The translations under genes were made by a program, and so were the position numbers. Source: Escherichia phage vB_EcoM_ACG-C40. Taken from it: a stretch of 64,000 nucleotides of DNA. The DNA is taken from sequence record NC_019399.1; one strand, written 5' to 3'. Each line of letters opens with the position of its first letter. Position 1 is the first letter of the stretch. Below are positions 1 to 64,000 of the stretch, piece by piece. Below the pieces are notes generated by a model. It made no database searches and had not been told where the DNA came from. It was given only the letters and a program-made list of their open reading frames with translations.

Positions 1-737
1 ACCTCCGCGCTGTTCACGGTATGGATGCTGATGCTGAACTGTCTGGCATTCTGGCTACAGAAATTATGTTGGAAATCAACCGCGAAGTTGTTGATTGGAT
101 TAACTACTCAGCTCAGGTTGGTAAATCTGGTATGACCCTGACTCCGGGTTCTAAAGCTGGTGTATTTGACTTCCAGGACCCAATCGATATTCGTGGTGCT
201 CGCTGGGCAGGTGAATCCTTTAAAGCTCTGTTGTTCCAGATTGACAAAGAAGCAGTTGAAATTGCTCGTCAGACTGGTCGCGGCGAAGGCAACTTCATTA
301 TCGCTTCCCGTAACGTAGTTAACGTTCTGGCTTCAGTTGATACCGGCATTTCTTATGCTGCACAGGGTCTGGCTACCGGCTTTAACACTGATACTACCAA
401 GTCAGTATTTGCCGGTGTTCTGGGCGGTAAATACCGTGTATATATCGACCAGTATGCTAAACAGGATTATTTCACTGTAGGTTATAAAGGTCCGAACGAA
501 ATGGATGCTGGTATTTACTATGCTCCATATGTAGCTCTGACTCCGCTGCGTGGTTCCGATCCGAAGAACTTCCAACCGGTAATGGGATTCAAAACTCGTT
601 ACGGTATCGGTATCAACCCATTTGCAGAATCCGCTGCTCAGGCTCCGGCTTCTCGCATCCAGAGCGGTATGCCTTCTATTCTGAATAGCCTTGGTAAAAA
701 CGCTTACTTCCGCCGTGTATATGTTAAAGGTATCTAA
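1..737 (+). CDS. 23: major capsid protein gp23, C-terminal part (5' end outside window)
   Basis: ORF open to window start; translation ends ...AYFRRVYVKGI, recognised as T4-type gp23 C-terminus. Confidence 0.9.
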   Translation, partial: LRAVHGMDADAELSGILATEIMLEINREVVDWINYSAQVGKSGMTLTPGSKAGVFDFQDPIDIRGARWAGESFKALLFQIDKEAVEIARQTGRGEGNFIIASRNVVNVLASVDTGISYAAQGLATGFNTDTTKSVFAGVLGGKYRVYIDQYAKQDYFTVGYKGPNEMDAGIYYAPYVALTPLRGSDPKNFQPVMGFKTRYGIGINPFAESAAQAPASRIQSGMPSILNSLGKNAYFRRVYVKGI

Positions 738-750
738 TCTTTGACGATTT

Positions 751-781
751 AAGGGACCTTCGGGTCCCTTTAGTTGTTTTT
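751..781 (+). terminator. rho-independent terminator after gene 23
   Basis: GC hairpin aagggacc-ttcg-ggtccctt followed by T-rich run. Confidence 0.7.
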
Positions 782-785
782 ATGG

Positions 786-793
786 TATAAATA
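786..793 (+). promoter_or_regulatory. T4-type late promoter (TATAAATA) for gene 24
   Basis: exact TATAAATA about 30 nt upstream of the gene 24 ATG. Confidence 0.7.
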
Positions 794-820
794 AATCATA
801 TAAACTGAAAGGAAAGCGCA

Positions 821-2104
821 ATGGCTAAAATCAACGAACTTCTGCGCGAATCAACCACAACGAATAGCAACTCAATCGGTCGCCCAAATCTCGTTGCTTT
901 GACTCGCGCTACCACTAAATTAATATATTCTGACATTGTAGCAACGCAAAGAACTAATCAACCTGTTGCTGCTTTTTATGGTATCAAATACCTTAACCCG
1001 GATAACGAATTTACATTTAAAACTGGTGCTACTTACGCTGGCGAAGCTGGGTATGTAGACCGAGAACAAATCACAGAATTAACAGAAGAGTCTAAATTAA
1101 CTCTCAATAAAGGCGATTTATTCAAATATAATAATATCGTTTATAAAGTATTAGAAGATACACCATTTGCTGATATTGAAGAAAGCGATTTAGAATTAGC
1201 TCTTCAGATTGCAATCGTTCTTTTAAAGGTTCGTCTATTTTCTGATGCTGCAGTAACAAGCAAATTTGAAAACTCTGATAGCGAAATTGCGGATGCTAGA
1301 TTCCAGATTAATAAATGGCAAACCGCAGTTAAATCTCGTAAACTTAAAACTGGCATCACAGTTGAATTAGCACAAGATTTAGAAGCAAACGGATTCGATG
1401 CTCCTAATTTCTTGGAAGATTTGCTTGCAACTGAAATGGCGGATGAAATCAATAAAGATATTCTGCAGTCTTTGATTACAGTATCAAAACGCTATAAAGT
1501 TACAGGAATTACTGATACTGGATTCATTGATTTGAGTTATGCATCTGCACCTGAAGCTGGTCGTTCATTATACCGAATGGTGTGTGAAATGGTTTCACAT
1601 ATCCAGAAAGAATCAACTTATACAGCAACGTTCTGTGTTGCTTCAGCTCGTGCCGCTGCGATTCTTGCTGCATCAGGTTGGTTAAAACATAAACCAGAAG
1701 ATGACAAATATCTTTCACAAAATGCCTACGGGTTCTTAGCTAATGGTTTACCGCTTTATTGCGATACCAACAGTCCATTAGATTATGTAATCGTTGGCGT
1801 AGTAGAAAATATTGGTGAAAAAGAAATTGTTGGATCAATTTTCTATGCTCCGTATACAGAAGGTCTTGACTTAGATGACCCTGAACATGTAGGTGCATTT
1901 AAAGTTGTTGTTGATCCAGAAAGCTTACAACCGTCTATCGGTTTATTAGTTAGATATGCTTTATCAGCAAATCCTTATACCGTAGCAAAAGATGAAAAAG
2001 AAGCAAGAGTAATTGATGGTGGAGATATGGATAAAATGGCGGGTCGTTCAGATTTGTCTGTTTTATTAGGTGTTAAGCTACCAAAAATTATCATTGATGA
2101 ATAA
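821..2104 (+). CDS. 24: head vertex protein gp24
   Basis: 427-aa ORF, gp23 paralog, position directly after gene 23. Confidence 0.9.
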   Translation: MAKINELLRESTTTNSNSIGRPNLVALTRATTKLIYSDIVATQRTNQPVAAFYGIKYLNPDNEFTFKTGATYAGEAGYVDREQITELTEESKLTLNKGDLFKYNNIVYKVLEDTPFADIEESDLELALQIAIVLLKVRLFSDAAVTSKFENSDSEIADARFQINKWQTAVKSRKLKTGITVELAQDLEANGFDAPNFLEDLLATEMADEINKDILQSLITVSKRYKVTGITDTGFIDLSYASAPEAGRSLYRMVCEMVSHIQKESTYTATFCVASARAAAILAASGWLKHKPEDDKYLSQNAYGFLANGLPLYCDTNSPLDYVIVGVVENIGEKEIVGSIFYAPYTEGLDLDDPEHVGAFKVVVDPESLQPSIGLLVRYALSANPYTVAKDEKEARVIDGGDMDKMAGRSDLSVLLGVKLPKIIIDE

Positions 2105-2107
2105 AAC

Positions 2108-2136
2108 AAAGGGACCGAAAGGTCCCTTTTTTATTT
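2108..2136. terminator. bidirectional hairpin terminator between gene 24 and rnlB
   Basis: aaagggacc-gaaa-ggtccctttttt, T/A-rich on both sides. Confidence 0.65.
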
Positions 2137-3139
2137 AACTTACCAATTCAATCCAAGCCGGACGAAGTACATCTTGTACCATTTTAACTAATTCCTTCTT
2201 AATCAAAGAAGGATTATCCGCTTGAGTTAGAGTAATACCTTCACGAGAAGTTTCTTCCAAAATATCTTGAACAGTTAGCCCCATCACCTTTCCAAAATCT
2301 TTTGGACCAATTTCACCAATTTTAGAAATAACGTTATTTACTCGGTTCAGTGTAACGTAGCAAGCTAAAATTCCCACCAATTTGTTATCAGCTTCTGATA
2401 GTTCAACTTTAGCTTTAATAGGCTTATCAGACTTTTTCTTTTCACTAAATTTGGAATTCTTGCATTTGATGGCTACACGATTTCCATTATGAAGTCAAGA
2501 AGGATAACAAGGTTTCAATACATATCCTTCAGCGGTAAATACTTCGCCTTTGGCTTCAGCTTTCCAAACACATTTGTTAGCGTCAACTAATCCAGCATGG
2601 TCTACTGTAAAATTATAATCTTGGACGACAGAATCTAAATCATTTGGCAATTTAATAAGCTCTTCAAATTTACCGCGACCTAAAAGTGGAGCCATTTTAA
2701 ATTTAAATGTATTACAAAATGATTCCATCATATAATCATCGACATAAGTCACATCACCACTTTCTGTAGTGACAATAATGTCAAATACATAAAAATCTTT
2801 ATCGCCATAATCGACATTCTTCTGAATGCCAGGTCCAGCGAATTCGCCAAAGACTTGATAAGATACAACCGCTGAGGTTTCCATAATATCTTGTACTGCT
2901 TTAATAGAATCTTCGTAATTCTTTAGAATAATTTCATACCCAAAGAAATCTTCAGCAGGAAGAATCGGTCCAGTACGTTTAGCGCAAGTTACTTTATCAC
3001 GCTCAATAATCAATGAGAAATTTGTGCCGTGAATCTTTTCACGAGCTACCCACTCCCCACCAGTCAATCCCAAGCTATAAAGTTTTTCAATAAATTTAGA
3101 GTTGTAATGATTTTCAAGACTGCTATACTTTTTAAACAT
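2135..3139 (-). pseudogene. rnlB: RNA ligase 2 (Rnl2) reading frame interrupted by in-frame TGA at codon 215 (2495..2497)
   Basis: N-terminal ORF 2495..3139 has ligase motif I EKIHGTN; frame continues in phase through *LHNGNRVAIKCKNSKF (motif V lysines) into ORF 2135..2380; total 334 codons plus stop. Confidence 0.8.
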
Positions 3140-3148
3140 AATTAATCC

Positions 3149-3427
3149 TCAAAATGTAATTTCTAACCAATCACCATCACGCTGATCACTATTGACTTTA
3201 AAGCTGAATCCTTCTTTTCTCAGCCAATCACCAATTTCTTCAGTAATCAATTTATCACGAGCAATACAATAATAACTAAAATGTGTTTTACCTTGTTCAG
3301 CTGCTTTATTAGCAAGTTCCGAAAAATCTTTAATAAAACACTCTAGCTTAAACTGTTTACTTTTAAGTGCTTTTTCGCGCAATTGATTAGCAAAAGATTC
3401 ATTTTCATAAAGATCATACTGTTCCAT
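3149..3427 (-). CDS. hypothetical protein (92 aa)
   Basis: ORF track; compact spacing downstream of rnlB. Confidence 0.55.
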   Translation of the reverse strand: MEQYDLYENESFANQLREKALKSKQFKLECFIKDFSELANKAAEQGKTHFSYYCIARDKLITEEIGDWLRKEGFSFKVNSDQRDGDWLEITF

Positions 3428-3629
3428 TTTTCACCTTTTTATTGATATGTCTTTTTCTATAGACGACTTTTTCTCGAGTTTCAAATTTATTTTTAGCAGT
3501 CATAGCTCGAGCCCATAATACAGCCACTTCTTTTGCCTGTAAGTTTAATTCACGAGCAATTTCAATGAATGACTTTCCAGACTCATGAAGAGTAAACACC
3601 ACAACCTCAGTTCTCATAATCAATCTCAT
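3414..3629 (-). CDS. hypothetical small protein with helix-turn-helix-like segment (71 aa)
   Basis: ORF track; segment ESGKSFIEIARELNLQAKEV resembles an HTH. Confidence 0.5.
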   Translation of the reverse strand: MRLIMRTEVVVFTLHESGKSFIEIARELNLQAKEVAVLWARAMTAKNKFETREKVVYRKRHINKKVKNGTV

Positions 3630-3689
3630 GTTATCGAGTTGATGCCATTATATACATCATTTTCTGAGTATGTTTTGTGTGCTTTCAAA

Positions 3690-3717
3690 ATGAAGAAAGG
3701 GGCCGAAGCCCCTTATG
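3690..3717 (-). terminator. hairpin terminator downstream of hoc
   Basis: ggggccgaagcccc stem, T-run on - strand. Confidence 0.6.
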
Positions 3718-3730
3718 ATTATGATTATGA

Positions 3731-4862
3731 TTATGGATAGGTGTAGATGATACCAGTTTCTAAAGCAGTTTTATGAATGATGTATCCATTGCGTGATTCT
3801 TGAACATCAACTTCTGGATAGTCTTTCATCATCTTCTGAAGAGTGTAACGATGCAGGTAGTATTTACTGTCTGGATCTTCAGTTTTCCAATCTTTACCTT
3901 CTTCGGTCATTTTTTGGATTTCATCCATAACCCACCAACCGCACCAGATATAAGCTGAAGTACGATGTGGAAGAGGATGAACATAAGGTAGTTCACCTTC
4001 TGGTTCTGGAGCAACTTTATCAGTTACCTGAACTTGACCTTCTGCTGTAATAGTTTTGCTATCATAATCAGTTGCAGTAACGACAGCAGTAACTTCAATA
4101 GTTTGACTTCCAACAGATGAGGTATCGACAGTATATACGTTAGTTGACCCTTCTACAGGAGAAGAATCTTTCTTCCATGAGTAAGTAATTTGTGCTTCTT
4201 CTGGAGCACCCGTAACATTAGCCGTAAATGTAGCCGAAGCATCTTGCTGAACATTAATAGAAGGAGGAGTCAATGTAACCTGTGGATTCATTGTCTTCTT
4301 ATTAACTGTCAATGATACTTCATTAGAAGTAACTTCCTTTTCATTGTAATTTTCAGCAGTTACTTGCGCTACACACTTGATTTTTTTTAACTCCACTTGT
4401 GTCAGGAGTGTAATTGAATGTAGCGTCAGTTGCTTTGTCTACAGGAGAACCGTCAACGTGCCATTGATACGTAGGGTTTGCACCTGATGGCTGTGAAGCT
4501 AAGGCAGCGGTAAATTCAATTGGAGTTCCAATCACTCCAGCATCAGGGCTACCAGGAGTTACAGCTAAAGTAGTTGTTTGTGTCTTATTTTGAACTGTGA
4601 TAGTTGTACTAATTTCTGCTGTTTCAGGTTCAGATTCTGCAACTTGATTGGTTGCAACTACTTTAATAGTCTTTTGACCGGCAGGTCCTTTTAGTACATA
4701 ACTAAAAGTTGCTGACGTTTCTTCCTGTGGAGCGTCGTCTACAGTCCAAGCATATGTAATAGATCCATCTCCAGTTTGACCACTGGGTGTAGCAGTAAAC
4801 TGCTGAGTCTGATCTATAACTCCAGTAGGTGTTTTAGGAGTTATATCAACTGTAAAAGTCAT
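3731..4862 (-). pseudogene. hoc: head outer capsid protein Hoc, disrupted by +1 frameshift in A8 run (4381..4388)
   Basis: two overlapping ORFs (4353..4862, 3731..4396) both with Ig-like Hoc sequence; span is 376 codons + stop + 1 nt. Confidence 0.8.
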
Positions 4863-4871
4863 AAGTTATCC

Positions 4872-5552
4872 TTATTTTAATGTTACGAAAGAAGAGTTGC
4901 GTGTTTCACGAATTAAAACTGATCCGTCACGGTTAATGTAATAAATTAAGCTAAATAAAGTTTGGTGTGCTGACGCATGTTCAAAACTAGTTGGGTGAGA
5001 TTTCCAATCAGGAGTTTCAGCAATCCATTGATAAATCCACCAAGGAACAGTACAGAATCCTGGATTTTTTCCAATCAACTGAAGATTCGGGCTAAAGTTT
5101 TCCGGAAGAGTAAATACAGACGGCTTTTCAGATTCAATAATCTCAGCTACAGCCTGTTCAAATTTTTCTTCAACAAATGGAGTATCTTCAATCAAAACAT
5201 CGGTATTTTCAGGAATTTTATCTGTTTCTACTACTTCAATTTTAATGTCAGATTTAACCGGAGAATCAATCAAAAGTGCTGCTTCTGGATTGACTTCTTC
5301 ATCGTCATATTTTAACCCCTCTGCAGCATCAGCAGCATCAATTAAGTCTTTAATAGATAACCCATCAGTCTCCGGCATAGGTTCACTAGCGAGCTTCTGG
5401 AGGGCTTCTTCAATATCAACAACGATATTATCAAAAGATTTATTCTTTTTGACCTTTATACCAAACTGTTCAGCATATTCAGCTAATTTAGCTTTAGCTT
5501 CTTTGTTATCATCAAGAGCCTTCAGCTCTGCAATATAATCTTTATCTATCAT
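4872..5552 (-). CDS. inh: inhibitor of prohead protease (Inh)
   Basis: 226-aa acidic ORF adjacent to hoc, as in T4. Confidence 0.7.
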   Translation of the reverse strand: MIDKDYIAELKALDDNKEAKAKLAEYAEQFGIKVKKNKSFDNIVVDIEEALQKLASEPMPETDGLSIKDLIDAADAAEGLKYDDEEVNPEAALLIDSPVKSDIKIEVVETDKIPENTDVLIEDTPFVEEKFEQAVAEIIESEKPSVFTLPENFSPNLQLIGKNPGFCTVPWWIYQWIAETPDWKSHPTSFEHASAHQTLFSLIYYINRDGSVLIRETRNSSFVTLK

Positions 5553-5566
5553 AATATTTCCTCAGT

Positions 5567-5574
5567 ATAAATAT
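5567..5574 (+). promoter_or_regulatory. late promoter TATAAATA upstream of seg-like gene
   Basis: exact TATAAATA 28 nt upstream of ATG at 5602. Confidence 0.6.
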
Positions 5575-5601
5575 AGATATATTTATTACTCGGAAAATAG
5601 T

Positions 5602-6219
5602 ATGTACCACTTTGTATATGAAACAACAAATCTAATAAATGGTAAAAAGTATATAGGAAAACACTCTACTGATGACTTGAATGATGGTTACCTTGGTTCC
5701 GGTAAGGCAATTCAGCAGGCTATAAAGAAATATGGTGAAAACAATTTCTCTAGAACAATACTAAAAGAGTTTAAAACTTCCGAAGAAGCGTACATGTATG
5801 AAGAAGAAATTATAACTCCTGAAATAATAAAAAGCAAAAATTATTATAATATGAAACCTGGCGGAATTGGTGGAATTGTTATGACTACAGAGGTTATAGC
5901 AAAGATGAAAGAATCTTCCGCTAAGAGATTTGAAAACTCACCGGGCACGGTATTAGGTACAACTTGTTACACTAATGGAACTAAAAATATTTTTATTAAG
6001 CCTGGAGAACTTGTTCCAGAAGGATTTGTAAAAGGGATGGTTCATCCTAATAGAAAGTCCAGAAAAGGATGTAAAGTCAAACCGACTACCACAGGAACTT
6101 TTTGGGTCAATAATGGTGCAATAAATAAATTAATACAACCAGACGGTATTATTCCCGACGGATTTATTAAAGGTCGTCTCATGAAAAGAGATTCTAAAGG
6201 CAAATTTAGTAAGGCATAA
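5602..6219 (+). CDS. GIY-YIG homing endonuclease, Seg-like (SegE-like by position)
   Basis: N-terminal GIY-YIG motifs (GKKYIGKHS ... GYLGSG); C-terminal repeated NG...IP.GF.KG DNA-binding modules; sits between inh and uvsW. Confidence 0.75.
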   Translation: MYHFVYETTNLINGKKYIGKHSTDDLNDGYLGSGKAIQQAIKKYGENNFSRTILKEFKTSEEAYMYEEEIITPEIIKSKNYYNMKPGGIGGIVMTTEVIAKMKESSAKRFENSPGTVLGTTCYTNGTKNIFIKPGELVPEGFVKGMVHPNRKSRKGCKVKPTTTGTFWVNNGAINKLIQPDGIIPDGFIKGRLMKRDSKGKFSKA

Positions 6220-6221
6220 TT

Positions 6222-7730
6222 ATGGATATTAAAGTACATTTTCACGACTTCAGTCATGTACGCATCGATTGTGAAGAGAGCACGTTCCACGAATTAAGAG
6301 ATTTCTTTTCGTTTGAGGCCGATGGATATAGATTTAACCCTCGCTTCAGATATGGCAACTGGGATGGACGAATTCGTCTTTTAGATTATAATCGCCTTCT
6401 TCCATTCGGTTTAGTCGGGCAAATTAAAAAGTTCTGCGATAACTTTGGCTATAAAGCCTGGATTGACCCACAGATTAACGAAAAAGAAGAATTATCAAGA
6501 AAAGATTTTGATGAATGGCTTTCTAAATTAGAAATCTATTCAGGAAATAAAAGAATTGAACCGCATTGGTATCAAAAAGATGCAGTGTTCGAAGGATTAG
6601 TTAATCGTCGTAGAATTCTTAATCTTCCAACATCCGCAGGTAAATCTTTAATTCAAGCTTTGCTTGCTCGGTATTATTTGGAAAATTATGAAGGCAAAAT
6701 TCTTATTATTGTTCCAACAACTGCTCTGACAACTCAGATGGCTGATGACTTTGTTGACTATCGTTTATTCAGTCATGCAATGATAAAGAAAATCGGTGGT
6801 GGAGCATCAAAAGATGATAAATATAAAAATGATGCACCGGTCGTTGTTGGTACATGGCAAACTGTAGTAAAACAACCGAAAGAATGGTTCTCACAGTTTG
6901 GAATGATGATGAATGATGAATGTCATCTTGCTACAGGAAAAAGTATTTCATCTATCATATCAGGTTTAAATAACTGCATGTTCAAATTCGGTTTGTCTGG
7001 TTCATTACGTGATGGCAAAGCCAATATCATGCAGTATGTTGGAATGTTCGGTGAAATATTTAAGCCAGTAACGACCTCTAAATTAATGGAAGATGGACAA
7101 GTAACTGAGTTAAAAATTAATAGTATTTTTCTTCGCTATCCCGATGAGTTCACTACTAAATTAAAGGGAAAAACTTATCAAGAAGAAATAAAAATTATTA
7201 CTGGGCTTAGTAAAAGAAATAAATGGATCGCTAAATTAGCTATTAAGCTTGCGCAAAAAGATGAAAACGCTTTTGTCATGTTTAAACATGTATCGCACGG
7301 TAAAGCTATTTTCGATTTAATTAAAAATGAATACGATAAAGTTTATTACGTATCAGGGGAAGTTGATACCGAAACCCGCAATATAATGAAAACCTTAGCT
7401 GAAAATGGTAAAGGAATAATTATAGTAGCGAGTTATGGTGTATTTTCTACTGGTATTTCAGTTAAAAATCTGCATCATGTTGTTTTAGCGCACGGTGTTA
7501 AATCTAAAATTATTGTATTGCAAACAATAGGTCGCGTATTACGTAAGCATGGTTCTAAGACAATAGCAACAGTCTGGGACCTCATAGATGACGCGGGCGT
7601 GGTTTCTAAATCAAAAACATCTTCTAAAAAATACTCGCATTTAAACTATCTTTTAAAACATGGACTTGATCGTATTCAGCGTTATGCTGATGAAAAGTTT
7701 AATTATGTGATGAAAGAGGTTAAACTTTGA
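6222..7730 (+). CDS. uvsW: UvsW DNA/RNA helicase
   Basis: 502-aa ORF with SF2 helicase motifs (GKS, DECH), start MDIKVHFHDFSHV. Confidence 0.9.
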   Translation: MDIKVHFHDFSHVRIDCEESTFHELRDFFSFEADGYRFNPRFRYGNWDGRIRLLDYNRLLPFGLVGQIKKFCDNFGYKAWIDPQINEKEELSRKDFDEWLSKLEIYSGNKRIEPHWYQKDAVFEGLVNRRRILNLPTSAGKSLIQALLARYYLENYEGKILIIVPTTALTTQMADDFVDYRLFSHAMIKKIGGGASKDDKYKNDAPVVVGTWQTVVKQPKEWFSQFGMMMNDECHLATGKSISSIISGLNNCMFKFGLSGSLRDGKANIMQYVGMFGEIFKPVTTSKLMEDGQVTELKINSIFLRYPDEFTTKLKGKTYQEEIKIITGLSKRNKWIAKLAIKLAQKDENAFVMFKHVSHGKAIFDLIKNEYDKVYYVSGEVDTETRNIMKTLAENGKGIIIVASYGVFSTGISVKNLHHVVLAHGVKSKIIVLQTIGRVLRKHGSKTIATVWDLIDDAGVVSKSKTSSKKYSHLNYLLKHGLDRIQRYADEKFNYVMKEVKL

Positions 7731-8419
7731 ATTATAAATTAATATATGATAATTTAATTAATAGAGCCCAGAATCGGGCTCGCCTTAATGGATACACTGA
7801 AACTCATCATATAATTCCTAGATGTATGGGTGGTACAGATGATAGGTGTAATTTAGTAGAACTAACAGCTGAAGAACATTTTATAGCCCATAAACTTTTA
7901 GCTAAAATTCATCCAAATCATTACGGTATAATTAAAGCCGTTATATGTATGGGAATGAACTCAAAGACTCATGAAAGACACGTTAATAAATCTTACGCAT
8001 GGGAACGTCGTAAAATGGCAGAACTTCAATCCGGTGAAGGTAATCCATTTTACGGAAAACACCATACGGAAGAACATAAACAATATATGTCAAAACTCAT
8101 GAAAAGTCGTCCAATTACATGGGGAAATAAAATTAGTAAAACTAAAAGAATGAACCCAACAAAATGGACCGAAGAAGCTAAAAGATTACATTCAATCAAT
8201 CAATCGGGTAAAAATAATGGCATGTATGGAAGGAAACATTCCGCTAAATCTATTCAGAAAATTAAAGATAACATGCCAGATAATTCAGGAGCTAATAACC
8301 CAGCTGCTAAACCTATAGAAGTAAATGGTGTTAAATATAAATGTATGAAAGACGCTTCTAAAGCTACTGGATTATCAATGTACAAACTAAGAATACTCAG
8401 AAAAACAGTTAATTTATAA
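7727..8419 (+). CDS. HNH homing-endonuclease-like protein (Mob-like) with NUMOD-like repeats and C-terminal HTH
   Basis: HHIIPRCMGGTDDRCNLVELTAEEHFIAH motif; repeated G(K/R)(H/K)HS/T modules; ATGA overlap with uvsW stop. Confidence 0.8.
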   Translation: MNYKLIYDNLINRAQNRARLNGYTETHHIIPRCMGGTDDRCNLVELTAEEHFIAHKLLAKIHPNHYGIIKAVICMGMNSKTHERHVNKSYAWERRKMAELQSGEGNPFYGKHHTEEHKQYMSKLMKSRPITWGNKISKTKRMNPTKWTEEAKRLHSINQSGKNNGMYGRKHSAKSIQKIKDNMPDNSGANNPAAKPIEVNGVKYKCMKDASKATGLSMYKLRILRKTVNL

Positions 8420-8436
8420 GGGCTTCGGCCCTTTGG
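8418..8436 (+). terminator. hairpin after HNH gene
   Basis: aagggcttcggcccttt stem; the T-run is short (ttt) before ggag. Confidence 0.4.
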
Positions 8437-8444
8437 AGAAAAAG

Positions 8445-8675
8445 ATGTTACTAGAATTTAAACAATTTCTTTATGAAGCTTCTATTGATGAATTTATGGG
8501 TAAAATTGCCTCTTGTCAAACATTAGAAGGTTTAGAAGAACTTGAAGCTTATTATAAGAAAAGAGTTAAAGAAACTGAATTAAAAGATACTGATGACATC
8601 TCAGTCAGAGATGCTTTGGCAGGAAAAAGAGCTGAATTAGAAGATTCAGACGATGAAGTAGAAGAAAGCTTTTAA
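8445..8675 (+). CDS. uvsW.1: UvsW.1 small acidic protein
   Basis: 76-aa product MLLEFKQFLYEASIDEF..., recognised as T4 UvsW.1; ORF track begins 4 codons earlier. Confidence 0.7.
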   Translation: MLLEFKQFLYEASIDEFMGKIASCQTLEGLEELEAYYKKRVKETELKDTDDISVRDALAGKRAELEDSDDEVEESF

Positions 8676-8730
8676 ATTAAAAAAGGCCCAACCAAAAAGG
8701 AAGGGCCAAAACTATAGACTAAAGGTCACA

Positions 8731-8898
8731 CTATAGCAAAAGTTGCGTTTCATTTAATTGTTCTTCCGAACTTTCTGAAACTGGTAGTTCTTTAATGTAA
8801 TTATAGCAAGGCCCAGGATGTACAGGACCTTTGTCTGTTTCAACAACCAATGCAGAATCGATTGGAGTTTTACAGACAACACAAATCTTATCTGACAT
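8731..8898 (-). CDS. small Cys-containing protein (55 aa), uvsY.-2 position
   Basis: hand-translated MSDKICVVCKTP...HPGPC...; GGAG SD upstream; below ORF-track length cutoff. Confidence 0.5.
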   Translation of the reverse strand: MSDKICVVCKTPIDSALVVETDKGPVHPGPCYNYIKELPVSESSEEQLNETQLLL

Positions 8899-8926
8899 GA
8901 TTGTCTCCTCTGAATTATATATCTAT

Positions 8927-9151
8927 TTATACAACTCTCATATGCATATCAATGCCCATATCTTTAGAATAAAAATATTCATCAAGATATCCGGCAAATT
9001 TTCCTTTAATATAAAGAACATCTTCACCGCACGGGTGGTCGGCCAGGATACGAATATCCTGACGCTTGAGATTATACTTTTTCATTAAGAATTGAATTTC
9101 CGTTTCGAATTCTTCTTCATAATTAAAAGCATCATCAATGCTATATTTCAT
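8927..9151 (-). CDS. hypothetical protein (74 aa), uvsY.-1 position
   Basis: ORF track; immediately downstream of uvsY. Confidence 0.55.
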   Translation of the reverse strand: MKYSIDDAFNYEEEFETEIQFLMKKYNLKRQDIRILADHPCGEDVLYIKGKFAGYLDEYFYSKDMGIDMHMRVV

Positions 9152-9564
9152 TATTTTCCAGCCTCAAATGCTCGCATGTCTTGAATATGCTTAATAGCAA
9201 ATCCGCGTGATTTAATAGCATCAAGAGCTCCGCTACAGAAATCCAATAAAATCCCCCAATACTGCAACGAGGTATCAACCTTTAAAACATCCTTATCAGC
9301 TGATAGAACTGTCTTCATTTCTGATTTCTCGTAACGATCCATACTAAATTCATCACCATCTCCTCGTCCCGAGTAGTAGTCTAATTTAGCTTTAAGAGCA
9401 ACTTTTTTCTGTGCATCAATTCTAAGCATTTCCTTTTTAATACTTGAATGCTTATTAAGCCATTTACTATATAACATCACATTATTAGCTGCTTCATACT
9501 GTAATTTAGTCGAATCTATAAACACATCTTTCTTCAATTCTTCTTGAAGATCTTCTAATCTCAT
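9151..9564 (-). CDS. uvsY: recombination mediator UvsY
   Basis: 137-aa ORF MRLEDLQEELKKDVFIDSTKLQYEAANN..., recognised. Confidence 0.9.
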   Translation of the reverse strand: MRLEDLQEELKKDVFIDSTKLQYEAANNVMLYSKWLNKHSSIKKEMLRIDAQKKVALKAKLDYYSGRGDGDEFSMDRYEKSEMKTVLSADKDVLKVDTSLQYWGILLDFCSGALDAIKSRGFAIKHIQDMRAFEAGK

Positions 9565-9599
9565 ATTGTTCTCTATTCAATTGTTATTGGATGGACTTA

Positions 9600-9632
9600 G
9601 ATTCATTATACCACGTTTATACGTGAAGCATT
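9600..9632 (-). promoter_or_regulatory. middle promoter for uvsY (MotA box TGCTTCA plus TATAAT); T4 oriF lies at this promoter
   Basis: - strand reads aaTGCTTCA-13nt-TATAAT about 35 nt upstream of uvsY ATG. Confidence 0.55.
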
Positions 9633-10029
9633 ATACTCTATTACTGGAAGCCAGTTGTAGTTTTATCTGCTCAATATCATCAGGGTTATCGATGACTGAA
9701 AAGCGTATTTCTACTATCAAAGTATAATCATCATAAACCGGTATTACATTAACTGCTAATTTATCAATACGTGGCTCATAGTTTCTTACTGCGCTTTCGA
9801 TATTACGCTCAACCGTGTCAGCAGTAAGAGGAGTCATATTCTCAAAAAGTTGGTCAGATAAATCGCATCCAAATTCAGGGTCAAACGGTCTTGAACCTTT
9901 TCTTGTTGTAATAATTCCTAAAAGACTATTTTTAATTGACCTTAATCCAAGTGATCTTGAAACGTCTTTGTTCCAATCCATTTTCATCTCTGGGTCAATA
10001 TCAGAATAAAGCTTATTAATATTTGCCAT
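9631..10029 (-). CDS. 25: baseplate wedge protein gp25
   Basis: 132-aa ORF, recognised gp25 sequence. Confidence 0.9.
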   Translation of the reverse strand: MANINKLYSDIDPEMKMDWNKDVSRSLGLRSIKNSLLGIITTRKGSRPFDPEFGCDLSDQLFENMTPLTADTVERNIESAVRNYEPRIDKLAVNVIPVYDDYTLIVEIRFSVIDNPDDIEQIKLQLASSNRV

Positions 10030-10655
10030 TACAATAGCTCAAAGAATTCTTTGAGTCCTCTTATTACATGAGCGTGAGTTTTTCCACACTCTGGACACTT
10101 AATTGGAACAGCCAAATAAACAGTAGGCTTTAAAAGCATATCTTTTATAGCTACAATATCTGACTCTGTGATGATAGAATATAAATCTTCTAGTTCCTTT
10201 TCATTTAAGTCTTCAACTGGAATGCTTTCCCCGTTAGCATGAATCGTTTCTATACATGATACTATCATGTGGGCTATATTTTTATCATCAAAAATTTTAG
10301 GGTATCGGAATTTAATTTTAATGTCACCCAGTGTATACCAAAGGTCTTCTGGTGCATCTATTTGTGTATGTAATAGATTTATATGGGTTGGTATTTCAGT
10401 TCCGCAGGTGCACTTCCAGGAGTTTTCGTGATTAACTTCTCCAAGAGAATGCGCCCATAAATGAATCAACAATAGTTCTGATTCTTGGCGATTTAAATCT
10501 TTTGCATTTGTACAGTCTTTGATTAGCTTTTTAACAATCTCTTCTACTGAACCATTCTTTTTAGCAGTAATAAGTTCTAGATATTCTTTAAGAGTAAATG
10601 CGCGACAGTTGATTATTTTAGAACCAACTCTCACATCAAATTTGTATTCATACAT
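10029..10655 (-). CDS. 26: baseplate hub protein gp26
   Basis: 208-aa ORF; gene order 25-26-51-27. Confidence 0.85.
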
Positions 10656-10680
10656 ATTTAGCTCCTTTATTTATCATATT

Positions 10681-10688
10681 TATAAATA
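10681..10688 (+). promoter_or_regulatory. late promoter TATAAATA for gene 51
   Basis: exact TATAAATA 18 nt upstream of ATG 10706. Confidence 0.65.
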
Positions 10689-10705
10689 GAATAAAAGGAG
10701 CATCT

Positions 10706-11458
10706 ATGGCAAACATTATTCGTTGTAAATTACCAGATGGTGTTCATCGTTTTAAACCATTTACGGTAGAAGATTATCGAGATTTTTTGTTAGTTCGAAA
10801 CGATATAGAACATCGGTCACCACAAGAACAAAAAGAAATAATTACTGATTTAATTGATGATTATTTTGGAGACTATCCGAAGACTTGGCAACCATTTATA
10901 TTTTTGCAGGCATTTGTAGGTTCAATAGGTAAAACTAAAGTACCAGTCACATTTGTATGTCCAAAATGTAAAAAAGAAAAGACAGTTCCATTTGAAATAT
11001 ATCAAAAAGAATTAAAGGAACCTATTTTTGATGTAGCTAATGTTAAAATTAAATTAAATTTTCCTTCTGAGTTTTATGAAAATAAAGCAAAGATGATTAC
11101 TGAAAATATTCATTCTGTTCAAGTAGATGAAATGTGGTATGATTGGAAGGAAATTAGTGAATCGAGTCAAATAGAACTTGTTGACGCCATCGAGATAGAA
11201 ACATTAGAAAAAATTCTCGATGCAATGAATCCTATTAATTTAACATTGCACATGTCGTGTTGTGATAAGTACATTAAAAAATACACTGATATAGTAGATG
11301 TGTTTAAGCTATTAGTTAATCCAGATGAGATATTTACTTTTTATCAAATTAATCACACGCTTGTAAAAAGTAATTATAGCTTAAATTCAATAATGAAAAT
11401 GATTCCTGCCGAGCGCGGATTCGTATTAAAACTGATTGAGAAGGATAAACATCAATGA
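10706..11458 (+). CDS. 51: baseplate hub assembly protein gp51
   Basis: 250-aa ORF in the conserved position. Confidence 0.85.
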
Positions 11459-12627
11459 GTATGTTACAACGTCCTGGATATCCAAATCTCAGCGTTAAAT
11501 TATTTGAGAGTTATGACGCTTGGAGTAATAATAGATTTGTTGAATTAGCTGCTACTATTACCACATTAACTATGCGTGACTCTCTTTATGGTCGAAATGA
11601 AGGAATGCTGCAGTTTTATGATTCTAAAAATATCCACACAAAAATGGATGGAAATGAAATAATTCAAATTTCTGTAGCTAATGCAAACGATATTAATAAT
11701 GTTAAAACACGAATTTATGGATGCAAGCATTTTTCCGTGTCAGTAGATTCAAAAGGCGATAACATCATTGCTATTGAATTGGGAACTATTCATTCTATAG
11801 AAAATCTTAAATTTGGTAGACCATTTTTCCCTGATGCAGGTGAATCTATAAAAGAAATGCTTGGTGTCATTTATCAAGACCGCACATTATTAACTCCAGC
11901 AATAAATGCTATAAATGCTTATGTTCCTGATATTCCATGGACTAGTACATTTGAAAATTATTTGTCCTATGTAAGAGAAGTTGCTCTAGCTGTAGGAAGT
12001 GACAAATTTGTATTTGTGTGGCAAGACATCATGGGAGTTAACATGATGGACTATGATATGATGATAAATCAAGAACCATATCCAATGATTGTAGGTGAGC
12101 CAACTTTAATAGGTCAATTCGTCCAAGAATTGAAATATCCATTAGCATATGATTTTGTTTGGTTGACTAAATCAAACCCGCATAAACGTGATCCAATGAA
12201 AAATGCTACTATCTATGCTCATTCGTTTTTAGATTCTTCACTGCCAATGATTACTACAGGAAAGGGTGAAAACTCTATTGTAGTGTCAAGGTCAGGTGCT
12301 TATTCTGAAATGACTTATAGGAATGGCTATGAAGAAGCTATTCGTCTTCAAACTATGGCGCAATATGATGGCTATGCTAAATGTTCTACTGTCGGTAATT
12401 TTAACTTGACTCCTGGTGTTAAAATTATTTTTAATGATAGTAAAAACCAATTTAAAACAGAATTTTACGTTGATGAAGTTATCCATGAATTATCAAATAA
12501 TAATTCAGTAACTCATCTATATATGTTCACTAATGCAACGAAACTGGAAACAATAGACCCAGTTAAGGTTAAAAATGAATTTAAATCTGATACTACCACT
12601 GAAGAAAGTAGTTCTTCCAATAAGTAA
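11455..12627 (+). CDS. 27: baseplate hub protein gp27
   Basis: 390-aa ORF; ATGA overlap with gene 51. Confidence 0.9.
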
Positions 12628-13108
12628 TAAAGAAGTTTCTATTCCTAAGATGGGTCTTAAACATTATAACATTTTAAAAGATGTTAAAGGTCCTGATGAA
12701 AATTTAAAACTTCTTATTGATTCTATTTGTCCGAATTTATCACCGGCAGAAGTTGATTTCGTTTCTATTCATTTATTGGAATTTAATGGAAAGATTAAAT
12801 CTCGTAAAGAAATAGATGGTTATACTTATGATATTAATGACGTTTATGTATGTCAAAGATTGGAATTTCAATACCAAGGAAATACATTTTATTTTAGACC
12901 TCCTGGAAAATTTGAACAATTTTTAACGGTGAGCGATATGTTATCTAAATGCTTGCTTAAGGTCAACGATGAAGTTAAAGAAATTAATTTTCTTGAGATG
13001 CCAGCATTCGTTTTAAAATGGGCAAATGATATTTTTACAACTTTAGCAATTCCTGGCCCTAATGGTCCAATAACTGGAATTGGCAATATTATTGGATTAT
13101 TTGAATGA
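12575..13108 (+). CDS. 28: baseplate hub distal protein gp28
   Basis: 177-aa ORF overlapping 3' end of gene 27. Confidence 0.85.
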
Positions 13109-14877
13109 AAAAGCCACAAGAAATGCAAACGATGCGTAGAAAAGTTATTTCAGATAATAAACCAGTTCAGGAAGCGGCTAAATCCGCTTCTAACACTTTA
13201 TCTGGGCTTAATGACATTTCTACAAAATTGGATGATGCTCAAGCTGCTTCTGAATTAATAGCTCAAACCGTTGAAGAAAAATCGAATGAAATAATTGGAG
13301 CAATTGACAATGTAGAAAGCGCAGTGAGTGATACTACTGCTGGTTCTGAGTTAATTGCTGAAACTGTAGAAATTGGCAACAATATTAATAAAGAAATCGG
13401 TGAATCACTCGGAAGTAAATTAGATAAATTAACGAGTTTACTAGAACAAAAAATTCAAACAGCTGGAATTCAACAGACAGGAACCAGCTTAGCTGTAGTC
13501 GAAAGTGCTATTCCCGTTAAAGTTGTTGAGGATGATACAGCTGAATTTGTTGGTCCATTATTACCAGCTCCTGAAGCAGTTAATAATGATCCTGACGCTG
13601 ATTTTTTCCCTGCCCCTCAACCAGTTGAACCTAAGCGAGAGTCACCGGAAGAAAAACAGAAAAAAGAAGCATTTAATTTAAAATTATCTCAAGCTTTAGA
13701 TAAATTAACAAAGACTGTTGATTTTGGATTTAAAAAATCCATTTCAATTACTGATAAAATATCAAGCATGCTATTTAAGTATACTGTCAGTGCTGCTATT
13801 GAAGCTGCTAAAATGGTTGCATTAATAATGGCTGTTGTTATTGGAATAGACCTACTGATGGTTCATTTTAAATATTGGTCAGATAAATTTTCAAAAGCCT
13901 GGGATTTGTTTAGCACTGATTTTAAAACTTTTTCAAGCGAAACCGGAACTTGGGGTCCTTTATTACAGAGCATCTTTGAATCTATTGATGAAATTAAAAA
14001 GTTCTGGGAAGCGGGAGATTGGGGCGGTTTGACGGTAGCTATTGTAGAAGGGCTTGGAAAGGTTCTTTATAATTTAGGAGAACTTATTCAGCTTGGAATG
14101 GCTAAATTATCAGCAGCAATTCTTCGAGTTATTCCTGGTATGAAAGATACTGCTGACGAAGTAGAAGGAAGAGCACTGGAAAATTTCCAAAATTCTACTG
14201 GAGCATCTCTCAATAAAGAAGACCAGGAAAAAGTTGCGAATTATCAAGATAAACGAATGAATGGAGACCTTGGTCCGATAGCAAAAGGATTAGACAAAAT
14301 TGCGAACTGGAAAACTCGTGCATCTAACTGGATTCGTGGTGTTGATAATAAAGAAGCATTGACAACTGATGAAGAACGCGCAGCAGAAGAAGAAAAATTA
14401 AAGCAGCTTTCACCAGAAGAAAGAAAAAATGCTTTAATGAAGGCTAATGAAGCCCGTGCCGCGATGATTCGTTTTGAAAAATATGCTGATTCAGCTGATA
14501 TGAGTAAAGACTCAACAGTTAAATCAATTGAAGCTGCTCATGAAGACCTTAAAAAACGAATGAATGATCCGGATTTAAATAATTCACCAGCAGTTAAAAA
14601 AGAACTTGCTTCTAGATTTGCTAAAATTGATGCCACTTATCAAGAGCTCAAGAAAAATCAACCTGAAGCAAAACCTGAAACTTCTGCTAAATCACCAGAA
14701 GCAAAACAGGTCCAGGTGATTGAAAAGAACAAAGCACAACAAGCTCCTGTTCAACAAGCATCTCCTTCAATCAATAATACTAATAATGTTATTAAGAAAA
14801 ATACTGTCGTTCATAATATGACACCTGTCACAAGCACAACTGCTCCTGGTGTATTTGGTGCGACGGGAGTTAATTAA
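13105..14877 (+). CDS. 29: tail tape-measure / baseplate hub protein gp29
   Basis: 590-aa ORF, coiled-coil rich. Confidence 0.9.
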   Translation: MKKPQEMQTMRRKVISDNKPVQEAAKSASNTLSGLNDISTKLDDAQAASELIAQTVEEKSNEIIGAIDNVESAVSDTTAGSELIAETVEIGNNINKEIGESLGSKLDKLTSLLEQKIQTAGIQQTGTSLAVVESAIPVKVVEDDTAEFVGPLLPAPEAVNNDPDADFFPAPQPVEPKRESPEEKQKKEAFNLKLSQALDKLTKTVDFGFKKSISITDKISSMLFKYTVSAAIEAAKMVALIMAVVIGIDLLMVHFKYWSDKFSKAWDLFSTDFKTFSSETGTWGPLLQSIFESIDEIKKFWEAGDWGGLTVAIVEGLGKVLYNLGELIQLGMAKLSAAILRVIPGMKDTADEVEGRALENFQNSTGASLNKEDQEKVANYQDKRMNGDLGPIAKGLDKIANWKTRASNWIRGVDNKEALTTDEERAAEEEKLKQLSPEERKNALMKANEARAAMIRFEKYADSADMSKDSTVKSIEAAHEDLKKRMNDPDLNNSPAVKKELASRFAKIDATYQELKKNQPEAKPETSAKSPEAKQVQVIEKNKAQQAPVQQASPSINNTNNVIKKNTVVHNMTPVTSTTAPGVFGATGVN

Positions 14878-14885
14878 GGAATAAT

Positions 14886-15980
14886 ATGGCAATTGTTAAA
14901 GAAATAACTGCTGATTTAATTAAAAAGTCCGGTGAAACAATTTCAGCCGGACAGAGTACTAAATCAGAAGTAGGAACTAAAACATACACAGCCCAGTTTC
15001 CAACTGGGCGTGCTAGTGGTAATGACACTACAGGGGACTTCCAGGTAACAGATCTATATAAGAATGGATTATTATTTACTGCATACAATATGTCATCTAG
15101 GGATTCTGGAAGTCTTAGAACGATGAGATCTAACTACTCTTCTTCATCTTCGAGTATTTTACGTACAGCCAGAAACACTATCAGTAATACAGTATCAAAA
15201 CTATCAAATGGACTAATATCAGATAATAATTCAGGAACAATAAGTAAAGTTCCTGTTGCAAATATTCTTTTACCTAGATCTAAATCTGACGTCGATACGT
15301 CATCACATAGATTTAATGATGTTCAAGATAGTCTTATTACAAAAGGTGGAGGTACTGCTACTGGTGTGCTAAGCAATATGGCTTCAACCGCAGTATTTGG
15401 AGCGCTGGAAAGTATAACACAAGGTATAATGGCTGATAATAATGAACAGATTTATACGACAGCCAGAAGCATGTACGGCGGTGCTGAAAATAGAACTAAA
15501 GTGTTCACTTGGGATTTGACTCCGCGCTCAACAGAAGATTTAATGGCTATTATTAATATCTATCAGTATTTTAACTATTTTTCTTACGGTGAAACTGGTA
15601 AATCTCAATATGCTGCTGAAATAAAAGGATATTTAGATGAGTGGTACCGTTCTACTTTTATTGAGCCGTTAACTCCAGAAGATGCAGTTAAAAATAAGAC
15701 GTTATTTGAGAAAATGACATCGAGTTTAACTAACGTTCTTGTAGTTTCAAACCCGACAATTTGGATGGTGAAAAACTTTGGTGCAACATCTAAGTTTGAT
15801 GGAAAAACGGAAATATTCGGTCCATGTCAAATCCAGAGTATCAGATTTGATAAAACACCTAATGGTAACTTTAACGGATTAGCTATTGCTCCAAATCTCC
15901 CTAGTACATTTACTCTCGAGATTACTATGAGAGAAATTATCACGTTAAACCGTGCTTCTTTATATGCGGGGACTTTTTAA
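14886..15980 (+). CDS. 48: baseplate-tail tube initiator gp48
   Basis: 364-aa ORF. Confidence 0.85.
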   Translation: MAIVKEITADLIKKSGETISAGQSTKSEVGTKTYTAQFPTGRASGNDTTGDFQVTDLYKNGLLFTAYNMSSRDSGSLRTMRSNYSSSSSSILRTARNTISNTVSKLSNGLISDNNSGTISKVPVANILLPRSKSDVDTSSHRFNDVQDSLITKGGGTATGVLSNMASTAVFGALESITQGIMADNNEQIYTTARSMYGGAENRTKVFTWDLTPRSTEDLMAIINIYQYFNYFSYGETGKSQYAAEIKGYLDEWYRSTFIEPLTPEDAVKNKTLFEKMTSSLTNVLVVSNPTIWMVKNFGATSKFDGKTEIFGPCQIQSIRFDKTPNGNFNGLAIAPNLPSTFTLEITMREIITLNRASLYAGTF

Positions 15981-16945
15981 TGTATTCTTTAGAGGAATTT
16001 AATAATCAAGCAATAAACGCAGATTTCCAACGTAATAATATGTTCAGCTGTGTTTTTGCTACAACTCCATCAACTAAAAGCTCTTCGTTGATAAGTTCAA
16101 TTAGCAACTTTTCTTATAATAACTTGGGCCTAAATTCAGATTGGTTAGGATTAACTCAAGGCGATATTAATCAGGGAATTACTACGCTAATTACAGCTGG
16201 CACACAAAAACTGATAAGAAAATCAGGGGTTAGTAAATATCTTATTGGTGCCATGAGTCAACGTACAGTTCAAAGTTTATTAGGCTCATTTACAGTTGGT
16301 ACATATTTAATTGACTTCTTTAACATGGCATATAACTCATCTGGATTGATGATATACTCTGTAAAAATGCCAGAGAATAGATTATCCTATGAAACTGACT
16401 GGAACTATAATTCTCCTAATATTCGTATAACTGGGAGAGAATTAGACCCTTTGGTTATTTCATTCAGAATGGATTCAGAAGCTTGTAACTATCGTGCAAT
16501 GCAAGACTGGGTTAACGCTGTTCAAGACCCAGTAACTGGATTGCGTGCTTTGCCGCAAGATGTCGAGGCAGATATTCAGGTTAATCTTCATTCTCGCAAT
16601 GGATTACCACATACTGCGGTGATGTTCACTGGATGCATTCCAGTGTCCGTAAGCGCTCCTGAGTTATCATATGATGGAGATAACCAAATAACTACATTTG
16701 ATGTTACTTTTGCGTATAGAGTGATGCAGGCTGGAGCAGTTGATAGACAAGCTGCCCTTGAATGGCTTGAATCTGCTACTATAAATGGTATTCAAAGCGT
16801 TCTCGGAAATAGTGGAGGTGTTACTGGACTATCTAATTCGCTTTCACGACTTAGTAGATTAGGGGGAACTGCAGGAAGCATTTCAAATATTAATACTATG
16901 ACAGGAATTGTCAATTCGCAGAGTAAAATATTAGGAGCAATATAA
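15980..16945 (+). CDS. 54: baseplate-tail tube initiator gp54
   Basis: 321-aa ORF. Confidence 0.85.
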   Translation: MYSLEEFNNQAINADFQRNNMFSCVFATTPSTKSSSLISSISNFSYNNLGLNSDWLGLTQGDINQGITTLITAGTQKLIRKSGVSKYLIGAMSQRTVQSLLGSFTVGTYLIDFFNMAYNSSGLMIYSVKMPENRLSYETDWNYNSPNIRITGRELDPLVISFRMDSEACNYRAMQDWVNAVQDPVTGLRALPQDVEADIQVNLHSRNGLPHTAVMFTGCIPVSVSAPELSYDGDNQITTFDVTFAYRVMQAGAVDRQAALEWLESATINGIQSVLGNSGGVTGLSNSLSRLSRLGGTAGSISNINTMTGIVNSQSKILGAI

Positions 16946-16947
16946 CA

Positions 16948-16980
16948 ATGGGGACCTTTCGGTCCCCATATTTTTATTTA
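16948..16980. terminator. bidirectional hairpin terminator after gene 54
   Basis: atggggacc-tttc-ggtccccat followed by tttttattt. Confidence 0.65.
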
Positions 16981-17264
16981 CGGAATGAAATGAAAGCAGA
17001 AACTGAAGCAACTAAACTGTCTTCAATATAAACTTCAATTTTTACCGGAGCTTCTGACTCAAATTTACCTGTTACTACACCTTGGAAAATACTTTCAGTC
17101 TGTTCTGGTTTTGAAAAATTTTCAGAAGGAAAAATTCCGAACTTTTTATCTGTTCCAAAAATTTTAATAAATTCATCGTAAACTGCTTCATTAAAAGCAT
17201 TATCAGCAGGAATAACGCCTTCAACGACGAGCTCTTGGCCTAAAAAGCGTAAAGAAGATTTCAT
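16974..17264 (-). CDS. hypothetical protein (96 aa)
   Basis: ORF track; preceded by repeated promoter/leader element and SD. Confidence 0.55.
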   Translation of the reverse strand: MKSSLRFLGQELVVEGVIPADNAFNEAVYDEFIKIFGTDKKFGIFPSENFSKPEQTESIFQGVVTGKFESEAPVKIEVYIEDSLVASVSAFISFRK

Positions 17265-17272
17265 TTTGTGTT

Positions 17273-17324
17273 CCTCATGTTATGTCAGTAAGACTACTGT
17301 AACACAACACGAGGGACTTGTAAA
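17273..17324. repeat. 52-bp perfect repeat, copy 1 (second copy at 30980..31031)
   Basis: identical string cctcatgttatgtcagtaagactactgtaacacaacacgagggacttgtaaac at both loci. Confidence 0.85.
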
Positions 17325-17685
17325 CTACATTTTGAACTTTTTAGTACGCGTAATAGGCATGCGTCGATTTTATACTGTTTCATTGTTTGAAGAGCAGTAT
17401 CAAAAACAGCATTAATGACACCAATTGGATTTCCACCCAAGTTTTTAAGCTTAACTAATGATAGTTTCTCATTAACACCTATCATTACGATATGCATCAT
17501 TTTGTCGCCTGGTTTAACGTTTTATCTGTATCACCGCCAGAGGTGTATGTACAAAATCTAAATCCAGGAAGCACGCTTTCTTCGCCGGCTTGAATAGCAA
17601 AAATTTGTGGTATTTTATGCTTAGGATTTAAGTTAACAACCGGCGCCGAAGCGCCGTCAAATAATTATGTAATAAGTTCCATGAT
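17294..17685 (-). pseudogene. degenerate tandem partial copy of the alt 5' region
   Basis: - strand reads MELIT*LFDGASAPVVNLNPKHKIPQIF...FRFCTYTSGGDT then MMHIV...MKQYKIDACLLRVLKS, paralogous to Alt residues 1-120 but with stop at codon 6 and frame breaks. Confidence 0.7.
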
Positions 17686-19734
17686 TTATCCTTGAACGAA
17701 CTTGTAAGGCATGTTTGCAATATCTATGCAAGACGCAATAATTCCAAGAGATGATTCTACTTTCTGTTTAACATTTGATGAAACAAATGATGCAAAGTCA
17801 ACTCTGTCTTCTATATCACCTGTCATTGTAACCAATTCACCAGTTTCCATTAAATGGTCTCCGTCATAGATTACCGATTCGGTGAGTTCTTCTGTGGTCA
17901 TAACTTCAGCTTGAATAAGCTTGTTGTTAGTTCTAACTGTTCCATCGTTGTAAGATGCATCGGTTATTTTATTAACTTTGACCATTAATCCACGTGGCAA
18001 AATGACTTCCATTTCATTTGAAGGCGCTAAACTTCCACCGGGTAAAACAACATTAACCTTATCAGCCCCAGTAATAACCCATCCAATTCCAACTAAATTA
18101 TCGCTAGAATTTACTAGTCCTTCATCAGTTTTATCAATAGAAACACTTAGACGCTTTTCGTCTGGTAAAACACCCACAGATGAATCAGTCATCCAAGTAC
18201 CAAAAATATTTGGATATAATGATGTTGACACAAAGTTTCTAAAATAAAAAACTCGATTTTTTACCATTGCTTCGTATATTGAAGGTAACATTCGTTGTGA
18301 ACGATACAAAGTAATACCTTTTGGTAATCGTTCACCATTTTTAAAGGCTGAATCTAAATTATCAATGGCTTGTTCTATTTCAGGTGCTGTTAAAATACTT
18401 GTACGCTCATCTGGATTATATAATCCCAAAAGAGCATTATTTATGTCTACATATCCTGAACCTACGTATTCACGAATTCCGCGTTTTTGTGCTGGTGTGT
18501 ATTTAGATGAATCTTTATTTTCGACTATAGGATGTAATGACCATCCAGCGGTAAGAGCATATCCACGTAATTCTCTTCGAATAATCTTTGTTTTTATTGC
18601 ATTCCAAGAATTTTGTACTAACTCATTTGCAGCATCTTGGTTTAAATGCGAATGTCTGTTAATATTTCTTTCAAACCAAGCACCTTTATATTTTTCTAAA
18701 GTATCATCGACGATAGAAGCAATAGTTTCTAAAGTTTTTATTGAAGTAATAGATTCTTTTCGTAATTTTTCTAAAGCTTTATTTTTTATTTCTGCATTAA
18801 TAATGGATTCTTTATCTTCAGGAATTATAGAAGCTTCTCTGAATGCCATCCCAGCTGTAACACTGCTAAGAGCATTCTCTAGTGCAAATCCTGAAGTAGA
18901 AATTACCGTTAATTCATTAGAATCAGAAATTAAAGGAGCGTCCGCTGGTTTATTTAATTCTGCCGCTGAAGCCTCAAATTTTTGAAACATCGGTGTTTCA
19001 AATCTAGAAGATTCCAACGACTGACTTTGTGCAATTGCTCTACGGGAAATTTTAACTTTAACGATTACAGCTTGATCAGAACGTTTATCATTTTCTTGTG
19101 CAATAGATGCTGCAATTGCCTCATTTTTAGTTACTTGAGCTCCAGTATCTTTATTGATATAAACATCACCGACCTTCGATTCAACTTTAGTAAAGAGCTC
19201 GGTACTAATTTCCGGAACCCCTGGAATGTCTTCTAGTGATACATTTTTGCGATGTATAAGAATATATGCATACTTTTTATCATAATCCCAGAGTTCCTTA
19301 AGAAGGACGTATCTGCCACCTGAACGACTACGGATAAGTCTATCAGCAATAACTTGAATTTGTCGAGCTTGACCAGCGGTTTTAGACTTAAGAATACGGA
19401 GCATACAGGCATCAATTTTATACTGACGCATCGTTTGCATTGCAACAGTAAAAACCGAATTGATATAATTAATTGGGCTTGGACCAAGACCTTTCAATTT
19501 AGCAATTGAACCTTTAGCGGTTAATGTAAAAGGAACAATATGCATCATTTTATCGCCCATCTTTAAATCACGATTAGTATCACCTCCAGATGTATAGGTA
19601 CATAAACGAAAGCCTGGTTGTTCAATTGCGTCATCAACATGAACTGAAAAAATTTGCGGTATTTTCTTCTTTGGATTTAAGTTTGTAATCGGAAGAGTAG
19701 TATCTTCGTCAAATAATTCTGTAATTAGTTCCAT
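17686..19734 (-). CDS. alt: ADP-ribosyltransferase Alt
   Basis: 682-aa product starting MELITELFDED (second Met of track ORF), recognised. Confidence 0.9.
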   Translation of the reverse strand: MELITELFDEDTTLPITNLNPKKKIPQIFSVHVDDAIEQPGFRLCTYTSGGDTNRDLKMGDKMMHIVPFTLTAKGSIAKLKGLGPSPINYINSVFTVAMQTMRQYKIDACMLRILKSKTAGQARQIQVIADRLIRSRSGGRYVLLKELWDYDKKYAYILIHRKNVSLEDIPGVPEISTELFTKVESKVGDVYINKDTGAQVTKNEAIAASIAQENDKRSDQAVIVKVKISRRAIAQSQSLESSRFETPMFQKFEASAAELNKPADAPLISDSNELTVISTSGFALENALSSVTAGMAFREASIIPEDKESIINAEIKNKALEKLRKESITSIKTLETIASIVDDTLEKYKGAWFERNINRHSHLNQDAANELVQNSWNAIKTKIIRRELRGYALTAGWSLHPIVENKDSSKYTPAQKRGIREYVGSGYVDINNALLGLYNPDERTSILTAPEIEQAIDNLDSAFKNGERLPKGITLYRSQRMLPSIYEAMVKNRVFYFRNFVSTSLYPNIFGTWMTDSSVGVLPDEKRLSVSIDKTDEGLVNSSDNLVGIGWVITGADKVNVVLPGGSLAPSNEMEVILPRGLMVKVNKITDASYNDGTVRTNNKLIQAEVMTTEELTESVIYDGDHLMETGELVTMTGDIEDRVDFASFVSSNVKQKVESSLGIIASCIDIANMPYKFVQG

Positions 19735-19757
19735 CATATCCTCTCTAGTGTTTATTC

Positions 19758-19765
19758 TATTTATA
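19758..19765 (-). promoter_or_regulatory. late promoter TATAAATA (read on - strand) upstream of alt
   Basis: + strand tatttata = TATAAATA on - strand, about 25 nt upstream of alt ATG. Confidence 0.6.
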
Positions 19766-19769
19766 AAAT

Positions 19770-19790
19770 TAAAGGCCCGAAGGCCTTTAG
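19770..19790 (-). terminator. hairpin terminator upstream of alt
   Basis: aaaggcc-cgaa-ggccttt. Confidence 0.55.
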
Positions 19791-19975
19791 TAATCTAGTG
19801 GTAAGAGAGTACGATATATTTCAAACTTTGGTCCTTTTTCATAGGCATCAAATGCTTCTGTGAATTTATTATAAGCGTATGCATCTACAAATTCGAGAAT
19901 GACTTGTGATACAGAAGTAGAAACATCTCCACCTTCTTTTTGAGCAATGACAATTGTTTCTAAGTAAGCTTTCAT
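19787..19975 (-). CDS. hypothetical protein (62 aa)
   Basis: ORF track, overlaps gene 30 stop. Confidence 0.5.
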   Translation of the reverse strand: MKAYLETIVIAQKEGGDVSTSVSQVILEFVDAYAYNKFTEAFDAYEKGPKFEIYRTLLPLDY

Positions 19976-21435
19976 AAACCAGTTACCTCATGAAAATCAC
20001 CAAATACATCTTCGAACGTATTAGCTTTAGTTTTATCTTCGCGTAAACGAATCGCAATCGGAAGAAATAATTTAACGTAATCAGTGCGGCCATCAGATTT
20101 TAACCAACCGTTGCATTCGCACTCTAGAATTTTTCCAATATAATAATTTTGGTTTTCCATAATGCGAGTACGGTCAAGTTCATGCGATTTTACACCGGCT
20201 TTATCTTTTAAGCCTGAACCAGCATTTACTTTAATTTTTCCACACTCTGACTCAAGAATAAATCCGCCTGCTTTAGTAGGGTCTTTACGGTGAGGATAAA
20301 TTCCTACAATTTTTAAATCAACATCAATTACTTCTTTAAATTTATAGAGATTTTTTGAACGGGCATTTTCCCATAACCCATCAACGTTTTTGAGAATAAT
20401 ACCTTCAAGACCTTGGTCAATATACTTTTTGTAAATTACCTTAGCTTCATCTAGGTTATTTACTACCTGGTTTTCAATTAAAATTACTTTATCACAGCCT
20501 GATGTCATTTGTTCTAGTTTAGAAAAACGTACATCATACTTTAAACGAAATGCAGGAAGACCATATATTTCTACTAATGGAACATAATCCCAGACCTGAA
20601 ACTTCATGCATTGAGCTTCTTTTTCTGAAATAGTTCCCTTTAAAGATTTATTAGCGATTCCATTAGAAGCAGTACGTGATTCAGCTACTTCGGCGAATTC
20701 TTTAGCTTTACTAATTTCAGGATAAGCATCAAAAAGAAAATCTAGGCCTTCTGGCTCCTTTTTAACTTGCTCATGGTATACCAATTCGCCATCAATTAAC
20801 ACGCCTTCTGGATGAATCTGGCGGGCTTCAGCGGTCATTTTGATTAATTCTTCCTTAAGAAGATCTAATCCTAGATATTCATTACCGGCTCGTGATAAAA
20901 GACGAACATCATCTAATTCATCACCTCTGACTTCGGCAAAGCACCGAGCCCCATCAGCTTTTAACTGGGCAAAGGCTGGAAATTTGATATTCTTATTAAT
21001 GCCTTTTTCATCATAAGAACTTGCAAGCATTTGAGGTTGTTCAGGAATTAAACCTGGCCAAACTTTGTTTGCAATAGATACTGAAGCACCACATTCAAGG
21101 TCTCGCATCATCACTCGACGCAAAACTTCAACATCATCTTTTTTACCGTCAGTAATATATCCAGTTAATTCCTCAATTGCTGCATTTCCAGTCAATTTCC
21201 GAGTAGCTAATGTGAATTCAATGAAGTCAAGCATATCGGTAAGAGTCAACATTCCAAAACTCTGGGTAGCAATACCAGGTTTAGGCCATTTCTTGATATA
21301 ATACTGCAGCCCACGAGAATAAGTCAGACGATATACTCGTTTAAGCAATTCATTATCTTTATTCTTTTCAAGAATTGCTTGCTTCTGCTTAGTTGAACCA
21401 ATAGATGCTATTTCGTTCAGAATTTTAAGAATCAT
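19972..21435 (-). CDS. 30: ATP-dependent DNA ligase gp30
   Basis: 487-aa ORF with ligase nucleotidyltransferase motif KADGAR. Confidence 0.9.
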   Translation of the reverse strand: MILKILNEIASIGSTKQKQAILEKNKDNELLKRVYRLTYSRGLQYYIKKWPKPGIATQSFGMLTLTDMLDFIEFTLATRKLTGNAAIEELTGYITDGKKDDVEVLRRVMMRDLECGASVSIANKVWPGLIPEQPQMLASSYDEKGINKNIKFPAFAQLKADGARCFAEVRGDELDDVRLLSRAGNEYLGLDLLKEELIKMTAEARQIHPEGVLIDGELVYHEQVKKEPEGLDFLFDAYPEISKAKEFAEVAESRTASNGIANKSLKGTISEKEAQCMKFQVWDYVPLVEIYGLPAFRLKYDVRFSKLEQMTSGCDKVILIENQVVNNLDEAKVIYKKYIDQGLEGIILKNVDGLWENARSKNLYKFKEVIDVDLKIVGIYPHRKDPTKAGGFILESECGKIKVNAGSGLKDKAGVKSHELDRTRIMENQNYYIGKILECECNGWLKSDGRTDYVKLFLPIAIRLREDKTKANTFEDVFGDFHEVTGL

Positions 21436-21701
21436 TGTTCATCCTTTAGAGTTTGGTTTACAGCTCTATTATAAATCAATTCATCATTAAGCTCAGTCAA
21501 AGACTTATGATATGTGGTTCTAACTTTATTTCCTTGCATCCAGTGCTTGACGTAAATGAAACCTTGCTCTACGCATTTTTTAAAAATTCGTTCGTCTTTT
21601 TGAGCTCGGAATTCTGGATTGCATCTAAAAAATTGATTTACGTGACCGTAATCACGTGTAGTATTACCTTCATTTTCATAAATAGTGTGAACAACAAACA
21701 T
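21432..21701 (-). CDS. hypothetical protein (89 aa)
   Basis: ORF track. Confidence 0.55.
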   Translation of the reverse strand: MFVVHTIYENEGNTTRDYGHVNQFFRCNPEFRAQKDERIFKKCVEQGFIYVKHWMQGNKVRTTYHKSLTELNDELIYNRAVNQTLKDEQ

Positions 21702-22537
21702 TAGAATGCTCCTTGGAAAATATTATCACCACAAGTAGGTCTATTATACAAATACTCTATGCCACCGGGTTTAATATAGTTCCATGTCTGAAACGGATGC
21801 GTCTGATATGGATGATATGGATTATAAGGATTAAATCCAGGAGTTCTCCAGGTAGTGTTCCAAGGAAAAGAATCGTTTTTAATCATCTTTTCAATTACAT
21901 CTTTTATAGCTTTTTCACTATCAAAACTTTCTTTATTTTCCTTCGGTGAAAAAAGCTTATTTTCTACATCATTCCATGTATAAACTCGCTGAGCAGTTTT
22001 TGGAATATTGTCACGCTCTCCTCGAGCCATCCAATAAACAGGAACATTTAATATTTCACTCGCATGATCGCAGTGGTGAGCGAGATCGTCAATATAACAA
22101 ATTACGTTATATTTCTCTTTTGCCTTTTTGAACAGCTCTTCTTTTGAAGAATCATGACCACACATCAGTACTTCTGAGAAGGCACCAGGAAAAAGAGCAT
22201 TCAAATTAAATTGACGATTCAGCAGAGCGTCAATAGAATCACCCAGCGCTGTAACAGCTACAAAATTATAATCTTCTTTTAATTTGTTAATTACACACAG
22301 AGCATCTTTATATGGAGACAAGTAACGAATAAAATCTGAACGATTGTATTTTTCAATTAACTTGACACCAAGTTCTTCATCACAATTAAAAAGTTTACCA
22401 GGAGAAATAAATTTTTCATCTTGGATCATTTTTAAAATATGTTCCAACGGAAGATTATATTTCTGAGCAAAATAAGGAAGGCCTGATTGCCAGCTTAAAC
22501 ATACTCCATCAATATCAGTTAAAATAGTAGGCTTCAT
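21701..22537 (-). CDS. HAD-superfamily phosphatase-like protein (278 aa)
   Basis: N-terminal DIDGV motif (HAD DxDx[T/V]); C-terminal NPYNPYHPY repeat. Confidence 0.6.
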   Translation of the reverse strand: MKPTILTDIDGVCLSWQSGLPYFAQKYNLPLEHILKMIQDEKFISPGKLFNCDEELGVKLIEKYNRSDFIRYLSPYKDALCVINKLKEDYNFVAVTALGDSIDALLNRQFNLNALFPGAFSEVLMCGHDSSKEELFKKAKEKYNVICYIDDLAHHCDHASEILNVPVYWMARGERDNIPKTAQRVYTWNDVENKLFSPKENKESFDSEKAIKDVIEKMIKNDSFPWNTTWRTPGFNPYNPYHPYQTHPFQTWNYIKPGGIEYLYNRPTCGDNIFQGAF

Positions 22538-22998
22538 AGAGAGTCTCTTAATAGGTTTAACACATCAATAAATTCAGCTTCGGTTAGTATTGTATCATCT
22601 TTTGTTAGACCACTAGCCATGCTGTGCTTCAAAACTTTTCCTTTCGAGGCTTGTAATGCATCGCGAAAGCCCTTGTTTTGAATCGCTGCTTCAAAATATG
22701 CATTTGTGTATAATTCTTTCCACGCCGGGGAGTATCTTGAAAACGGAACTCCAAGCCAGAAGAGGGTCCCACGGTCCTGAGCTCTAGCATAAGACCTTCC
22801 AGCTTGTTGAGCGGCAAGCCCGGATAACCCAAATATACGTTTTTGTTGTTCAACGTTTTTCACCTTGCATCCTTGGAGGAATCCTTCAAGACCTCCAAAT
22901 TGAATACCATCCATAACGAAAGGCCATTGGGCGAAATTACTTAATGCACATGATGGCCACCTAAAATTGCTTCTAATCTCTAACTCAGACATTTTCAA
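22534..22998 (-). CDS. hypothetical protein (154 aa)
   Basis: ORF track. Confidence 0.55.
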   Translation of the reverse strand: MKMSELEIRSNFRWPSCALSNFAQWPFVMDGIQFGGLEGFLQGCKVKNVEQQKRIFGLSGLAAQQAGRSYARAQDRGTLFWLGVPFSRYSPAWKELYTNAYFEAAIQNKGFRDALQASKGKVLKHSMASGLTKDDTILTEAEFIDVLNLLRDSL

Positions 22999-23191
22999 TG
23001 CTTATAATTTCAACATCAGCCCAATGACCATAGCAAGGAAGACGAAATTCAACTGGCCAGTTAGGGTCCTTTTCTAATATAATAGACTTAACTTGTGGTT
23101 CTTCATGTTCATCAGTATATGGATTTTTATCTGTTACTTTATATGTGACCTTAATGTACTGAATTCCAAAAATCTTATTAATTATATTCAT
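22985..23191 (-). CDS. hypothetical protein (68 aa)
   Basis: ORF track. Confidence 0.5.
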   Translation of the reverse strand: MNIINKIFGIQYIKVTYKVTDKNPYTDEHEEPQVKSIILEKDPNWPVEFRLPCYGHWADVEIISIENV

Positions 23192-23385
23192 ACTAGTTCC
23201 TTTAATCCGTAAATAGGAGATAATTCATCACCCATACGAAGGTCTTCATTTCCATCTACCCAGGAAACAATATAAGCCTCTTTTATTTGAACACCACTCC
23301 ATTTAAATGGAGGTAGAACCTTAGAAATTAATCCAGGTATACCAATTCCCTTTAATTCAACAGTTTGACCTAAAAAGAATTTCAT
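23188..23385 (-). CDS. hypothetical protein (65 aa)
   Basis: ORF track. Confidence 0.5.
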   Translation of the reverse strand: MKFFLGQTVELKGIGIPGLISKVLPPFKWSGVQIKEAYIVSWVDGNEDLRMGDELSPIYGLKELV

Positions 23386-23672
23386 TAGAACCTCATCTGA
23401 AAACCGTGCGATTTAACATTACCGCCGCCAATATCAGAGATATTAATTTCGCGCGCAATTGTAGGGTCAATGTCAATTTCACGATTGAGTTTAGTGATAG
23501 CTAAAGTATCGCGCCCATTTACAGTACGAAACTCTAAAGGACAAACCACATCAACGTAGTTTTTAATCGATTCACTGGTAGGCTGCAAATGAGCAGGAAG
23601 GTCTTTAGGCGCCTTTGAGAAAACCACTTCACAGAAATTTTTGCGGGTATCAAAATAAGTAGTCATAAACAT
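23385..23672 (-). CDS. hypothetical protein (95 aa)
   Basis: ORF track; SD GAGGAAAA upstream. Confidence 0.55.
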   Translation of the reverse strand: MFMTTYFDTRKNFCEVVFSKAPKDLPAHLQPTSESIKNYVDVVCPLEFRTVNGRDTLAITKLNREIDIDPTIAREINISDIGGGNVKSHGFQMRF

Positions 23673-23713
23673 AGTATTTTCCTCAGTAAGGGGCCGAAGC
23701 CCCTCATTTTATT

Positions 23714-24079
23714 TTAAATATCAAATTCGTTAAGAACTACATCAAAGATTGCTTCAAGATGCTCAGGTTTAGCTCTGTTACTCAGAATATGACGAATCCA
23801 AGTTTTAACCAGAAGCTTGCGATTAACGCCATTCCAGCAAGGATGAGTCCCTAAATCGCGTTGACGAAAATCATCATCCAAAGCAATTTTGAAGTTGGAA
23901 CCTTCCATTGTGATTGAAACCGTGATGCCATTTTCAAATCGCATATAAACGTAGTTAGGAGTCATATACTGTTCAATTTCGCATACTGATCCATTTTGAT
24001 GTTTCCAAAGGCAAATAGTATCAATAGAACCTGCAATACCATTAGAAACATATTTACGTTCAAAGTTGATGTAGTTCAT
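23714..24079 (-). CDS. hypothetical protein (121 aa)
   Basis: ORF track. Confidence 0.55.
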   Translation of the reverse strand: MNYINFERKYVSNGIAGSIDTICLWKHQNGSVCEIEQYMTPNYVYMRFENGITVSITMEGSNFKIALDDDFRQRDLGTHPCWNGVNRKLLVKTWIRHILSNRAKPEHLEAIFDVVLNEFDI

Positions 24080-24147
24080 TTTTATTCTCCGAGATGTTTA
24101 ATTGCGGTACAGGTATATAATATCATATCCTGTACCAAAGTAAACAA

Positions 24148-24480
24148 TTATTTTACTACTTTCCAGTGCTGCATGTCAAGTTTACCAACTTTTTTCATCT
24201 TCTCAATTAAGCGTTCGGCGCGTTGGCGAGCTGTAACATAATACCATTCACCTAATTCATTTTGTTCAATTTTTCCAACGATTACTGTGTTCAATTCATA
24301 AATCCAACCAGTAAAGAAATTATGAACTTGAATTGTAAAGGTGAAATCTGTTCCCATGCCTTCTGTTGTTTCTACTTCAATAATATCACCTTCAACTGCC
24401 ATTAAGAACCACATAGTTTCATCATATTTACCGTTGAAGCATTTAGTTTTAACTGCAGCGTTCAGATTAATCGTTTTCAT
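24148..24480 (-). CDS. hypothetical protein (110 aa)
   Basis: ORF track. Confidence 0.55.
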   Translation of the reverse strand: MKTINLNAAVKTKCFNGKYDETMWFLMAVEGDIIEVETTEGMGTDFTFTIQVHNFFTGWIYELNTVIVGKIEQNELGEWYYVTARQRAERLIEKMKKVGKLDMQHWKVVK

Positions 24481-24504
24481 TTTATTCTCCTTTGTTTGTG
24501 TAAG

Positions 24505-24540
24505 ATAATACTATCACAAAGGAACCATACTGTAAACAAC
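24505..24540 (-). promoter_or_regulatory. T4 early-type promoter (GTTTAC -35, TAGTAT -10)
   Basis: - strand GTTTACA-18nt-TAGTAT upstream of gene starting 24480. Confidence 0.5.
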
Positions 24541-24552
24541 TTTGTGCAATCT

Positions 24553-24590
24553 TTGGAAAATAAAAAAGGACTCCCGAAGGAGTCCTCAAC
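24553..24590 (-). terminator. rho-independent terminator downstream of small basic-protein gene
   Basis: - strand gaggactcc-ttcg-ggagtcc followed by TTTTTTATTTT. Confidence 0.65.
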
Positions 24591-24767
24591 TTATGCTTTC
24601 TGCTTACCAAAACGAGAAGCATCATCTCGAAGAACCGCACGTGCTCGGCGCATGATCTTCTCAACAGTTTGATTGATACGAGAGTTCGACCCACGCTTGT
24701 AGCCAGCGCGTTTAGAATCACCAACTTTCTTTTCAACTGCTTTCTTTGCTTTAGCTTGTTTTGCCAT
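24591..24767 (-). CDS. small highly basic protein (58 aa from MAKQAKAKK...)
   Basis: ORF track 24591..24809, start re-assigned to the Met preceded by an SD; Lys/Arg-rich; visibly GC-richer codons than neighbours. Confidence 0.55.
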   Translation of the reverse strand: MAKQAKAKKAVEKKVGDSKRAGYKRGSNSRINQTVEKIMRRARAVLRDDASRFGKQKA

Positions 24768-25164
24768 TATAAATTCTCTTTTAAATGAAAATGCAGGACT
24801 TATTGGCATTGCCTGCGAAAGCCCTCAAGGGGGTACTTAGGTTTTGAGTATTTACCGACAGGATAACCATAAACCCGTCATCATACCTTATAGCTCTTAT
24901 CTGTTGCACACCGTTAGCTTAAAGGTTCCGGGTTCGATTTCTCGAGGATAAGATATATACTGATGGATATATAGGCCTTGAGGCGTACTCCCGATTGGCC
25001 ATCACCTCGGGGTAGCATGCACTTGCCGCTATAAGAATAACATTCAAGAGGTACACCGTAAAACTGCCGGGGTCTTAAAACTATAATGATTCGCAAATCA
25101 TTAATCAGACAGTTCGACGGCTCCTCGATTTTAGCTCACACTAAGGCAGTGAATCTCCAATAAA
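24768..25164. other. GC-rich, ORF-free structured island (candidate structured RNA or regulatory region)
   Basis: about 350 bp without a credible ORF on either strand in a tightly packed genome; long-range complementary pair CCTCAAGG (24823..24830) / CCTTGAGG (24976..24983) and several local GC stems. Confidence 0.4.
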
Positions 25165-25413
25165 TTACTTCAGTGTTACCACAAAGTGACGAACTGCTTT
25201 TCGTGCAGCAGAAGCCAGAGGCTTAGCATATTTAAGTTCATCTTTTTCCTGAAGCTCAGCAGCTAATGCAGTTTGAGCAGGATTCAGATGTTTGAAATAA
25301 CGCAGGATTTCAAGAGCTTCGGCTTCAACATCAATAGATGCGCCATAGTTTTCGTGACCATTATTCCATGCGTTTCGTTGCAGTTCAAGAGCGTGTTGTA
25401 ATTGTTTAATCAT
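25165..25413 (-). CDS. rIII: lysis-inhibition accessory protein rIII
   Basis: 82-aa ORF MIKQLQHALELQRNAWNNGHENYG..., recognised. Confidence 0.85.
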   Translation of the reverse strand: MIKQLQHALELQRNAWNNGHENYGASIDVEAEALEILRYFKHLNPAQTALAAELQEKDELKYAKPLASAARKAVRHFVVTLK

Positions 25414-25560
25414 TTAAAAATTCTCGTTAGAGATTAAAACTCGGTAGTCACGTTCTTCTGAATTTCATCTTCTTTCGACAGATCTCTCAGTTGTAGACTA
25501 CCACATAGAATTGTTCGGTTAACTTATTATTCCGACACCCAATTCATATTATTATTTATA

Positions 25561-25896
25561 TCACTTATAAAGACACGGAATAGCTTTATAGTGACAGGTA
25601 ACGAATTTTTGTTTAATTTCTTTTGGCTGCTTAAGACCCAGAGCTACAAAAGGATGCGGAACATTTCGAATTTGACCAACTGGAAGAGAAGTCAAATCGC
25701 CAACTTCGCAGAAACCTTCAGGAACATCAGGACCGACAGAGTGAACTACACACAGTTCAGGAACTTCACCTTGAACACGTTTACCGATAATAAGTCCTGA
25801 TTCTGTAACTTCTTCATCACCGGCTTGTGCAGGTTCAGAAACTAAAATAACATATTCACCGACAGCACGAATTGGTAGCTGTTGTACTTCAGACAT
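25561..25896 (-). CDS. 31: co-chaperonin gp31 (GroES-like)
   Basis: 111-aa [25 protein letters not shown]..., recognised. Confidence 0.9.
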
Positions 25897-25952
25897 CGTT
25901 TTTCCTTTTTGTTAGCAGATGAATTAATAATAACAAATAATTCTTAAAGCAT

Positions 25953-26261
25953 TTATTTACCAATAAATTGAAGCAAATGCTCAACTTTCATACCATTAAC
26001 AGAAATCAATTTGTCAATAGAAAAACCTCGCCATGCACCAAGCTCAACATCAAATACTGGAATCATATCAGTAGATTCTTTCCGAGCAGATTCAGTCAAT
26101 TTACCAGTTTGCATGGTTGGCATAAAGTCTGCATCACGAGTACCTTTCATAACACGAATAGTACCGTCAGACTTTTCAAAAACTACGTTTGAAACACCCA
26201 TGGACAATTTAGTTTTCAAAATTTCACGAATTGCTACTTTTTGTTCAGTCGTCAGTTTCAT
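25953..26261 (-). CDS. hypothetical protein (102 aa)
   Basis: ORF track. Confidence 0.55.
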   Translation of the reverse strand: MKLTTEQKVAIREILKTKLSMGVSNVVFEKSDGTIRVMKGTRDADFMPTMQTGKLTESARKESTDMIPVFDVELGAWRGFSIDKLISVNGMKVEHLLQFIGK

Positions 26262-26498
26262 TTATTTACCTATTACAGTTTTAATATGAGTTGTTCCACG
26301 TTCTTTAAGAGTGGAAAGTAATTTTTGGCATTTTTCTAAATCAGATTTCCAACTATGTGGTCTATCAATACAAACCCATTCTGACTTATAATACTGTTTC
26401 CATTTAGAGAAAAAATACTTCTTATACTCTACAGCAAATGAAATGTTCTCGTTAGAATAAGAACTAATTGCTGTGAGCTGTACCAAACGAAATTTCAT
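26262..26498 (-). CDS. hypothetical protein (78 aa)
   Basis: ORF track. Confidence 0.5.
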   Translation of the reverse strand: MKFRLVQLTAISSYSNENISFAVEYKKYFFSKWKQYYKSEWVCIDRPHSWKSDLEKCQKLLSTLKERGTTHIKTVIGK

Positions 26499-27079
26499 TA
26501 TTCACCACAGAATTCGTTGATATTTTCCCAGTTTAACTTATTCAAGTTTTTCTTAGGAACATTAAACACTTCAATACCTGCATTTCGCAGAATATCATCC
26601 CAGCCAGGTTTATTCTTATCGTATGTTTCGCAATAAACCAGCTTTTTAATTCCAGATTGAGCTATCGCTTTTGCACAATCCGGACAAGGAGAAAGTGTTA
26701 CATACATAGTAGCACCTTCAATTGAAGAACCGTTTCGTGCAGCAAACAAAATAGCATTTAGTTCAGCATGAATTTCATTTTTAGACGACCATTCAGAGTG
26801 CGCGCTACGATGTTCTTTCGCCAATACAAAACGATCAGTTGAACCAAATGATACACATTCAGGCTTATGACCTTGAATGATAGTATGTTTAGGTTTATTC
26901 AGCAACCAACCTTGCTCAGCAGCATAATCACAACAGTTCACACCCCCTGCAGGTGAACCATTATACCCAGTAGAAATAATACGTCCATTCTTTTCAATTA
27001 CTGCTCCTACCTTCCAGGAGCAACATTTTGATTCTTGTGATACTAAATATGCAATTTGAAGTACTGTACTCGCTTTCAT
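26498..27079 (-). CDS. cd: dCMP deaminase
   Basis: 193-aa ORF with cytidine/deoxycytidylate deaminase zinc motifs HAELNAI ... PCPDCAKAI. Confidence 0.9.
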   Translation of the reverse strand: MKASTVLQIAYLVSQESKCCSWKVGAVIEKNGRIISTGYNGSPAGGVNCCDYAAEQGWLLNKPKHTIIQGHKPECVSFGSTDRFVLAKEHRSAHSEWSSKNEIHAELNAILFAARNGSSIEGATMYVTLSPCPDCAKAIAQSGIKKLVYCETYDKNKPGWDDILRNAGIEVFNVPKKNLNKLNWENINEFCGE

Positions 27080-27414
27080 TTCATAATCACCAGATAAGCA
27101 GATTTAGCAGTTTCAACACGATAAATTTCGTGACGAAGTTTAGTTATACTTTTAATAACAGAACTAATTATATTCTGCCCATCTTTAAAGCGGTTTTTCT
27201 TATCAATAAAAATTGCGCCAACCATCTTTTTGTGAAGCTCAACTGGATACTTCGTCACAATAATAGCATCATACACAGAAGGATGAATACTATTCACTAG
27301 AGTGTCATTCATTAAAGTTATTCTAATGAACTGTGCTGTTTCAGAGTCAAGCGCTCTATGATCGCCAGTATCATTTTCAAGACAATTATCAATTATATCA
27401 GTTAAATTCATCAT
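27076..27414 (-). CDS. hypothetical protein (112 aa)
   Basis: ORF track. Confidence 0.55.
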   Translation of the reverse strand: MMNLTDIIDNCLENDTGDHRALDSETAQFIRITLMNDTLVNSIHPSVYDAIIVTKYPVELHKKMVGAIFIDKKNRFKDGQNIISSVIKSITKLRHEIYRVETAKSAYLVIMK

Positions 27415-27647
27415 AGTACGCCATACACCCTTTGTGCTTCAACTAATCCATCAAAATCCAATTTGAGATGTGTTATTTGGTCACCATCACCTGGATTCAC
27501 AATTACTAATACTGAACGAGGAGTTTCGGTAATAACGCGAACCGATGTTTCCGGAAATCGTTCAGAAACCTTATTTACCAATTCCTGGGCAAATAGTTTA
27601 ACTTTTTCTTGGAATTCTTTAACAGTAATTGGTTTTTCACTTAGCAT
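27411..27647 (-). CDS. hypothetical protein (78 aa)
   Basis: ORF track. Confidence 0.55.
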   Translation of the reverse strand: MLSEKPITVKEFQEKVKLFAQELVNKVSERFPETSVRVITETPRSVLVIVNPGDGDQITHLKLDFDGLVEAQRVYGVL

Positions 27648-27669
27648 TTTGTTTTCCTCATTCGTTTTG

Positions 27670-27710
27670 GTAGAGCTATAATATCACAACTCTACCATAA
27701 AGTAAACTGT
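27670..27710 (-). promoter_or_regulatory. T4 early-type promoter (GTTTAC -35, TATTAT -10)
   Basis: - strand GTTTAC-18nt-TATTAT upstream of gene starting 27647. Confidence 0.5.
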
Positions 27711-27985
27711 TAAATTGCTTTGAATTCTGATGTCTGTGATTCAAAACGAATATCACCTTTGATGACTAGCTCAGCATCAAGACCGAATACGACAATGATA
27801 TGCGCGGAACCTGGATACAACGTAATGGCAATAGAATCCACCTGGTCTGGAAGCAAAGTATTCAATACATGAGTCACTTGAGCATGAATTCGAAGCTCGG
27901 CTGCGTTATCAAGCTTTTCAAACATATTATTAGCAATAATTTGGCTAAACACTACTTCTACGATTTTAGAATAAGTCGGAAACAT
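27710..27985 (-). CDS. hypothetical protein (91 aa)
   Basis: ORF track. Confidence 0.5.
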   Translation of the reverse strand: MFPTYSKIVEVVFSQIIANNMFEKLDNAAELRIHAQVTHVLNTLLPDQVDSIAITLYPGSAHIIVVFGLDAELVIKGDIRFESQTSEFKAI

Positions 27986-27987
27986 AT

Positions 27988-28180
27988 TTACCTCACATAA
28001 TTTTCTTCAAGCCAATCAATAACATCCAACGCATTATCAAAAGTTGAACCATCTACTTTGTCTTCTGTTTCATAATCAAGAACATCTAAGCCTACTCTTC
28101 CATCAACAATAGGCCATAAACAAAATAGATATTTCTTTTCTTTTTCAATTTTATCACAAAGACGATAAATCTTTTCTAGG

Positions 28181-28188
<8 letters not shown>
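27988..28188 (-). CDS. hypothetical protein (66 aa)
   Basis: ORF track. Confidence 0.5.
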
Positions 28189-29599
<1,411 letters not shown>

Positions 29600-29603
<4 letters not shown>

Positions 29604-29830
29604 TTATTTTTCTCAACCAATGATTGAATATAATCATGCAGGTCTTTAGATGCTTTACCCCACTTATTTTGATATTCATTTTTAAGATTAGCACGTGATT
29701 GAGCTAATAAAACATCATTAGTTGGAGGTAAAGATTCTAATCGCTGAATCTGGCGTCCATAAATCATTGCAGCCATCTCGGATTCATAAATCAATCCTTT
29801 GAGATGTTCAAATTGATGCCATGAAATCAT
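29600..29830 (-). CDS. hypothetical protein (76 aa)
   Basis: ORF track. Confidence 0.5.
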
Positions 29831-30126
29831 TTACATTTATCCTCTTTTAACTCTTGACGATAATAACATATCATAGTTTTCTGATCATGTACATATCGTT
29901 TTACATCATTAAGCCAAATACGAAATTCCTGGGAATCTTCGAATGGCATACCGACCCAAGCTTTACCATCAATAACTTTAACTTGCCAAGATAATTTAGC
30001 TTCGTCATATGACTTTATTTGTACAGGCCAATTAGGATGAACTGTTTCTTTCTTTACTTCTAGAGGCTTTGTCGAACAACCAACTAGAAGACCAATAGAT
30101 AATATTACTGCTGATAGTTTAATCAT
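29827..30126 (-). CDS. pseT.2: outer-membrane spanin (o-spanin) lipoprotein
   Basis: signal peptide with lipobox LLVGC; pairs with upstream i-spanin-like gene; T4 spanins are pseT.3/pseT.2. Confidence 0.6.
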   Translation of the reverse strand: MIKLSAVILSIGLLVGCSTKPLEVKKETVHPNWPVQIKSYDEAKLSWQVKVIDGKAWVGMPFEDSQEFRIWLNDVKRYVHDQKTMICYYRQELKEDKCK

Positions 30127-30476
30127 TTAGAAAGGTCCTGGATGTCTTCTGCGAACTTGTTGAAGGAGTTGTTGATTTGTTTTTCAACCAATCCTGGCTT
30201 ATGAGCCACCACATCCGCCTTCTTTGCGTCTTTGCGCAGTTTTTCATTTTCACGCTCAATAGCAGCAATTGCCTCACGATTTTTATTATTCATCGCATCA
30301 ATATAATTATACTGAATTCGCAAATTATTTAATGCTAAGGCGTTTTCATTGGCCGTTTTTGTAATTTCAGTAACTGATGTTTCTAATCTTTCTACCTTAT
30401 TTTTTAAAATAATAGATGTTCCGCCAAATGCTATTACAAGTAATAGCAATCCAGCTGTAAAATTACTTACATGCAT
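30123..30476 (-). CDS. pseT.3: inner-membrane spanin (i-spanin)
   Basis: N-terminal transmembrane segment followed by coiled-coil-rich periplasmic domain; overlaps o-spanin start. Confidence 0.6.
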   Translation of the reverse strand: MHVSNFTAGLLLLVIAFGGTSIILKNKVERLETSVTEITKTANENALALNNLRIQYNYIDAMNNKNREAIAAIERENEKLRKDAKKADVVAHKPGLVEKQINNSFNKFAEDIQDLSK

Positions 30477-30970
30477 AAAGTTTTAATAACCTCTATAATA
30501 TCGTCTTGAGAAAGACCGTTAATTAAAATATGATGTTCAGCCGGAGATTTAGAAATTTTAAAGCACGCCGCAACATCTTCTGCCATATCCGATGCGCTAC
30601 GATTTGGATTACTAATTCCAAGACGATGCTTTCCTGTCAAAGGATTAACGATGATATAGCATTTGCAGCTATTGATATGAACATTAGGTTGAGTCTGATT
30701 AATAAACACTTCACAATCATACTTAGCGAGTTGATTTTCTAAAAAGACTTTCATCTCCTCAACCGCATCAGGAAGCATATCACGGGCTTGCTCAAGACGA
30801 CGATTTCGATATTCTTTAATGGTTGTTTTCCGCTTTACTTGCTTAGCTAAATCTTTCTTAAGATCGGTGATATATCCAACTCGACGATTTCCTTTGAATA
30901 CAGAAATCCCATCTGTAGTATCACCGTATGCTTCAACGACCATTTCAGTAGTAATGAGCTGCAAATCCAT
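30467..30970 (-). CDS. alc: Alc, inhibitor of host transcription
   Basis: 167-aa product from MDLQLITTEMVVEAYGD; track ORF has a 5-codon extension that lies within the 52-bp repeat. Confidence 0.75.
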   Translation of the reverse strand: MDLQLITTEMVVEAYGDTTDGISVFKGNRRVGYITDLKKDLAKQVKRKTTIKEYRNRRLEQARDMLPDAVEEMKVFLENQLAKYDCEVFINQTQPNVHINSCKCYIIVNPLTGKHRLGISNPNRSASDMAEDVAACFKISKSPAEHHILINGLSQDDIIEVIKTLCM

Positions 30971-30979
30971 CATAAAGTC

Positions 30980-31031
30980 CCTCATGTTATGTCAGTAAGA
31001 CTACTGTAACACAACACGAGGGACTTGTAAA
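30980..31031. repeat. 52-bp perfect repeat, copy 2 (first copy at 17273..17324)
   Basis: identical 52-nt string; - strand reads GTTTACAAGTCCCTCGTGTTGTGTTACAGTAGTCTTACTGACATAACATGAGG. Confidence 0.85.
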
Positions 31032-31035
31032 CAAC

Positions 31036-32623
<1,588 letters not shown>

Positions 32624-32624
32624 A

Positions 32625-32650
32625 ATAAAATGGGCCTTGCGGCCCACTCC
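32625..32650 (-). terminator. hairpin between nrdB and denA
   Basis: tgggcc-ttgc-ggccca with T-rich run on - strand immediately before denA ATG. Confidence 0.5.
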
Positions 32651-33829
32651 TTAAAAGTATTTTTTAAAACTCATCATAACTTTATCATCAACATCATTAT
32701 CAATCTGTGCAACAAGATAAGATGACAGTTCTACTTCTTGTGGCGCTGATTGAACATTATCAGAATTAAGATATTCACGAATCCAAGGATATGGATGTTT
32801 AACCGGAGCATCGGTAATTGGGCATGGAAGACCACACTGTTTCATACGAGATACAGTTAAGTAATCAATAAAGCTCCACATGCTATTTGTATTTAATCCA
32901 GGAACATCGCCATCTTTAAATAAATGAACTGCCCAATCTTTTTCTTGGCGGTTAACTTCCATGAAAATATCAACTGCTTCTTGTTCACACTCTTGAGCAA
33001 TTTTAACCCATTGATCGCCATCAGTACCAGATTGAAGTTGACGAATAATATATTGGGTGCCTTTAAGGTGAAGCTGTTCATCGCGTGCAATGAACTTCAT
33101 AATCTTGGCATTACCTTCCATGATTTCCATGTTCTTATGGAAGTTAAAGGTACATGCAAAAGATACATAAAAACGAATAGCTTCCAATGCGTTGATTACA
33201 TGCAAACAGAGGTAAAGAGATTTCATTAGCTCACGCTTCCAATATGTCTCATGCTCAATAGCATCTTCAATAACGTCTTCGTCTGCGTTAATTTCTTTTT
33301 GGTATTCGATATCAGCTTTAGCGTTTTCCCAATAACGAGTTTTAATCAGAACATCATCATAATAACGTCCAATGGATTCAGCACGTTTCATAATAGCTTC
33401 ATCTAATACAATTTCATCAAATACCTTCGATGGATCAGTATAAAGATTTCGCATGATATGAGTATATGAACGACTGTGAATAGTTTCACTAAAAGTCCAT
33501 GTAGCAGCCCATGTATCAAGACTTGGGTCTGAAATTAATGACATAAGTACAGCAGACGGCGCACGACCCTGAATGCTATCTAAAAGTGATTGATACTTCA
33601 GGTTGTTAGTAAAAATATTTTGCTGGTACTGAGGAAGCTTATTAAACTGTGCAGCATCCATCATCAAGTTTACTTCTTCAGGACGCCAGAAAAATGATAA
33701 TTGCTTTTCGGTTAAATCTTCAAAAACTTTATGACGTTGAATATCATAACGCGCAATACCAAGACCTGAACCAAAAAACATAGGTTCTTTTAAAACATCA
33801 ACTGGATTTGTATTAAAAACTGTGCTCAT
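32651..33829 (-). CDS. nrdB: ribonucleotide reductase small subunit NrdB (uninterrupted, no intron)
   Basis: 392-aa continuous ORF with R2 features and conserved C-terminal tail. Confidence 0.9.
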   Translation of the reverse strand: MSTVFNTNPVDVLKEPMFFGSGLGIARYDIQRHKVFEDLTEKQLSFFWRPEEVNLMMDAAQFNKLPQYQQNIFTNNLKYQSLLDSIQGRAPSAVLMSLISDPSLDTWAATWTFSETIHSRSYTHIMRNLYTDPSKVFDEIVLDEAIMKRAESIGRYYDDVLIKTRYWENAKADIEYQKEINADEDVIEDAIEHETYWKRELMKSLYLCLHVINALEAIRFYVSFACTFNFHKNMEIMEGNAKIMKFIARDEQLHLKGTQYIIRQLQSGTDGDQWVKIAQECEQEAVDIFMEVNRQEKDWAVHLFKDGDVPGLNTNSMWSFIDYLTVSRMKQCGLPCPITDAPVKHPYPWIREYLNSDNVQSAPQEVELSSYLVAQIDNDVDDKVMMSFKKYF

Positions 33830-33880
33830 AAATTTTCCGCTTAGTTAATAGTTGGTGACTCGTCCGTGAGTCAAATTATA

Positions 33881-36145
33881 TCATAATTTACAGGATGAAC
33901 AATCTTCAGCTTTTGGAGTTTCTATTTCATAATCATCAGTACCAGAACCATCGCGGGTATTATGATAATAGAAATTTTTTCCGCCAAAATACCAAAAATA
34001 CAAAAGGTCATCAATCATTATTGACATTGGAACCTTTCCTTTTGGAAAAATCTGCGGGTCATAATATGTATTCGCTGAAGCTGATTGACATACCCATTTC
34101 AGCATAATAGCTACCTGCGTAAGATAAGGTTTATTACCTTTCTTAGCTAATTTCCATGTATAATCATATAGGTCTATGTTATGCTCAATATTGGGCACGA
34201 CTTGATTAAAGGAGCCCTCTTTTGATTCTTTAACAGAGACTGGTCCACGTGGAGGCTCGATACCGTTTGTACTGTTAGAAACTTGGGAAGATGACTCACA
34301 TGGCATAAGTGCTGATAATGTGCTATTACGGATGCCAAAGAGCTTAAGGTCTTCCCGCAGCGCCGACCAGTCACAAACGTATTTTGGAGCTGCGATTTGG
34401 TCAATCTTTTTATTGTACCAGTCGATAGGTAATTCGCCTCGAGACCAACGAGTGTCTGAATAATATTCGCAAGGTCCTTTTTCTTTGGCGAGCTTAATGG
34501 ATGCTTTAATGAGTCCATACTGTAATCTCTCAAATAGTTCATGTGTTAAATCATTAGCATCTTCATAAGAAGCAAAGTTACTTGCCAGCCAAGCTGCATA
34601 GTTGGTAACACCTACACCGAGGTTACGACGCTTTTTAGCTTTTTCTGCTTCAGGAACTGGATATCCTTGGTAATCCAACAGATTATCAAGAGCACGAACT
34701 TGAACTTCTGCCAATTCATTAATTTTATCTTGGTCTTGCCAGTCAAAATTATCTAGTACGAATGCAGAGAGAGTACACAATCCAATTTCAGCATCAGGAC
34801 TATTCACATCATTTGTTGGAATAGCAATTTCACAGCACAAGTTACTCTGACGAATAGGCGCCTTTTCACGAATAAACGGAGTATAGTTATTCGTATTATC
34901 AATGAACTGCACATAAATCCTTGCGGTTCCTGAACGTTCAGTCATGAGCAATTCAAATAGTTCACGGGCTTTAATACGCTTTTTACGAATATTAGGGTCT
35001 TTTTCTGCTGCTTCGTATAATTCACGGAAACGGTTTTGGTCTTTAAAATAAGAATAATAAAGTTCGCCACCCATTTCATGCGGACTGAACAAAGTAATGT
35101 AATCATTCTTTCCGAATCGTTCCATCATTAGGTCATTCAGTTGAACGCCATAATCCATATGACGGATACGGTTTTCTTCTACGCCTTTGTTATTTTTCAA
35201 AACGAGAAGATTTTCAACTTCCAAATGCCAAATAGGATAATAAGCAGTAGCAGCGCCGCCACGAATTCCACCCTGTGAGCATGATTTAACTGCAGTCTGA
35301 AAATGTTTCCAAAAAGGAATAACACCAGTATGGCGTACTTCACCCATGCCAATCTTAGAACCTTCAGCACGAATCATACCAACGTTAATACCAATTCCAG
35401 CGCGTTTAGAGATATATTCAACAATTGAAGCGGAAGCCTTGTTGATAGACTTTAATGAATCACCTGCCTCAATAACAACACATGAACTAAACTGTCGAGT
35501 CGGAGTACGACAACCAGCCATAATAGGAGTTGGTAATGAAATCTGTCGAGTAGATACTGCTTCATAAAAACGGATAACGTGTTTTAATCTATCAACAGGT
35601 TCATCTTGATGCAATGCCATTCCAATAGTCATAAATGCAAACTGTGGAGTTTCATAAATTTGACCAGTGGTTTTATCTTTAACTAGATATTTTTCTTTTA
35701 ATTGCATCGCCCCGGAATAAGTAAATTCCATATCCCGTTCGTGCTTAATTTTTGATTCTAAAAATGTAATTTCTTCTGCTGAATATTTTGACAACAGTTC
35801 AGGGTCGTATTTACCTTCATTTACACAGTAAGAAATATGGTCAATAAATGAACGCGGTTCATACTGCCCATAAACATGCTTACGAAGAGCGAACATTAGA
35901 CAACGTGCAGCTACATATTGATAATCAGGCTCTTCAACCGAAATAGAATTCGCAGCGGCCTTAATGACAATAGTCTGAATATCATCAGTTGTCATTCCAT
36001 CACGGAGATAAGATTTAATATTTTCATATAATTCATAAGGATCTACTGATGTTCCCTCAGCTGCCCAAGATAAAACTTTAATAATTTTTTGTGGGTCAAA
36101 GCTCTGAGAAACACCACTACTTTTGATAACATTAATTAATTGCAT
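33881..36145 (-). CDS. nrdA: ribonucleotide reductase large subunit NrdA
   Basis: 754-aa ORF with ATP-cone N-terminus and class I RNR catalytic core. Confidence 0.9.
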   Translation of the reverse strand: MQLINVIKSSGVSQSFDPQKIIKVLSWAAEGTSVDPYELYENIKSYLRDGMTTDDIQTIVIKAAANSISVEEPDYQYVAARCLMFALRKHVYGQYEPRSFIDHISYCVNEGKYDPELLSKYSAEEITFLESKIKHERDMEFTYSGAMQLKEKYLVKDKTTGQIYETPQFAFMTIGMALHQDEPVDRLKHVIRFYEAVSTRQISLPTPIMAGCRTPTRQFSSCVVIEAGDSLKSINKASASIVEYISKRAGIGINVGMIRAEGSKIGMGEVRHTGVIPFWKHFQTAVKSCSQGGIRGGAATAYYPIWHLEVENLLVLKNNKGVEENRIRHMDYGVQLNDLMMERFGKNDYITLFSPHEMGGELYYSYFKDQNRFRELYEAAEKDPNIRKKRIKARELFELLMTERSGTARIYVQFIDNTNNYTPFIREKAPIRQSNLCCEIAIPTNDVNSPDAEIGLCTLSAFVLDNFDWQDQDKINELAEVQVRALDNLLDYQGYPVPEAEKAKKRRNLGVGVTNYAAWLASNFASYEDANDLTHELFERLQYGLIKASIKLAKEKGPCEYYSDTRWSRGELPIDWYNKKIDQIAAPKYVCDWSALREDLKLFGIRNSTLSALMPCESSSQVSNSTNGIEPPRGPVSVKESKEGSFNQVVPNIEHNIDLYDYTWKLAKKGNKPYLTQVAIMLKWVCQSASANTYYDPQIFPKGKVPMSIMIDDLLYFWYFGGKNFYYHNTRDGSGTDDYEIETPKAEDCSSCKL

Positions 36146-36462
36146 AAGTCCTCAACTTGAAAATCGTCTTTAAACAATCGGTTAACTATATGAGCTATTA
36201 TATCACCATGACACGGCTTTGGTTTACATGTGCATCCTAGCCTCATTCCACGTAAAGGCTCTAAATGTGCTTTAGTTATTTCTCCGGATTTAATTCGACG
36301 TATAAAATCTTTTTTGAATAATTCAATGGCAGCCTCCCGGCTGCCAGCATCTTTACCGACGTAATTTCCCCAAAATGTACCACGGTGAATATTCACATCA
36401 AAGTCGGATTTGTATTTATTCACTACCCGACATAGACGGCCCGCGCGGTGATAATTCGGCAT
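36136..36462 (-). CDS. hypothetical protein (108 aa)
   Basis: ORF track; overlaps nrdA start. Confidence 0.55.
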
Positions 36463-36679
36463 ATTGTTTTTCCGTTAAAACAGTAATATCGTAGTAACAG
36501 TCAGAAGAAGTTTTAACTGTGGAAATTTTATTATCAAAATACTCACGAGTCATTTTATGAGTATAATATTTTTTGCCATAAATGATAATAGGCTGATTTG
36601 GTCCTGGAACTTCTAACTCACTTGGGTTAGGAAGTGTAAAAAGAACTACACCAGAAGTATCTTTAAATCGTAAAATCAT
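36416..36679 (-). CDS. hypothetical protein (87 aa)
   Basis: ORF track. Confidence 0.5.
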
Positions 36680-36702
36680 AAATCCTCACAATTAAATTAA
36701 AA

Positions 36703-37014
36703 TTACACCGCCATTTTTCCTTTCAAGACGCCGTGGGACTGATAATCTTTGAGAACGAAATCTTTAGGCCTGAGTTTAAGAATGTATTCCAATTGTTCTT
36801 TAGTAGAAAGATAGCGGAATTTATAAGGCAATCCGCCTATTACCAGTTCACAAAGCTCTTTAGGTTCACGACGCAAAATTTCTTTACATTGTTCTACGTG
36901 ATTCATATAGATATGAGTATTACCACCGGAAAATATCAAATCTCCCGGAATAAGATTACACATCTTAGCTACAATATGAACTAACGTAGCATATGATGCA
37001 ATATTAAATGGAAG
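36703..37014 (-). CDS. td: thymidylate synthase, exon 2 (residues 184-286)
   Basis: begins LPFNIASYATLVHIV immediately after intron 3' end ...ACATAATG. Confidence 0.9.
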   Translation of the reverse strand, partial: LPFNIASYATLVHIVAKMCNLIPGDLIFSGGNTHIYMNHVEQCKEILRREPKELCELVIGGLPYKFRYLSTKEQLEYILKLRPKDFVLKDYQSHGVLKGKMAV

Positions 37015-38030
37015 CATTATGTTCAGATAAGGTCGTTAATCTTACCCCGGAATTATATCCAGCTGCATGTCACCATGCAGATCAGACTATATCTCCAACT
37101 TGTTAAAGCAAGTTGTCTATCGTTTCGAGTCACTTGACCCTACTCCCCAAAGGGATAGTCGTTAGGCATTTATGTAGAACCAATTCCATTTATCAGATTT
37201 TACACGATAAGTAACTAATCCAGACGAAATTTTAAAATGTCTAGCTGCATCTGCTGCACAATCAAAAATAACCCCATCACATGAAATCTTTTTAATATTA
37301 CTAGGCTTTTTACCTTTCATCTTTTCTGATATTTTAGATTTAGTTATGTCTGAATGCTTATGATTAAAGAATGAATTATTTTCACCTGAACGATTTCTGC
37401 ATTTACTACAAGTATAAGCAGAAGTTTGTATGCGAACACCGCACTTACAAAACTTATGGGTTTCTGGATTCCAACGCCCGTTTTTACTTCCGGGTTTACT
37501 GTAAAGAGCTTTCCGACCATCAGGTCCAAGTTTAAGCATCTTAGCTTTAACAGTTTCAGAACGTTTCTTAATAATTTCTTCTTTTAATGGATGCGTAGAA
37601 CATGTATCACCAAACGTTGCGTCAGCAATATTGTATCCATTAATTTTAGAATTAAGCTCTTTAATCCAAAAATTTTCTCGTTCAATAATCAAATCTTTCT
37701 CATATGGAATTTCTTCCAAAATAGAACATTCAAACACATTACCATGTTTGTTAAAAGACCTCTGAAGCTTTATAGAAGAATGGCATCCTTTTTCTAAATC
37801 TTTAAAATGCCTCTTCCATCTCTTTTCAAAATCTTTAGCACTTCCTACATATACTTTATTGTTTAAAGTATTTTTAATCTGATAAATTCCGCTTTTCATA
37901 AATACCTCTTTAAATATAGAAGTATTTATTAAAGGGCAGTCCTACAATTTAGCACGGGATTGTCTACTAGAGAGGTTCCCCGTTTAGATAGATTACAAGT
38001 ATAAGTCACCTTATACTCAGGCCTCAATTA
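37015..38030 (-). mobile_element. td group I self-splicing intron (1016 nt) carrying I-TevI
   Basis: 5' end TAATTGAGGCCTGAGTATAAGGTGACTTATAC... directly after exon-1 ...TTGGGT; 3' end ...CTGAACATAATG; matches the T4 td intron as recalled. Confidence 0.9.
37162..37899 (-). CDS. GIY-YIG homing endonuclease I-TevI (intron-encoded)
   Basis: 245-aa ORF MKSGIYQIKNTLNNKVYVGSAKDFEKRW..., zinc finger CxxC...CxxC, C-terminal HTH. Confidence 0.95.
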   Translation of the reverse strand: MKSGIYQIKNTLNNKVYVGSAKDFEKRWKRHFKDLEKGCHSSIKLQRSFNKHGNVFECSILEEIPYEKDLIIERENFWIKELNSKINGYNIADATFGDTCSTHPLKEEIIKKRSETVKAKMLKLGPDGRKALYSKPGSKNGRWNPETHKFCKCGVRIQTSAYTCSKCRNRSGENNSFFNHKHSDITKSKISEKMKGKKPSNIKKISCDGVIFDCAADAARHFKISSGLVTYRVKSDKWNWFYINA

Positions 38031-38578
38031 ACCCAAGAAAACATCTACTGATCGTTGATACCACTGCAAATCCAAATAGCCATTACGCACATTAAACTGA
38101 TAGAACATATGACAAGGCGGTAATGCCATCTGCTTGAGTTCAGCTGGATTCCATGCTGAAACAATTTGACGCCTATCATTTGGCAGTTTTTTAATACGAT
38201 CAATAACTTCTATAATTTGGTCTACACCACCAAAATCACGCCACTGTTTTCCATAAATTGGACCAAGTTCACCGCTATGGTATCCTAAATCTTTTGCTTG
38301 ATTTTCGTAATTTTCATCCCAAACTGTTTTGCCTTGGATTAACGAATCATGTTGAATTAATCGCAAATCATTGACATTTGTGCTTCCCGATAAAAACCAA
38401 AGCAGCTCAGCAATGCAAGCTTTCCAGGCGAGCTTCTTAGTTGTTACTGCAGGAAAACCTTTAGTTAAATCCCAGCGTAATTTAGTACCGAACAAAGCAA
38501 TTGTTCCTGTGCCTGTTCGGTCATCGGTTTCGTAGCCATTTTCCAGGATATCTTTAATTAAAAATTGGTATTGTTTCA

Positions 38579-38579
<1 letters not shown>
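38031..38579 (-). CDS. td: thymidylate synthase, exon 1 (residues 1-183)
   Basis: starts MKQYQFLIKDILENGYETDDRTGTGT; ends ...QRSVDVFLG at the 5' splice site. Confidence 0.9.
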
Positions 38580-39608
<1,029 letters not shown>

Positions 39609-39618
39609 ATTATTTTCC

Positions 39619-39861
39619 TTAAACAGACTTTTTCACAATTTTCCAATCAGCTTTAAACTGCTCGACGTCAGAATGGTAAATCCAAAATCCTGCGCTTTCT
39701 CCGTCTTCATAAAGAGGACATCCATCACATTCATCTTCCCATCCCATGTCACGTAAAAGATGTTCAGCTTTTTCAACAAGTTCAGAATCTTTACCGATGA
39801 TATTAAAATACCATTTACCTCTAACTTCCGAATCTTTAATGCTCTGACGTTGTAATCTCAT
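39619..39861 (-). CDS. hypothetical protein (80 aa)
   Basis: ORF track. Confidence 0.55.
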   Translation of the reverse strand: MRLQRQSIKDSEVRGKWYFNIIGKDSELVEKAEHLLRDMGWEDECDGCPLYEDGESAGFWIYHSDVEQFKADWKIVKKSV

Positions 39862-39964
39862 TTTATTCTCCTTAGCAAGCTTTAATCAAAAGATATAAAC
39901 AAACCAACATAACTGCTGCCATAATATAAGGTGCTAACATTTTCTTTTCTCCATTAGTTTTGAT

Positions 39965-40005
39965 AGGGTAATAGTATCACACTACTACCCTGCTGTAAAC
40001 TACTT
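39965..40005 (-). promoter_or_regulatory. T4 early-type promoter (GTTTACA -35, TACTAT -10)
   Basis: - strand GTTTACAgcagggtagtagtgtgaTACTAT; member of a repeated family. Confidence 0.5.
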
Positions 40006-40401
40006 TTTGAAAGTTTTTCGCAAAAGTTCAATGATTTCATCTACATTGTTTTCGTCAACAATGCAGTGAATTTTTGTTACGCCAGAAACCTTGTCTTTGA
40101 CTTCATCTTCTTCAGAAGTTGGTTCTTTATATTCGCGGAAACAATAAAACTCTTCTTCACTAAGTTCAAAATAATCATCACCCATACCATCATCATTATA
40201 GATTTCACCATTAGCACAAATGATTTCGGTTACATAATCAAAGCCATCTAAACTTGATATTGATTTAACTTCAAACCAACCGCCATTTTCTTGAATGATG
40301 CCGACCATACTAGCATTTGATGAACTAATATCAATGAAAGATTTAATACGGTGTGGATTTAACTCGTATTTTTTGCCGATTTCCATTTTGATTTTCCTCA
40401 T
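40000..40401 (-). CDS. hypothetical acidic protein (133 aa)
   Basis: ORF track. Confidence 0.55.
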   Translation of the reverse strand: MRKIKMEIGKKYELNPHRIKSFIDISSSNASMVGIIQENGGWFEVKSISSLDGFDYVTEIICANGEIYNDDGMGDDYFELSEEEFYCFREYKEPTSEEDEVKDKVSGVTKIHCIVDENNVDEIIELLRKTFKK

Positions 40402-40431
40402 TTTAATAGGGGCTTAATAGCCCCTTGATAA

Positions 40432-40659
40432 TTATTGTTCAATCATTCCCATGTAAAATTCTGTGTCTTCAGCATCCATACCATCACAATATTCATTAGC
40501 CATAAAGCGGGTGAGGTCTTCAAGAGGACCTTCAATAACGATTTGAATACTCCAAAACTTAGAATCTTGCACGCTTGTGATACTAAGTTCAGGATAACGA
40601 TTACGAATAATTTCTTCAATATATTCAAAATCAACGATGTCAATATCAACTTTAGCCAT
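40432..40659 (-). CDS. hypothetical protein (75 aa from MAKVDIDIV...)
   Basis: track ORF 40432..40785 trimmed to the Met downstream of the promoter. Confidence 0.5.
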
Positions 40660-40697
40660 ATTATTTTCCTCTTTAATTATCAGCAGTATTGCCGATA

Positions 40698-40735
40698 GTT
40701 GTATAGTACCATGGAAGGACAAGGATGTAAACAGT
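40698..40735 (-). promoter_or_regulatory. T4 early-type promoter (GTTTACA -35, TACTAT -10)
   Basis: same gatag...gtaaac repeat family as 39965, 58268, 61406, 61922. Confidence 0.5.
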
Positions 40736-40754
40736 TTTGTGAAAAAATTTTTGA

Positions 40755-40787
40755 AATAAAAAAAAGGGACCTCTAGGGTCCCCAATT
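40755..40787 (-). terminator. rho-independent terminator downstream of gene 32
   Basis: - strand ggggaccc-taga-gggtcccc followed by TTTTTTTT. Confidence 0.7.
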
Positions 40788-40805
40788 AATTAGTAATATA
40801 ATCTG

Positions 40806-41711
40806 TTAAAGGTCATTCAAAAGGTCATCTAGGTCCGTGTCATCAGCACTAGATGAACTGCCAGAGCTTGAGCTCATAAAATCATCTTCAGTTTTTGTTT
40901 TGAAGTCATCAACATTGAATGCATCCAAATCATCAGCAACTTTATCAGCTTTCTTAGCGGCAGTTGCAGCGGCACCACCCATTGCAGCAGTTCCCATAAC
41001 TTGACTGAACTTAGTGCTCAGTTCTTCAAATGATTTGAATTTATCTTTAGAAGTCATTTCAGAAAGGTCAACCATTTGTTCGAACAGTTCTTTCTGGAAA
41101 GATTCATCGTCAATGTTTGGAATCGCAGATTGATTCAGGAATTTAGATTCGTCGTAGTTACTAAATCCAGAAACCTGTTTAACTTTCAGTACAAAGTTAG
41201 CACCTTCCCACGGACAAGTTACATCAACCGGAGTTTCACCCATTTCAACATCAACTGCAATCATTGCATTGATTTTATCCCAGATTTTCTTACCGAAACG
41301 ATATTTAAATACTTTACCTTCGTTTTCTGGAGCAGCTGGGTCTTTTACAACAAGAATATTAGCCCAGTAAGAAGTTTTACGTTTAACAAGACTGTACTCT
41401 TTATTGTCAGTGTTGTACAGATCATTTTTACTGATGTACTGACATACTGGACAAGAATCGTAATCACCATGGGTAGATGAACATGTTTCAATATACCATT
41501 TACCATTTTTCTTGAAACCGTGATTTACAAGAATTGCGAATGGTGCTTGTTCATCATTTTTAGACGGAAGAAAACGAATTACTGCTTGACCGTTACCCGC
41601 ATTATCGAGTTTCAGTTTCCACTCGCCTTTATCTTCAGAAGAAAAACCTTTATTGCCATTCAGTTTAGCCATTTGTGCAGCAAGTTCAGCAGTAGATTTA
41701 CGTTTAAACAT
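40806..41711 (-). CDS. 32: single-stranded DNA-binding protein gp32
   Basis: 301-aa [22 protein letters not shown]..., zinc site and acidic C-terminus, recognised. Confidence 0.95.
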
Positions 41712-41770
41712 TTTATTTCCTTTTTAATTTAATTTAATTTAATTAACAGTTGGTGCTATGACACTTTACC
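41712..41770 (-). promoter_or_regulatory. gene 32 translational operator (autoregulatory 5' leader)
   Basis: - strand leader GTGTCATAGCACCAACTGTTAATTAAATTAAATTAAATTAAAAAGGAAATAAA-ATG: pseudoknot-forming segment followed by repeated UUAAA tract. Confidence 0.7.
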
Positions 41771-42403
41771 TCATAGCTGGCATAATTCGCAATACTCTGG
41801 GTCTTCGAGAGGTATCCAACCTGAGTTGAAATACTTTACCATCGATTTAGCAGTTGTATCAGTTATATTTATATTACCTTTAACTCTTCGCCATCCGGGA
41901 GTTTTACCGTACAGATTAGAGGATAATAATAACACATAATTCTCGTAAGCAATATGAGATAATTTCCAAGACTCTATATTAGCTCGTGATGTTTTCCAAG
42001 GTCTAAAATCGTCACGGTTCATATAATTAGCCAATCTCATATGCTCTCTAACTTCCGGGTCTTTGGCTGGATGAGTTTCACCACTCACACCAAATCCACC
42101 ACCAGCATATACCAGATTAAAATAGTCTGGATTATCTCTGGCATTTACTTCAAGTTGGTATTTTCGTTCTGCTTCAATAACATCCAAGTCATCATCAATT
42201 TGAATTATTTTAACGCTCGGTTTTTGAAGCATTAGCGCATTCAAAAATCTTTTTTGTTTACATGAGCTCCAGTATTCCTTTCCGGAAGAGTCATATATTA
42301 TTCCGTTCTCAAATGAGCAATTTAATTTACTACCGATATAGTAGTATGGCGGAGTCTTATTTTTGACACGGTCTTCAAATGTAAACCAATATACTATATT
42401 CAT
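41771..42403 (-). CDS. segG: GIY-YIG homing endonuclease, SegG-like
   Basis: 210-aa ORF with IVYWFT...YYIGSK motif, located between genes 32 and 59. Confidence 0.65.
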   Translation of the reverse strand: MNIVYWFTFEDRVKNKTPPYYYIGSKLNCSFENGIIYDSSGKEYWSSCKQKRFLNALMLQKPSVKIIQIDDDLDVIEAERKYQLEVNARDNPDYFNLVYAGGGFGVSGETHPAKDPEVREHMRLANYMNRDDFRPWKTSRANIESWKLSHIAYENYVLLLSSNLYGKTPGWRRVKGNINITDTTAKSMVKYFNSGWIPLEDPEYCELCQL

Positions 42404-42404
42404 A

Positions 42405-43058
42405 TCAATACTTACAAGATTTCACAGTTTCAATGAAAACATTTTTAGCTTTCTGTGAATCAATATTTAAAATTTTTCTATAAGCCTTTAACTTTATAGA
42501 ATAATTATTCCAGACTAAATTATCAGTCTGTTCATCGTGTTTATCAATTATATTTAAAAACGAATCAAGCAAGATAAACGTTTCAAACGAAATTATATTC
42601 GATTGAAGTAGTTTAAAAATATAACTTGATTGAACTTTTGGATTATACTCAAAGATTTCTTTAAAAGCAGAAACTCCAACTTTCTTACTAAAATAATAAA
42701 TGTTGCGAATATCTTCTTCAAACTTAAATTTAATTTGCTTTAAGCGTCCGATATATTCACGATAAAACACAAGTGCATCAGCGTCAGAGATGTCGCCAAT
42801 CCAAGCATCCTGGTTAGCAACAAGATTGCTTATAAAGATTAAAGCAAGTTCCTTTAATTTATATTTTTCTGATAACTTCTGGAAAAAATACTTATCCCTT
42901 CGCTTTTGATAAGCGGCATCAGACACCCGCATGCACCAATTATACTTAATAACATCATACTTTCCATTCATATGTTGTTTTATCATTAAGTATAATTTAT
43001 AAACTGATTTACCATCAATGTATCTTTCACCACCAGCAGGCATGCGGAGTTTAATCAT
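42405..43058 (-). CDS. 59: helicase loader gp59
   Basis: 217-aa ORF MIKLRMPAGGERYIDGKSVYKLY..., recognised. Confidence 0.9.
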   Translation of the reverse strand: MIKLRMPAGGERYIDGKSVYKLYLMIKQHMNGKYDVIKYNWCMRVSDAAYQKRRDKYFFQKLSEKYKLKELALIFISNLVANQDAWIGDISDADALVFYREYIGRLKQIKFKFEEDIRNIYYFSKKVGVSAFKEIFEYNPKVQSSYIFKLLQSNIISFETFILLDSFLNIIDKHDEQTDNLVWNNYSIKLKAYRKILNIDSQKAKNVFIETVKSCKY

Positions 43059-43393
43059 AGTAGAAAATCTAATGTATTAGTTTTTTCACAACGAACAACA
43101 GAAGGACGTAAAAGATTTTCGTCAATGGCTTCTGACTGAATTTTTTCAATTATACCCGAAGGAATAAATTTAGCAAATTGAGTTTCAGGAATAGAGTTTT
43201 CTTCTAAGAATGCTGTTGTAGCTTCAAGATAACTCATTCCAAACTCTTCTACCATTTTTTCAATAATAAATCCATTTTCTTGACGATCAAGAAGCTTTGC
43301 TATTTCATCCTTTTCTTTCTTGATTGAAAGTTCTTTTTCTGAAAGACCGGTCTCATCGACCGGACGAATGTCATTTAGAGAAAACTGTGTCAT
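43055..43393 (-). CDS. 33: late transcription co-activator gp33
   Basis: 112-aa product from MTQFSLNDIRPVDETGL. Confidence 0.85.
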   Translation of the reverse strand: MTQFSLNDIRPVDETGLSEKELSIKKEKDEIAKLLDRQENGFIIEKMVEEFGMSYLEATTAFLEENSIPETQFAKFIPSGIIEKIQSEAIDENLLRPSVVRCEKTNTLDFLL

Positions 43394-43640
43394 AAAGTTC
43401 AACTACCTCTTCAGTTTCAGCTTCAAACACATCACGGTTATCTTTATGATACAAAGCTAATAGACGATTAAACATCTTACCATCAACGCCAAGTTCATCT
43501 TTGGCACGAATTCGAATATCTTTAATCAGTTCATTATAACCGGAAATTTTCAGTTTATGGTCAGATGCTTCTTTAATAAATTTAGCCAAGTCTTCGCCAT
43601 GGATAGCTTCATCAAATTCAACCATTTCTTTTTTAGCCAT
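43371..43640 (-). CDS. dsbA: double-stranded DNA-binding protein DsbA
   Basis: 89-aa ORF in the conserved position between rnh and 33. Confidence 0.75.
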   Translation of the reverse strand: MAKKEMVEFDEAIHGEDLAKFIKEASDHKLKISGYNELIKDIRIRAKDELGVDGKMFNRLLALYHKDNRDVFEAETEEVVELYDTVFSK

Positions 43641-43648
43641 TATTCACC

Positions 43649-44566
43649 TCAAAATTCATTAATGCTATTAGTTAATTTAGAAAGACCCGCTTTTACAAAA
43701 TATGAATAAATTTTGCCACGCGGTGGTAATTTATATGAATTATAGTAATTCACAATGTTTGAAGCAATATTATCAGGAATATAATCAAAATCAATTAGAA
43801 CTAAATTTTCTTTATAACGATTATACTCAGATTCTGAGAGAAGCACCTTAGCTTGCTCACGATCATTAGCAATAGCTTCAACGATTGAAGTTTTCATTGA
43901 AGGAGTCCGTTCACCTTCAACTCTGGTAAACCAAAAGTCAGAACGTACTTTAACTGAAGCAACGTTATCCTTTTTGTCACCCTTAAGAATTTTAGTCATA
44001 CAATCAATTTCAGCAGAACCGCTTTTAATTTTAACCCATTTCTTGTGCATCGGTGACCATTGCTTAACATTTGGATATTTGTGAAGTTGAGTAAAGTCAC
44101 CGTCCGATGAAATGATTAAAATCTTATGTCCTTCTAAAGAGAACTTTTTAACAAGAACAGCAATGTGGTCATCTGCTTCATACTTATCAATATCCATAAC
44201 AATGTATGGCATATAAGCTTTCAATTCATCTATAACTTTATGACTGGATTCAAAATAACCTTCCCAGTCCCAAGTAGATTCTTCTCGTGCTTTTCCACGG
44301 TTTTTCTTATAATAATAAGCGAAATCACGACGCCAGTATCCAGATTTCGCGTTATCAATACACAGTACAATTTTAGTGTATCCAAGCGTTTTTGCTTTTT
44401 TGACATTAAACTTAATTGAGTTCAATATCAAATGACGAACCATTGATAAATTAATTTTTTCTTTATCTGGGAAGTTTACCAGAGCAGTTGAAAGAGCAAT
44501 TTGACTAAAGTCAATAAAGCAAATTCCTTCTTTGTAATCTTCATCCAGCATCATTTCTAAATCCAT
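43649..44566 (-). CDS. rnh: RNase H (5'-3' exonuclease, FEN family)
   Basis: 305-aa product from MDLEMMLDEDYKEG. Confidence 0.9.
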   Translation of the reverse strand: MDLEMMLDEDYKEGICFIDFSQIALSTALVNFPDKEKINLSMVRHLILNSIKFNVKKAKTLGYTKIVLCIDNAKSGYWRRDFAYYYKKNRGKAREESTWDWEGYFESSHKVIDELKAYMPYIVMDIDKYEADDHIAVLVKKFSLEGHKILIISSDGDFTQLHKYPNVKQWSPMHKKWVKIKSGSAEIDCMTKILKGDKKDNVASVKVRSDFWFTRVEGERTPSMKTSIVEAIANDREQAKVLLSESEYNRYKENLVLIDFDYIPDNIASNIVNYYNSYKLPPRGKIYSYFVKAGLSKLTNSINEF

Positions 44567-44628
44567 ATGAACCTCGTTCAATTAGTGAGATTTCTATTAT
44601 ATACTATCTAAATCTTAAAGTAAACAGG

Positions 44629-44636
44629 TATAAATA
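44629..44636 (+). promoter_or_regulatory. late promoter TATAAATA for gene 34 (T4 oriG is placed near here)
   Basis: exact TATAAATA 35 nt upstream of gene 34 ATG. Confidence 0.65.
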
Positions 44637-44670
44637 CTTATTATTGAAAACACAATAGGAGCCCGGGAGA

Positions 44671-47600
44671 ATGGCCGAGATTAAAAGAAAGTTCAGAGCA
44701 GAAGATGGTCTGGACGCAGGTGGCGATAAAATAATCAACGTAGCTTTAGCTGATCGTACCGTAGGAACTGACGGTGTTAACGTTGATTACTTAATTCAAG
44801 AAAACACAGTTCAGCAATATGATCCAACTCGTGGATATTTAAAAGATTTTGTAATCATTTATAATAATCGTTTTTGGGCAGCAACGGATAATATTCCAAA
44901 ACCTGCTGGAAATTTTAATAGAATTCGTTGGAAAGCATTACGTACTGATGCCGTATATACAACCGTATCATCTGGACCATATCAATTAAAATCCGGAGAA
45001 GCAATTTCAGTAGATACATCAGTTGGCAATGACATTGAGTTTACTTTACCATCTTCTCCGCTTAATGGAGAAACCGTAATAATTCAAGATATCGGTGGAA
45101 AACCTGGCATAAATCAGGTTAAAATAAATTCTTCAAATCAGAGTATTGTCAATTTTAGAGGTGAACAGGTACGTTCAGTTTTAATGACTCATCCAAAGTC
45201 ACAGATGGTATTCATTTTTAATAATCGTTTGTGGCAAATGTATATTGCTGATTATAGCAGAGAAGCTGCGATTGTTACTCCATCGACTGCGTATCAAGCA
45301 CAATCTAATGATTTTATCGTACGTAGATTTACTTCTGCTGCACCAATTAATGTTAAACTTCCGAGATTTGCTAATCATGGCGATATTATTAATTTCGTTG
45401 ATTTAGATAAACTGAATCCACTTTATCATACAATTGTTACTACATACGATGAAACGACTTCAGTACAAGAAGTTGGAACTCATTCCATTGAAGGCCGTAC
45501 ATCGATTAACGGTTTCTTGATGTTTGACGATAATGAGAAATTGTGGAGATTGTTTGACGGGGATAGTAAAGCACGTTTACGCATTATAACAACTAATTCA
45601 AATATTCGTCCAAATGAAGAAGTCATGGTATTTGGCGCGAATAATAGAACAACCCAAACAATTGAACTTCAGCTTCCGACTGATATTTCTGTTGGTGATA
45701 CTGTTAAAATTTCCATGAATTACATGAGAAAAGGACAAACAGTTAAAATCAAAGCTGCTGGTGAAGATAAAATTGCTTCTTCAGTTCAATTGCTGCAATT
45801 CCCAAAACGTTCAGAATATCCGCCTGAAGCTGAATGGGTAACAGTTCAAGAATTAGTTTTTAACGGTGAAACTAATTATGTTCCAGTTTTACAACTTGCT
45901 TATATAGAAGATTCTGATGGAAAATACTGGGTTGTACAGCAAAACGTTCCAACTGTAGAAAGAGTAGACTCTTTAAATGCTTCTACTAGAGCAAGATTAG
46001 GCGTAATTGCTTTAGCTACGCAAGCTCAAGCAAATGCTGATTTAGAAAATTCTCCGCAAAAAGAATTGGCAATTACTCCAGAAACGTTAGCTAATCGTAC
46101 TGCTACAGAAACTCGCAGAGGTATCGCAAGAATAGCAACTACTGCTCAAGTAAATCAGAACACTACATTCTCTTTTGCTGATGACCTTATCATCACTCCT
46201 AAAAAGCTGAATGAAAGAACTGCTACAGAAACTCGCAGAGGTGTTGCTGAAATTGCTACGCAGCAGGAAACTAATACAGGTATCGATGATACTACAATCA
46301 TCACTCCTAAAAAGCTTCAAGCTCGTCAAGGTTCTGAATCATTATCTGGTATTGTAACTTTTGTATCTACCGCAGGAGCTACTCCAGCTTCTAGTCGTGA
46401 ATTAAATGGTACGAATGTTTATAATAAAAACACTAATAATTTAGTTGTTTCACCTAAAGCTTTGGATCAGTATAAAGCTACTCCAACGCAACAAGGCGCA
46501 GTAATTTTAGCAGTTGAAAGTGAAGTAATTGCTGGACAAAGCCAAGAAGGATGGGCAAATGCGGTTGTAACGCCAGAAACGTTACATAAAAAGACATCAA
46601 CTGATGGAAGAATTGGTTTAATTGAAATTGCTACGCAAAGTGAAGTTAATACAGGAACTGACTATACTCGTGCAGTCACTCCTAAAACTTTAAATGACCG
46701 TAGAGCAACTGAAAGTTTAAGTGGTATAGCTGAAATTGCTACGCAAGTTGAATTCGACGCAGGCGTCGACGATACTCGTATCTCTACACCATTAAAAATT
46801 AAAACCAGATTTAATAGTACTGATCGTACTTCTGTTGTTGCTCTATCTGGATTAGTTGAATCAGGAACTCTCTGGGACCATTATACCCTTAATATTCTTG
46901 AAGCAAATGAGACACAGCGTGGTACACTTCGTGTAGCTACACAAGTTGAAGCTGCTGCAGGAACATTAGATAATGTTTTAATAACTCCTAAAAAGCTTTT
47001 AGGTACTAAATCTACCGAATCGCAAGAAGGTGTTATTAAAGTTGCAACTCAGTCTGAAACTGTGACTGGAACGTCAGCAAATACTGCTGTATCTCCAAAA
47101 AATTTAAAATGGATTGTGCAGAGTGAACCTACTTGGGCAGCTACTACTGCGATAAGAGGTTTTGTTAAAACTTCATCTGGTTCAATTACATTCGTTGGTA
47201 ATGATACAGTCGGTTCTACACAAGATTTAGAACTGTATGAGAAAAATAGCTATGCAGTATCACCATATGAATTAAACCGTGTATTAGCAAATTATCTGCC
47301 GTTAAAAGCAAAAGCTGTAGATAGTAATTTATTGGATGGTCTAGATTCATCTCAGTTCATTCGTAGGGATATTGCACAGACGGTTAATGGTTCACTAACC
47401 TTAACCCAACAAACGAATCTGAGTGCCCCTCTTGTATCATCTAGTACTGCTACGTTTGGTGGTTCAGTTTCGGCAAATAGTGTACTAACTATTTCTAATA
47501 CTGGAACAGAAACTCATCTGATTTTTGAGAAAGGACCTCAAACTGGAACTAACCAAGCACAGACGGTGACTATTAGAGTGTGGGGTAATCAATTTAGTGG

Positions 47601-48540
47601 GGAATCAGATACAACACGTTCTACTGTATTTGAAGTTGGTGATGAAACGTCTAATCACTTTTATTCTCAGCGCAATAAAGCTGGAAATATAACATTTAAT
47701 ATCAACGGTACAGTAACACCTATAAATGTTAATGCTTCAGGAACATTGAATGCAAATGGTGTAGCAACATTTGGTAATTCAGTCACTGCAACTGGTGAAA
47801 TTATTTCTCGAAGCGCAAATGCTTTCCGTTCTATTAACGGAAATTATGGTTTCATTGTTCGCAATGATGGATCAGTAACGAATTTTATGCTTACTGCATC
47901 GGGTGATCAGACTGGCGGATTTAATGGATTGCGTCCTTTAGCTATTAATAATGCATCTGGCCAAGTAACGATTGGTGAAAGCTTAATCATTGTCAAAGGT
48001 GCTACTATAACTTCAGGTGGTTTAACTGTTAACTCGAGAATTCGTTCTCAGGGTACTAAAACATCTGACTTATATACCCGTGCGCCAACATCTGATACTG
48101 TAGGATTCTGGTCAATCGATATTAACGATTCAGCCACTTATAACCAGTTCCCGGGTTATTTTAAAATGGTTGAAAAAACTAATGAAGTGACTGGACTTCC
48201 ATACTTAGAACGTGGCGAAGAAGTTAAATCTCCTGGTACATTGACTCAGTTTGGTAATACACTTGATTCGCTTTACCAAGATTGGATTACTTATCCAACG
48301 ACCCCAGAAGCGCGCACCACTCGCTGGACACGTACATGGCAGAAAACCAAAAACTATTGGTCAAGTTTTGTTCAGGTATTTGACGGAGGTAACCCTCCTC
48401 AACCATCTGACATCGGTGCTTTACCATCTGATAATGCTATAATGGGTAATCTTACTATTCGCGATTTCTTACGAATTGGTAATGTTCGCATTATTCCTGA
48501 CCCAGTGAATAAAACTGTTAAATTTGAATGGGTTGAATAA
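44671..48540 (+). CDS. 34: long tail fibre proximal subunit gp34
   Basis: 1289-aa ORF. Confidence 0.9.
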   Translation: MAEIKRKFRAEDGLDAGGDKIINVALADRTVGTDGVNVDYLIQENTVQQYDPTRGYLKDFVIIYNNRFWAATDNIPKPAGNFNRIRWKALRTDAVYTTVSSGPYQLKSGEAISVDTSVGNDIEFTLPSSPLNGETVIIQDIGGKPGINQVKINSSNQSIVNFRGEQVRSVLMTHPKSQMVFIFNNRLWQMYIADYSREAAIVTPSTAYQAQSNDFIVRRFTSAAPINVKLPRFANHGDIINFVDLDKLNPLYHTIVTTYDETTSVQEVGTHSIEGRTSINGFLMFDDNEKLWRLFDGDSKARLRIITTNSNIRPNEEVMVFGANNRTTQTIELQLPTDISVGDTVKISMNYMRKGQTVKIKAAGEDKIASSVQLLQFPKRSEYPPEAEWVTVQELVFNGETNYVPVLQLAYIEDSDGKYWVVQQNVPTVERVDSLNASTRARLGVIALATQAQANADLENSPQKELAITPETLANRTATETRRGIARIATTAQVNQNTTFSFADDLIITPKKLNERTATETRRGVAEIATQQETNTGIDDTTIITPKKLQARQGSESLSGIVTFVSTAGATPASSRELNGTNVYNKNTNNLVVSPKALDQYKATPTQQGAVILAVESEVIAGQSQEGWANAVVTPETLHKKTSTDGRIGLIEIATQSEVNTGTDYTRAVTPKTLNDRRATESLSGIAEIATQVEFDAGVDDTRISTPLKIKTRFNSTDRTSVVALSGLVESGTLWDHYTLNILEANETQRGTLRVATQVEAAAGTLDNVLITPKKLLGTKSTESQEGVIKVATQSETVTGTSANTAVSPKNLKWIVQSEPTWAATTAIRGFVKTSSGSITFVGNDTVGSTQDLELYEKNSYAVSPYELNRVLANYLPLKAKAVDSNLLDGLDSSQFIRRDIAQTVNGSLTLTQQTNLSAPLVSSSTATFGGSVSANSVLTISNTGTETHLIFEKGPQTGTNQAQTVTIRVWGNQFSGESDTTRSTVFEVGDETSNHFYSQRNKAGNITFNINGTVTPINVNASGTLNANGVATFGNSVTATGEIISRSANAFRSINGNYGFIVRNDGSVTNFMLTASGDQTGGFNGLRPLAINNASGQVTIGESLIIVKGATITSGGLTVNSRIRSQGTKTSDLYTRAPTSDTVGFWSIDINDSATYNQFPGYFKMVEKTNEVTGLPYLERGEEVKSPGTLTQFGNTLDSLYQDWITYPTTPEARTTRWTRTWQKTKNYWSSFVQVFDGGNPPQPSDIGALPSDNAIMGNLTIRDFLRIGNVRIIPDPVNKTVKFEWVE

Positions 48541-48548
48541 GAGGTATT

Positions 48549-49664
48549 ATGGAAAAATTTATGGCAGAGTTTGGACAAGGATATGTCCAAACGCCATTTT
48601 TATCGGAAAGTAATTCAGTAAGATACAAAATAAGTATAGCGGGTTCTTGCCCGCTTTCTACTGCAGGACCATACGTTAAATTTCAGGATAATCCTGTAGG
48701 AAGTCAAACATTTAGCGCAGGCCTTCATTTAAGAGTTTTTGACCCTTCTACGGGAGCATTAGTTGATAGTAAGTCATATGCTTTTTCTGCTTCAAACAAT
48801 ACAACATCTGCCGCTTTTGTCAGTTTCATGAATTCTTTGTCAAACAATAGACTTGTTGCTATATTAACTAGCGGAAAGGTTAATTTTCCTCCTGAAGTGG
48901 TATCTTGGTTAAGGGGAGCAGGAACTTCAGTTTTTCCATCAGATTCAGTATTGTCAAGATTTGACGTGTCATATGCTGCTTTTTATACTTCTTCTAAAAG
49001 AGCTATTGCATTAGAGCATGTTAAACTAAGTAATAGAAAAAGCACAGATGATTATCAAACTATTTTAGATGTTGTATTTGATAGTTTAGAAGACGTCGGA
49101 GCTACAGGATTTCCTAAAAGAACATACGAAAGCGTTGAGCAATTTATGTCTGCGGTTGGAGGAACTAATAATGAAATTGCGCGATTGCCAACTTCAGCTG
49201 CTATAAGTAAACTTTCTGACTATAATTTAATTCCTGGTGATGTTCTTTATCTTAAAGCACAACTATATGCTGATGCTGATTTACTTGATCTTGGAACTAC
49301 AAATATATCTATTCGTTTTTATGATGCATCAAATGGATATATTTCCTCGACCCAAGCTGAGTTTACTGGGCAAGCTGGGTCTTGGGAATTAAAAGAAGAT
49401 TATGTAGTTGTTCCTGAAAATGCAGTAGGATTTACGATATATGCACAAAGAACTGCTCAAGCAGGTCAAGGCGGCATGAGAAATTTAAGTTTTTCTGAAG
49501 TATCAAGAAATGGCGGCATTTCAAAACCTGCCGAATTTGGCGTCAACGGTATTCGCGTTAATTATGTCTGTGAATCGGCTTCACCTCCAGATATAATGGT
49601 ACTTCCTACACAAGCCTCTTCTAAAACTGGCAAAGTGTTTGGACAGGAATTTAGAGAAGTTTAA
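48549..49664 (+). CDS. 35: long tail fibre hinge protein gp35
   Basis: 371-aa ORF. Confidence 0.85.
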   Translation: MEKFMAEFGQGYVQTPFLSESNSVRYKISIAGSCPLSTAGPYVKFQDNPVGSQTFSAGLHLRVFDPSTGALVDSKSYAFSASNNTTSAAFVSFMNSLSNNRLVAILTSGKVNFPPEVVSWLRGAGTSVFPSDSVLSRFDVSYAAFYTSSKRAIALEHVKLSNRKSTDDYQTILDVVFDSLEDVGATGFPKRTYESVEQFMSAVGGTNNEIARLPTSAAISKLSDYNLIPGDVLYLKAQLYADADLLDLGTTNISIRFYDASNGYISSTQAEFTGQAGSWELKEDYVVVPENAVGFTIYAQRTAQAGQGGMRNLSFSEVSRNGGISKPAEFGVNGIRVNYVCESASPPDIMVLPTQASSKTGKVFGQEFREV

Positions 49665-49667
49665 ACT

Positions 49668-49693
49668 GAGGGAGCCTTCGGGTTCCCTTTTTC
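49668..49693 (+). terminator. hairpin terminator after gene 35
   Basis: gagggagcc-ttcg-ggttccc + TTTTTC. Confidence 0.6.
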
Positions 49694-49695
49694 TT

Positions 49696-49703
49696 TATAA
49701 ATA
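49696..49703 (+). promoter_or_regulatory. late promoter TATAAATA for gene 36
   Basis: exact TATAAATA upstream of ATG 49727. Confidence 0.65.
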
Positions 49704-49726
49704 ATATTAAAATAAAGGGGCATATA

Positions 49727-50377
49727 ATGGCTGATTTAAAAGTAGGTTCAACTGTGGGTGGATCTGTCATTTGGCATCAAGGAAATTTTCCATTGAATTC
49801 AGCCGGTGACGATGTACTCTACAAATCATTTAAAATATATTCAGAATATAATAAACCGCAGGCAGCTGATAACGATTTCGTTTCTAAAGCTAATGGTGGT
49901 ACTTACGCCGGTCCAATTACTATTAATTACGGGGTAAATAGTTATCTTCAATTAAGTAATAATGAAACCCCTATCCGAATTCGTTCTGGTGGCGGCACTG
50001 GTAATACTCTTGTAGTTGGTGGCTCTTCTGGCGGTATTAGTTTTAGACCAGCAGGTAGTGAAATCACTACTGGACAAATTACTATTACGCCAGAAGGTTT
50101 GACAACATTTACCAAAGCTGTAACGGCTCCATCTGTAACTGTTACATCTACTCCTTCCGCAGCATCTGATGTTACTCGTAAAGATTATGTTGATGGAGCA
50201 ATAAATACTGTTACAGCAAATGCAAACTCTAGGGTATTACGCTCTGGAGACACTATGACAGGAAATTTAACTGCGCCAAACCTTTTTTCACAGAATCCTG
50301 CATCTCAACCTTCACACGTTCCACGATTTGACCAAATCGTAATTAAGGATTCTGTTCAAGATTTCGGCTATTATTAA
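49727..50377 (+). CDS. 36: long tail fibre distal connector gp36
   Basis: 216-aa ORF. Confidence 0.85.
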
Positions 50378-50385
50378 GAGGACTT

Positions 50386-53300
50386 ATGGCTACTTTAAAA
50401 CAAATACAATTTAAAAGAAGCAAAACTGCAGGTCAACGTCCTGCTGCTTCAGTATTAGCCGAAGGTGAATTGGCTATAAACTTAAAAGATAAAACAATTT
50501 TCACAAAAGATGACTCAGGTAGTGTTATAGAATTAGGTTTAAAATATGGAGGAACTATAAATGGGTCTTTAGAGGTTACAGAAAATATAACTGGAACTTT
50601 AATTGGAAATTCTAGCACAGCTACTAAATTGCAAACACCTAGGAAAATTAATGGTATATCTTTTGATGGGTCAAAGGACATTACCTTAACTCCATCTGAC
50701 ATAAATGTCAATAGCACAACATTTATAAAAAATAATGGCGAATTACCTACTGATGCTAATTTAGATACGTATGGGCCCATTGAAGAATATCTTGGTGTTT
50801 GGTCGAAATCTACTTCAACAAATGCGCAACCAGCAAATAAATTCCCAGAAGAAAATGCCGTAGGTGTACTAGAAGTATTTGTGGCCGGCCAATTTGCTGG
50901 CACTCAGCGTTATACTGTAAGATCTGGTAACGTCTATATTCGTTCCTTATCTGCTAAATGGAATGGCGTCGATGGTCCATGGGGTGTGTGGCGTAATGTT
51001 CAAGCGTCAACTCGTCCACTTTCACAAACGATTGACCTTGATAGCTTGGGAGAATTAGAACATTGTGGCTTATGGAGAAACAGTTCAAGCGCAATCGCAT
51101 CATTTGATCGCCATTATCCAGAAGAAGGATCAGCCGCACAAGGATTTTTAGAAATATTTGAAGGTGGTTTATACACAAGAACGCAGCGTTATACTACCCG
51201 CATGGGTATGGTTTATACTCGTTGTCTCGCTGCTGCATGGGATGCTAGTGCACCTAAGTGGGAGGAATGGAAGCAGGTTGGTCATGGCACACCAGCGACT
51301 TTCTATGATGGAGATCTGAATGATTTTAAAACTCCTGGGTTATATAACATTTTAGGCACTGATGCCGTTATTAACTGTCCTACTGGTGAAGGTTTACCAG
51401 CCGTTATTGTTGGTTTGCTGGAAGTTAAACAGCGTGCTTCTGGTGGTGCTATTTTCCAAAAATTTACTACTGCCGGAACGGGTGCAACTACTCGCGATCG
51501 TATTTTTGAGCGTGCATATACTGGTGGTGCGTGGGGTGCATGGAACGAAGTATATACATCTTATTCTCTTCCAATTACTTTGGGTATGGGTGGTATTAAA
51601 GCTCAATTAGCGGAGTTAGATTGGCAAACCTTTGATTTTGTTCCTGGTAGTATGTTTAGCGTTCCTTTGAACAAAATAAAGAACATGCCAGCAAATATGG
51701 ATTGGGGGACGATTGACGGAAACCTGGTTATGTTTTCCGTTGGTCCTAGTGAACACACTAGCACAGGGCGTACTGTTCAGGTTTGGCGCGGTACTGTATC
51801 CCAGACAAACTACCGTTATTTTGTCGTTCGTGTGTTCGGTAATTCTGGAAATAGAACTTGCACAGTCCGCCGTGTTGTTCTTGAAGATGGTCGCCACACA
51901 TGGACAGATCAACAAGATTTTAATGGTGCTGTTAACTTCGGTGCTCCTACCAATTTTAACTCTACTGTTAACCTTAATAACACTACCACATTTAAAACAG
52001 AAGTTAAATTCCGCTCATCTAATGCATTCCGTATGTATAGCGGAAAATTTGGTACAATTTTCCGTAATGATGGAGAGAGTCTTTATATTCTTTCCACCGA
52101 CGAAAATGATCAAGATGGAAACTTTAATACAAATAGACCTTTCCGTTATGAATTAAGAACTGGTGATGTTACTTTGGGTGGTACTAGTGGTGCTAACGTT
52201 TTAAAATTAAAACGCGATTCTCTCACCGCATTTTTTGGTGGTGATATTAATATAAAAGGCTTGATGACTTTTGATGCCGGACGTTTAGGATCACGAGATT
52301 ATTTTAAATTTAACCATTGGGGTGATAGTAATAATGCGCGCGATAACATTATTCAGTTAGAAGACAGCAAAGGCGTTCATTTTTCCACTGAACGTACTTT
52401 AGCGACTGGTGCAATTAAAACTCGTTTCTTTGGCGAAACATTCACTGATGGTACATTATACCTAAATCAGATGAATAATAGCTCTGAACGATTCCATATC
52501 AATAATTGGGGAAATTCAGAAGTTGGTCGCGCGGCAGTGATGGAAATCGGTGATTCCAAAGGTTATCACTTCTATACTGAACGCAGGACAGATAACAGTT
52601 TGGCGTTTGATGTTGCTGGCGCTTTTACTGTGCATGGACCTAACGGAATAACCATCAAAAACTCAGCGGGTGCACGCCATATCTGGTTTAAAGATGATAG
52701 CGATACAGAAAAGGCTGTTATTTGGGCGACCGATGATGGCATGTTACATATACGAAATAATAACGAGGGTTCATTTAGTCATCACTTCCAGGGCGCAATG
52801 ATTAGACTGGAAGGGCGTGTTCCTTATGGTGCAGCAAAGGGGCTTCTCCGTGGTGAAGTTGATGGTGGTGCATATGTTGCATGGAGAGACCGCCCTGCTG
52901 GTTTGTTGGTTGACTGCCAGAAAAGTATTGACAGTGCTCATGCTGTTTGGAAAGCGGTTGATTGGGGGCGTCAATATATCGCTGCGATGGACGTTCATTG
53001 TCCGGGTGATGGTAATAATACCGCAGCCGCTGTTCTTCATGTTCAGGCTGCTGATTATCAATTCCACGCAAGCGGAGAATTTCATGCCACTGGTAACGGA
53101 AACTTTAACGATGTGTATATTCGTTCTGATCGTCGTCTTAAAGACAATATAGAAGATTATACCGGAAATGCGTTAAGTTTGATTGGTAAGCTGAAAGTGA
53201 AAACTTACGATAAAGTTAAATCTCTTAAGGACCGTGAAATTATCGGTCATGAGATTGGCATTATCGCACAGGATTTACAAGAAATATTACCGGAAGCTGT

Positions 53301-53478
53301 GAAATCTTCAAAAGTTGGCAATCTTGATAATCCAGACGATGTTCTGACAATTTCTAACTCGGCAGTGAATGCTCTTTTAATTAAGGCTATTCAGGAAATG
53401 AGTGAAGAAATTAAAGAATTGAAAACTCCTTTCTTTACTAAAATTGCTCGCAAAATTAGTAAATATTTTAAATTCTAA
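50386..53478 (+). CDS. 37: long tail fibre distal subunit gp37 with C-terminal chaperone-like domain
   Basis: 1030-aa ORF; C-terminus ...[12 protein letters not shown]...IAQDLQEIL... resembles intramolecular chaperone/autoprocessing domains. Confidence 0.85.
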
Positions 53479-53482
53479 CAAC

Positions 53483-53502
53483 AAGGGGGAAATGCCCCCT
53501 TT
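53483..53502 (+). terminator. hairpin after gene 37
   Basis: aaggggg-aaat-gcccccttt. Confidence 0.5.
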
Positions 53503-53514
53503 GGAGTATAAATT

Positions 53515-54315
53515 ATGGCAGTAGTTGGTGTTCCTGGTTGGATTGGAAGTTCAGCCGCAAATGAAACAGGACAGCGCTGGATGAGTCAAGCGGCTGGTCA
53601 ATTAAGATTGGGTGTTCCTTGCTGGATGAGTCAATTTGCAGGTCGCTCACGAGAAATTATTCACACGCTTGGAGCAGACCATAACTTCAATGGTCAATGG
53701 TTCCGAGATAGATGTTTTGAGGCAGGTAGTGCACCTATAGTATTTAATATTACAGGTGATTTAGTATCATATTCTAAAGATGTACCGCTTTTCTTTATGT
53801 ATGGTGACACTCCTAACGAATACGTTGTCCTTAATATTCATGGTGGTGTCCATATGTGGGGTCGAGGTGGTAATGGTGGATACACTCACTCAGGTGGAGA
53901 TGGTAACGGTACACAAGGCGGTCATGTTATTCAAAATGATATCGGTGGACGGCTTCGTATTTGGAACTACGGTGTTATAGCTGCTGGCGGTGGTGGCGGT
54001 GGTGGTATTGCATATCGTCCACACTCAGGGGCAAACTGGCAAGATATCGGTGGCGGTGGCGGTCGACCTTTCGGTGGTGCAGGTGGTGGTGGTTATTCCG
54101 GTGGCGCTGCTTCTTATGAAGGTCCGGGTGGTGGTTATGACTATGGTAACGCACACTCCGGCGCAGGTGGTAATGCTGGTGCTGCTGGTCAGAATGCATG
54201 GTCTGACGGCGGTAAAGTTCTTAAAGTTGGTGTTGGTGGTGCGTCTGGTCATGCAGTGTTTGGGTCTTCTCCAACTTGGGGTGCTGTTGGAACAATTTAC
54301 GGACCAAGAGTATAA
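53515..54315 (+). CDS. 38: tail fibre adhesin gp38, T2/T6-type with glycine-rich motifs
   Basis: 266-aa ORF with multiple poly-Gly islands ([21 protein letters not shown]) separated by variable segments. Confidence 0.8.
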
Positions 54316-54345
54316 TTTGAATAAATATCCTTAAAAGGAGGGTCT

Positions 54346-55002
54346 ATGGCAGCACCTAGAATATCATTTTCGCCCTCTGATATTCTATTTGGTGTTCTAG
54401 ATCGCTTGTTCAAAGATAATGCTACCGGGAAAGTTCTTGCTTCCCGGGTAGCTGTTGTAATTCTTTTGTTTATAATGGCGATTGTTTGGTATAGGGGAGA
54501 TAGTTTCTTTGAGTACTATAAGCAATCAAAGTATGAAACATACAGCGAAATTATTGAAAAGGAAAGAAATGCACGCTTTGAATCTGTCGCCCTGGAACAA
54601 CTCCAGATAGTTCATATATCATCTGAGGCAGACTTTAGTGCGGTATATTCTTTCCGCCCTAAAAACTTAAACTATTTTGTTGATATTATAGCATACGAAG
54701 GAAAATTACCTTCAACAATAAGCGAAAAATCACTTGGAGGATATCCTGTTGATAAAACTATGGATGAATATGCAGTTCATTTAAATGGACGTCATTATTA
54801 TTCCGACTCAAAATTTGCTTTTTTACCAACTAAAAAGCCTACTCCCGAAATAAACTACATGTACAGTTGTCCATATTTTAATTTGGATAATATCTATGCT
54901 GGAACGATAACCATGTACTGGTATAGAAATGATCATATAAGTAATGACCGCCTTGAATCAATATGTGCTCAGGCGGCCAGAATATTAGGAAGGGCTAAAT
55001 AA
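54346..55002 (+). CDS. t: holin T
   Basis: 218-aa ORF, one N-proximal TMD and large periplasmic domain. Confidence 0.9.
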   Translation: MAAPRISFSPSDILFGVLDRLFKDNATGKVLASRVAVVILLFIMAIVWYRGDSFFEYYKQSKYETYSEIIEKERNARFESVALEQLQIVHISSEADFSAVYSFRPKNLNYFVDIIAYEGKLPSTISEKSLGGYPVDKTMDEYAVHLNGRHYYSDSKFAFLPTKKPTPEINYMYSCPYFNLDNIYAGTITMYWYRNDHISNDRLESICAQAARILGRAK

Positions 55003-55275
55003 TTATTTGTTCGTATACATTTCTAGATATCGATATACACCCTCAAAACCCTCGTTGAATTCATCGATGAGGGTTTTCTTATCTTCTTGAGTTAATTCAG
55101 AAACAATTTTACGAAATGAATTCTGATTTAACTTTCTACCTTCATGCGTTACTCCAATCTCATTAAGAAATGCAATAAAATTAGCACGATTCTCAACAAT
55201 ATCTTCTCTGGAAAATTTAATCAAAATAGATGCAACAGTAATAATTTCACGAACTGTATCAATGTTTTTATTCAT
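55003..55275 (-). CDS. asiA: anti-sigma-70 factor AsiA
   Basis: 90-aa ORF MNKNIDTVREIITVASILIKFSREDIVENRANF..., recognised. Confidence 0.9.
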   Translation of the reverse strand: MNKNIDTVREIITVASILIKFSREDIVENRANFIAFLNEIGVTHEGRKLNQNSFRKIVSELTQEDKKTLIDEFNEGFEGVYRYLEMYTNK

Positions 55276-55299
55276 TAACTATACCACTCAATTAGTTGA

Positions 55300-55340
55300 C
55301 TTTGTTATAATATCATCAGACGCTTGATTTGTAAACTGGT
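55300..55340 (-). promoter_or_regulatory. T4 early-type promoter upstream of asiA
   Basis: - strand GTTTAC-17nt-TATTAT. Confidence 0.5.
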
Positions 55341-55436
55341 CTGTGTTATTTTCTTCAAAAATTTTTTCTACGAATTCCTTGAACGACTCGCGTTCCTGAG
55401 CTACATTATGCTCGATTACCATTTCAAGATTATGAC

Positions 55437-55715
55437 TCATTCGAAATAATCTTCAATTTCGTAATCATGGACATAAATCATTATAGTTTTTAATACATCA
55501 TCAATACTTTTTCCTGGAGCTGGAATTACGTAAAAATATCCTGCTTTTGAGAGGTCTTTATAAGTTCCAATCAAGAAATCATTATTCTCAAGATGTAACT
55601 CTTCAACTAATTCATTGACAATTGAATGGTATAGGTTTGGTAGAAACTTATATAGCTTTTCTAGAATATCAATTTTGATTGTGTATTGAACCACGGACTG
55701 AGAATCAATAATCAT
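55437..55715 (-). CDS. arn: acidic 92-aa protein, possibly Arn
   Basis: size and neighbourhood (upstream of asiA) match T4 arn; sequence identity not verified. Confidence 0.4.
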   Translation of the reverse strand: MIIDSQSVVQYTIKIDILEKLYKFLPNLYHSIVNELVEELHLENNDFLIGTYKDLSKAGYFYVIPAPGKSIDDVLKTIMIYVHDYEIEDYFE

Positions 55716-55798
55716 AGACCTTCCCCTTATGTTTCTGTTTGCGATTAGATTCTTTAAACGCTTTCTTCTTATCCTTATGAACAGAAGCTTTATTAAAA

Positions 55799-56017
55799 TT
55801 ATGTTTTGCGACTAAATTGTTCATAGTGCTGAATTACCTCTCTTAAACATTTGCATGTGAATGAAAACTTTTTAGCTACACCACATTCAAATATATGTTC
55901 TCTTAAATCACGTGTATCAGTATATCCCATCTCAACAATAAAATGCCTTATTAGATTTTTATCTTTATCATTGAGAGAATTAAAATAATCAGATTTTGAA
56001 TTAATTTCCCTGGCCAA
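55799..56017 (-). CDS. hypothetical protein (72 aa)
   Basis: ORF track. Confidence 0.5.
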   Translation of the reverse strand: MAREINSKSDYFNSLNDKDKNLIRHFIVEMGYTDTRDLREHIFECGVAKKFSFTCKCLREVIQHYEQFSRKT

Positions 56018-56297
56018 ATTGAATCACCTTCAGTTGACGTTTTAGTTCTTTTATCATTTCTTCGTTCATCGCAATATAAAGATCGCGTAAAGCAGGTTTT
56101 AACATTCCATTTACTGGAGAACTAAATGGACATACATAATCTTTTCCTACGAGCTTTTTGGTGAATTCCATATCACAGAACTGAAATGCCGGTTCATTGG
56201 CATAAATTCCCCAATTAGTTGACATCATTTTATTGGCATATTCCAACGCCTGGATTTGATTCTTAATTCCATCAATTTGAAACTTTTTAATATTCAT
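56001..56297 (-). CDS. hypothetical protein (98 aa)
   Basis: ORF track. Confidence 0.5.
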   Translation of the reverse strand: MNIKKFQIDGIKNQIQALEYANKMMSTNWGIYANEPAFQFCDMEFTKKLVGKDYVCPFSSPVNGMLKPALRDLYIAMNEEMIKELKRQLKVIQFGQGN

Positions 56298-56764
56298 TAG
56301 TAAAGGTCCTCAGAGTAAAGTTCTTTTTCACTACCACCACGTTCAATACGCACTTGTCCAGCGTAAGTTGCAATAATCATTGCTTCTTCACGTGTCCAGT
56401 AATTGCTATACTGGTCAATAAATCCTTGGTCTTCACCACAAACATGGTCTGATACAAGTTTATCACTTACCTGGTCAAGAACTTCAGCCATATCTTTAGA
56501 ATAATGACGAGCACCAGGAATAACCAGAGTCCCACCATCTTTTAACTTAAAGCGGTTGGCTGCACACACAATTCGACGTTGATATTTTTCATTATTGTTC
56601 CAATGAGCTACTTGCCAACAGATTTCAGGAACCTCTTCTAAAACATCCTCTTCCGTATATTCGGTGTAGTCGCCATAGGCCTGTAATTTAGCTGCTAGAC
56701 TTTCTGGAGTTTCACGTAATAAAGCCAGGTCTAATAATTCAAGACGCTCTTTGAAGGTTTTCAT
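56297..56764 (-). CDS. hypothetical protein (155 aa)
   Basis: ORF track; ATGA-type coupling with downstream ORF. Confidence 0.55.
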
Positions 56765-56912
56765 TTGGTTTCCTCAACACTTTTAATTTTTATAGCTTGT
56801 TTAGAACTTTCAAAGCATTGACAATATACTCTTACCGCATCAAACTGGTTGGCCGCTTTAAGATGGACTACACCTTCGCCGTTATAAAATTCTACGACAA
56901 TTTTAAATGTTT

Positions 56913-57119
56913 TCATTTAAACCATCCTTTAATACGTTGCCATAAAGTTTTCTGTTGAGCTTTGTTAACACCAATTGAACGAATAACTGGTTGAGATTCC
57001 TGAAATTCTTTATAATCAGCAAGGTAAATTTCGTAAGCTGCATCCGTAAATGAACTTATAGCTGCCATGAAATTATTGCGAATACCTACTGGAGCATCTT
57101 TACTTTCACGAATAATCAT
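56913..57119 (-). CDS. hypothetical protein (68 aa)
   Basis: ORF track. Confidence 0.5.
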   Translation of the reverse strand: MIIRESKDAPVGIRNNFMAAISSFTDAAYEIYLADYKEFQESQPVIRSIGVNKAQQKTLWQRIKGWFK

Positions 57120-57252
57120 ATATTTACCAGTCTTAATCTTTACAATAGTTCAAAGATAAGCTCCATGGTACCAAATATCCCAACCCTCTTGAGTAGGTTC
57201 TGCACAACGACGAAGTTCATTAACAATTTCTAACTTGTTCATTATTTATTCC

Positions 57253-57888
57253 TCACAGTTCAGATGCTACAGTGATTACAGCTTCAATGTTTTCTGCCGA
57301 GCGTTTAATGTCAAGATACACATTACCGTTTTTAGCGATTTTACATGACATTCCGATGTCAGTAAATTTCTGAATATGATGTTCCATCATTTTGTATCCA
57401 AAAATTCGCATATTTCCATTGTTGTTAATTTCAAAATTACGAATTCCGTGAGTGCGTTTTTCTAAAATAGCGAGATAGTTACTGCGGTAAGTTTCAACCT
57501 TTTTAAGAACAAATCCATTTTCATCTAAAAGTTTTAACATGAAGTCTTTATCTTCTTCCATATCAGAAGTAATCTCACGAGCTTTACGAGTTGCTCGTTT
57601 TTTCAGCAGTTCCGGAGCGTTTTCCTGTGCGTATAAAGTTGCTGCATTTGAAATAATATCCTGAGCTTCACCTGTAATGATTAATCCATCACCAGATTTC
57701 TCCACCAGGCCTTTTTTAATCAATACCCCAATATTACTATTAACTACTGCGTTACCTAAATCTGGATGCACCTCACGAACTTCTGCAGCTGTAATGAAAT
57801 CTTTCTTAGCAATGGTAATTAAAATCGCAGCAGTTTTTTCATTCAGAACATCGTTAGAAGCTTTGATGATGTAAGTTACTTTAGACAT
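57253..57888 (-). CDS. motA: middle-transcription activator MotA
   Basis: 211-aa ORF MSKVTYIIKASNDVLNEKTAAILITIAKKDF..., recognised. Confidence 0.9.
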   Translation of the reverse strand: MSKVTYIIKASNDVLNEKTAAILITIAKKDFITAAEVREVHPDLGNAVVNSNIGVLIKKGLVEKSGDGLIITGEAQDIISNAATLYAQENAPELLKKRATRKAREITSDMEEDKDFMLKLLDENGFVLKKVETYRSNYLAILEKRTHGIRNFEINNNGNMRIFGYKMMEHHIQKFTDIGMSCKIAKNGNVYLDIKRSAENIEAVITVASEL

Positions 57889-57919
57889 TTTAATCTCCGT
57901 TTCAGTTCATTTATTTGAT

Positions 57920-57960
57920 AGGTCTATAGTATCATGTTTAAAGCAGAAGTAAACACTTTT
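57920..57960 (-). promoter_or_regulatory. T4 early-type promoter upstream of motA
   Basis: - strand GTTTAC-17nt-TACTAT. Confidence 0.5.
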
Positions 57961-57993
57961 TTGCACTCTTTTTCAAGAGCTCTAATAAAGTAC

Positions 57994-58221
57994 TTACTTA
58001 ATGTTCAGATTACGAACTTCGATTTCGTCTTCATGGGCAAAATCAAACTGTTTGAATTCTGTGTCACCTTTAAATTTAAAAATCATTGTGAAGAAAGTCA
58101 GAACACCAGGTTTTTCTTCACGAACTCCACAGATATCATATTCAATACCATCTACAACCAGTTTGTTAGCAGTCAGAGCATTTTTAGCTTTAACGATTTC
58201 GTTTTCGATTTTAAATTTCAT
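57994..58221 (-). CDS. hypothetical protein (75 aa)
   Basis: ORF track. Confidence 0.5.
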   Translation of the reverse strand: MKFKIENEIVKAKNALTANKLVVDGIEYDICGVREEKPGVLTFFTMIFKFKGDTEFKQFDFAHEDEIEVRNLNIK

Positions 58222-58267
58222 TTTTTGTATCTCCGGGTTGTTTGTTTCAGTTCATTTATTTGATAGT

Positions 58268-58302
58268 TGTATAGTACCACAGTATGCTTTGGTTGTAAAC
58301 CG
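58268..58302 (-). promoter_or_regulatory. T4 early-type promoter
   Basis: - strand GTTTACA-18nt-TACTAT upstream of ORF starting 58221. Confidence 0.5.
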
Positions 58303-58325
58303 TTTTGTGAAAAAATTTTTGAAAT

Positions 58326-58351
58326 AAAAAAGGGAGAGCCGAGGCTCTCCC
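58326..58351 (-). terminator. rho-independent terminator
   Basis: - strand agggagagcc-tcg-gctctccc + TTTTTTATTTC. Confidence 0.65.
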
Positions 58352-58356
58352 TAAAA

Positions 58357-58506
58357 TTACTGCATGACTGTGATAACTGTCATGATAACACGTTGAATTC
58401 CGAACGCAAGAAGACCTCCTGCTACGGCAGGAACAACACCTAAACCCGCCAGTAAAATGCCACCAGATACTAATGCAGCGCTTGTGATACCAATGAATGG
58501 ACTCAT
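58357..58506 (-). CDS. small hydrophobic membrane protein (49 aa)
   Basis: hand-translated MSPFIGITSAALVSGGILLAGLGVVPAVAGGLLAFGIQRVIMTVITVMQ; ATGA overlap with gene 52 stop. Confidence 0.5.
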   Translation of the reverse strand: MSPFIGITSAALVSGGILLAGLGVVPAVAGGLLAFGIQRVIMTVITVMQ

Positions 58507-59831
58507 TTGATTTCCTCTAAATCTTTGGTGTATTCTGTAACTACATCAGTAGTTTTCCAATATTCGTTTTCTTCTTTTTTGGCTTTAGCTTCTTCAGCAA
58601 GTTTCTTTGCTTCGTCGGAAGTCATATGAAAAATGTTCATTCCAACTAGTTTATCAACATAAGAAGAATACATATCAATTTTAAAAAGTTCTTCGGTCAG
58701 TTCTTTGCGAGTTTTACCTTGTACAACAATTTCACCTGAAATTACTTTCTTAATGAAATGTGCCTTGGCAAAAGCTAAACGAAATGCTGATTCAGTTTCT
58801 TTGATTTTGTTATCAATTCGTTTTTGGACATAAGTTTTACGAACTTCAACGAAGTCTTTGATTAAATCAACTACGTTATCGTAAACTTGCAGCTTTCCTT
58901 TCTCATTAATGACTGTAATATTCTGAGAACGACGCTCAATCAGTCCGAAGTCTTTCATAATTTTTGCATGGCGTTCTTCTTCATTATCGCTCAAAGAGTA
59001 TTCTTTTCGGAATTTAACTTTGAAGCCAAAGCCATGCTCACCACAAGCATCATCCCATGTAATGAAGCCTTTATCTTCAAGTGGGTCTAAGATTTTACTC
59101 ACGTAAGTTTCACGATCATACTTATATGGAATCTCAGTGATATGCATTTGAGTTCGTGAAGTAAACTTATATGTTCCACGAATTTCATATTGCCCATCAA
59201 TTTCAACGACTTCACCACGAAATTCTGGGAATTCTACCTTCGGTTTAGTTACTTTCTTTCCTTGAAGAGCTTGCAGTACAGCTTTCTTGACAGAAGAAAC
59301 ACTATGAGGAAGAATGTAAGTTGCATAACCAGTTGCAATACCGGAAACGCCATTAAGAAGAACAGTAGGAATAACAGGCAAATAGAAAGCAGGCGGAATG
59401 TGTTCTTTATCTTGATGTACCGGAGCATATTCAGTATCTTTATATACGTTATAGAAATTTTTACTTACACGAGCAAAAATATAACGACTTGCTGCTGCCT
59501 TTTGGACAGTACGAGAACCGAAGTTTCCTTGACCGTCTAACAGAGGAAAGTTATTATTCCAAGTGTTAGCCATCAAAGCACCTGCGTCTTGCGCAGAGTT
59601 TTCACCATGATGATATCCAAGGTCCGCTACACCGCCTGCGATAGAAGCGAGTTTGTGAAACTTATCTTTATTTCCTCGTGCCAAATCAAGAGCTCGAGCA
59701 ATAACAAATCGTTGAACTGGCTTAAATCCGTCAATCATATTTGGAATGGCACGATTTTCAACCGTGTACATAGCATAAGCCAATGCTTCATTATCAATGA
59801 TACTTTTTAAATCACGATTATTCAGTTGCAT
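58503..59831 (-). CDS. 52: DNA topoisomerase II medium subunit gp52
   Basis: 442-aa ORF with GyrA-like N-terminal region. Confidence 0.9.
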   Translation of the reverse strand: MQLNNRDLKSIIDNEALAYAMYTVENRAIPNMIDGFKPVQRFVIARALDLARGNKDKFHKLASIAGGVADLGYHHGENSAQDAGALMANTWNNNFPLLDGQGNFGSRTVQKAAASRYIFARVSKNFYNVYKDTEYAPVHQDKEHIPPAFYLPVIPTVLLNGVSGIATGYATYILPHSVSSVKKAVLQALQGKKVTKPKVEFPEFRGEVVEIDGQYEIRGTYKFTSRTQMHITEIPYKYDRETYVSKILDPLEDKGFITWDDACGEHGFGFKVKFRKEYSLSDNEEERHAKIMKDFGLIERRSQNITVINEKGKLQVYDNVVDLIKDFVEVRKTYVQKRIDNKIKETESAFRLAFAKAHFIKKVISGEIVVQGKTRKELTEELFKIDMYSSYVDKLVGMNIFHMTSDEAKKLAEEAKAKKEENEYWKTTDVVTEYTKDLEEIK

Positions 59832-59835
59832 AAAT

Positions 59836-59976
59836 TTACCATACTAGTGAATGTAGTGCCATAATAACATCAGAAATGAAAAGCACGACTTGAATTAATC
59901 CGAACATTATTCCGTAATATAATGCTATCAATAAAATAGCAAGGGCTAATGAATAGCCCAAGATTTTCTTAATCAT
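59836..59976 (-). CDS. small hydrophobic membrane protein (46 aa)
   Basis: hand-translated MIKKILGYSLALAILLIALYYGIMFGLIQVVLFISDVIMALHSLVW. Confidence 0.45.
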   Translation of the reverse strand: MIKKILGYSLALAILLIALYYGIMFGLIQVVLFISDVIMALHSLVW

Positions 59977-60127
59977 TAGTAGATAACAACACAAATGTTA
60001 AATATGCACACATACCCTGGGCTAAAGCTTGTGAAAACACACTGCTAGCATCGATACAGATAGTTAAAACACATGCTACTATCCAACAAATAAATGAAAT
60101 AACTCCTAATAATTTTGCGATATTCAT
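59969..60127 (-). CDS. ac: small membrane protein (52 aa), possibly Ac
   Basis: hand-translated MNIAKLLGVISFICWIVACVLTICIDASSVFSQALAQGMCAYLTFVLLSTND; size and position next to stp fit T4 ac. Confidence 0.4.
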   Translation of the reverse strand: MNIAKLLGVISFICWIVACVLTICIDASSVFSQALAQGMCAYLTFVLLSTND

Positions 60128-60134
60128 ATTTTCC

Positions 60135-60215
60135 TCACTGGCGTCCGAAGACGCCTTTAGTTTTAAGATTATTACGATAGAACTGCATCACGTGTTCGTT
60201 GTGGAAATTACTCAT
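60135..60215 (-). CDS. stp: Stp peptide (26 aa), PrrC anticodon-nuclease activator
   Basis: hand-translated [26 protein letters not shown], recognised as T4 Stp; start overlaps ndd stop (TAATG). Confidence 0.7.
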
Positions 60216-60673
60216 TAATATGCCTGCAAAACGAATTTAAAATTATCAGCCAACATACGGTTCATTTCTTCAAGTGTTTGATACTCAGAATGATGATTAC
60301 GAGTAAACGCTAAAGCTAACTGTCCTTTTCCAAATCCCGTCGTCAGAGGTTTCATCTTAGAAGCAGGCAGATAAAATACTGCGTATGGAACATTGTTATT
60401 TGCAATAGTACGTGCAAGCTGAGACCGACGTTGACGAATATGACTTAGAACTGCACTGAATCCTTGCTTAGAACGCTGATTACCTACATAAAATCGTGCA
60501 GACACACATGGATTACTAAATGGACGACCATCTAATTTACTTACTAAAAAATAAAATCCAGGTTTAGATAAAATATCTTTATGCGGAGTTCCCAAAAACC
60601 ACTCACCACCCTTGATTGTACCAATAACAGTAGCGCCTGCATTATTCAAATCAGTAACAGTCATGTATTTCAT
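60215..60673 (-). CDS. ndd: nucleoid disruption protein Ndd
   Basis: 151-aa product from [28 protein letters not shown] upstream. Confidence 0.85.
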
Positions 60674-60731
60674 ATTAATTTCCTCTAAATTATTTTCTAC
60701 TCCAAGGCCGCATGAATACGCGGCCATTAAA

Positions 60732-60947
60732 TTAATCGTCGCAGTCGACGCTCAATTCCCAAAACTCTTCTACGGTATAAGTTTCAGTATCATTTTCAAT
60801 ACAGAAACGTTCATTACTGTTATTTGCTAAAGTAGCATTAACTGTCGGTTTCTCGCTAGTGCTCTTAAGAGGTGAAATACGAATTAACTGATCACCGTTA
60901 TCTAAACAGAAAATTTCACCAACTTTTACATCTTTAAAGATTTTCAT
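60732..60947 (-). CDS. hypothetical protein (71 aa)
   Basis: ORF track. Confidence 0.5.
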
Positions 60948-61062
60948 AATTCACCTCAAGGAATATAAAATCCGAATGCAGTTGTTGACCATCCCATCCA
61001 ATATGGGAAATTTGCACCAATGTAAAACATGAGAATATAAAACCAACCGCTCAGCAAATTCA

Positions 61063-61281
61063 TCATTTTACACCATTCCAAATTGTTTCAACTACGGATT
61101 TTAAACCATTTTGATGAATATCAATTCCGACTACTGTCATCAAATAGATTCCAACTACAACTGAACCTAAGGCAAAAATCAGCATGAAAATGAATAAAGC
61201 CGGAAAAATATTATCGAAAAACCATTCAATAAATGTAAAAGCATTGCGTTTACGTTTCATATTTTCCTCACATAAATCCAA
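61063..61281 (-). CDS. hypothetical membrane protein (72 aa)
   Basis: ORF track; hydrophobic segment. Confidence 0.5.
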   Translation of the reverse strand: MDLCEENMKRKRNAFTFIEWFFDNIFPALFIFMLIFALGSVVVGIYLMTVVGIDIHQNGLKSVVETIWNGVK

Positions 61282-61381
61282 AGTAAACGTTTAATACATC
61301 AATCATTAAAACGATTGGGAATATACTCAAAACTATTAGTATTATAACTACATTCCATATAGCTTTAATAATCTTTTTCAT
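61268..61381 (-). CDS. small membrane peptide (37 aa from MKKIIKAIWNVV...)
   Basis: track ORF trimmed to Met preceded by SD GGAGGAA and early promoter. Confidence 0.45.
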   Translation of the reverse strand: MKKIIKAIWNVVIILIVLSIFPIVLMIDVLNVYFGFM

Positions 61382-61405
61382 TTTCTGTTCCTCCGTAGTT
61401 GATAG

Positions 61406-61441
61406 GGTAATAGTACCACGGAAGAACAGTCTTGTAAACAA
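61406..61441 (-). promoter_or_regulatory. T4 early-type promoter
   Basis: - strand GTTTACA-18nt-TACTAT. Confidence 0.5.
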
Positions 61442-61624
61442 CTTTTTTAAAAATATTCGTAATAAATGTGAATACCAACTACTACCGCTGAAACCTGTGC
61501 AACCCACCACGCACAAGCAATAAGTACAGAATTCAAAATTTTCATAATAACCTCATCACAAAAGTAAATGTTAAACAAATTACTGGAATACTAATTAACC
61601 AAACAAAACACCACCATAATGAAC

Positions 61625-61987
61625 TCATAGTTCAATCTCAACGATTTTCATTTCATTACTATTAATAGCCTCTTTAAGACTATCTGAAAGAATTACATTC
61701 CAGTGGTCATTCATATGACCATTAACTAAGCGTGTAATTTCTTCAGGAGTTGAAAAATAAGGCTGATCGGACTCCCAATGCGATAATCCTAAGCGAGTAT
61801 AAATCATGCCTTCATCATCGCTAGAATATTCAACTGACACAAACTCATCAGTTATTTTATGCTTAGCATAATAAAATTTAAATTTCATTTTACTCTCCAA
61901 ATCCGTATCAGTTGATAGTTGTATAGTACCACGGTCCTTGTGGTATGTAAACCATTTTGTGAAATTTTTTAAATGGAAAGATACCAT
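61625..61987 (-). CDS. hypothetical protein (track ORF 120 aa; likely true start at internal Met, about 87 aa)
   Basis: ORF track; 5' portion of track ORF overlaps a promoter element. Confidence 0.5.
   Translation of the reverse strand: MVSFHLKNFTKWFTYHKDRGTIQLSTDTDLESKMKFKFYYAKHKITDEFVSVEYSSDDEGMIYTRLGLSHWESDQPYFSTPEEITRLVNGHMNDHWNVILSDSLKEAINSNEMKIVEIEL
61922..61955 (-). promoter_or_regulatory. T4 early-type promoter
   Basis: - strand TTTACA-18nt-TACTAT, same repeat family. Confidence 0.45.
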
Positions 61988-62526
61988 CCGCTGTAGTTGC
62001 TTTTTCTTACAACCTTACGAAGGTCTTCTCTATCACCGATGAACTTCGGAGTGTATTGGATGACACCTGGATGAATTTCTTTAGTGTTGAATATAATTAT
62101 ACAGTCAGCGACTTGATGATTTAGAATGGGCCCTAGATTTATTCCAGAACCGTATGGATACTCTCCGCTGCATCCTGTTGTTACAGAAATCCAACGTGAG
62201 CCAGTTTGATGTGTCTTAACTTCTACACGAAGCCCACAGTATTTTGGATGTGCTAAAACATCCCACGCGTATGTATATGGATCATCGACATCTTCTTGAC
62301 CTTTATTAACATACCCGCTTAGCCAATCTGCTACAAAAAACTCTGCGTACACAGCGATACGGCATCTTTCGATAACTTCTGCCTTATCCTGATTTGGGTT
62401 TTGTTTTAAAGAGTATCTTGCAGTATCAGCAATTTTGACCTTCATTTCGCTAGTCAAGTCACTGTTCGATAGGGTAAATGTCGGAATCTGAAATAGTCTC
62501 TGTAAACCCGGATTCGTTTTCTGCAT
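61969..62526 (-). CDS. denB: endonuclease IV
   Basis: 185-aa ORF MQKTNPGLQRLFQIPTFTLSN..., recognised. Confidence 0.85.
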   Translation of the reverse strand: MQKTNPGLQRLFQIPTFTLSNSDLTSEMKVKIADTARYSLKQNPNQDKAEVIERCRIAVYAEFFVADWLSGYVNKGQEDVDDPYTYAWDVLAHPKYCGLRVEVKTHQTGSRWISVTTGCSGEYPYGSGINLGPILNHQVADCIIIFNTKEIHPGVIQYTPKFIGDREDLRKVVRKSNYSGWYLSI

Positions 62527-62788
62527 TTAGACTTTCCTTTTTACCACTGAGATAAGCGTTATATACTTTAAGAGTGCCGTAATAAATTCGGTCATTTTCA
62601 TCTAAAGACTCGCGGTCAAGTTCATCGAGCTCCTTTTTATCCATGACTATAACATCATTACAGTAAAGAAACCCAAGTTTTTCGTGACCAAACTCAAATT
62701 TATTACAGTACACAATATTAGCGTGATGATTTCCGTGCAGTTTAATCTCTTTTATGTCGGAATCACCGATATTCATACAATAAATCAT
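62459..62788 (-). CDS. hypothetical protein (109 aa)
   Basis: ORF track; overlaps denB start. Confidence 0.5.
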   Translation of the reverse strand: MIYCMNIGDSDIKEIKLHGNHHANIVYCNKFEFGHEKLGFLYCNDVIVMDKKELDELDRESLDENDRIYYGTLKVYNAYLSGKKESLNAENESGFTETISDSDIYPIEQ

Positions 62789-62805
62789 AATTTTTCCTTA
62801 AAAAC

Positions 62806-62830
62806 AAAAGGGCCGAAGCCCTTTATTTTA
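62806..62830. terminator. bidirectional hairpin terminator
   Basis: aaaagggcc-gaag-ccctttatttt. Confidence 0.55.
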
Positions 62831-63022
62831 CTTGAATTGTGCAATTCTTTTCTCTAGACATTCAGCATAAGATTTCATTGAGATAAACTGCGAAAGTAAC
62901 AGTTCTTGCTCAACTGCATTAACTGTTAGAAACTTTGCGCTTTCTAAAAATTTGCTCAGTGCATTAATTTTGAGCATTAATTGATCGTATTCTTCTTTTA
63001 CTCGTGCTTGATAACCTAACAT
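62828..63022 (-). CDS. hypothetical protein (64 aa)
   Basis: ORF track. Confidence 0.5.
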   Translation of the reverse strand: MLGYQARVKEEYDQLMLKINALSKFLESAKFLTVNAVEQELLLSQFISMKSYAECLEKRIAQFK

Positions 63023-63050
63023 AATTTTCCTTAGTTAAGGGCCGAAGCCC

Positions 63051-63989
63051 TTATTTAAATTGTTCAGTAACGTCTTCAACTACTTCGTATTGGCAGGTAC
63101 GCATTTTAGCATCGTTGTAATCAATCGGAATTGATACTACATCACGCGGATGTACTTTAACTTTTACAACTCGACTAGTTGAACTGCCAAAGTGACGAAT
63201 ATAAGATTTAGAACACACATGCAGACCACGAGAACAAGTTTGTGTATCATCGTCATTCACACGAGTACGTGGCATTTTAACTACTTTACCCGGACTGTTA
63301 TCAAAGGTGTTTGAGTGACAGTCAAAGTAGTTGTCACGAACTACTTTCCAAGCATAGAAGTAACCATCTTCTGTAATTTCAATATCATTTGCTACCAAGA
63401 AATCAAAGAGTCGAGATACCGCTTTTTGGCTTGGGTTTTCCAGCAGATTTTCCAAGAACGGAAAATAAAATTCAAAGTTTTCACCTTTTTCCATCGAATC
63501 GAGAATACGATCAACCAGACCAGACCGTAATTCGATATTTTGATAGAACAAGCTTCCGCCTTCAATTCGAACATCACCAGAAATATATTTTTCAACAGCG
63601 CGACGAACATTAATTTTTTGTGCCGCTTCTTCCAACTTATCCGCTACAAGCAGATTAAGAATTTCCTGGAAGTTTGAATGAGTATTAGGAGTTGCGTTAT
63701 AAGTTACACCGTCAACAGTAATTGAAATGAATTTTTTAGATGCATTCCAAATAATGTCAGATTTAGCAACTGGAGCAATAGCTACATCGCTATTAACTTT
63801 AACTGTAATATCACCGCTAATAGTAACTTTAGAGCGTTTAGCTTCTTCAGCATTTTTCAAAACACGACGGATTGTGTCAACCGATACACCTTGCCAATCA
63901 GCCAATTCCTGTTGGGTGTAATTACCACTTGAATACAGCTTAACAATTTCAGCTTGTTCGTTTTTGGTCAGGCATTTAATATTGTACAT
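63051..63989 (-). CDS. rIIB: rIIB protein
   Basis: 312-aa ORF MYNIKCLTKNEQAEIVKLYSSGNYTQQELADW..., recognised. Confidence 0.9.
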   Translation of the reverse strand: MYNIKCLTKNEQAEIVKLYSSGNYTQQELADWQGVSVDTIRRVLKNAEEAKRSKVTISGDITVKVNSDVAIAPVAKSDIIWNASKKFISITVDGVTYNATPNTHSNFQEILNLLVADKLEEAAQKINVRRAVEKYISGDVRIEGGSLFYQNIELRSGLVDRILDSMEKGENFEFYFPFLENLLENPSQKAVSRLFDFLVANDIEITEDGYFYAWKVVRDNYFDCHSNTFDNSPGKVVKMPRTRVNDDDTQTCSRGLHVCSKSYIRHFGSSTSRVVKVKVHPRDVVSIPIDYNDAKMRTCQYEVVEDVTEQFK

Positions 63990-64000
63990 AATTTTCCTTA

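Follow-up and report, generated by a model that had tools for sequence, protein, structure and literature searches.

Gene 38 lies between gene 37 and the holin gene t in the stretch of T-even phage DNA that we analyzed (64,000 nucleotides, hereafter called the window). It starts with ATG, encodes 266 aa, and is separated by 36 nt from the stop codon of gene 37 and by 30 nt from the start of t. The boundaries, length, and position after gene 37 given by the first-pass annotation were all confirmed, and both of the glycine-rich peptides that it quoted are present in the translation. The order 37-38-t-asiA is the same in T2, T6, Sf21, and RB32, and the order 37-38-t is likewise found in U115. Glycine accounts for 69 of the 266 residues (26%), 55 of them within the final 151, and the GC content peaks at 0.54 over positions 53900 to 54199, versus 0.30 to 0.35 in the flanks. 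A GGAG ribosome-binding site is placed 8 nt upstream of the ATG and is preceded by a hairpin whose predicted folding energy of -16.3 kcal/mol is not significant by itself (z = -1.78). Over the whole intergenic region between genes 37 and 38, U115, M1, and BCPShso show 100% identity to the window. Scanning the 64-kb window against Rfam yielded nothing at the gathering thresholds.

Table 1. Features in and around gene 38 (positions are those of the window)
Feature	Position	Strand	Basis
Late-promoter consensus TATAAATA, T4 type, upstream of gene 36	49696..49703	+	Exact motif search
Gene 37, T2-type distal long-tail-fiber subunit, 1030 aa	50386..53478	+	PHROG, Pfam, motif
C-terminal 117 aa of gp37 (aa 914-1030), predicted to be cleaved off	53125-53475	+	S74 domain, DVYIR/SDRRLK
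37-38 intergenic GGGGG-AAATG-CCCCC hairpin, followed by GGAG	53484..53512	+	Sequence
Gene 38, very probable T2/Ox2-type receptor-binding adhesin, predicted at the long-tail-fiber tip	53515..54315, stop codon included	+	ORF and Pfam/PHROG/PDB matches
gp38 aa 1-115, N-terminal attachment domain (aa 1 to about 42) and first part of the predicted beta-helix	53515..53859	+	Gp38_N, alignment
gp38 aa 116-245, receptor-specificity domain, Gly-rich motifs alternating with hypervariable loops	53860..54249	+	Alignments
Recombinant tract relative to U115, about codon 85 to the stop codon, Sf21-like	53760..54315	+	Mismatches per 50 nt, segment identities
Holin gene t, 218 aa	54346..55002	+	Phage_holin_T, 1.9e-117

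An exact motif search located the late-promoter consensus upstream of gene 36. The same exact sequence occurs upstream of gene 34 (position 44629), and no further exact copy was found between the site preceding gene 36 and gene 38. Its assignment as a late promoter rests on established knowledge of T4 late transcription. Because no exact TATAAATA stands directly before gene 37 or gene 38, gene 38 is most likely cotranscribed with genes 36 and 37, on a late transcript that likely starts at the consensus upstream of gene 36. Another candidate, TATAAATT, located just upstream of the gene 38 ATG, was rejected as a late promoter, as it falls between the start codon and its ribosome-binding site.

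We then analyzed the sequence of gp38. The protein is covered by two Pfam families, Gp38_N (PF21721; aa 1 to 42, 1.5e-19, 70.1 bits) and GP38 (PF05268; aa 47 to 266, 1.1e-67, 228.5 bits), each with a cutoff of 25 bits, and over its entire length by phrog_2056, "tail fiber protein; host specificity" (6.5e-110). It also matches two crystallized proteins, namely, the receptor-binding domain of PP01 gp38 (9v85, 2.7e-65; PMC12892980) and the gp38 chain of the gp37-gp38 complex of phage S16 (6f45_D, 1.4e-42, residues 5 to 263). Gene 38 of this Tequatrovirus thus very probably encodes a monomeric receptor-binding adhesin of the T2/Ox2 type, in line with the T2/T6-type adhesin that the first-pass annotation had proposed in preference to a chaperone of the T4 type, and its product probably sits at the tail-fiber tip. 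AlphaFold2, run on the sequence by itself, gave a model too poor to use (pLDDT 32.7, pTM 0.20); from its homology to the two crystal structures, gp38 is predicted to adopt the fold of 6F45_D and 9V85, a beta-helix combined with a polyglycine-II (PGII) sandwich.

To compare the domains of gp38, eleven gp38 proteins were aligned and the alignment was then split. The first 115 residues share 93 to 100% aa identity with their counterparts in Ox2, M1, T6, U115, Sf21, and RB32; in the structures of S16 and PP01, the N-terminal part docks gp38 onto the gp37 trimer's tip (PMC12892980, PMC12032242). In the specificity domain, Gly-rich motifs (among them GRGGNGG, AAGGGGGGG, GPGGG, and VGGASG) alternate with hypervariable loops such as YSGGAASYE and YDYGNAH, an arrangement that the first-pass annotation had recognized and for which Trojet 2011 counted five Gly-rich motifs (GRMs) and four hypervariable segments (HVSs) in T2-type gp38 (PMC3157838). 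The Gly blocks, including G158-G163 and G179-G183-R-P-F-G, form invariant columns in the alignment with gp38 of Ox2, M1, T6, and T2, and in the alignments that cover Ox2, M1, T6, T2, RB32, AV119, and U115 they are parted by variable segments. At the DNA level, gene 38 differs from its counterparts in Sf21, ESh28, and Ox2 by 16 to 34 synonymous and 1 to 6 nonsynonymous changes, with a dN/dS of 0.02 versus Sf21 and ESh28 and 0.05 versus Ox2. Since the Gly columns are invariant and purifying selection is strong, the Gly runs are not low-complexity sequence that arose by chance. The view that the variable loops set receptor specificity is backed by published genetics and structures (PMC3157838, PMC12032242, PMC12892980).

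Gene 38 of T4 shares with the gene described here its name and its slot between genes 37 and t. The T4 protein is a tail-fiber assembly chaperone that is absent from the virion, and the T4 receptor is bound by the tip of gp37 itself. The occupation of this same slot, together with the label "distal long tail fiber assembly catalyst" on some of the homologous records, could suggest that the 266-aa protein is a T4-type chaperone, or another nonstructural assembly factor, with low-complexity Gly runs. We consider this extremely improbable, and the reading is effectively refuted. The T4 protein (NP_049864) has an unrelated sequence of 183 aa, a length in agreement with the roughly 183 aa of the first-pass annotation, and BLASTP detected no similarity between the two (best E = 3.6). 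No chaperone family was matched in Pfam or PHROGs, whereas the adhesin families and the crystallized receptor-binding domains of gp38 are matched over the full length. Moreover, T2, T6, M1, and Ox2 all share the Gly motifs without change, gp37 possesses an intramolecular chaperone domain of its own, and the "assembly catalyst" labels were inherited from the annotation of T4. A best homology to T4 gp38 with fortuitous Gly runs, the outcome that would have spoken against an adhesin, was therefore not what we found. The chance that gene 38 is a decaying or nonfunctional remnant, with adsorption relying on gp37 or on the short fibers, is just as minute: the ORF is intact and equal in length to those of Ox2, Sf21, ESh28, and RB32, it is served by a properly spaced GGAG, its dN/dS is only 0.02 to 0.05, and its gp37 partner does not have a T4-type receptor-binding tip. 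We found no support for such decay, and the intact ORF and the purifying selection effectively refute it.

The window is collinear with positions 106,001 to 168,903 of T4, with matches spanning 57.3 of the 64 kb at a mean nt identity of 95%. The largest block without a T4 match, 50541-54320, consists of gene 37 from codon 52 onward and the whole of gene 38. The first-pass annotation had described the host-range module of this otherwise T4-like genome as mosaic. This stands in that the module differs from that of T4 and forms the largest unmatched block, but the arrangement is not unusual, and the differing unit is the coupled gp37 and gp38 rather than gene 38 alone. In a tblastn search, adhesin-type gp38 was found in 805 phage records, versus 297 for T4-type gp38, about 90 of which match at less than 60% identity. 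The T2/T6 form of gp38 has been described as the predominant one (Trojet et al. 2011, PMC3157838). The T2-type arrangement is therefore the majority form, and T4 is the exception.

Other differences from T4 are scattered over the window. A 230-aa HNH/NUMOD3 homing endonuclease (7727-8419, + strand; phrog_655, 2e-60; Pfam NUMOD3, 7.5e-14) is encoded between uvsW (6222..7730), whose stop codon it overlaps, and a uvsW.1-like ORF (8433..8675). It shows 72% nt identity to T4 mobE over 7728-7914 and represents a mobile-element insertion, because this site is empty in T4. Conversely, segD, the nrdB group I intron with I-TevIII, and nrdB.1 with mobE are present in T4 and absent here (sites 748-809, 33153-33156, and 33829-33885). 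The td region aligns with that of T4 without a break, the intron/I-TevI span included, although Rfam reported no group I intron at the gathering threshold. Two small ORFs on the - strand were also observed. One, of 106 aa (29283-29603; phrog_2364, 2.1e-58), is located between pseT and a pseT.1-like ORF, within a 313-bp stretch without a T4 nt match, and has no Pfam match. The other, of 75 aa (57994-58221; phrog_10955, 1e-48), lies between motA and motA.1 in a 322-bp block unmatched in T4, but Sf21 and ESh28 each have a hypothetical ORF at this place. Four more short blocks of about 155 to 225 bp have no T4 nt counterpart (24884-25040, 38581-38781, 39380-39585, and 61658-61882).

The partner of gp38, gp37, was identified by its matches to the PHROG "long tail fiber protein distal subunit" (1e-236) and to Pfam Gp34_trimer, and it ends in a Peptidase_S74 intramolecular chaperone domain (Pfam, aa 914 to 973, 2.9e-15). 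We predict that gp37 is cut at DVYIR/SDRRLK (R913/S914), which would leave a mature part of aa 1 to 913. The motif DVYIR/SD.RLK is conserved in gp37 of T6, Sf21, ESh28, RB32, Ox2, M1, and U115 and absent from that of T4; proteolytic processing of T2 gp37 has been published (Drexler 1986, as cited in PMC3157838). The protein shares 99.7% aa identity with gp37 of U115. It is a patchwork in which codons 1 to 52 are T4-like, codons 1 to about 513, 684, and 764 are common to ESh28, Sf21, and T6, respectively, and codons ∼700 to 901 are common only to U115, BCPShso_001, and RB32. From codon ∼902 (position 53090), just before the S74 cleavage motif, the gene is again homologous to that of all T2-type phages. 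Elsewhere in the fiber region, gp35 (gene 35, 48549-49664) showed a match to Pfam ILEI (Interleukin-like EMT inducer/FAM3 type; aa 58 to 112, 7.9e-08, 33.1 bits versus a cutoff of 27), an unexpected label for a tail-fiber hinge-connector protein.

The gp38 described here is a common, previously sequenced adhesin allele, near-identical in Ox2 and in dozens of T-even phages. The alignment with Ox2 gp38 proposed by the first-pass annotation (X05675, CAA29158; Montag et al. 1987; also 266 aa) revealed 261/266 identical residues and 95.0% nt identity, with the same GRM/HVS layout and 37-38-t context. The five differences are A14S, A15V, N174K, G193R, and A257V (window residue first). In contrast, gp37 of Ox2 is only 58% identical over the last ∼170 aa and has no nt match before codon 902. 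Gene 38 of Sf21 is 97.9% identical in DNA, and the gp38 proteins of the Shigella phages Sf21 and ESh28 each differ from the one described here by a single residue (A257V). Over aa 116 to 266, identity reaches 100% in DalCa, Nami, ESh29, EcNP1, MLP2, EC.W13-3, and EC.W14-2; this region is at least 99% identical in 27 records, 95 to 99% identical in 13, and 80 to 90% identical in 94. A search of the phage collection did not turn up the exact combination of residues over the 266 aa, the best match being 99.6%.

In the specificity domain (aa 116 to 245), the identities separate 98 to 100% with Ox2, Sf21, and ESh28 from 83 to 85% with RB32, AV119, and BCPShso_001 and 42 to 49% with T2, T6, M1, and U115. 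RB32 gp38 and AV119 gp38, both "type 1" in Lutz et al. 2025, share the loop class, with 85% identity in the specificity domain and the loop-2 motif R-x-H-S-G-A, but they represent a sister subtype with ∼15% loop divergence and dissimilar C-terminal 20 aa (FGSSPTWGA versus IGSAPTWQN). The proteins of S16 (6F45) and PP01 (9V85) are homologous over the full length, with the attachment domain, beta-helix, and PGII sandwich that we expect here; however, both are OmpC binders, and their hypervariable loops are unrelated to those of the window gp38. In Sf21, ESh28, DalCa, Nami, EcNP1, and MLP2, the distal half of gp37 is of another type, and nt homology with these gp37 genes, as with that of T6, breaks at 51922-52437 and resumes at 53090. 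A near-identical adhesin is thus carried on a different fiber shaft, since the distal halves of gp37 differ in type. In all, this gp38 adhesin occurs on at least two fiber-shaft types.

Comparison with U115, the closest relative of the backbone, revealed that gene 38 is a chimera. The fiber genes are 98 to 100% U115-like up to about codon 85 of gene 38, with only 5 mismatches in 53090-53740, and from 53760-53790 (codons ∼83 to 92) the two sequences diverge up to the stop codon. The reverse is seen with Sf21, which is unalignable or ∼75% identical across the gp37 tip and the chaperone domain, to about 53340, and shows only 4 nt differences in 53790-54315. The 5' third of gene 38 is therefore U115-like, and the 3' two-thirds form an OmpA-type cassette like that of Sf21 and DalCa. 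The left crossover falls near codons 60 to 90, within the conserved part of the gene that encodes the N terminus. The end of a blastn HSP would have placed it exactly in GRM1, a position that we rejected, as binning of the mismatches puts the crossover upstream, in the conserved codons 25 to 85. The right crossover is at or beyond the stop codon of gene 38 and is not placeable there because t and asiA are near-identical in all the phages compared.

The specificity domain of U115 is 96% identical to that of T6, i.e., of the Tsx type. The chimera may record a recent natural receptor switch, in which a U115-like phage with a Tsx-type cassette had the 3' two-thirds of its gene 38 replaced by the OmpA-type version of an Sf21/DalCa-like phage by crossovers at ∼53590-53760 and at or beyond the stop codon; to our mind, the case for this history is evenly balanced. 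Cassette swapping has reportedly been produced in the laboratory (Tetart, 1998). In the laboratory recombinants of RB5 and RB32, of which this chimera is a natural counterpart, the whole HVS cassette of ∼400 bp was exchanged through crossovers in its conserved flanks (PMC3157838).

As also suggested by the first-pass annotation, we used loop similarity to predict the receptor, and it assigned gp38 to the Ox2/RB32/AV119 class, for which OmpA is predicted. Loop 2 carries the motif R168-P-H-S-G-A173, and the corresponding stretch of the "type 1" adhesins of AV119 and FL08, R165-V-H-S-G-A, has been named as the main part of the protein in contact with OmpA (Lutz et al., PMC12032242). The two loop residues that differ from Ox2 recur within the class: AV119 has N174, and G193 is shared by RB32, AV119, and BCPShso. 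Ox2 is presented as a classical OmpA phage in PMC12032242, the dependence of AV119 on OmpA was established with an ompA knockout (PMC12032242), and use of OmpA with sensitivity to LPS composition was shown for RB32 with Keio mutants and by transfer of its cassette into RB5 (PMC3157838). Since all members of the loop class with known receptors use OmpA, the primary receptor is most likely OmpA of E. coli/Shigella. For Sf21, we found no published receptor data.

Small changes in the loops can nevertheless shift receptors. Mutations in the hypervariable regions of Ox2 gp38 changed its receptor specificity (Drexler 1989, 1991, as cited in PMC12892980), only a few loop residues set PST and SV76 apart from T6 and T2 and yet they use different or additional receptors (PMC3157838), and Ox2 and RB32 themselves are listed among the phages with more complex receptor requirements (Trojet et al., PMC3157838). 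The sequence class is therefore a good, though not a certain, guide to the receptor. The same mutations of Ox2 and the precedent of PST and SV76, together with the differences N174K (loop 2) and G193R between the window and Ox2, would be compatible with a primary receptor other than OmpA, whether OmpC, Tsx, OmpF, FadL, or LPS alone. We regard this as unlikely. The form with N174 and G193 is a common natural allele, 100% identical over aa 116 to 266 in at least seven phages and at least 99% identical in 27 records, and these residues occur in AV119 and RB32, which depend on OmpA experimentally. The loops are only 42 to 49% identical to those of the Tsx type (T6, U115) and of the FadL/OmpF type (T2), and the phylogeny of gp38 was found to predict the receptor (Lutz et al. 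2025). OmpA thus remains the preferred assignment.

We propose the following sequence of events for this adhesin. Gene 38 would be expressed late, on one transcript with genes 36 and 37. The gp37 trimer would fold with the aid of its own C-terminal S74 domain and then be cleaved near R913/S914, with release of the 117 aa, and a single gp38 would dock on the exposed gp37 tip through its conserved aa 1 to ∼42. The Gly-rich motifs of gp38 would form polyglycine-II helices packed as a rigid sandwich, which would present the hypervariable loops at the extreme end of each long tail fiber; the structures of S16 and PP01 show such a PGII sandwich displaying loops (PMC12892980). Reversible adsorption to E. 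coli/Shigella would then take place via the extracellular loops of OmpA.

The family of this gp38, its architecture and loop class, its likely receptor, the type of its gp37, and the mode of recombination all belong to T-even biology that was already known, from work published between 1985 and 2025. The crossover within gene 38 cleanly illustrates, in a natural phage, the cassette swapping obtained in the laboratory (Tetart 1998, Trojet 2011) and brings no new principle. If the receptor switch is true, it would have set an OmpA adhesin on a fiber shaft that is otherwise found carrying a Tsx adhesin. The value of the gp38 finding is practical only and lies in receptor prediction: the Ox2-type OmpA class predicts the primary receptor and the likely routes to host resistance (loss of ompA or variation of its loops), and it indicates which phages would be redundant or complementary in a cocktail.
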